The notes beneath the pieces are model-generated. The model saw nothing but the letters and a program-made list of their open reading frames with translations. It made no database searches and was not told where the DNA came from. Shown here one piece after another: positions 1-45,802 of a DNA stretch of 45,802 nt. The stretch comes from Octopus bimaculoides (lineage: Eukaryota): the NCBI RefSeq assembly GCF_001194135.2, contig NC_068983.1:98820151-98865952 (forward strand), in the 5' to 3' direction. Numbering within the stretch: position 1 is the stretch's first letter; every line of letters begins with the position of its first letter. Both the position numbers and the translations under genes were made by a program.

Positions 1-235
1 GGCACATAAAAGACACCATTTCGAGCGTGGCCGTTTTCGTGCGGGTGACACGTAAAAGCACCCACTACACTCTCTGAGTGGTTGGCGTAAGGAAGGGCAT
101 CCAGCTGTAGAAACTCTGCCAAATTAGATTGGAGCCTGGTGTTGCCATCCGGTTTCACCAGTCCTCAGTCAAATCGTCCAACCCATGCTAGCATGGAAAG
201 CGGACGTTAAACGATGATGATGATGATGATGATGA
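1..235 (+). mobile_element. 3' part of a young SINE/LINE-tail element ending in (GAT)n, RTE-type tail
   Basis: ...aacccatgctagcatggaaagcggacgttaaacgatgatgatg; CpGs retained. Decayed copies near 4390-4610(-), 8870-9060(+), 9220-9440(-), 27430-27640(-), 43630-43790(+). Confidence 0.7.
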
Positions 236-297
236 CAGCGGTTATACATATTTATCAAGATGTCTACCTGAGGGTGGATACTCTGAGTTTCCTATCA

Positions 298-298
<1 letters not shown>

Positions 299-341
<43 letters not shown>

Positions 342-366
342 TGCTACTGCTGCTGCCACCACCACC
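299..366. repeat. Compound trinucleotide microsatellite (TAC)n-(TGC)n-(CAC)n
   Basis: Directly visible. Confidence 0.9.
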
Positions 367-1273
367 TGAAATCGCAACACCCACCAGAGTCGGGATTCAA
401 TAGTAAGGTGAAATGAGACAATTAGTGGGCTCTGAACGAGAATACCTGTTCACATTGACATCTACTATCTAATGATAAGCCGTACTGATCGGACACCTTG
501 GTGAACCAAGACAGTCAGAGAATTCTTAGGTATGAAACTTAACGAGATTGATCTGGTATATATATATATATATATATAGCTCTACTGATGACTAGGTGAT
601 CAAGTCATAAATGCAATAATAAGATAGTAGCCGATTTGAACCCAGGAGCCATCTACAGTTAGTACATCAACCTACTGAGACAATAATAATAAAGGAGTAT
701 ATCTAATCAAGTTAGCAGGTCATTGACTTAAGTATCTAAAATATTTGTCTGAAAAGAAGGTCAGGGATTCTACAAGGCAAGAAGAATTCTTTCCACAACA
801 GATAACAGATCAGTAACTTAGATATTTAGTGGAACTATTTACATATTAAAGCAGAGATGTGGTGCTAGTGGTGGTTATGGTAATATTGGTGATAAGGTGG
901 AGTCAGTAGTGGTCACATTAGTGATGGTGTTGTTCATGGTAGTATTAGGGGGAGGGTGGTACTGGTGGTGGAGGCGATGGTAGTACTCATATTAGGGGTA
1001 CTTTAATGATAGTGTTTGTCATGATGGTAGTATTGGTGTCAATGGCAGTGATGGTATTGGTGGTCACATGGTAATAACTACTGATGAGGCTAAGTTGTTT
1101 ACTGTATGTGCATGAGTGTGTGTGTGTGTGAGAGAGAGAGAGAAAGAGCAACCACTAAAAAGATTCAGGAGTGAATTAAACCATCACACAACACCATAGC
1201 TTAGTTAAGATTAAGGACACATTACCATGTTCTGAAGCATGTAATGAATACTAATTACATGCACAAACACACA

Positions 1274-1306
<33 letters not shown>

Positions 1307-1362
1307 TACACACGCACACACACCACCCACACATTCTATTTTCCTGTTTGCATCACCAAACC

Positions 1363-1394
<32 letters not shown>

Positions 1395-1457
1395 TACACA
1401 CACACACACACAAACACACACTCATACATACATATATACACATACACACATATATAC
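1274..1457. repeat. Compound (TA)n/(CA)n microsatellite field, one of dozens in the window
   Basis: Directly visible; source of the HT/YI/CV pseudo-ORFs. Confidence 0.95.
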
Positions 1458-2056
1458 AAGCATATCTCGGCTTAAGTCTTTCTCAATTATACGTCAATTT
1501 TCAAAAATAATATATGGAAAAAATAAAAATCAAGTTAAGTCATTTTACTCAACTTTACATCTGTCCGCCACAAATATCGGAATCGTAAAATCACAAAAAA
1601 ATCATTAAACCCACATAAAATCATGTTACTGTACAATAGATAAGAATAAAAGCATATAAAATCATATTAAAATACATACAGTAAATGTTAAGATACACAC
1701 CATAAAGTAGTGTAGCTTAGTGAATGAAATTGTATGTACATATTGGTAAATTTAAAATAATTTAGTTTGCTTTACAATCGTGAAATAATAATAATGACTG
1801 AATTTGTTTTTTTTAAACTTAAAAAAAGGATTTTATTTTGCCATGTCTTTGCAAAACACATTCATAAATAAAGTACAGAACTGGGAATGGTTATTATCGG
1901 TTTAGCCGAGGGACAAAGTAAATTTGGCCTGGCCTAGCCTAGCCCAGAGACAAGTTAATTCGACGTAAGTCGTTTTTTGACTAAAGTCGTCGTGTCTCTT
2001 GGAACCAATTAATGACGTAGGGTGAGGTATGCCTGTATACATATATATATATATAT

Positions 2057-2405
2057 CCTGAGCGTCATACTAATACATCCTTTTGTTATTTACACCACCT
2101 GTCCTCGTCTGTTGTTGTTTTTTCGTACATTCTCCCATATATATATATATATATATATAGTTCAAAAAACAATAACAAAAAGACAAAAAAACAACAAAGT
2201 GAGGACGTGATATGGATAGTATTATTGGACGCTCAGGAAAGGAAAGAGAGAGTGTATGACGTTTCGGGCGTGGCCCTTCGTCGGAAAGATGGAAAGTTCG
2301 GAGAATGGAAGAACGGAGAAAGAGGAAAATGGTACCAATGCCCACGAGGTTACATTATGAAAAGACCGGAAGAGGAGGTGGTGGGGGAAAAGTTCTTTCT
2401 AAGAC
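2057..2405 (-). mobile_element. Penelope-like element terminal (pLTR-type) fragments embedded in (TA)n
   Basis: Minus-strand motif CCGACGAAGGG-N5-CCCGAAACGTC, typical of Penelope-type ends. Flanked by (TA)n. The 2057-2136 segment recurs inverted at 45513-45587. Confidence 0.55.
2258..2284 (-). ncRNA. Minimal hammerhead-ribozyme-like motif (variant core CCGACGA)
   Basis: CCGACGA-A-GGGC-CAC-GCCC-GAAA-CGTC; 4-bp stem II, palindromic ACGT stem III; stem I weak. Confidence 0.4.
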
Positions 2406-2559
2406 AGGAGAGTGATATATATATATATATATATGTGAGTAAATGGATCTTTGCCAGTTTTTTTTAACAATGTGCATCCCAGCTGATCGATCAGGTGGAA
2501 TACACACTCATTGAATTAGCATGTAAGTGGTTGAATATTCCACACACACACACACATCC

Positions 2560-3170
2560 TTATTTTTTAATTGTTTGTCATTGAACTGTGGCCATACTGG
2601 GGCACTATCTTAATGGGTTGGGTGAAAATCAACTCCAGCATTTATTTTTCAAGCTTTGTTATACTTATCTCTTTTACTCAATCACTAAGCTATGAGGATG
2701 CAAACAAACCAACACTTGCTGTCAAGATGTGGTGGTGGGTGGAACAAACACACACACACACACACAATGCATTTCAGCATAATTTCTATCTACCAAATTC
2801 ACTCACAAAGCATTGGTTGGCTAAGGCCATACTGGGGCACCTCCTTGAGGAATTTTTAGTTGAATTAACCCTAGTACTTCTTTTTTTTAAGCCTGCTACT
2901 TATTCTATTGGTCTGTTTTGCCGACCCACTAAGTTATGGGGACATAAACACACCAACACCAGTTGTCAAATGGTGTAGTAAGGGACAAATAGAGACACAA
3001 AAACACACACGCACACACATGATGGTCTTCTTTCAGTTTCTGCCTATCAAATCTTCTCACAAGGCGTTACCGAGCCCGAGGCTATAGTAGAAAAGAGGTG
3101 CCATGCTGTGGGACTGAACCCAGAACCATGTGGTTGGGAAGCAAGCTTCTTACCACTCAGTTATGCCTGT
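2560..3170 (-). mobile_element. Nested/fragmented copies of the abundant tRNA-derived SINE with internal microsatellite (SINE-A)
   Basis: Shares caccagttgtcaa, tctttcagtttc..ctaccaaat and gggactgaacccagaaccatgtggttgggaagcaagc with more than 20 other copies. Confidence 0.85.
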
Positions 3171-4652
3171 GCCTATAGAAGAAACTTGACCAAGGTGCTG
3201 TTCAGTGGGACACAACCTGAAACTATGTGGATGGAAAGCAAACTTCTTAATGACACAGACATACCAGCACCTATTTTGCACCTTAATGTAATAATTCTCA
3301 CACAGAACTCACATGATAGTGTGTAACAAGGCTGGCCCTTTGGTTCACAAGTACAGTTAGTTCATTGGGTTTCCTCGAGATTTTTCGTCTGCACTATTTC
3401 ACCAACAAGGTTTGTGCCAACCTACAGTTATGGAAAAAAGACACTGGTTCAAGATGCTCCTTAGTAGGAATGAACCTGGGATCTCATGACAGCAAAGTGA
3501 ACTTCTTAAACCATCCAGCCACATACATATATTTAAAATTTCATTACACTTCACTGTGGAAACCAATCTGTCTTTTGTTGAGGAATGTCATGTTTGAAAC
3601 TACTTCTTGTTGAGATAAGTCAAGATAATTGAGTCAACTTAACTTGCAGAAAATATCAATTCTATTTTTTGGTAGATACTCAACATCATTACTAGAATAA
3701 CCATGAAATTTAACTTCGCAATTAAAAGGGACAAACATATGCATAATTATGCACATACAACATACATGTAAAACACTCACACACACATAATGATTCATAT
3801 ATAAATTTTAGATATGAAAATATAATGAACAAATAGAAAATGTATAAATTCATGTAACACATACACTCTTATACACAAATACAGATATTATATATACATA
3901 CACACACACGCATATATATATATATATATATATATAATACATACACACACATATACATACACACACGCACAGAAAATTTAAACAAATTTATACTACAAAA
4001 ATGATGAAAAACAAAGTGCCAGCAAAATAGATGAAAGTAGCTGTAAAAAAAAGATGATTAAAGGCAAATCATTAACGAAGTTAATTAAATACTCGTGGGA
4101 GACAAGATGAACACAACTATATCATAAAGCCGACTGTAGGTGAGGAATGAAATCGCTGGCGCTTGTGTTGCCACAGCAAAACAAAACAGACATTTTAGGA
4201 AAATCAGGAAATGTTGATTGAATGAGATGGCATTGATGGTGGTGCAGAATTTAGTGAGGGAATTATGCAGGCATATCAATCTTCTGCTATGTAATCACTT
4301 CAAATGTGCAAAGAAACTTTTGGTAATTAGAAAGAACATAAATATGATGACAATCCTGCCTCTTCCACCCCTCTCTCCCGCCTCTTGTTGTTGTTGTTTT
4401 AACATCTACTTTGCTATGCTTACATGGAATGGATGGAATTTGTTGAGACAGATTTTGGCGGCTGGATGCCTTTTCTGTCATCAACCCTCAATGGTTTCCC
4501 AAGTAAGATATTTCACCCCTGGGCAGATATGTTTTCACGGAAGACTGAAAACAAAGGACATGTGATAGTGACACTGATTTACAACTATCATGTGATGCCG
4601 AGGTAGGGAGACACTAGCACATGCATGTGCACATGTAAATATGCACACACTA

Positions 4653-4863
4653 CAGAGACTGCCCCAAAAATGTATACAGACTTCAGGAAAGGAAAAATCT
4701 TTATAAATATTTGACTTGTATAAGTGCCTTTATAAATATAGATACCTCTTTCGATGTTTTATCAAACTGCGATAACACTGAGTAAATTGCAATAATACTG
4801 AATTAAAATATTTATAGAGATTTTTCCTTTCCTGAAGTGTGAATACATTTTTGGGGCAGACGC

Positions 4864-4865
<2 letters not shown>
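4653..4865. mobile_element. Tc1/mariner-type MITE, 213 bp, 60-bp TIRs, TA target duplication
   Basis: TIRs 4653-4712 and 4806-4865 (5 mismatches), begins CAG, TA at 4651-4652 and 4866-4867. Confidence 0.85.
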
Positions 4866-4905
<40 letters not shown>

Positions 4906-6511
4906 CACACACACACACACATAAATATATGTACCACATGTTTTTTATAGATTCTGTCTACCAAATCCACTCACAAGGCTTTGGTTGGCTTGTGGCTATA
5001 GTAGAAGACACTTACAAAGGGTGCTATGCAGCGGGACTGAACCTGAAACTGTTGTTAGGGAGCAAGAGCAAACTTCTTAGCACACAGCCATGTCAACACC
5101 TACAATTTCTACTAAATGGTCCCACACTAACCACCATGTTCACTCTTCACTTCCCAGAATGTTGGTCTTTTGTAATCTCCTTGTAAATGTTTGATATAAC
5201 AGCATCAATCTCACTGGGCTCAGAGGGCCTGTGTAGTCCAGTGCCCAACAAATGAGGGAGTGGCGGTGGGAATCCACAGTCCCTCACAAATTTCAAACTA
5301 ATGAGGGAGCATTGCCTTAACAGTAAACCTGCTAAAAGTAGCAGCCAAATCTTCCTAAAAATCGCTCCCTGCTGTCTTAAAATGGATGTTGGATAATGTG
5401 ATCCTGCGCTCTTTGCACAGAAGAAAAACACATGAAGGATTATAGATGGAAAGCCCTCAGGATAAACATCAACAACAACAGCCCCAAAGCTATCCAATTC
5501 TTCTGTTGGTCCCAGAAAAAAATGAAACTACTTATTTCTATTTTCCTCGAAATACTTGTGGCAAACCTTACGTTTATTGCCTGCCAACAATAATAAGCTA
5601 ATTAATTCTACAGAATCCTTTTTCATTACAAGTCCATACCACCACACTGCATCTCCCAACTCCTCTCTCTATTTCTTTAACAATACCTATCATTAACAGC
5701 TATTTAAATTCCAGTCATAAGAATTTCTCTACATTGTTGCTATTCATGCCTTCAATGTAATCTATCTATCTATCTAAATAAATAAAATAAACTAAGTGTT
5801 AACTAGTGAAAGCAATAATACTTGGTATTGATGATGAAACAAAAGAATTCTTTAATGTGTGGCATGTGGTAATTCTTAATTGTGGACATCTAGAGTAGTG
5901 GTACTTAATTGGGGTCCACACAAGCAAAATAGTAAATTCGGCATCCAAAGTAGTATTTTAAGTGTCCAGGAAAACATTTTGGCTTTAGACATATTTATTG
6001 CAAGAAACAGCTAGGTTTCTTTCTGTAATGTTTTGCATGTTCCCTCAGTGAGTGTTATTGCAAACATATATAAAACAAAATAGGAATTTTTAATAAGTAT
6101 CTATAAAACTAACTTTTACACATTATTTACATTCAACAGATATTTGTCCTCATCTTGTTTGTTGTTAACACAATGTTTCAGCTAATATACCCTCCAGCGT
6201 TCTTCAGGTGTTTTGGGGAAATTTCGAACCTGGGTTCTCATTCCTAAGGTACATAATGTAAATAATGCATATAATTCCTCATCTCTTAAATATAGAACTG
6301 TATTAACTTCTACACATTGAATAGCTATAGGGGTCCACCTGAATAAAATAGTAACCAAGGGGTCCATAAGTAAAAAAAATGGTTCAGAGTAAAAGTTTAA
6401 TAGCCCTTTACACTTACATAGAACAATAATGACCCTATAGGATATGATACCCTACTTTACTCACTAACCTTTGACACACAACTTAGACACTCCACACAAG
6501 ATCATGAAGTG

Positions 6512-6723
6512 TTAAACTCTTTAGCATTCAGAATTACTCATTTATTCAAATTGTTTTGAATTAATCATGCATTATTTGTAGCTTCAAGATTTTGATGGTG
6601 TAATAGTTTATTTTTAGAAAGGCATTGTAAGGTAGATCTAAGAGGCTGGATCTGGCCAGTTTGAATATAAAACAAGTAGAATATCGGGGCCGCATGTGGT
6701 TGGTTTAGATGCTAAAGGGTTAA
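6512..6723. mobile_element. piggyBac-type MITE (TTAA TSD; CCCTTTAGCATT...ATGCTAAAGGG termini)
   Basis: ttaa-actctttagcattc...gatgctaaaggg-ttaa. Further copies at about 8490-8703, 16032-16245, 17478-17640 (partial), 31384-31664, 33520-33656 (partial), 34804-35032, 41088-41317. Confidence 0.8.
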
Positions 6724-6911
6724 AAAAAACATTCCTCAATGAGGATGTAAACAACTCTGTCACCTTCAACAACAGACAGACTAAATCACTAAACATATGA
6801 AAGAAACTGTCATGTATCTCATTCTTTCTCGTCATAAAGTAAAACTACTAAAGTTGCTACAAATGCTAGTCTTGAAAATCTCAGTTGATTTTTCATGGAT
6901 ACATGCATGTG

Positions 6912-6949
<38 letters not shown>

Positions 6950-7724
6950 CGTGTGTGAACACACACACACACAAATATGTGTGTATACATATAACATTGC
7001 TACAACTGCATCTTAAAGACCAAGCTTCCTGTTTAAGGTTAGGAAATACCTGATCAATTGCTGACCTTATAAAAAAAAGCACAAGTAACAACCTACATTG
7101 ACGCTTGCTCATAAATGTTGTACTGTATATACAAACATCATAGACTAAATACAAAGCCATCAAAATGACAGAATAATTCATTCACGAAAGCATACCCGAT
7201 GGGTCATCAATGTATGGCTTTCTCTGATAGCCTCTTTTCTGCTACTACGATGACATTTGCTTCTCTGAATAAGCTAGCTTCATATCCTCTTCATCCATAC
7301 CAATTCACCCCATCCCAACTGTATGTCCTCTTTCCATCTACTCTTACTTTGTTTCGCCTCTCAGACCCTGCGAGAATTTTTTTTCCTGCCCATACTTTTC
7401 CAGCAAATATTGGCCAATAGACATTCAAACTGAACTACACATCAACTACACCAGTATATCTGTTTGGGGAGGCATGCAAAGGTCATCACTACTAATAATT
7501 TCTTCTGAGACAAAGTTATCTCTTAATCTTCTATCTTTTACTTGTTTCAGTCATTAGACTGTGGCCATGCTGGGGCACTGCCTTGAAGAATTTTAGTCAA
7601 ATAAATCAACCCCATTATATATTTTAATGGTCTCTTTTGCCAAATTACAAAGTAAACAAACCAACACCAGTTGTCAAGTGGTGGTGGGAGACAAACACAA
7701 ATACACATAGATAGCCACCATGAC

Positions 7725-7756
<32 letters not shown>

Positions 7757-7764
7757 TGAAGTGA

Positions 7765-8100
7765 AGGCACATGGCTCAGTGGTTAGAGTGCCTGGCTCAC
7801 ACTCATGAGGTATTGAGTTTGATTCCAAGACCAAGCTGCATGTTGTATTCTTGAGCAAGACATTGTATTTCACTTTGTTCCAGTTCACTTTGTTGTAGAA
7901 ATGAGTTTCAACATCACTGGTGTCAAGCTGTATTGGCCTTTGCCTTTCCTTTAGATAACCTTGGTGGCATGGAGAGGGGAGGCTGGTATGCACGGGCAAC
8001 TGCTGGTCATCTATAAACAGCTTTGCTTAGACTTGTGCCTCAGAGGGTAACTTTCTAGGTGCAATCCCATGGTCATTTATGATTGAAGTGGGGTCTTTAC
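7765..8100 (+). mobile_element. tRNA-derived SINE (SINE-D), near full length
   Basis: A-box TGGCTCAGTGG, B-box-like GAGTTTGATTCC; reverse complement of 12281-12612. Confidence 0.8.
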
Positions 8101-8489
8101 CTTCTTTTATATATATATAAACCATGCAGTTGGGAAGTAAACTTCTTACCACACAGCCAAGCCTGCATTTATGACTCCAATTGTACTAACTAATTATAAC
8201 CATACTGAACTAACCACAATTGCAATAAACTGATCATTAAAATGACTTCTGATGATTTACTAAACAGACTATACTATTACGCAACTGATCACATGTTTGT
8301 TAACCAGACCAAACTGTGATACACCAATGACAAAATTAAGAAATGGATCACAACTGAAGTAGAATGACTAAGTCTTAACTACCTACAACTATATTACAAT
8401 ATCTGCAACTTTACTCTCAACTGAGTAAGATTGTAAAAGCAAAAGATTTCTATGAAAATAATTTTTTTTTTTAATTACATGAATCTATT

Positions 8490-8703
8490 CTAACTCTTTA
8501 GTATTTAAACCAGCCATATCAAGCCCAAATATTTTTTCCTGGTTTATGTCCAAACTTGTTGGATCCAGCCTTTCATACCTACCTACAATGTCATTCTGTA
8601 AAATAAAAATCGCAAAGCTATGAGATAATGTATGACTAATTCAAAACAATATGAATAAATAAGCATTACATTTGACAGAATAATCGGAAGGCTAGATGGT
8701 TAA
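8490..8703. mobile_element. piggyBac-type MITE, opposite orientation to 6512-6723
   Basis: Same internal sequence reverse-complemented; ends gatggttaa. Confidence 0.75.
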
Positions 8704-10207
8704 ATAATAATTAGATTTTATGAATCATCTAATTTAATTGTCTGAATTTTGGATATGATATTCTCCCTAACAAGATTATCATGGAGAAGGTCATTTAAAA
8801 GCTGAAGTAACCATGCTGTACTTTTCTGGATGAGAATTCTGGAAATATAGTGCTGGTGCCATGTAATATGGTGATGGTACCCACATAAAAAAGCACCCAG
8901 TACACTCTGTAAACTGGTTGGTGTTAGGAAGGGTGTCCAGCCGTATAAACTAAGCTAAAACAGACTATGTAACCTGGTGCAGCCCCTGGTCTGGTCAGTT
9001 CCTGTCAAGCTGTTCATACCATGCCAGCACAGAAAACAGACGTTAAATGTTATGATGATAATGATGATAGTGAATAATGAAGACAGCACATCATTTGCAG
9101 TTATATCCAATCTGGGTGTATATCCACCACATCTACCTATTTCTCTTTTTACTGGGAAGAAAGTATATCCTTCTCCATATGCCATTTATAAAAAAAAAAA
9201 GCGCAATCGCCACCCTCGTCGTCATCATCATCATCATGTTCACTCTTCCATGCTTTCATGGGTCAAACAGAATTTGTTGAGGTAGATTTTCTATGGGGCA
9301 TGATGCTCTTCTTGCCACCAATTTATTTATTTCCAAACAAAGTTATATTTCTTCACAGCTAGACATGTTTTCCATGGAAGTTTGGAAATGGGTGACACCG
9401 CCACTTGCAAGATAGTGATGCTTATGTACAACCATTACATGATGCTAAGACAAGGGTACAAACAAACACATACACACACACACTTCCACACATACATACA
9501 CACATTGGACTTCCTTCAGTTTCCATCTATCAAATCACTCACAAGGCACTATAATAGAAGACACTTGCCCAAGATGCCATACTATGGGACAGAACCTGAG
9601 ACCACATGGTTGGGAAGTAAGCTTCTTAACTACGGGCCATATAATTTAGATATTCACTTTAACCATCTGAAGGGTAGTTTATGGGAGCTTTAGAAGAATG
9701 TAATAATAGGAAGGAATGATAGGGACCAAGTATTAAGTATAGGATCTGGAAAAAATGAAACATGGTAGAGATGAAGAGAGGGAAACCAGACTTAGGTAGC
9801 ATTAGTAGAGAGCATAGTTAGAGTGAAGAGGAAGAACAAAGGCTGTGGTTCTCTGGCAGTAACATTAGCAGGAGAACAAAGAAGAAAAGGCAAACATGTG
9901 AATCAGCAATTGTGGTGTGTTGGTGAGTGAATCATTACCAACCAAACAGATAGTGTTGTTTAGGATGCAGTCTAGACTGTTTGTGTGTGGCGGCAGCAAC
10001 AGTTGCCCCAGATATGTGAGCAGGTAAGCTTTGTAGAAGGTCAGTAACTGATGAAAGTAGAAGTATAATGTCCTGGGCTCTGAAAAGGAAGCCCTTTTTT
10101 CAAATTTCAAAACAAAATTTCTTTTTATTGATGCAGTTTTTGATTAACATAAGAGATCATTGTAGATTGTAGTGATTACTGTTTTGTAAATGACTTTGAG
10201 GGCTTTA

Positions 10208-10561
10208 TTCTTTTATTTGTTTCAGTCATTTGACTGTGGCCATGCTGGAGCACCACCTTTAGCCAAACAAATTAACCCCAGGACTTATTCTTTGTAAGCC
10301 CAGTACTTATTCTATCAGTTTTTTTTTTTACTGAACTGCTAAGTTACGGGGGACACGTAAAAACACCAGCAAGAGTTGTCAAGCGATGGTGGGAGGGCAG
10401 ACACAGAAACACATACACACACACATATATATATATATACAACAAGTTTCTTTCAGTTTCTATCTACCAAATCCACTCACAAGGCTTTGGTTGGCTGGAG
10501 GCTATAGTAGGAGACACTTCGGAACCAAGTGGTTGGTAAGCAAGCTACTTACTACACAGCC
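10208..10561 (-). mobile_element. SINE-A, near full length
   Basis: tcttttatttgtttcagtcatttgactgtggccatgctggagcacc...ctacttactacacagcc; tRNA-like head at the right end. Confidence 0.85.
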
Positions 10562-10614
10562 ACTCCTGCATCTATACAACCACTCCTGCATCTATACAAC
10601 CACTCCTTTTAGTT

Positions 10615-11935
10615 TATCTCTTGTCTTTCACTTGATTCAGTCGTTTGACTGTGGTCATGCTGGGGCACCACCTTGAAGTGTTTTAGTCAAACAAATCGAC
10701 CCCAGGACACATTTTTTTAAGGCCTGATACTTATCCCAATGGTCTCTTTTTGCTGAACCGCTAGGTTACAGGGATATAAACATACCAGCACCAGCAGTCA
10801 AACGGTGGTGGTGGTGGTAGGACAACACAGACATAAAGACACACACACAACAGGCTTCTTTTATTAAAGTTTATAATAATGATGACAAAGATGGTGGTGC
10901 TGCTGCTGCTGCTGCTCCTCTTGATGATGATGATGATGATGACGATAACAAAAGCAACAATTAGAAAAAAAAAAAAATTTTTTGTTTTGTTTACTGTTTT
11001 GCTTTCATTTTTCCTATGCTAGCATGGATTACATGATGTATTTGTTAGGGTAATTGCTTTTACAGCTGGAATGATTCCTTTGCTATTGCTAACTGCTCAA
11101 CTATGAAAGGAGGAGTGAAGTGGCTCACTTTAGGGTATAACATAAACAGCTGCAGTAAAGCTCTAAACTCATGCCTGTGCCAGAATGGCTGATCACATGC
11201 TTCAGACATCACAACAGTCAATAGGTTTAGTGGAATAAATAATGACTAGGATCTTTTATCTCTTATCTTTTACTCATTTCAGTCATTAGACTGTGGCCAT
11301 GCTGGGGCAACACCTTCAAGAATGAATCAATGAATCAACCTCAGTGCTTTTTTTTGTTAAGGTTGGCACTTATTCCAATGGTCTCTTTTTTGCCAAACTG
11401 CTAAGTTATGGGGACATAAACACATCAACACAAACACACACACGATGGGCTTCTTTCAGTTTCTGTCTACCAAATCCACTCACAAGGCTTTGGTTGACCT
11501 GAAGCTATAGTAGAAGACACTTGCCTAAGGTGCCATGCAGCAGGACTGAACTTGGAACCATGGAGTTGGGAAGCAAGCTTCTTACCACACAGCTATGACA
11601 ATTATGATATATAAAATAATCTTTCATCTTTTACTTGCTTCATTCATTGGACTGTGGCCATGCTGGGGCACCTTAGTTGAAAAAATTGATGCCAGTACTT
11701 ATTTTTCCTAAGTAAGGTATTTATCTTATCAGTGTCATAGGGGTGGGCACAGATACAAACATGAAGACATACACATACACACACAAGAGGTCTTTCCCTT
11801 TTTGCCCACCAAATCCCCTCACAAGGCCTTGGTTGGTCCAGGGCTATCTTAGAAGGCACTTGCCCAAGGTGCCATGCAATTGAACTGAGCCGAAAACCAT
11901 GTGGTTGGGAATCAAACTTCTTAGCACACAGCCAT
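10615..11935 (-). mobile_element. Three further co-oriented SINE-A copies (about 10615-10860, 11260-11595, 11620-11935)
   Basis: Same diagnostic motifs, all minus strand. Confidence 0.8.
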
Positions 11936-12052
11936 ATCTGATATATAAAATAATTACAACAAATATTATGTATTGCTGATGTTTAATTTTAAAATATGGT
12001 ATTCATAGGATGAACTTCAAAAATGATAAAAATTTGATTCCATGAATCTTAC

Positions 12053-12189
12053 CTTAGACACCGGGTGGACATAGGCTGTGTATCACCAAGACCAGCCAAC
12101 AAATATTCTACATCATCCATAAATTCTTGCGTCTCACCAGATTCTTGAACTTCATGAGCCTCTTTTACATTCCGTACAACCGTGAATAG
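12053..12189 (-). CDS. WAPL: WAPL coding exon (137 nt, start of WAPL domain): [45 protein letters not shown] + AG (split codon)
   Basis: Minus-strand acceptor tgtttcctccag and donor AG|gtaaga. The peptide closely parallels the recalled vertebrate WAPL segment [46 protein letters not shown]. Confidence 0.93.
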
Positions 12190-12280
12190 CTGGAGGAAAC
12201 AGAATGAGGTAAGAACAAAATAAGGATTCCTCTTGGTTAAACCAGAAAAAAAAAAAATAAAGTTTTTAAAACTGTAAAAA

Positions 12281-12612
12281 GTAAAGACCTCTTTCAATCA
12301 TGAATGACCTTGGGATTGCACCTAGAAAGTCACCCTCTGTGGCACAGGTCTGAGCAAGGTTGTTTATGGAAGGCCAGCAGTTGCCCATGCATACCAGCCA
12401 CCCCTCTCCATGCCACCGATGTTATCCAAGGGAAAGGCAAAGGCTGATGCAGCTTGGTACCAAAGATGTCGCAACTCATTCTTACAACTGAGTGAACCGG
12501 AGCACCGTGAAATAAAGTATCTTGTTCAAGAACACAACACATAGCCCTGTCTGGGAATCAAATTCACTACCTCATGATTGCAAGCCCAATGCTCTAACCA
12601 CTGAGCCATGCA
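12281..12612 (-). mobile_element. tRNA-derived SINE (SINE-D), about 90 bp upstream of the WAPL exon acceptor
   Basis: Ends ...ctctaaccactgagccatgc (reverse complement of head); roughly 80% identical by eye to 7765-8100. Confidence 0.8.
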
Positions 12613-12954
12613 GGTAAAACATAATAAAAACCATTTCGCTACTATATTTCTGTTGAAAATATACTGCCATTATTTCTGTGGATCTGAATATTAATCAAGA
12701 ATTTAGTAAAATAACTTTTGTCATTATTAAGCTGGTGTCAGGAACATGAATTTACATCAAGTTTTTTGATAGACAGTCTTAATTTAAATCACTTTAAAAT
12801 AGGGTAGTCTCAGATGGGTTGGTATCAAGAAATAAAACAAAGTTAAATTGGTAGAACAGAAGAAAGAATTGCATATTAGTTTAATCCACTCTTTAAGATA
12901 AGACTATTATTAAAAGACACTGAAGTTTGACAACTGAGCTGCCTTGTTAGGTGG

Positions 12955-13140
12955 AATAATCCTTTCTACTAAAGGCCTGAAATTTGGGGGGAGGGGACTA
13001 GTCAATTACAATGTTTTACAAGGTACTTAATTTATCGACCCTGAAAGGATGAGAGGCAAAGTGAACTTTGGTGGAATTTGAACTCAGAACATGGCGGCAT
13101 TTTGTCCAGCATGCTAGTGATTCTGCCAGCTCACCACATT
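12955..13140 (-). mobile_element. tRNA-derived SINE (SINE-B)
   Basis: tttatcgaccctgaaaggatgagaggcaaagtgaactttggtggaatttgaactcagaac is the reverse complement of the 19860-20087 body. Confidence 0.8.
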
Positions 13141-13509
13141 AAGTGGAATAATAACAAGAAATGTTAAATGAGAAATTTCAATGAAATGATGTTACAATGT
13201 TAGGAAGGATAAAGCAAGCTGTGTGTGTGTATGTAGGTGTGATTGCATGTGTAGGAGTGTGCATGTATGTGTGAGTGTGCTGTTGATAATGTTTAGCTCG
13301 AGGGCAGCCATGACTGAGTACACCCATGATCAAAGGTGTTACAATTTGCGAGCATTTGTCTTTTTGTACATTGTATATTATATGTATGTATGTCCAAAAC
13401 ATCATTGTTTATTCAGAAGGTGGTATAGGGTTTTAGGATGATTTGACTTCTACTTTTTAACAGGTCAAGCAATGACATAACGGAGCCTTAGTTGGAAGTG
13501 TTTTCATCG

Positions 13510-13858
13510 TTTATCTTTTACTTGTTTGAGCCATTAGACTGCGAACATACTGGGATGCCACCTTGAAGAATTTTAGTCAAATGAATTGACCCCAATACTT
13601 ACTTTTTTTTAAAGCCTGGTACTTATTCTATCATTCTCTTTTATCAAACTGCTAAGTTACATGGATGTAAACACACCAACACCAGTTGTGAAGTGGTGGT
13701 GACACACACACACACACACACACAAAGGGTTTCTTTCAAATTTCTACCAAATCCATTCACAGGGCTTTGGTCAGCTCGAGGCTTTGTAGAAACACTTGCC
13801 CAAGATGCCACACAGTGGGGCTGAACCCAAAAGCAAACTTCTTACCACACAGCCACAC
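13510..13858 (-). mobile_element. SINE-A copy
   Basis: Diagnostic motifs with internal (CA)n. Confidence 0.8.
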
Positions 13859-13939
13859 ATACACCTTATGTATACATACACGCAAAGAATCTCGCATTAA
13901 TCATAAAAAAGGCAAATTAAAATAAGAAAAACAACATAC

Positions 13940-14173
13940 CTCTTTATGTTCTTTACTGACTTTCAAGGAGGTAAATGCTTCATCACCAACACGGCATGGC
14001 CAGTGCACTTTCCGAGTAAGTTTAGGTATGACCACATTAGCAGGGACCTCTGTGCCAGATTTGGAAACAGTTTTATCTGTAGATGTTTTGGCAGTGCTGC
14101 TCTGGGAACTGCTGTTGTTTGATGGAGCAGAAGTTGGTTTACCAGACCGTGCAGAACTTGGTCCTTCATCACC
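13940..14173 (-). CDS. WAPL: WAPL coding exon (234 nt, 78 codons, phase 0/0): GDEGPSSARSGKPTSAPSNNSSSQSSTAKT...FTSLKVSKEHKE
   Basis: Acceptor ttgtttacttacag, donor GAG|gtatgt, open frame. Splices in frame to 12053-12189 giving LKVSKEHKE|LFTVV (cf. vertebrate LKCRREDKE|LYTVV). S/T-rich linker expected upstream of the WAPL domain. Confidence 0.87.
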
Positions 14174-16399
14174 CTGTAAGTAAACAACATTTTCTGTTAA
14201 ATGAGAGAGAAATAAAACAGGCAACAATACAAAAATAATTGTTCAGTCTCAAACTAACCCCGATCCAGCACACCTATTTCAAAAGGCTCCATTCATAACA
14301 ATCTCCCCTTTTATTCAAACAGTGTATTAAAGACTGCAATGTCTCAATATATCTTTCTTTCTTTTAAAGATGGTAAGGCAAAATTTAATAAAAGAGGTGA
14401 CATCTATTTCTAGCAGGTCCAGCAACTGTATAGACCATTTTGGAGAAGCACCCGCGTGATACATGGCTCAGCATTAGGCAAGTTGCACTACTAAAAAAAA
14501 AATGAAGGTAATTTTGCATTAGACATGATATTCAGAAAGTGCCACAGGCTATAGTTTGCCCATGGCTGGTGTAAGAGCATCCTGGTTAACCCTTGCAACA
14601 TGCAGTTGTTGTCATGTCATAAGAATTGTTGGCTAGGATAACACTAAAGAGACAGAGTGGGTGAGAAGAGCAGGACAGATAGTTTCTGCTATGATGTTGT
14701 GATTGGAAACATAATTGTTATAAAGAGAAATCTAACTCAGAGTGAGTGGCATCACATAGACACTGATGTTTGGCAGGTAACCAAAGATAAAGACTTGAAA
14801 TATTAGGAATCAAACTTTGGAAACAGATGTTAAATGATGATGATGATGATGATGATATCACACACACACACACGATAAAAAACTGATGTCACATGCTTAA
14901 TGTATGTGTTTTGTTTATATGCTTGTTAGCTGCAGGATTTTATCCAGTGAAATGTCTCTTTAAGACAGCCAGTGTTAAAAGGACTTTTCCCTGGAAGATA
15001 TCCTACAGTTAATAAGTGTATAAATGAAACAAACATTAAGTAATGTGACATTGGTGAATTTTACATTATTGGAATTGCTTTTAATTTAAAATATATAATA
15101 TATACTTTATTTGTGGGTAAACCAGCATGCCATTGGTTTCATGCTAGGAGAGGTATATCTCTGAACAATCTTCAAGCCTAAGGCATGGGACATTGGTGTT
15201 CATCTCCATCTTGGATGATGTGTGTGTATATATATATATATATATATACGCATACACACACTCAAATAATGTATGTATATGTGCGTATATATAACAAAGT
15301 GCAATAGCTTTCAAATAATCAAGATAAAATAATCTACTTAAAAACAACAAGAATCCTATGTAAATTTTGTAAAAATACCTCATCAGCTAAAATACGCAAG
15401 CATATATTTTTAAGTTCACATGTTTTCTTCTCTATATTGCTGCCAAATCAATTATGTTCACAATCCAAAGGAAAAAAGAGAATTATTTTACATTAAATCA
15501 GCTATGAAAATTTAAATTAGAATAGGAAATAGTCCAAAAATTGTTAAACTTAATAGTGAATATCTGTTGCCATGGAAATTGATTCCTAGCTGTGGCTTTC
15601 ATACATAAAATGCATTGACGTCTAAGCTTCAAGTTTAGATAGATGGGTTAAGATAGTAGTACTTCCAGAAACTTATCTGAAACAGTGAGAAAGATGTAAC
15701 TAGTGTAAAGTGAAGCCAGACAAAACTTGGCAATCAGATAAACATTTAAATTGAAACTAGTATTTTATTCAAAGTAGAAGAGTGCAAAAGATCTTTTATG
15801 TTTTCACCAATGATGTAGAAGCCAGGTAAGGTGATAATGATATGAGATGTTGATAGAAAATTAGTAAAGACTCCAAATACTAAGAATTACATATAACCCT
15901 TCTAGAATATTCGTTATACAGATGGAACATAGTGATGCACAAATATACTTAAATATTCACTTGCACCAAATTTCGTCCACAGAAAGACACAATACTTGTG
16001 AATAAAAACATTGCTTCATTTCAATTATGAATTATCCCATTAGCATTTAAACAGACCATATCCAGCCCAAATATTCCACCTGATTTATGTTCAAACTGGC
16101 CAGATCCAGCCTTTCACGTTTGCCCTAAAATATAAAGAATCATACCATCAAAATCTCAAAGCTCCAAGATAATGTATGATTAATTCAAAACAAGGTGAAT
16201 ATATAAGCATGATATTTGACAGAATAATCTGAATGCTAAAGAGTTGTACCAATCCTGTCTAGGCTCCTAATCTCTCTGTAACAGAGCTTACTCATACAAT
16301 GAAGCTAAAATAATTAGAATAAAAGATCAACTAGATATTTTACTGCAGTCAACTTCAACTACTGAAGTCCCTGCTACAACATGTATGATAAGCTAAATA

Positions 16400-16690
16400 T
16401 ATTCAAGTACATCTAAAACACTAAAACCACTATCTCTTTCATTTGATCCACAAATATTGTCTTGAAATGTATGACCTCAACTGTATGAACTATATCCATC
16501 ATGTTCAGACCAAATCCACTTTCTTCATTCTTACTGTAAACACAACTAGACCCCGATACCATATAGCAATGTGCAACTTCATGAATACTCAAGAAGTGCA
16601 TTACTATCCAACCAAAAGTATAAGTTTTGCTTATTTACACAACCACAACCAGATGGAAATAAGGTTCATCACTCATAAGGAAAATCACAT
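16400..16690 (-). pseudogene. Degenerate Tc1/mariner-superfamily transposase fragment
   Basis: Minus strand gives FLMSDEPYFHL, a frameshift, then GCVNKQNLYFW, matching the recalled SDEAHFHLSGCVNKQN.R.W first catalytic-Asp motif; stops and frameshifts follow. Confidence 0.65.
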
Positions 16691-17782
16691 CATCTGATCA
16701 CAATGGTTTTTTTCCAGTTTTCGCCTACCAAATCCATTCACTCCACTCACAAGGTTTTGGTTGGCCTGAAACTACAGTAGAAGGCAGTTGCCCAAGGTGT
16801 CATGCAGTGGGACTGAACCCAGAACCATGTGGTTGGGAAGCAAACTACTTATTACACAGCCATGTCTGCACACTTTACACACAAACACACACACTGGAGG
16901 CAAATCCTAAAACGATCTTCAGTTCTGTTAAGTGTAACAACAGAAAGACAGAGAGGGTTAGCTACAAGTGCTAAAATTAGTCACCCACTATCACAGTTCA
17001 TCAGCATCTATCAGTATCTGGACCATAAATCAATGAGATACATTCAGAAATAACTGAATAATGCAGCGGTAGTTTACAATAAATCAATTCATATAGCTGA
17101 AATATACTGAACCGATAATCAATATATCACATTACAAGGTATTCAGTTATTAATTCTTCAGATGATTTTTGATCAGTTTAAGAATTCGCCTCAGAAGTCT
17201 ATGTAATTGCCTTTTAATGTTGCTGCACTCTGACCGAGTCAATTTTTCATCAGAGGTGTTCCAGTTATGACCATCACATTTGATGGGCTGCATTATCCGA
17301 AATGACTGTCATTTTTGAAGAAAGGTAAAGTATAGTTTAAGTAGAATTTCACAGCTATTTGTAGCAAGTTGAGTCACCATGTAGAGCACCTTTGTTGGTT
17401 TTTTGTCCAATGTGTCTGTCTTGAGGATTTGGCTATTATTTCCAGCAGACTGAGTGACTAAACAACTGCCACCACATTTAACCTTTTAGCATTCAGATTA
17501 CTTAGTCAAATGTAATGCCTATTTATTCCCATTCGTTAAAGTTTAATCTTATATTTTATTATAGCTTTGAAATTTGTAATTTTTGTTTTTGTTTATCAGG
17601 AATCACACTGTTAATGTATCATTTAAAAAAAAAAAGACATAAAATATGATTTGAGATTTGACTGCTATTTCTAGAAGGGTGAATAGTCACAGACAAGCTC
17701 TAATTGTTTTCATTTGCACCTTGTTTACACACATATCTAATTATATCTCATGCTTCTATTTTGAAGTTGTCACATAACATCC

Positions 17783-17880
17783 CCACCACCCATCTCCATG
17801 TGCACACACCACCACCACTGCCACCACCACCCATCCCCATGTGCACACACACCACCACCCATCTCCATGTGCGCACACAC
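17783..17880. repeat. Three copies of a ~25-bp unit caccacccatctccatgtgcacaca
   Basis: Directly visible, imperfect tandem. Confidence 0.8.
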
Positions 17881-18704
17881 ACACAAACACGTGCTCACAC
17901 ACACACACATGCACACAAACACACATACAGTATAATTGTTGAAGCGCGAAGTGGAATGTTTGGTAAGGAATATTATTGATCTTTTGAGCTATATTTATAG
18001 TGAACAATTGAAATTTTCTTATTATTTATCATATAACATAACTATTTTCTCTCTTCTCAGCAGATACATCAACAACGAAGCTGAATGTCTTTCTTTGTCG
18101 ACTCTACTTCTAGTTTTTCATTGCAGATTTCTTTGAATACTCTATTAATATTCTGATGGATTCCACATCAGTATTGACAAGTATTCCAGTTGTGTTGTTC
18201 AATCAATGGAACTACATATGCTTGCATTGTACAGTAAGCAGCTGAATATTGTTTACAAGGCTGACCCTTTGAATCATGGAAGCAGCCCATTTGACGGACT
18301 TCTTCACAAGTATCTGTCTACTCAGAAAGTGACATATAGTGGAATTGAACTGTGGTCCTTATGGCTACAATGTGAACTTCTTGACCATTTGGCTATGCAT
18401 TGTTGTGCATAGCCACTTGTATGAGAAATAGTGTGGGGGCAGGGGTGGGGGAATAGGAATACTCATCCACATACAAAATAAAAATGCCACTGGTGAAGTT
18501 TTATGGGGGGGGGGGGATTTAGATATCTACAATGGGCTACTTTCGGTTTCCATCTACCAAATCTATTCACAAGGTTTTGGTTAGCTTGAGGCTATAGTAG
18601 ATGCCCAAGGTTCAACACAATGGGACTAAACCCATGGTAGCTGGGAAGTGCATATTTGTTCAGGCTATGTGTAGTTTTCTATTCTTTTCTACTCTAAGCA
18701 CAAG

Positions 18705-18900
18705 GCCCGAAATTTTTGGGGGAGGGAGCCAGTCGATTAGATTGACCCCAGTATGCAACTGGTACTTAATTTATCGACCCCAAAAGGATGAAAGGCAAAG
18801 TTGACCTCAGCGGAATTTGAACTCAGAACATAAAGACAGACGAAATACTGCTAAGCATTTCACCCAACATGCTAATGTTTCTGCCAGCTCACTGCCTTGG
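18705..18900 (-). mobile_element. SINE-B copy
   Basis: Reverse complement of the SINE-B head and body. Confidence 0.82.
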
Positions 18901-18974
18901 TGTAGTTCTCTGGTAGAGCCATTTTAACTTTGACATAAGCACAATGGAAGGAAGTTGAGATAGAAAAGCTATTA

Positions 18975-19185
18975 AGTAGTCGTATGCTGTCAACTTAATG
19001 AGACAATCCCCTGAAGGGAATAATACTACTGTTGGTTAGACCTAGGAAGCTGCACCGCTTCCTAGGTCTAACCAACAGTAGTATTATTCCCTTCAGGGGA
19101 CTGTCACATTAAGTTGACAGCATACAACTACTTCATCGTATCACTACTGCATAAATCTCTGAGAGATTTTGAAATGTATTATTTC
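18975..19185. mobile_element. 211-bp insertion containing a long palindrome, flanked by the 14-bp direct repeat tagaaaagctatta
   Basis: Direct repeats 18961-18974 and 19186-19199; arms 18974-19050 and 19057-19133, loop tgcacc. Confidence 0.75.
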
Positions 19186-19222
19186 TAGAAAAGCTATTAT
19201 TTTAAATAATGTATGTGCACAT

Positions 19223-19288
<66 letters not shown>

Positions 19289-19299
19289 AAAAAAACCCA

Positions 19300-20220
19300 A
19301 AACGGACAAGTTTTCAAAAAGTATTATTAGTTTCTCGCTTGTCTAGAGAAAGGAAGAGCAGCTTTGATGTTTCAGACAGAGTCCCTCATCAGAAAAAAGA
19401 GGGCAAGAAAAAGGTCAATTGTGGTGGAAAGAATGGAAGAAGAGAGAAAATGGGCTTAGGGGTTGGGTGGGAATGTGGTTCTATGGGGAGGAACTAAGAA
19501 GTAGGGGAAGATGTAGGGAGTTGCGTGAATATAAAGGAGAGTATCTGTGACAGGTGATGGGAGAAGTGGTATGGGGTACAGGTGGTTGACTGGGGGTGAG
19601 TGGAGTTGAGTGGAATGTGAATGTGGAAAAGGTGAGGGGAAATAGAGAAAGCAGAAAAAAGGAAAGAAAAAGAGGGTAAACAACAGATAAAACAGTGTAG
19701 TAGAGGAGACAAAGAAATTAAAGCAAATACAGGTATGGAGGGAAAGTTAAAAAGTGGGTAAAGGTGGAAAAATAAATGAAAAGTTAGGTGAAAAAAAAGC
19801 TGTATGTGAAAGATTATGTAAAGAGTCAGAGAGGAAAGGGGATGAGAAGGGTTAAGAAGGCGGCGAGCTGGCAGAAACGTTAGCACGCCGGGCGAAATGC
19901 TTAGCGGTATTTCGTCTGCCGTAACGTTCTGAGTTCAAATTCCGCCGAGGTCAACTTTGCCTTTCATCCTTTCGGGGTCGATAAATTAAGTACCAGTTAC
20001 GCACTGGGGTCGATGTAATCGACTTAATCCCTTTGTCTGTCCTTGTTTGTCCCCTCTATGTTTAGCCCTTTGTGGGCAATAAAGAAATAAGAAGTATTTA
20101 TGGAAGGCATGTGAATATTGAAAAGACAGGGGGAAAAAGTGAGAGGAGGGATTATAAAAAAGGATAAAAAAAAAAAGAATGTAAAAGAAGGATGTTATAA
20201 AGACTGTAAAGATAAAGGTA
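19300..20220 (-). mobile_element. Decayed Penelope-like terminal/purine-rich fragment interrupted by SINE-B
   Basis: Minus-strand CTGATGAGGGACTCTGTCTGAAACATC at 19366-19392, next to a long GA-rich tract, adjoining (CA)n(TA)n. Confidence 0.45.
19860..20087 (+). mobile_element. Young full-length SINE-B with 7-bp TSD (taagaag)
   Basis: TSD 19853-19859 and 20088-20094; tRNA-like head (gagctggcagaaacg; gagttcaaattcc); CpGs intact. Confidence 0.88.
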
Positions 20221-20340
20221 TACAGTAATGCCTCGGTGAGTTAATTTGTTCCTAGAGACTGCTCGTAAAGTGAAAACTCATAAAGCAGAGCAATAATTCC
20301 GCACAGTAGCAATGTTATAAATCATAATTCATTCCCAGAA
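20221..20340 (+). mobile_element. pogo/Tigger-like DNA transposon left end
   Basis: TA-CAGTAATGCCTCG terminus; no matching right end seen. Confidence 0.45.
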
Positions 20341-20639
20341 AAATATTTTACCAATAAAATTTATAATACTCATAAATAAATGACAATAAAAGAATAGTAG
20401 AATGTAAATAATGATGACAATGATAAATGTATGGAAGCCCAAGACTAAGTAAAATCAGCTTGGTATGGTAACTGAAAATAATATGTTGTTTCCTATCAAT
20501 TGAGTTATCAGATCTAAGTTCAGGGAATTCCCCAGCCCTAAAATGTTAACCAAAAATAAGGAGGGATAAAAAGAGGAAATAAAGTAATAACAGTAATAAC
20601 TAAAAAGTCAATAGCATTAAAAAGTATATAAAAGTATTT

Positions 20640-21008
20640 TATCTCTTATTTTGTATCAGTCATTTGAAGGGATGGTTTTTTAGTTGAATAAATCAACCCT
20701 AGGGGTTAATTTTTTTTAAAGCCTAGTACTTATTCTATCAGTCACTTTTGCTGAACCGTTAGGTTACAGGGTCATAAACATGCCAACACCAGTTGCCAAG
20801 CAGTGACGGGAGNNNNNNNNNNNNNNNNNNNNNNGGGGGGGACAGACAAAGTCATACACACACACTTCTTTCAGTTTCTGTCTACCAAATCCACTCACAA
20901 GGCTTTGGTCAGCCCAGGATATAGTAGAAGAAACTTGCCCAAGTGGCCACACAGTGGGACTGAACCTAGAACCATGTGACTGAGAAGCAAGCTTCTTACC
21001 ACACAGCC
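20640..21008 (-). mobile_element. SINE-A copy spanning gap 20813-20834
   Basis: Diagnostic motifs on both sides of the gap. Confidence 0.8.
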
Positions 21009-22768
21009 ACACCAGCACAAAAGTACATATAAAAAAATAGCATTATACGCGGTGTGATCAATAGGTATCAGGACTGTTGCCATAGTAACAAAGCTAAAGT
21101 ACGCAGAGTAAAGTTGCTTGGCACAGGGAAGAGACAGCTGGAGATACAAAGATTAAATCAAAAAAATACTATTGAATAATAGTAATATAGATTAAACTAA
21201 AAAATACTATCAAACAATAGTAATTTTTAAATAGGGTTAAAAGGTCAAAAGACTACACAAAGACTTATGGACCTAAATCTTAATCACAGTTTTGAACCAC
21301 ACTCCAAAGTACTTTATAGCTCAAAGGACTGTAGCATAACCAAAACCGTACTTGCATTTGGAGGAGAATATATACAGAAGAACATATTGAAAAATACACA
21401 AAGACACTCACACAACTGTATACTCATGTGTATGTATGCATATGTGGTTGTGCTAATGCTTGTCTCTGTGTAGTCTATATGTATATTAATGGGCATAAGA
21501 GTACAATGTTGTGTGAGTATCTTCATGTATTTTTTAGTATGTTAATTCTTCAGTACATATGCTTTTCTGTATGTGCAAGTAAAGTTTTGGTTATGTTACA
21601 GCCCATTGGACTGTAACAACATTACGAAGTAACTCTGAGCCCCTAGAAACAGCTGTCGGATCTGTAACACCATACCTTCTCATTGAATTTTACTGTGTCT
21701 TTGTACTCTGTGTAAGTTTGTTCTGTTTCATTGTCTGAAAATCTTCAGTCTTTGCCTTCTCTCAATTCACATGAATACATGTATATATATTTTGTATATC
21801 CTAACCCAAACATCTTTATCTGTTTATTTACTCATTTTGTCTCTTTCTCTCTCTCTCTCTCTCCATACACACAATAATTCATTCATTATTACTTCACCAA
21901 GCCAAGCTCTTGGGCACTACACCTGATCCACAGCTGGGTTTGACACCAACACCTGGCCTTTGAGTGCTTTTAGCAGAATCTATTCTGTTGCAAGCATTTC
22001 ATCCAGGTCTCTGATTCGAGTACAACTTGTTTATTTTTCTAGTTAGAGGCACTGAAAAGGGTCATTAGTACTACCCTTCCTTATGTGATAAAACTTAAAA
22101 AGTAAATATTATGCGTCACTGAGATGGGCAGAATATAACCAAAACATATTCAGAGTTGGTGTTCCATACTCACCAGAAAAGCACAAAATAATATTTGCAT
22201 TGATTGATACTGCTTCAGCATCCTCATTGCATATTATCTTTAGTTAACTTTTTACTATTCCATGCAATAAATATGTTAGCACTAACTTAACTAATTTATC
22301 ATGTTCTAATTAAATATCCTAGACTACAACGCTATTTTGCTGTACAGAGTATATAAAAGCATAGATCAATGCTTATCTTGATGTTTTGTTAACTAACAGA
22401 TCAATAATTTCATCTGTTTTAGAGTGATCAAACAGAAAATATCTCCAATAATATAGTCAATACTTAATGACTTCAATTTATCTGTGAATTAGGTTATTGC
22501 AATGTGTTTTTGTTTCTTCTTTTTAAAGTAACTGAAAGAGAGGTTAACATTCTAGAGAATGTTGTTGGGGGAAAAAGGTATGTATAATAAAAAAAAAAAT
22601 TTCAAATAGATTTTGGACTAGTCAGATCTATAAGACAAGCCCTGGTTTACTATTCATTCCGACAGCTTTGATATAGCAACACACTCATCATAGTTCTGTG
22701 ACATCCACATTCACTCCATCTTCAACACACACACACACACACACACTTACATACATATTGTATAGATT

Positions 22769-22821
<53 letters not shown>

Positions 22822-23230
22822 NNNNNNNNNNNNNNNNNNNNNNNNNNNNNNNNNNNNNNNNNNNNNNNNNNNNNNNNNNNNNNNNNNNNNNNNNNNNNNN
22901 NNNNNNNNNNNNNNNNNNNNNNNNNNNNNNNNNNNNNNNNNNNNNNNNNNNNNNNNNNNNNNNNNNNNNNNNNNNNNNNNNNNNNNNNNNNNNNNNNNNN
23001 NNNNNNNNNNNNNNNNNNNNNNNNNNNNNNNNNNNNNNNNNNNNNNNNNNNNNNNNNNNNNNNNNNNNNNNNNNNNNNNNNNNNNNNNNNNNNNNNNNNN
23101 NNNNNNNNNNNNNNNNNNNNNNNNNNNNNNNNNNNNNNNNNNNNNNNNNNNNNNNNNNNNNNNNNNNNNNNNNNNNNNNNNNNNNNNNNNNNNNNNNNNN
23201 NNNNNNNNNNNNNNNNNNNNNNNNNNNNNN
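22822..23230. other. Assembly gap (others: 20813-20834, 25880-26023, 36710-37218, 42142-42151)
   Basis: N runs, mostly abutting microsatellites. Confidence 1.
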
Positions 23231-23875
23231 CTATGGCAGTAGTTGAATAATATTCTTAAGGCCGCAATTTACTCACATGCAGCACTTTTCAGAGGTTGTC
23301 TCTAATTCAGTCCTTAACCAAATTGAAAATTGTTAACATTTTTGAAGAGGATTGGTCTCTGGCTACACTTTGGCATAAAAAAAATTGAGATTTGAACCAG
23401 TAGAAAAAAGTTTACATCAAAATTTGTAGCAATGTTATAGGAGAGGTAAGTAACACTACCAATCAAGTTTAGATCTAAATAACTTTTTTATTTTAAAAGC
23501 AAAATATATTTAGCTTCAATGATGGAAGAAAGCATGAAGGATTTCATAGTTTTGTTCCTATGCAACAAAAATTTGTATCAAAAAAGTTGTGAGGCAAAAT
23601 ATCATTAAAAAAAACACAAGACAAGAATTGGATTGAAGTATAATTAACTATGGTATCATTCTCTTACAATGAAGTTTTAAAATTAAAAAGTTATGAGTGT
23701 TTGTTTCTCAAATTTGAGGGTGATGATATAGCTCTATATATTTTTATGAATATAGTTCTATAAAGGGACTTTTAATATATGTCACCAGTGTCATCGAAGT
23801 AAGGAAAGAATTATCAACGACACTTAATTGACACATTATTAATTAGCATTATAACATAGCCTGGAAAAAACATGG

Positions 23876-24749
23876 ATTACATGGAAAAATGCAAGCAAGA
23901 GAAATAATATTTTTAACATTATAAACCTGGAAAATTACAGGACAAGTTATTACACTTGGAAAAGTTCAAGACAACTCATTACATCTGATAAAGTACAGAG
24001 CAAGAACATTTTTTAAATATTGCAGCTAAGGATAAAATTTCAATATTAAAAATTATTTGATTTTAATTTGCAAAGTAACATAATTAAAAAAAGGTAGCAT
24101 CATTTTGTTAAAATATTGGCACACTAGAATACTTCAGGAATGAGAGCCAGAAGTATCAATATAGCTAAAGTTTTATACAAAGTAGAACATTATATATAGG
24201 CAAATTCATTATGTTAAAAATAGGCATTGAGTCAGAACTAAAAATGTGAAGACTTGACAAAAATTGAGGCAATAACTCAAGCAAATTTTACTGTAAATTT
24301 GTTGTTATAGGTAGGATTTTACTGTAATATATAACTAATTTTTGTATTATTCTATTTATTGTACTAACTAATTATGTACTACTATTATTTTTATAACCTA
24401 TTTTCAAATTTCTAATTATTAATTAATAATTTAAAAAATGAATTTTTTTAAAGTGCAAAAAATATTTTGAGTTATTTTTAATTTTTAATAGAAGTAAAAA
24501 GTAATAACAAATAGAACTTGTAATAAAATTTTTAGTTTTAATAAAAGCTAATATTTTCTAAATCTAAATATTTTTTTTTTGAAATTTTATCCTTAGCTGC
24601 AATATTTTAAGTAAAAATTTTCTTGTTCTGTACTTTACCAGATGTAATGAGTTGTCCTGAACTTTTCCAAGTGTAATAACTTGTCCTATAATTTTCCAGG
24701 TTTATGATCTTAAGAATATTATTTATCTTGCTCATATTTTCCATGTAAT
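23876..24749. mobile_element. Fold-back non-autonomous DNA element with ~170-bp inverted repeats and a very AT-rich spacer
   Basis: 23876-24043 is the reverse complement of 24579-24749 (e.g. caagttattacacttggaaaagttca / tgaacttttccaagtgtaataacttg). Confidence 0.8.
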
Positions 24750-24901
24750 ATATATTTATATATATGTATTCATACATATACATATGTATATCATCACCAT
24801 CATTTTAATGTTCACTTTTCCAGGCTTGCAGAGATGGGATGATGTTTAATGAAGGAGATTTTCTACAGCTGGATGCCCTCCTTGTAGCTAACCCTTATAA
24901 A

Positions 24902-24936
<35 letters not shown>

Positions 24937-25248
24937 TGTTTATAATAACACACACACACAGATAATTTCTTTTGCTTGTTCTTCCATCCCAACATGGGTT
25001 GACTGAGACTAGTTGAGAGAGCATTTTATAGCTTTTCTCTAATACCAATGCTCAATTGTTTATCAAGAAAAATTCTTTACTTTACTTCCTCACACATCAA
25101 GCTGCTGCCAAACGTTTTGTACATATAACTGTGTGACTGACTACTGCATAGCACCTTGGTTAAGTGTCTTCTATTATTGCCTGAAGCCAACCAGAGCCTT
25201 GTGAATGGATTTGACTGATGGAAACTGGAAGACATCCACTGTGTATGC

Positions 25249-25283
<35 letters not shown>

Positions 25284-25284
25284 A

Positions 25285-25499
25285 TCCTTTTTACTTCAGG
25301 CACAAGGCTTGAAATTTGGTGGGAGGGGACTAGTCAATTACATCGACTCCAGCACTTGATTGATACTTATTTCATTGACCATGAAAGGATGAAAGGCAAA
25401 GTTGACCTCAGTGGAATTTGAACTCAGAATGTAGTGAGGGGTGAAATACTGCTAAGCATTTTGCCCAGCAAGCTGATGATTCTGCCAGCTCACTGCCTC

Positions 25500-25547
<48 letters not shown>

Positions 25548-25745
25548 CCTTTCTACTATCTGCACAAGGCCTGAAATTTTGGGAGGAGGAGTCAAGCTGA
25601 TTACATCGACTCCAGTGTTTCACTGGTACTTAATTTATGGACTCCAAAAGGATGAAAGGCAAAGTTGACCTCGGTGGAATTTGAACTCAGAATGTAGAGA
25701 CGGGCAAAATAGCACTTGGCATTTCATCCAGCATGCTAACGATTA
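25285..25745 (-). mobile_element. Two tandem SINE-B copies separated by (AAT)n
   Basis: 25285-25500 and 25545-25745, with (AAT)n at 25500-25545. Confidence 0.8.
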
Positions 25746-26029
25746 ATAATAATAATAACAACAACAAAATGAACTGTTGAAGATGACATGAGTGTTCAAT
25801 TTTTGTTAAACGACCTGCACAAAAAATGATTTGTTTATAGTGATCAAATGTGTGTGCTGTACATTAATTCACCCCCTTCNNNNNNNNNNNNNNNNNNNNN
25901 NNNNNNNNNNNNNNNNNNNNNNNNNNNNNNNNNNNNNNNNNNNNNNNNNNNNNNNNNNNNNNNNNNNNNNNNNNNNNNNNNNNNNNNNNNNNNNNNNNNN
26001 NNNNNNNNNNNNNNNNNNNNNNNTATAAA

Positions 26030-26746
26030 GAGAGAGAGAGACTAAAGTGTACGTACGCCGCTATATTTTTATATATAAAAAATACAAGAATGGGACAAGA
26101 ACGCAAAACATCCAGACAGATGTTACAAAGAAAACAAGGCTAGGTCATTCGGAGTTTTCTTTCCTCAGTCGAGTTCCAGATTATCTTTGCAATTTTGGCT
26201 GGTTATACTCAAAATTGCTCCAATCTGGCCAGCCCCAAGGAAAAACTAAGCTAAGATCATTAGATTCCTTGGAAGAAAGCAGCGAATGTATACGAAAACA
26301 AGGACGGAAAAAAATGGAGAAATGTTACACAAATACAAATAATAGGACATAACAACAGGTGACTTTTGACTAAGGACGAATTAAATTAAGCTGGCGTGTG
26401 TGGAAGTAAAGACTTATAGCAGGGACATAATATTTGACAGGCACAGGGAGGAATGGTAGTCAAACCAAGAAAGAAAGGTCAGGCTTGGCTGAACACCGGT
26501 CTGTGGAGAGAGAAGAGAGAGAGGTAGAGGCAGAGGGAAAGAGGAATTAAGGAGGGGCGAGAAAAAAATGAAAGGGACACAGTGAAGTGAAAGAGGAGGG
26601 AAAGTGAGCATGAAGAGAAGGCCAGGAAATGTGAGAGAGGGGGAATGAAAGAACAAAGAGTGGAATGAATGAAGTAAGTGTGAAAGGGCTGATAGAAAGA
26701 ATGAAAGAATAATAGAGTTGTACAAAATTTAGATATAAGTAAGTCT

Positions 26747-26793
<47 letters not shown>

Positions 26794-26945
26794 TCTTACA
26801 TATAAGAGACCAAAGGGTACATACACCGCTATATCTTTATATATAAAAGATACAAGAATGGGACAAGAATGAAAAACATCCAGACTGTTAGGTGATACAA
26901 AAAAGGGACAACAAAACATCCAGACAGATGATACAAAGAAAACAA
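26030..26945. mobile_element. Element with direct terminal repeats (about 26030-26140 and 26800-26945) around a purine-rich body, Penelope-like organisation
   Basis: Shared gctatat..ttatatataaaa..tacaagaatgggacaagaa..aaaacatccagacagatg.tacaaagaaaacaag; (TA)n precedes the second repeat. Confidence 0.45.
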
Positions 26946-27068
26946 GCACAACTGGTACTTATTTTTCAACCCCGAAAGGATGAAAGGCAAAGTAACCTCG
27001 GCAGAATTTGAACTCAGAACATAAAGACAGGTGAAATAGCACTAAGCATTTTGCCTGGTGTGCTAACT

Positions 27069-27399
27069 CCTTTGACACACGGATAGTAATGAAGGAAGGC
27101 AAAAAAATAGATAAATACAATCCTCTTAAGTACGAAATAGCCTTGCTATGGAAAATGAAGAAGGTGAAGATAGTGCCAGTTATTGTTGGGTCCTTGGGGA
27201 CAGTATCAGAAGGAATATAAAGAAAATCAGAATAGAGTACCCAGTAAAGCTGTTACAAAATGTTTACCTCCTTGGTATAGCTAGAACAATCAGAAAAGTA
27301 TTAGATAACTGAAAAGAACAGCATGGTACTGCAGCTGCAGGTAGCAAGCCCGCAACACATGCAAAACTCCAGGAGTTCCAACAAAACCACAGTTAAGAG

Positions 27400-27430
<31 letters not shown>
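27069..27430 (+). mobile_element. 3' end of an R4/Dong-clade non-LTR retrotransposon (restriction-like endonuclease C-terminus, 3' UTR, (AAT)n tail)
   Basis: PFDTRIVMKEGKKIDKYNPLKYEIALLWKMKKVKIVPVIVGSLGTV...KIRIEYPVKLLQNVYLLGIARTIRKVLDN* (stop 27310-27312); (AAT)10 at 27401-27430. Confidence 0.8.
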
Positions 27431-28464
27431 TTTAATGTCCAATTTTCCATGCTTGTATGAGCTGGTTAATATTTGTTGAGGTGAATTTTCTACAACTGGA
27501 TGCCCTTCCTGTTGTCAACCCTCAGCTGTTTTCAAGTAAGGTAATATTTCCTGATTTACCAGGCATGTTTTCACGTAAGATTGGAAATAAAGAACACCAC
27601 TTCTAAGATGGTAACATTCTTTTACAAATATTATGTGATGCAAGACAGTAACACACACACACATTTACATGATGAGCTTTTTTAACCTTCATTTTCTGAC
27701 TACCAAATCCACTCACAAGCCTTTGGTCAGCCAGGGGCTATAGTAGAAGAAACTTGCCCAAGATTCCAAGCAGTGCATCTGAACCTGAAACCATGTGGTT
27801 GGGAAGCAAACTTCTTACCACACAGCCAAGCCTGAGCCAAAGTTAATCATGACCTGCGTGTATACAGATACAGATATACACAAATATATATTATATATAC
27901 ATATAAATATTGATACAAAGCCAGTGTTTAAGTTGATTACATCAACCCCAGTGTTCAACTGGTACTTATTTAATTGACCCCAAAGGGATGACAGGCAAAG
28001 TCAAACTTAGCAGAATTTGAACTAAGAAGCAAAGATGGACAAAATGTCACTAACCATTTTGCCTAGCATGCTAACAATTTTTCCAGCTCGCTGTCTTATA
28101 AATACATAAAAATATTATATTAAACACACACACACACACATATATATATATAATATAATATACATATTTTATATTAAATATACACACACATACACACAGA
28201 ACAACAAGGCACATAATAATAAATAGAATATATCATAATTAGTGACACACACACGTGTAATCCAAAAGCATATCCATTTGATTTAATTAGAAACAAGAAG
28301 AAATTCTTGTAAAGAAAGGCTGAGTCAATTAAATGCATTTCAGATATAAAGTTACATTCAATTAACTGTAGCCCAGATACAAGAGTACAGATAACTAAAT
28401 GTAGCCCAGACATACAACATATAATTGACTAAAGGAGGCATAAATTCAGGGTTATGGTCAAATA

Positions 28465-28830
28465 ACAGTGGCGCATGGGAAAGGGATTATAGTCAGCAAT
28501 ATGTAGCCCATGTGGTTTCAGGTTCAATACTACTGTGCAAGGTATCACACCTTCGACAAGTGTCTTCTACTATAGCCCCAGGCCAACCAAAGCCTTGTGA
28601 GTGAATATGGCAAGTGGAAACTGTGTGGAAGCCTTTCCTATATATGTGTGTCCTCTACTATGACCACCGGTGTTGGTTTATTTACATTCACGTAACTTAA
28701 CTGTTTGGCAAAAGAGACTGATAAATTAAGTACAATATTTAAAAATAAGCACTGGGGGCGATTTGCTCCCCTAAACTCATCCAAGGTGGTACCCCAATAA
28801 CAACAGACCTCTAACTGAAACAAGTAAGAG
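28465..28830 (+). mobile_element. SINE-A, plus orientation
   Basis: Head ...ggttcaatactactg..., tail ctgaaacaagtaagaga. Confidence 0.75.
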
Positions 28831-28879
28831 ACAAAAAAGAAAAACGATATATTTACTTTTAAGTACAGTCAGCAAAATA

Positions 28880-29370
28880 CAGCACATGTATAGGTATAAT
28901 GCATATTTAGGGGCATAGTTAATTGGATGTAACACATGTATAGGGATCTAGCTAACTAGATGAGGCACATGTTTAAGAGTATAGTCAACTTGATGTGGTA
29001 CATGTATAGGGGTATAGTCAACTACATGTTGCATATATGTAAGGCTACAGTCAACTGCATGTAGCACATGTATATATATATATACATGTGCTATATCTAT
29101 ATAGCACATGTATATAGATATACATGTGCTATATCTACATGGCACATGTATATCTAAATAGATGTAACTAGATGTAACACATGTAGAAGGGTATAGTTAA
29201 TTAGATGTGGGGTATAGCCAACTAGATGTGGCTATAGTCAACAGAACATGGCACATGTACAGGGCTGTTGCCAATTAAAAAGAGACACCTGTTTCAGTGG
29301 GTATAGACAACTACATGTGGGATGTGTTTACAGTGCAGTGAACTGAATGCGATACATGTGTGACATGAAT
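28880..29370. repeat. Degenerate 32-33-bp minisatellite (ggggtatagtcaactagatgtggcacatgtata) with an internal inverted-repeat cluster
   Basis: About 10-12 recognisable units; palindromic core 29062-29150. Confidence 0.8.
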
Positions 29371-29559
29371 TTAAACCATGAACGAAAGAGTAAATACTGT
29401 TAAGTTATTCAGTTCCACAAATCAACTGAAGTTTAATACACTCAAAAGTCACAATACAAATTTAGAGGCGGGGGTGGAAGAGATACAATGGATATTGTGG
29501 TGGCGGTAGTGATTTATAATAGTATATAAAAGTGATGTGTAAGGATTGGCATATGTGTA

Positions 29560-29945
29560 TCTTTTATCTTTAACTTGTTTCAGTCATTAGACCGTGGCCA
29601 TGCTGGGGCAGGGCACTGCCTTAAACTTTCGGTTGAATATATCGACCCCAGAACTAATTTTTTTAAAGCATGGTGCTTATTCTATTGGTCTCTTTTGCCG
29701 AAACACTAAATTATGGAAACATAAACACACCAGTACCAGTTGTCAAGTGGTGGTAGGGGACAGACACAAAGACACACACACACATGTATATATATACGAT
29801 GGGCTTCTTTCAGTTTCCATTTATCAAATCTACTCACAAGGGTTTGGTTGGCCTGAGGTAAAAGTAAAAGACACTTGCCCACGGTGTCATACAGTGGGAT
29901 TGAAGCTGGAACCGTGTGGTTGGGAAGCAAACTTCTTACCATGGC
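29560..29945 (-). mobile_element. SINE-A, near full length
   Basis: Diagnostic motifs. Confidence 0.82.
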
Positions 29946-30185
29946 ATCATGTGGAGATTATAATGATATAAAAGTGGTAGTCTGTGGTGTGTACATGCAT
30001 GCATGTGTGTGTGTGTGTGTGTGTGTGTGTGAGACAGTAGTATGATGGAGGATGCATATAATATAGTATGGAAGTAGTATGCAAAATGGTACTGGAAGAG
30101 GGTGCAGAGGGAGGGAGCTGTGATTGTTATCAGCAGATGGAAAACAAACAAGAAATAACCTACAGAAGTCCAGACAAGAGAGGGG

Positions 30186-30235
<50 letters not shown>

Positions 30236-31825
30236 GGCAAACAAATACAAAATAAAAACTATATCAAACCTATTTCTGATGCTGATAAATTATGGAATGA
30301 CCATTACACATTAGTCCCCCACCCTCCAGCGCACTGGGGCAGGCTGTTACTAATGCCACCAATGCCATACTGTACCATCAAATAGTTAGAATTATTTGAC
30401 ACATCACACACAAGGACATTGTTAGAGTCATACTGTTGTCACACATCAGTTGTCTAGTGATATCGACTAGACAGGAACATGTCTAAGGTAGCAGCGGCAG
30501 CAGTATAGTCTCTCTCTCTCTCTCTTTTATCCACTGTTGTCACTGATGTTTCTATGTGCTTATTAAGTGTACATATTTCATGTTAGTTACCACTGTATTG
30601 TCAGTGAGTGTGTGTGGGATTGAGTCATATGTTTTACTTCTCTCTATATGTGAGTTTATATGCGTGTATGTGTGTGTGTGTGTGTGTGTATTACTTGTAC
30701 ATGACAGATGACTGTCTAAAAATGTATGCACTGTATTTTAGCTGTATGTATGTGTGTTTGTGTGCGTGGAGTAGAGGAATATTGGTCTGAATGAAATAAG
30801 GATTTGATACAAGATCTGTCGATAACTTACGGTTTGAAATGCAGTAGTACACAGGGCTGGATGTGGTGGTGTTGTAGCGTAAATATATACACACTAGTGG
30901 AGTAATAACGCTTGGAAAGGAAATGATGTGCTGTACAGTCCAGGAGTATCGTCGTGTTAAGTGGGATGGCAAGGTAGCACCGGGGGGGGGGGGGTGCACA
31001 GACAGGAATAGAAGTACAGTGGGACAGAACAGCAGAGTGGTATGTACATAAGCAAGAAGATGGTGTGGTGGTTTCATGGTTTTGTGGTGTGGTGCATAAA
31101 CACAAACGGAGGTAGTGTGTAGTGATGTGTAGTGGATGTTTATGGTAGAGCTGGTGTTAAAGTTCAGAAGGGGATAAAAATCAAGTTACCAAAATGTTAT
31201 GGCAGCATAGTGTATATTTTTTACTACTGTCCCCTAATAGGAGATGGAAGATCGACAGGCTTGGCATAATTTCCTGGAATTAGCATGCAGCATTCCCTTC
31301 AAACTACACCAAACAATCTTACAGTGCAGATATTGTATAATGTAGTCTTGCATAAGCTGCTTGAAAAGAACTTAAATCTCAACTTAACCCTTTTGCACTT
31401 CAGCCATATCCGGGCTTAAATGTATTATCTGTTTTACTTTCAAGCCTTTAGCATTTCAGCCATATCTGACTCAAATGAATTACCTGTTTTATATTCAAAC
31501 TAGCTAGATCAGGCCTGTTGCACCTACCCTACAATGTCATTCTAAAAAATAAACAACCATATTATAGAAATCTCAAAGCTACAAGATAATGCTTTGTTAA
31601 TTCAAAACAATGTGAATAAATAAGCATTGCATTTGACAGAGTAATCTGAGTGCTAAAGAGTGAAATGTCTCTGACCAGGATTGATCTAGGGTCGAGTAAT
31701 TACATGAAGAGATGTTCTGTCTATTGTACTTAGAGTATTTGCAGGTAAAGGGAATGAGAACAGAGGAGCAGAAAGGCTGCAGGAAATGAATAGCTGCAGG
31801 GGCTTATTTATTTATTTATTTATTT

Positions 31826-31870
<45 letters not shown>

Positions 31871-31874
31871 ATGC

Positions 31875-32500
31875 ACAGGAAGATGTACCACTTATGACAT
31901 ATTTCTAGTAGTACCTTACATCAGCAACTTGAAGGCCTTTTACAGGGTCCCTCACTCTGTGATCTGGTGGTTGCTAAAGAAGTTAGAGATAGATAAATGG
32001 TTTGTGAAGGTCAAACAAATAGTATACAGAGGTAGAGCTAACAAAGGAAGATTCAGCAATGACTTCAGCAAAGAGAATTCAGCATGCAGGTAAGGGTTTG
32101 TCAGAGCTCAGCTTTCAACCCTCTAAGCCATAACAGGAATTTAAGGCTAAATGTCCTTGACAATTCCTGTATGTTGAGGACTTAAGTTTTGCAAAAGAAC
32201 TTGCAAAAGATTTGGAGCAGAAATTCTAAACATGGAGGCAAAACTCAGAAACAAAGAATGTTAAAATCAACTTAGCAGAGATTAAAGTTTTAGTAAGTAG
32301 GAAAGAAGACAAGACACTAATACCACAGAAGTGGTTGTGCTTGGTATGCGGAAAAGTTGTTGGTAAAAATTGCAAGAGGTATGCCCAAGGTAAAAAAATA
32401 GACACACCTGATTTTCAGTGGAATTTACAAGCAGGGCAACAAAGATGATAAATTCCATTTTTAGCTGGTGTACTGGAGTAAGAGGCATTAAGAACACTTA
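31875..32500 (+). mobile_element. Decayed RTE-clade LINE reverse-transcriptase fragment
   Basis: LKAFYRVPHSVIWWLLKKLEIDKWFV (cf. LEKAFDRVP...LGVDEWLV), QSSAFNPL (cf. QGSVLSPL), KVLVSRKEDKTLIP..WLCLVCGK; frameshifted. Confidence 0.8.
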
Positions 32501-34109
32501 AGGAAATAGATTCTCTCAATTATCTGAACCACTCTTGAAGAGGTGTTACTCACCACTGACATCTTTTTGCCCAGGTCACTTTTTATTGACGGCTATCACT
32601 TTGTTTTGTGTTCTTGAGCAAAGCACTTCATTTCACATTGCTCCAGTTCACCCAGCTGGCAAAAATGAGTAATCCTGTCCAGGTGAGGAATATATATACC
32701 ATGGAAACTGGGAAAACTGGCCTTATGAGTCTATGACTTGGGAAGGAACTGCACTTTTTTTCATTATGCTCTCACCTACCAGCAAACATTATCATCTCCA
32801 CTGCTATACTAATTGTTGTTGATACCTCTCTTCCTCTACATCACTCTTTATTGATATCCATCACACTCTATTACTACAGAGCATTTCTACAACTATCCCA
32901 CTACTTGTTCTCTTTCCTTTATCTGCAAACATGTAACAGTTATTAGTGTCTCTATCCTGTTACCCTAGGCCATTACTGTTTCTCTCATTACACCCTACTT
33001 TTACTACCTCTCCTCATCAGTTTTCAATAATTGCCTCTCTCATTTCTCCTTTGTCTCTCTTCCTCAACACTTTCTTTCCAATCAATCTCTTTCCTCTCCT
33101 TTGCTCCTCCAAGTTCACCTTCTGCCATCATCCTCTTCTCTCTACCTATAGAGAGTCATGTTGCCTTGAACAAACAAAGACAATACAGAACAGTAAGGGT
33201 GTTCAAGGCAACTTCACTAATACTGGTGCCATGATATACTTAGTACACATTGTAAAGTGGATGACAAACAAATGGTAACATCAAAGGATTGACTGGGCTC
33301 CTTAGTCATGTTGAGAACATGACAACCTCTCTAGTGCTGGTGTCATAATAAAATGTATCAATTTACACTGTGGTCATTGATGAATAAGGAGACATCATAG
33401 GACCAGGACCTTTTAATCTTGTCATGGATGTGACAACTCCTTTAATGTTAGTTCCATAATAAAATGCACCCAGTATACTCTATAGAGCACTAGGAAGGAT
33501 GTCCAGCTGTAGAAACAATACTCAACAATGTCATTCTAAAAACAAATAATCACATCATCGAAATCTTCAAGCAACGAGATAAAATGTTTAATTCAAAACA
33601 ATGTGAATAAATAAGCATTACATTTGACAGAATAATCTGAATGCTAAAGGGTTAAAATAATTAAAAATAAAAATGGTGGGGGTGACTTCAGAAGAGAGAT
33701 TTAGCTGTTTTTTTTTTGTTTTTTTTTAAAACAGATCAAGCAAACACAGAAACTTATAGCTACATAGCTATTACAGTTAAACACATGGTGAAAGGAAAGA
33801 CTAAAAAGTATATATATATATATATATTTTTAAAAATCACAATTTTTAGGATTCAAGTGAAAATTGAATGAGTCAAATGTAGTGTGAAACTATATATTAG
33901 CACTAAATTACACACCATCCTTAATCCATTTTTTTTTTTCCAAATGATCTTTGGATTTTTAAGTTTTAAAAATTAAAAATTCAATGCTATTCATCATTAC
34001 ATCTCATATGTATATTTGGTTGTTTTGATCTTGTTTAGACATACATATATCTCCATTCATATATATATTTTCTGAAAACTTTCATATAACTAATTGCACT
34101 TTTATCATT

Positions 34110-34800
34110 CATCTTTTCTTTTACTTCATTCAATCATAAGACCAGTCATGCTAGAGCACTGCCTCAAAGGATTTAGTCAAACAGATCAGCCTCCAGTACT
34201 TAATTTTTAAAAGTCTGCTACTCATTCAATTGGTCTCTTTTACTGAACCACTAAAATATGGAGATGTCCCCCAAACAAACCAATACCAGTTCTTGGTGTT
34301 GGTTTGTTTGGGGGACAAACACACACACACACACACATATACATGACAGGCTCTTTTCAGTTTCTTCTCACAAAGCTTTGGTTGAACTGGGGCCATAGTT
34401 GAAGACACTTTGCCCAATATGCAACACAGTAGGACCGAACTCAAAATGATGTGGTTGGAAAGCAGTCTTCTTACCACACAGCCATGCTTAACTTATTATA
34501 AAATGTGATTTCTGAACTCTTGCCAGTGCTGACCATAAAGCTGCAGGCATGGCTGTGAGGTTAAGAAGCTTACTTTGCAACTATATGGTTTCAGGTTCAA
34601 TCCCCTTGCATGGGCAAGTACAGACTTGGGCCAAGCAATGCCAAGAGACTGAATCTGGTGAATGGAAACTATGTGGAAGCCTATCATATAAAATATGTGT
34701 GTGTGTGATTGTCCTCTCCACTGTTTGACAACTGATGTTGGCTTGTTTATGTCCCTGTAACTTAGGAGTTTGGCAAAAGAGGCTAGTAGAATAAGTACCA
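34110..34800. mobile_element. Head-to-head SINE-A pair: 34110-34488 (-) and 34546-34800 (+)
   Basis: cttaccacacagccatgc (34470-34488) faces gcatggctgtgaggttaag (from 34547). Confidence 0.78.
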
Positions 34801-36074
34801 GACTTAACCTACTGGAATTTAAACCAGCCCTATCTGACCCAAATATTCTAGCTGTTTGATATTCAAACTGGCCAGATCTGGCCTCTCACACCTGCCTGAG
34901 AATGGCATTCTAAAAGCAAAACAATCACATCATCAGAATCTCAAAGCTATGAAATAATGCATCCCTAATTCAAAACAATGTGAATAAATAAACCTTACAC
35001 CTAATAGAGTAATCTGAATGCTAAAGGGTTAAAAAAAAAAAGTACTCAGGTTCAATTTATTCAACTAAAAGCTGGCCACAGTCATTGAGTGAAACAAGTA
35101 AAAAAATGTAAGATCACATAAAAACTAAAACGTAATACAAACTGAACATTAAACATTAATACACAATTTTAGTAAATGCCATGAAATAATCATGAACTTG
35201 TTTGTAGATGATATCACCCAATTGATACAAATTAAATTTTATTCCTAGCTGTTTTGCACAATACCTGAAATTTGGTGCAGTTTTTTTTTTCTTTTCTTTT
35301 CAGCAGGTGTTTGAAGTTGTAATTACATTTTGGAATAAGTAATCTATTTGAAGTAATTTGATGTAATTTCTCATTAAAAAAGTCTATTTTACCCAATGTT
35401 TTGGATGTTATTCGTTAGATTCGTTGGTTGATTGGGTTTCAAAGAAGGAAAAGGTATTTTAAAAAAAAAACTCCTTTTGAAACTCAGAACATATTTTCCA
35501 TGTGTTAGGAATAATGATATCGGATACACATGATAGTTTGTATTGGTACAAAAATATAGACAGATATTTTCCATTTATATCTTAGTGTTGAAGTAAAACG
35601 GTTTTCTCTCTCTCTCTCTTTTTTTTTTTTTTTTTTTTTGCAATGCACAAAGCAGATATTAATCATAAAATTTTATTTTACAAACCAATATAGATAATAC
35701 TTTTTACTTGTTTCTGTTATTGCACTGCAGCCATGCTGGGGCAGTGCAGTACTTTTTTTTTTCTAAGTCTTGCACTTATTCTATCAATCTCTTTTGCTGA
35801 ACTGCTAAGTTATGGAGATGTAAACAAACACCAACGTTGAGTGGTGGGAATGGGGGTGAACAAACACACACACACACACACACATTTTACACATTTCAGT
35901 CATTGGATGGCAGCCATGTAAGGGCATCACCTTCAGGGATTTAGTCAAACAAATTGGCCCCAGTACTTTTTATTTTTAAAATCTGGTATTAATTCTATCA
36001 GTCTGTTTTGTCAAACAGGGACATAAACACTGGCTGTCAGCAGTGGCAGGGGACAACATAAACATACACACAAG

Positions 36075-36676
36075 CATGCATGTGGTAAGAAGCTTGCTTC
36101 CCAACCACATGGTTCCGGGTTCAGTCCCAAAGCATGGCACCTTGGGCTAGTGTCTTCTACTATAGCTTTGGGTCAATCAAAGCTTTGTGAGTGAATCTGC
36201 TAGACAGAAATTGAAAGAAGACTGTCATGTATGTGTGTGTGTTTTTGTGTCTGTATCTGTTCCCTACCACCACCACCACCACCACCACTCAACAACCAGT
36301 GTTGGTGTGTTTATGTCCCTACAGTTTAACAGTTTGGCAAAAGAGACTGATATAAGCACCAGGCTTAACAAGATTAAGTACTGGGGTTGATTCCTTCAGC
36401 TAAAAATTCTCCAAGGCAGTGCCCCAATATGGCCGCAGTCTAATGACGGAAACAAGTAAAAGATAAAAGATTATGTGTATTTTCTTTTACTTGTTTCAGT
36501 CATTTGACTGCAGCTATTCTGGAGCACTGAAGAAATTGATCTCAGAGGACTTATTCTATTGGTCTCTTTTGTTGAACTGCTAAGTTATGGGGATGTGGAC
36601 ACACCAACATCAGTTGTCAAGTGATGGTGGAGGGACACAGGTACAACACACATAAATATATATATATATATGTATG

Positions 36677-36709
<33 letters not shown>

Positions 36710-37345
36710 NNNNNNNNNNNNNNNNNNNNNNNNNNNNNNNNNNNNNNNNNNNNNNNNNNNNNNNNNNNNNNNNNNNNNNNNNNNNNNNNNNNNNNNNNNN
36801 NNNNNNNNNNNNNNNNNNNNNNNNNNNNNNNNNNNNNNNNNNNNNNNNNNNNNNNNNNNNNNNNNNNNNNNNNNNNNNNNNNNNNNNNNNNNNNNNNNNN
36901 NNNNNNNNNNNNNNNNNNNNNNNNNNNNNNNNNNNNNNNNNNNNNNNNNNNNNNNNNNNNNNNNNNNNNNNNNNNNNNNNNNNNNNNNNNNNNNNNNNNN
37001 NNNNNNNNNNNNNNNNNNNNNNNNNNNNNNNNNNNNNNNNNNNNNNNNNNNNNNNNNNNNNNNNNNNNNNNNNNNNNNNNNNNNNNNNNNNNNNNNNNNN
37101 NNNNNNNNNNNNNNNNNNNNNNNNNNNNNNNNNNNNNNNNNNNNNNNNNNNNNNNNNNNNNNNNNNNNNNNNNNNNNNNNNNNNNNNNNNNNNNNNNNNN
37201 NNNNNNNNNNNNNNNNNNATATATACACAACGGGCTTCTTTCAGTTTCCATTTACCAAATCCACTCTCAAGGCTTTGGTCAACCTGAAGCTACAGTAGAA
37301 GACACTTGCCCAAAATCATGTGGTTGGGAAGCAAGCTTCTTACCA
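36075..37345. mobile_element. Tail-to-tail SINE-A pair: 36075-36470 (+) and 36483-37345 (-, spans gap)
   Basis: gaaacaagtaaaaga (36449-36463) is complementary to tcttttacttgtttc (36483-36497). Confidence 0.82.
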
Positions 37346-37939
37346 CACACCCACGCCTGCACCTTTATGTAAATATATTACACTATGGGCTCCTAACACA
37401 GTTTTTGTTTACCGAATTTATTCACAAGGCATTGGTTGGCCAGGTGGAAGAATATTATGATTCTATCAAGAGTTGTCTATTTCTGAGAGTCTACTAATGC
37501 AAAAGCAGATTCAGAGAAAATGTGTAAAGTTGTCTTTGAGAAAGGAAGGGAGGGAGGGAGGTATAGGTGATATAAAGAGAAAGTGAAAAAAATGGCAGGA
37601 CAATAAATAAGAGAGAAAAGTGGAAGAGGGAGACTGAGAGAGAACAGGTATGAGATGGGATATGATAGAAAAAAAAAAAAGACTGTACATTTCTATATGT
37701 ATGCATATATGTGTGCATGCATATTTACATATGTAAATACAAACACATACAAAAATGCACATGATGTTCATTGAAAAAAAAAATAAATAAAATCATTAAG
37801 GTTCCCATTAATATGAGCATTAAGTCATTTGAATATTAATTAAGGAAGGTGGAACTAGGATTAGACAAGTGTACACACACACACATACAGGAATAAAATG
37901 CTTTTGATAGTTACAGAATAGTAATGATAATAATAAATA

Positions 37940-38711
37940 ATCCTTACTACTATAGGCATAAGGCCTGAAATATTGGAAGTAGTGGGGGAGAGGGAGTTGA
38001 TTACATCAATCCCACTGCTCAACTGACACTTATTTTAGCAACCCCGAAAGGATGAAAGATAAAGTCAACCTCGGCAGAATTTGAACTCAGAACATGAAGA
38101 TGGACGAAATGCCACTAAGCATTTAGCCCAGCGTGTTAATGATTCTGACAGCTCGCAGCGTTAATGATATTAATAATAATAATTATTATTTCTTTATTGC
38201 CCACAAGGGGCTAAACATAGAGGGGACAAACAAGGACAGACAAACGGATTAAGTTGATTACATCGACCCTAGTGCGTAACTGGTACTTATTTAATCAACC
38301 CCGAAAGGATGAAAGGCAAAGTCGACCTTGGCGGAATTTGAACTCAGAACGTAAAATGGTTTCAAATTTTGTCACAAGGGCAGCAATTTTGGGAGAGAGG
38401 ATGAGTCGATTACATCAACCCTGAAAGGATGAAAGGTGAAGTTGACCTTGGCAGAATTTGAACTCAGAATTTAGCAACAGGCGAAATACTGCTAAGCATT
38501 TTGTCCAGGATGCTAGCGATTCTGTCAGCTCGCTGCCTCAACAACAATAATAATGGTTTCAAATTTTGTCACAAGGGCAGCCATTTTGGGGGAGTAGATG
38601 TGTCGATTATATTGGCCCCAGTGTTCAACTGATACTTAATTTATCGAGCGATGAGCAAAATACTGTCAAGCATTTAGCCCAGCATGCTAACGAGTCTGCC
38701 AGCTCGCCACC

Positions 38712-38712
<1 letters not shown>
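37940..38712 (-). mobile_element. Stack of four co-oriented SINE-B copies, mostly joined through (AAT)n-type tracts
   Basis: About 37940-38160, 38188-38352, 38353-38540, 38550-38712; three carry gaaaggatgaaag...gaatttgaactcagaa, the fourth is internally deleted. Confidence 0.82.
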
Positions 38713-38748
<36 letters not shown>

Positions 38749-41700
38749 TAGCAGCAGTAGTAGTAGTGTAGTAGTAAAGAGAAATGTACTGGGCTCCAGT
38801 TTGGTTTGGTTTGGTTTCTATGGCTGGATACCCTTCCTAATGCCAACTACTTTAAGAATGAGTGTAGGGGGTGCCTTTTATGTGTCAACAGCATTGGCCA
38901 CTTCACTTAGCTTGATGTGTCTTCTCAAGCACAGCAAAGCGCCACTCATTGCCTCCTTGAGACCCAACCTCCAAAGATCATGCTTCACCACCTCGCCCTG
39001 TGTCTTCCTGGGTCTACTTCTTTCTCTGGTTCCCTCCATGTCTTTGTATCTGTCTCCTACCACAACTTGACAACTGGTGCTGGTGTGTTTATGTCCCTGT
39101 AACTTAGCAGTTCAACAAAAGTGACCGACAGAATAAGCACCAGGCTTTAAAAAATAAGTAGTGGGGTCGATACGTTTCACTAAAATTCTTGAAGGTGGTG
39201 CCCCAGCATGGCCACAATTTAATGACTGAAACAAGTAAAAGACAAAACACAAAATAAATAGTTTAGTGGTAAGGTACAATATAGTAGCGAGTTGTTTAGC
39301 ACCAGGTCAAACCAAGTCAGTAAGGACTATGAGCAAAGGCATTCCAATCATGGCCATCCTGTCATTTCCAGAAATATCTAGGACTACATCATTTGTATCC
39401 TTTAAGACAGTAGAGAAATATTTGGCTGCTATTTCTAGCAGGATGAGTAACCATGCAGAGGATATCTTGGTGATGCTGTTGCACATAGTATTAATATGAG
39501 ACTGGTAGGTACTATAGGTGTGGAATACAGTGGTACTGCCCATCATGAGGGCATGAATGGGCAAAGCTTGGACAGTGGCCTGATGCCAGCGTGTGGTAGT
39601 GGTGGAGACAGTAGTAGTACTTAGTGGTGGTCACGGTGGTGAATTGCAGTCATAATTCATAAAAGATAAGCAACAGATGCTGAGATGAAGAGTTGATGGT
39701 GGTGGGGAACATGATACTTGTGTATTAAAGACAATGATAGCGGTAAACACCTTCCCCACCCACCACCACCACCACCACCACCACAACCACCTCTGTAAAT
39801 AAGAAGACAGATCAAGTTTATTAAGACAAAATGGTTGTTGATGATGATGATGACAATGGCAGCAATAACGATGGTGATAATGATGAAAGGTAAGCATTGT
39901 CCAAGATTGCTAATAAGCTAATCAGCTTAACATCTTCAACAGCACAATCCTGCTTATTTTTGCAGATTAACATAGATTTAAAGTGGGGGAAAGTATTTAA
40001 ATCTTTATTAATCCCACCAGCCTCCTACCAGCCCTCCTTTATACTCTTCATTATGAGAAGAGGAGTGTATCACTAGCAGGTTACACACACACACACACAC
40101 ACACGATGAACTCCTGTCGAAGACAACAAATGAGTGTTGTGTTCAGTTTTTGCCAAATGACCAGCACAAATTATTTGTTTATAGTGATCAAATGTTCATG
40201 CCATACATTAGCTCACTCTCTCCATCAAACTGACGTTGCCCGAAACACGTGCACAGTGTGCCACACATCAAGTGTCAAAGTGATCACAGAGCAACATGAG
40301 ATGAAATGTTTTGCTTAAGAACACAACGCACCCTGAGTGCAACACCCTAACCACTGAGCCATGCACCCTCACACACACACGCACGCACACACACACACAC
40401 ATAATGGATTGGGCAGTTGGACAGGAGCTGGCAAGCCAGAGCACTGCACCAGGCTCTACCTGTTTGCTCTGGCATGTTTTCCAAGGCTGGGTGCCCTTCT
40501 TAGTGCCAACCACTTTACAAAGTGTACTGGTGCTTTTTATATGGCACCATCATCAGTGAAGTTACCAAGTAACTTGCAAGAAAAGCCTCAGCTGAGGAAT
40601 GGGGAGGACAACATATAAAAGCACAAACAAAAAGAAGCTACTTAAGCAAGACTTTTACACAGACATACATAAATACTCATGTGTGTGCACATGTGTAATT
40701 GAAATAAAATATACAATGAATGTGTGATCACACACATGATACAGTTAGGTATGTATATGAATGCATGTACTTTATTTTCCAAAAATTAGAATCAGTTGAT
40801 TTCATTGGAGTTATCTACCTTGCTTGTTGTTTTTAGATTCTAAATATCAGCAGAAAGAGCTTTTGTTTTCTGTGAGATTAATCTCAGTTAATTGATGTTT
40901 TTCAGCTCACTATTGCGTGTGCATGTGTGTGTGTGCAATGATTTGTGGGGAAATTTAGCTGTTGTATACATACACATATGTGGTGATGGGTTTCTGTGAT
41001 TTGATGTGGATTCAGTTGTTTGATCAACTGGATTACCTTCTGGATTAATGTGTAAGTGTTTCAGCATTCCACAGACATATGTACTCTCAATCCTTTAGCA
41101 CTGAAAATGGCCACATCCAGCTCAAATATTTTACCTTTCTTACGTTCAAACCAGCCAAATCTGGCCTTTCACACCTGTCCTAAAATGTAATTCTAACAAA
41201 ATAAACAATTACGTGATTGAAATCTCAATGCTACAAGATAATGCATGACTAATTCAAAACAATGTGATTAAATATGCCCTAAATTTGCCAGAGATATATG
41301 GATGCTAAAAGGATTAACATAATTGTCATATAGAATTAGCACAACACAGTGTGACAAGACTACACATTCATATGTACTGGTACAATCCACCCAACAGTCT
41401 ACTATAAAGTTTCTGCCTACCCAGTTTCACTCACAAATTCGGTATCAACCCAAGTCTATAGAAAATAACATCTGTTCAAGAAGCCACACAATGGGATCAA
41501 ATCTGGAGAACCATGTTTGCAAAATGAACCTATTAATCATATGGCTTGATTGAAACAAGTAAAAAATAAAAGGAGCTACTTATTTTTATTGTACACACTC
41601 TTCCATTGGTGAGGCTTCATTTTTTAATATTATGCTTTTTCAGCTACAAGTTTTGCTTGTCCGATTTCATGTATTTATCTCTTCCTGCTATATTTATGTG

Positions 41701-41799
41701 AATTTCATCTACTTATATTGTAATGCCTATGCAGAACTAACTGATTATACTTTGTGGATTTATCAAATCAACAACAAAGGTGTATTTGTGTGTGTATCT

Positions 41800-42785
41800 T
41801 TCATCTTTTACTTGTTCCAGTCATCAGACTGTGGTCATGCTGGGGCATTGCCTTGAAGAATTTTAGTTAAACTTAATTGACCCCAGGCTGGTACTTAATT
41901 GACTGCTCTCTTTTACTGAACACAGATGTAAACACACCAACACCAGCTGTCAAGCAGTGGTGAGGGACAAACACAGATACAAAGACACACACACATATAT
42001 ATATATACAATGGGTTCCTATCAGTTTCCACCAACCAAAACCACTCACATGGCTTTGGTCAGCCCAAAGCTATAGTAGAAGACACTTGCCCAAGGTGCCA
42101 TGCAACAGGACTGAACACAGCAAACTTCTAATCACACAGCCNNNNNNNNNNGACTGAACACAGCAAACTTCTAATCACACAGCCACACCTATACACATTT
42201 ACATACATACAAGCATACATAAATGTGTAAGAACAACACAAATCATCTGAAATCAAATGAACTACACAAGCAGACGTAACTTCTGAATTCACCCTCATCA
42301 AACAATAGGATTTTATTCTGAGCACCAAAAGTGAAACTGATGTCCTAAATTTTATTTGTAGCAGTCATTTAACAGTGGCCATTCTGGAGCATCTGCCTTG
42401 AAGAGTTTTAGTTGAACAAATTGATCCAAGGACTTACTTTTTCTGCCTAGTACTTATTCTATTGGCCAAACCAATAAGTTACAGAGACACAAACACATCA
42501 ACACCAGCTGCCAAGTGGTGATGGGGAAACAGACGCAGACACAAATGCATAAATATAGACACAAATAAAAAAAGAAAGACAGACAGACAGTTAGATAGAT
42601 AGATAGATAGATAGATGGATAGATAGATATGGCAAACTTCTTTCAGTTTCCGTCTACCAAATCCACTCACAAGGCTTTGGTCAGCCTGAGGCTATAGCAG
42701 AAGTCACTTATCCAAGGTGCCACACAACAGGACTGAAACCAGAACCATGTGGCTGAGAAGCAAACTTCTTATCACACAGCCACAC
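41800..42785 (-). mobile_element. Two SINE-A copies (41800-42185, 42350-42785), the second with internal (GACA)/(GATA)n
   Basis: Diagnostic motifs. Confidence 0.8.
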
Positions 42786-43525
42786 CTGTGCCTAAATCTT
42801 AGTGTATTTAGATTCTTTTTTTCTTTTAATGTCTTACCATTTATTCAAGTTTACCCACCCAGATATTATTTTTAATATATAAATCACCATACATAAATAT
42901 ATTTACATTATCCAGCAATGGATCTGACTGGCTCTGATTTTTCTCTTTCAATCACTTTTCTAAGACGATATTGAGAATGTACAAAAACGAAAAAAAAGTA
43001 CATAGAACACAAGAACATATAGATATGCGGGTGCATAGCCTAATGGTTAGGGTGTTGCACTCTTGATTACAAGATCATGGGTTCAATTTGTGGGTTGGGC
43101 AAAACACTTTATCTTGTGTTGCTCTGCAATCACTTTGATATCTGACATGTTGCACACCTTGAACCTGTACAAACCCATGTCAATTTGATGGAGGGAGTGA
43201 GCTAATGTGCAGCATAGAAATTGCAGAAACATCTTTCTTAGACTGGAAAGAATACCATTATTATTATAGGGTATACATAATATCTTTCTGTATTAAGAGT
43301 ATAGTGAAGGGATATAAGTAAAACATCTCTGTGGGATAGCACTTTTTTCTAATAAAGTTATACTTAGGCACAGATTTGATTGTGTGCTCAGAATCTACAT
43401 GGTTCTAGTGGTTTCTGGATCAGTCCCACTGCATGGCATCTTGGGCAAGTGCCATTAACTACTATAGCACCAGGCTGACCAAAGTCTTGTGAGTGAATTT
43501 CATAGAGGAAAACTGAAAGAGGGCC

Positions 43526-43568
<43 letters not shown>

Positions 43569-44043
43569 CTGTTTACCTGTGATAGTCATAAACAAGTATC
43601 ACCACCATGCAAGTGGTGTCCTTTGTTTCTAATTTCCTGTGAAACATGTCTGGTCATGAAGAAAAAGGTGTGGGTGGGTGACAAGAAGGTTATCTGGCCA
43701 TAGAAAATCAGCCTCAACAAATTTCATCCAATCAACACAAGCATGGAAATAAGGACGATAAAAGCAACGACGATGAAAATGACAATGATGATACATATCC
43801 AACAATGACAACAAAATCAAAAGCAAGTATTGGGAGCATATACACATGTAATGTTAGCTTTCAAATGATTTCATTTGGTACAACAGACTTTTAGGAAGAA
43901 ATAGGCCGGATGTCAACTGTTAACATTCAAGAAGTACAGCTGGGTTACTTTGGCCTCAACCTAAGGGAAAAGCTAAATTTCAGCATCCAGGCAAAAACTG
44001 GATATCACAGCCTGTGTATATTTGTGTGCATATGTATATGCAT

Positions 44044-44425
44044 GGAAGCGCAATGGCCCAGTGGTTAGGGCAGCGGACTCGTGGTCATAGGATCGCGGTT
44101 TCGATTCCCAGACCGGGCGCTGTGAGTGTTTATTGAGTGAAAACACCTAAAGCTCCACGAGGCTCCGGCAGGGGATGGTGGCGAACCCTACTGTACTCTT
44201 CCACCACAACTTTCTCTCACTCTTACTTCCTGTTTCTGTTGTGCCTGTAATTCAAAGGGTCAGCCTTGTCACACTGTGTCACGCTGAATATCCCCGAGAA
44301 CTACGTTAAGGGTACACGTGTCTGTGGAGTGCTCAGCCACTTGCACGTTAATTTCACGAGCAGGCCTTTTCGTTGATCGGATCAACTGGAACCCTCGACG
44401 TCGTAAGCGATGGAGTGCCAACAAC
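44044..44425 (+). mobile_element. Young full-length tRNA-derived SINE (SINE-C) with 12-bp TSD atgtatatgcat
   Basis: TSD 44032-44043 and 44426-44437; A-box TGGCCCAGTGG, B-box GGTTTCGATTCC; CpG-rich LINE-like 3' tail ending ccaacaac. Confidence 0.88.
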
Positions 44426-45101
44426 ATGTATATGCATAAGTGTGTGTACATGCATCTATGTGTTTATCACTCTTTGTACTTTGTCTTTTACGTGAGACTA
44501 CTTGATAATTGGTGCTCATTTACATCCTAATAGATTAGTAGTTTGGAAAAAAACAAAATAGAGGCCTCTACAATATGTATCAGACTGGGGTCAGTTTGAC
44601 TGATTAAACATTTCAAGATCATGTCCCAACATGGTTGCAGTCTAATGACTGAAATCAGTAAAACAGCAAAAATAAAGTAATATAAAAATACACAAACACA
44701 CATGTCCAGAGCTTTGATTTTAGTGAGCAGATAATTTTTAATTTGCTTTAAAATATGAGTTTGGGACCTACTAGTGCTGATAACAATACATGTCACATAA
44801 CATTATCTTTGATTATAATAATTCTGTTTCCAATGTGTCTGTTTGTGTAAGTATGTATATATAAATGCACTGACACATACACAAGTGCATTTACATATAT
44901 ATATAAATGCACACATACACACAATATAGTATATATATGTATGTTGGTGGCTGGCAGCTGACATAAATACCATTGTCTAACACATATATACACATTTTAT
45001 GTGAAAGACCCACCCTCAATACAGAAAGATACTCTCAATAAGAATTCTGAAATGCATACACTATCAATGTGAGTGTGTATACAGTGTTACACACATAACA
45101 A

Positions 45102-45184
<83 letters not shown>

Positions 45185-45185
45185 T

Positions 45186-45435
45186 AGTAATTCCTCAACT
45201 ATCGCAGGTGTTATGTTCCAAAACTGCCCCGCGATAGGTGAAAACGTGTGAAGTAGAAACAGTACTGTGCTGTATATTTTCTTTTTATTATTTTTATAAT
45301 TTGTATATATTTATTTTACTATAAATGCAAAAACAACACCATGAAGGAAATGACATAAGCTTAAATAATAAACCGTGATAAGTGAACTACGATATGGTGA
45401 TGGATTACTGTATATATAAAACTGAAGTGAACTTG

Positions 45436-45467
<32 letters not shown>

Positions 45468-45802
45468 AAAATCTGAAATGTACTTGCATAGCAAATATAT
45501 ATATATATATATGGGAGAATATACAAAAAATAACAACAGACGAGGACAGGTGGTGTAAATAACAAAAGTATATATTAGTATGACGCTATACATACACACA
45601 TTAATGTTTATTTTTATGTTCATTTATAATAAAAATAATTTTACATTAATCTGATGGGTTACTCTGTACTTTTGCAGAACACAAGTTTATTATTCTCAAA
45701 CAAGTAGCTGATCTGGGCAAAACTTCAAAGTCACTCTCAACAAAATTCTTGTTTAATATACACTCACACACATGGTGTGTGTACATATATATTTGTATGT
45801 GT
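45186..45802 (+). mobile_element. pogo/Tigger-like DNA element fragment, interrupted by microsatellites and a Penelope-like terminal piece (45513-45587)
   Basis: tagtaattcctcaactatcgcaggtgttatgttccaaaactgccccgcgataggtgaaaa resembles Tigger-type TIR regions. Confidence 0.5.

What the first reader, a model, noticed from the sequence alone, without database searches (positions are those of the whole stretch)
18961..19199. 77-bp-stem fold-back insertion with a 14-bp target-site duplication
Arms 18974-19050 and 19057-19133 pair with only 3 mismatches (the inner 44 bp are perfect) around a 6-nt loop. The left arm starts at the insertion boundary, and tagaaaagctatta is repeated exactly at 18961-18974 and 19186-19199. 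Two mismatches (18981/19126, 19006/19101) become G-U pairs on the minus, WAPL-sense strand. The remaining 52 nt hold a second small palindrome, aaatctct-g-agagattt. Inference: a retro-insertion whose cDNA snapped back and self-primed, creating an instant hairpin-RNA locus (endo-siRNA/miRNA precursor or strong ADAR substrate). It could also be a mobile palindromic mini-element.
Basis: partly seen in the sequence, partly recalled or inferred. Interest (0 to 1): 0.72.

Follow-up and report, generated by a model that had tools for sequence, protein, structure and literature searches.

The report
Fold-back retro-insertion in a WAPL intron
A 211-bp piece of DNA, inserted by the same copy-and-paste machinery that spreads this genome's short repeats, had its front part copied twice in opposite directions and so forms a near-perfect 77-bp hairpin; it is a tidy example of a known kind of insertion accident, and nothing here shows that it has a function.

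Summary
Arms 18974-19050 and 19057-19133 pair with 3 mismatches around a 6-nt loop. The exact 14-bp repeat TAGAAAAGCTATTA brackets a 211-bp insert, with about 1.5e-5 such repeats expected by chance.

New evidence points to target-primed reverse transcription of a + strand RNA, which is antisense to WAPL.
- The window's tRNA-like SINE ("SINE-A") has 12-15-bp TSDs and no poly(A).
- That SINE ends in TAGTAGAAAGGATTATT(ATT)n.
- The hairpin's target site resembles this tail (top 0.33% of windows).
- The insert's own 3' end also resembles it (top 2.3%).
- Both resemblances hold only in the + orientation.

The palindrome's centre is therefore the 5' end of the copied RNA. The left arm is a second, inverted copy of that RNA's first 77 nt, made at integration by cDNA snap-back or by fully overlapping twin priming.

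A cut-and-paste MITE is disfavoured, because there are no terminal inverted repeats at the right end and the TSD is too long. It matches no Rfam family.

Three things could not be tested: copy number in the genome, the empty site in relatives, and expression, small RNAs or editing. Any function is inference only.

Overall it is a variant of a known process and of modest interest.

The parts
18961..18974 (+). Left copy of the 14-bp target-site duplication, TAGAAAAGCTATTA. Its last base also pairs as the first base of the left arm.
   Evidence: Exact repeat of 19186-19199. About 1.5e-5 are expected by chance at this position. With the 3' flank, the site resembles the SINE-A 3' tail.
18975..19050 (+). 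Left arm: an inverted (antisense) second copy of the first ~77 nt of the inserted RNA, inferred to have been made at integration.
   Evidence: Reverse complement of 19057-19133 with 3 mismatches.
19051..19056 (+). 6-nt loop TGCACC, the palindrome centre and the inferred position of the 5' end of the copied RNA (the turn-around or junction point).
19057..19133 (+). Right arm: the sense copy of the 5' part of the inserted unit.
   Evidence: It is contiguous with the tail and the tail-like 3' terminus.
19134..19185 (+). Unpaired 52-nt 3' part of the unit. It contains an 8-bp stem-loop at 19153-19169 and ends at 19171-19183 in GAAATGTATTATT, which resembles the SINE-A terminus GAAAGGATTATT.
   Evidence: no partner in the left end. 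(alignment score 18, reached by 2.3% of windows; the minus-sense alternative scores at background; 0.005 stem-loops expected by chance). (fold).
19186..19199 (+). Right copy of the 14-bp target-site duplication.
18681..18899 (-). Context and yardstick, not part of the insert: a neighbouring SINE-A copy, antisense on the + strand, with its own 12-bp TSD (18669-18680 and 18900-18911, 11/12 match) and no poly(A).
12052..12297 (-). Context: the WAPL exon that starts the WAPL domain. It sets the host gene on the minus strand, so the hairpin lies upstream of it, very probably in an intron.
   Evidence: Pfam PF07814, E=2.1e-12, 47 bits against a cut-off of 24.6. The upstream exon-like ORF 13904-14242(-) has no start codon.

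Best explanation
This is a single retro-insertion made by target-primed reverse transcription (TPRT), using the same LINE machinery that mobilises the window's tRNA-like SINE-A. A short + strand RNA of about 130-135 nt (19051/19057-19185) ended in a SINE-A-like tail. It was reverse-transcribed from a nick at a target that itself looks like that tail. When the cDNA reached the RNA's 5' end, that 5' part was copied a second time in inverted orientation. Either the cDNA 3' end folded back on itself through a 2-nt GC pairing across a 6-nt loop and self-primed (snap-back), or the upstream target overhang primed a second cDNA on the same RNA 52 nt from its 3' end and both cDNAs ran to the 5' end (fully overlapping twin priming). 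Staggered nicks left the 14-bp TSD. The arms were identical at birth and have since picked up 3 substitutions, one of them a CpG-to-TpG type change. Because a palindrome reads nearly the same on both strands, any WAPL pre-mRNA crossing it would contain a 77-bp duplex. Shown: the structure, the TSD, the tail-like target and 3' end, the polarity, and the match to resident SINE TSD lengths. Inferred: the fold-back step, the identity of the RT, the single-event origin, and any RNA-level consequence.
For: (1) An exact 14-bp TSD brackets 211 bp, with about 1.5e-5 expected by chance. (2) SINE-A copies in the same window have TSDs of 12, 14 and 15 bp and no poly(A). (3) SINE-A polarity is fixed by an A-box-like TGGCAGA at +13, a B-box-like GAGTTCAAATTCC, and (ATT)n tails. 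Its RNA ends in TAGTAGAAAGGATTATT(ATT)n, and its TSDs begin with tail-like bases. (4) The reconstructed empty site GAGATAGAAAAGCTATTATTTT aligns to that tail with score 22, reached by only 0.33% of all 30-nt windows on both strands, real SINE-A tails included; in minus sense it scores 10. (5) The unit's 3' end GAAATGTATTATT aligns to GAAAGGATTATT with score 18, reached by 2.3% of windows; the minus-sense 3' end scores 13. (6) The right terminus has no inverted partner, so the structure is 'one unit plus an inverted copy of its 5' part'. (7) The 3' end of the left TSD (ATTA) pairs 3 of 4 with 19133-19136, a junction microhomology. (8) TSD-bounded inverted fragments from twin priming are documented (PMC2837659), as are TPRT-associated inverted duplications through a small hairpin with 2-bp microhomology (bioRxiv 10.1101/2024.12.14.628481). 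(9) The three mismatches and the TSD argue against an assembly artefact.
Against: No source copy or family member of the unit was found, so 'one unit' is inferred from asymmetry alone. There is no other copy in 45.8 kb, and the genome could not be searched. The two tail resemblances are short (12-20 nt) and were found after looking, so the p-values (0.003, 0.023) are somewhat optimistic. Classical twin priming gives an internal deletion, not a 77-nt overlap. The junction microhomology is weak (about 4 of 7). No empty site, no reads and no long-read confirmation were available.
Confidence: 0.55

Rival explanations
1. This is a full-length copy of a retro-mobilised, SINE-like family whose RNA already contains the 77-bp hairpin at its 5' end. 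The 211-nt RNA spans 18975-19185 in + sense. TPRT is the same as in the best explanation, but nothing special happened at integration.
For: All the TPRT evidence fits equally well: TSD length, tail-like target and 3' end, and polarity. The arms are not perfectly identical (3 mismatches), which a master copy could carry.
Against: There is no second copy in 45.8 kb, although SINE-A and SINE-B occur 10-20 times each. There is no pol III A/B box, tRNA-like head or Rfam match in the unit. An RT would have to copy through a 77-bp near-perfect duplex every time. One mismatch is of the ordinary CpG-decay type, as expected for later mutation.
Confidence: 0.2
2. This is a cut-and-paste foldback element or MITE, a DNA transposon derivative with long terminal inverted repeats.
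For: It has long, close-spaced inverted repeats and flanking direct repeats. The window holds other MITE-like inverted repeats, for example 24012-24610.
Against: The right terminus (GAAATGTATTATTTC) has no inverted counterpart at the left terminus. The inverted repeat ends 52 nt short of the right TSD. From my own knowledge, 14 bp is longer than the TSDs of described DNA-transposon superfamilies (2-11 bp). There is no other copy in the window.
Confidence: 0.05
3. This is not TPRT. A snap-back or extrachromosomal DNA fragment was captured as filler during repair of a staggered double-strand break, or a local replication template switch produced it.
For: End-joining can capture filler DNA, and self-annealing 3' overhangs give inverted duplications.
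Against: The arms are unrelated to the flanking DNA, so this is not a local template switch. The resemblance of both the target and the insert's 3' end to the SINE-A tail, in one orientation, would be unexplained. A clean 14-bp duplication matches the resident SINE's TSDs.
Confidence: 0.1
4. This is an assembly artefact: a chimeric fold-back read or contig.
For: The window is a draft scaffold with five N gaps, and no reads could be examined.
Against: Artefactual fold-backs are perfect and lack TSDs, whereas this one has 3 arm mismatches and an exact TSD. The nearest gap is 1.6 kb away, at 20813. Short-read assemblers tend to collapse such palindromes rather than create them (my own knowledge).
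Confidence: 0.03
5. This is a selected hairpin-RNA gene (hpRNA/endo-siRNA or miRNA precursor), whatever its origin.
For: It forms a very stable hairpin on the WAPL-sense strand, with only one non-pairing position. hpRNA loci are known to arise from inverted duplicates (PMC10317233).
Against: No Rfam family reaches its threshold; the best score is 29 bits against a gathering score of 190. A 77-bp near-perfect stem is unlike animal pre-miRNAs. No complementary target was found in the window. The G-U bias is not significant (p=0.25). There are no conservation or small-RNA data.
Confidence: 0.07

Closest known systems
Twin-priming 5'-inverted LINE-1 or retro-copy insertions (Ostertag & Kazazian 2001, as described in PMC2837659)
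   Same: TSDs bound two inverted fragments of one RNA. The inverted fragment abuts the upstream TSD. There is microhomology between the upstream target overhang and an internal site of the RNA. The average TSD is about 14 bp.
   Different: Classical cases carry an internal deletion between the two fragments. Here the fragments overlap completely for 77 nt, giving a palindrome whose centre is the RNA's 5' end. The machinery here is not poly(A)-dependent.
TPRT-associated inverted duplications by self-annealing of a 3' end through a small hairpin (bioRxiv 10.1101/2024.12.14.628481), and the classical self-primed hairpin second-strand cDNA synthesis by reverse transcriptases (my own knowledge)
   Same: A 3' end folds back on a 2-nt microhomology and is extended on itself. 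Here a terminal GC could pair across the 6-nt loop.
   Different: In the L1 study the duplicated material is genomic DNA next to the insertion. Here it is the inserted cDNA itself.
LINE/SINE pairs with short simple-repeat 3' tails, such as the RTE clade (PMC2887409; an RTE LINE is the active LINE reported in octopus, PMC9115989)
   Same: No poly(A). The tail ends in a simple repeat, (ATT)n in SINE-A. Target sites resemble the tail, and TSDs are 12-15 bp.
   Different: The partner LINE was not identified in the window. The unit shares only about 12 terminal nt with SINE-A. That the organism is a cephalopod is my recollection, not a test.
Drosophila hpRNA loci that yield endo-siRNAs (PMC10317233)
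   Same: A long, near-perfect inverted repeat embedded in a transcript, and evolutionarily young.
   Different: hpRNAs derive from inverted copies of their target genes and are defined by Dicer-2-dependent small RNAs. Here no target and no small-RNA data are known.
MITEs and foldback DNA transposons
   Same: Long, close-spaced inverted repeats flanked by direct repeats.
   Different: The inverted repeat does not reach the right end, the TSD is 14 bp, and there is an asymmetric 52-nt tail.

Membership tests
Non-LTR (TPRT) retro-insertion | Variable-length target-site duplication of about 7-20 bp directly flanking the insert | tested here: met
   Exact 14-bp TSD. Resident SINE-A copies have TSDs of 12, 14 and 15 bp.
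Non-LTR (TPRT) retro-insertion | 3' end of the insert carries the tail used by the mobilising LINE/SINE system | tested here: inconclusive
   GAAATGTATTATT against the SINE-A tail GAAAGGATTATT scores 18, reached by 2.3% of windows. This is suggestive but short, and the partner LINE was not identified.
Non-LTR (TPRT) retro-insertion | Target site shows homology to the RNA's 3' tail, in the orientation of the insert | tested here: met
   The empty site scores 22 against the SINE-A tail, in the top 0.33% of windows; the opposite orientation scores 10. SINE-A's own TSDs show the same pattern.
Non-LTR (TPRT) retro-insertion | A source gene or family copies exist elsewhere in the genome | not testable with these tools
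   There is no other copy in the window. The collection scans and protein routes were empty.
Twin-priming 5' inversion | [quoted passage not shown] | tested here: met
   Left arm is the reverse complement of the right arm, both inside the TSDs.
Twin-priming 5' inversion | Inversion junction with an internal deletion (or a small duplication) of the element | tested here: not met
   The overlap is complete over 77 nt and there is no deletion (definition in PMC2837659). The mechanism may be similar, but this is not a classical member.
Twin-priming 5' inversion | Microhomology between the upstream target overhang and the internal priming site | tested here: inconclusive
   ATTA pairs 3 of 4 with 19133-19136, and about 4 Watson-Crick pairs plus 1 G-U form over 7 positions. 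This is not above chance.
MITE / foldback DNA transposon | Terminal inverted repeats at both ends, abutting the TSD | tested here: not met
   The right terminus lacks any inverted partner, and the inverted repeat stops 52 nt before the right TSD.
MITE / foldback DNA transposon | Short TSD of superfamily-specific length (2-11 bp) | tested here: not met
   The TSD is 14 bp. The length range is from my own knowledge.
microRNA / described structured RNA family | Match to a curated covariance model at its gathering score | tested here: not met
   The best hairpin hit is MIR946 at 29 bits against a gathering score of 190. The unit alone gives only a 13-bit snoRNA hit.
hpRNA / endo-siRNA locus | Dicer-dependent 21-23-nt duplex small RNAs from the arms, and a complementary target | not testable with these tools
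   No sequencing runs were available. No complementary sequence was found elsewhere in the window.

The most novel reading that the evidence does not exclude
The fold-back retro-insertion created, in one step, a transcribed 77-bp dsRNA inside WAPL pre-mRNA that is processed into endo-siRNAs or is hyper-edited. Alternatively, it became the founder of a hairpin-bearing retro-mobile family. Either way, snap-back during TPRT would be a general, one-step route by which non-LTR retrotransposition gives rise to hairpin-RNA loci in this lineage.
Probability: 0.12. Interest if true: 0.6.

Novelty: new variant of a known kind. Interest (0 to 1): 0.3.

Why it matters
It is a clean natural example of a retro-insertion in which the 5' part of the template was copied twice in opposite orientation. 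That produced an almost perfect 77-bp palindrome in a non-poly(A), simple-repeat-tailed LINE/SINE system. If such events recur, they would be a one-step source of long intronic dsRNA, which could act as an ADAR or Dicer substrate, and of fragile DNA palindromes. As a single locus with no expression or comparative data, its present value is mainly as a mechanistic curiosity and as a search template for similar events genome-wide.

Tried and rejected
- **Exact-protein look-ups** of two ORFs beside the hairpin, to fetch other assemblies of the locus, were not on record.
- **WAPL-exon protein search** gave only two distant fragments. Their 54-kb ENA contig L001 shares no DNA similarity with the window.
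- **Protein search with an ORF from the very abundant SINE-B** found no candidate at all. The collection therefore holds nothing from this organism, and I ran no further search on the hairpin's own short frames.
- **Exact-pattern scans** for three parts of the arm and for the tail gave 0 hits: two in metagenome contigs, two in viral contigs and one in GTDB genome contigs.
- **Rfam** on the region and on the unit alone gave nothing near threshold. **ARAGORN** found no tRNA.
- **Paralogous empty site:** the flanks are single-copy in the window. Only 18517-18634 is repeat-derived.
- **Second example of the process:** the head-to-head SINE-B pair at 36.4 kb has the right topology, but its arms are no more alike than random family pairs (74%; 4 shared versus 33 private departures), and an N gap hides the right flank. 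I rejected it as evidence.
- **G-U pairs on the WAPL-sense strand** as a sign of selection: rejected, since two of two transitions gives p=0.25.
- **Hammerhead or retrozyme reading:** rejected, because there is no ribozyme hit.

Full report
**Observation**

The structure is exactly as described.
- Arms 18974-19050 and 19057-19133 are reverse complements with three mismatches: 18981/19126, 19001/19106 and 19006/19101.
- The inner 44 bp are perfect and the loop is TGCACC.
- TAGAAAAGCTATTA occurs exactly at 18961-18974 and 19186-19199, bracketing a 211-bp insert (18975-19185).
- The last 52 nt of the insert (19134-19185) have no partner and contain the small palindrome 19153-19169.
- As RNA, the region folds at -151.9 kcal/mol on the minus strand (z=-23) and -141.4 on the plus strand (z=-20.6).
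Two of two transitions falling that way has p=0.25 and carries no weight.

These features are not chance events. About 1.5e-5 exact 14-mer repeats abutting the palindrome are expected, and the next-longest perfect non-simple hairpin stem in the 45.8-kb window is 19 nt, against 44 here.

**Context**

The ORF 12052-12297 on the minus strand is the start of the WAPL domain (Pfam PF07814, E=2e-12). An exon-like ORF without a start codon lies at 13904-14242(-). The host gene is therefore on the minus strand, and the hairpin lies 4.7 kb upstream of that exon, very probably in an intron.

The window is a draft scaffold with five N gaps, the nearest 1.6 kb away. It is dense in two SINE-like families and in (CA)n(TA)n microsatellites. 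The repeats remind me of cephalopod genomes, but that is memory and was not tested.

**What kind of insertion**

The hairpin unit has no other copy in the window, so I used the resident repeats as a yardstick.
- The tRNA-like family I call SINE-A has a copy right next to the hairpin at 18681-18899.
- SINE-A copies have TSDs of 12, 14 and 15 bp and no poly(A).
- SINE-A's polarity is set by an A-box-like TGGCAGA 13 nt from one end, a B-box-like GAGTTCAAATTCC downstream of it, and simple-repeat tails at the other end.
- In RNA sense it ends ...TAGTAGAAAGGATTATT(ATT)n, and its TSDs begin with tail-like bases (ATTATT..., TTATTATT..., AGAAAAC...).

That pattern is the signature of target-primed reverse transcription in which the nicked target pairs with the RNA's 3' tail. 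It is typical of LINE/SINE systems with very short simple-repeat tails, such as the RTE clade (PMC2887409). An RTE element is the active LINE reported in octopus (PMC9115989).

**Link to the hairpin**

- The reconstructed empty site, GAGATAGAAAAGCTATTATTTT, aligns to the SINE-A tail with score 22. Only 0.33% of all 30-nt windows on both strands reach that score, real SINE-A tails included. In the opposite orientation the site scores 10.
- The insert's own 3' end, GAAATGTATTATT (19171-19183), aligns to GAAAGGATTATT with score 18, reached by 2.3% of windows. The minus-sense alternative 3' end scores 13, which is background.
- The 14-bp TSD falls within the SINE-A range.

The simplest reading is that the same machinery inserted this piece, and that the copied RNA had + strand polarity, antisense to WAPL.

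These resemblances are short and were noticed during the analysis. I treat them as good but not conclusive evidence.

**Consequence for the hairpin**

With + polarity, first-strand cDNA synthesis starts at 19185 and runs leftwards. The palindrome centre (19051-19056) is then where the RNA template ended. The left arm is a second, inverted copy of the first 77 nt of that template. Two known processes give this topology.
- **Snap-back.** The cDNA 3' end folds back and primes on itself. Here a terminal GC can pair across the 6-nt loop. The extension then joins the upstream target overhang. TPRT-linked inverted duplications through small hairpins with 2-bp microhomology have been documented for L1 (bioRxiv 10.1101/2024.12.14.628481). 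Self-primed hairpin second strands are a classical property of reverse transcriptases (my own knowledge).
- **Twin priming.** The upstream overhang ...GCTATTA-3' primes a second cDNA on the same RNA at 19133, and both cDNAs run to the RNA's 5' end. ATTA pairs 3 of 4 with 19133-19136.

Classical twin priming leaves an internal deletion between the two fragments (PMC2837659). A complete 77-nt overlap would be unusual, which is why I lean slightly towards snap-back. The sequence alone cannot separate the two.

The three arm differences fit later mutation. One is a CpG-to-TpG type change and two of the three are transitions. The arms differ by 3.9%, and zero of 14 differences in the TSD is compatible with that.

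**Rivals**

- **A hairpin-bearing retro-mobile family**, in which the whole 211-nt RNA already holds the hairpin, fits all the TPRT evidence. Only a genome-wide copy count can exclude it. Against it are the absence of a second copy in a window that holds 10-20 copies of each SINE family, the lack of any pol III-type head or Rfam match, and the need to reverse-transcribe through a 77-bp duplex at every round.
- **A cut-and-paste MITE or foldback element** is disfavoured. The inverted repeat stops 52 nt before the right TSD, the termini are unrelated, and 14 bp is longer than known DNA-transposon TSDs.
- **Break-repair filler capture or local template switching** does not explain the tail-like target and 3' end. 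The arms are also unrelated to the flanks.
- **An assembly artefact** would be perfect and would lack a TSD.
- **A selected miRNA or hpRNA gene** has no support. No family match comes near threshold, the stem is unlike animal pre-miRNAs, and no complementary target was found in the window. hpRNA loci do arise from inverted duplicates (PMC10317233), so the idea stays open as a consequence of the insertion, not as a finding.

**What could not be done**

Attempts to reach the same or related genomes all failed:
- exact-ORF look-ups;
- a WAPL protein search;
- a search with a SINE-B-derived ORF;
- five exact-pattern scans of metagenome, viral and prokaryote-genome contigs.

Copy number, source locus, empty site and expression are therefore untested. 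The flanks are single-copy in the window, so there is no paralogous empty site either.

**Verdict**

This is a real, fairly young, TPRT-type retro-insertion whose 5' part was copied twice in inverted orientation, giving a 77-bp hairpin in a WAPL intron.

The retro-insertion and snap-back idea is supported in its main line and sharpened in polarity, machinery and target choice. The functional claims remain speculation.

It is a variant of a known kind of event. Interest is modest unless genome-wide or RNA data show recurrence or processing.

Noticed in passing
window 36230-36650: Two copies of the window's other abundant SINE-like family (SINE-B, motif TTTCAGTCATTTGACTGCGGCCATGCTGGGGCAC) lie head-to-head, with their 5' ends about 0-13 nt apart. 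This is the same 'centre = RNA 5' end' topology as the hairpin. However, the arms are only 74% alike, no closer than random family pairs (4 shared versus 33 private departures from consensus). The right copy runs into a microsatellite and the N gap at 36710, so a TSD around the pair cannot be checked.
   Followed up: partly
window 4644-4727 / 4789-4875: Another single-copy inverted repeat: arms of about 67-85 nt, 86-90% complementary, with a 61-83-nt spacer, followed by (TG)n. No clear TSD was found.
   Followed up: partly
window 23985-24640: A MITE-like structure. Inverted repeats of about 40-70 nt (90% over the core 24012-24051 / 24571-24610) lie about 520 bp apart, and the complementarity extends into the flanks.
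   Followed up: no
window 21314-21430 / 21494-21616: A nested inverted repeat with arms of about 117 nt, 73-80% complementary, and a 63-nt spacer. No convincing TSD was found.
   Followed up: no
window 25283-25763 and 37939-38713: SINE-A copies sit in tandem, or as partial tandem units joined through (ATT)n. This is consistent with new copies inserting into the simple-repeat tails of older ones.
   Followed up: partly
window 19200-19288 and 17864-17930: The Rfam 'mir-297', 'mir-3149' and 'mir-1277' hits (25-38 bits, gathering scores 81-100) fall on (CA)n(TA)n microsatellites just right of the insertion. They are composition-driven, not miRNA genes.
   Followed up: yes
window 18517-18634: Just left of the SINE-A copy lies the 3' part of a SINE-B-like element, about 20 copies of which are in the window (for example 29784-29866 and 10427-10510). 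The SINE-A copy at 18681-18899 inserted just downstream of it.
   Followed up: partly
L001 (ENA contig ERZ21930224:ctg35007l) 10001-10312: A metagenome-assembly contig carries a WAPL-domain exon from an unrelated eukaryote. It shares no DNA similarity with the window.
   Followed up: yes
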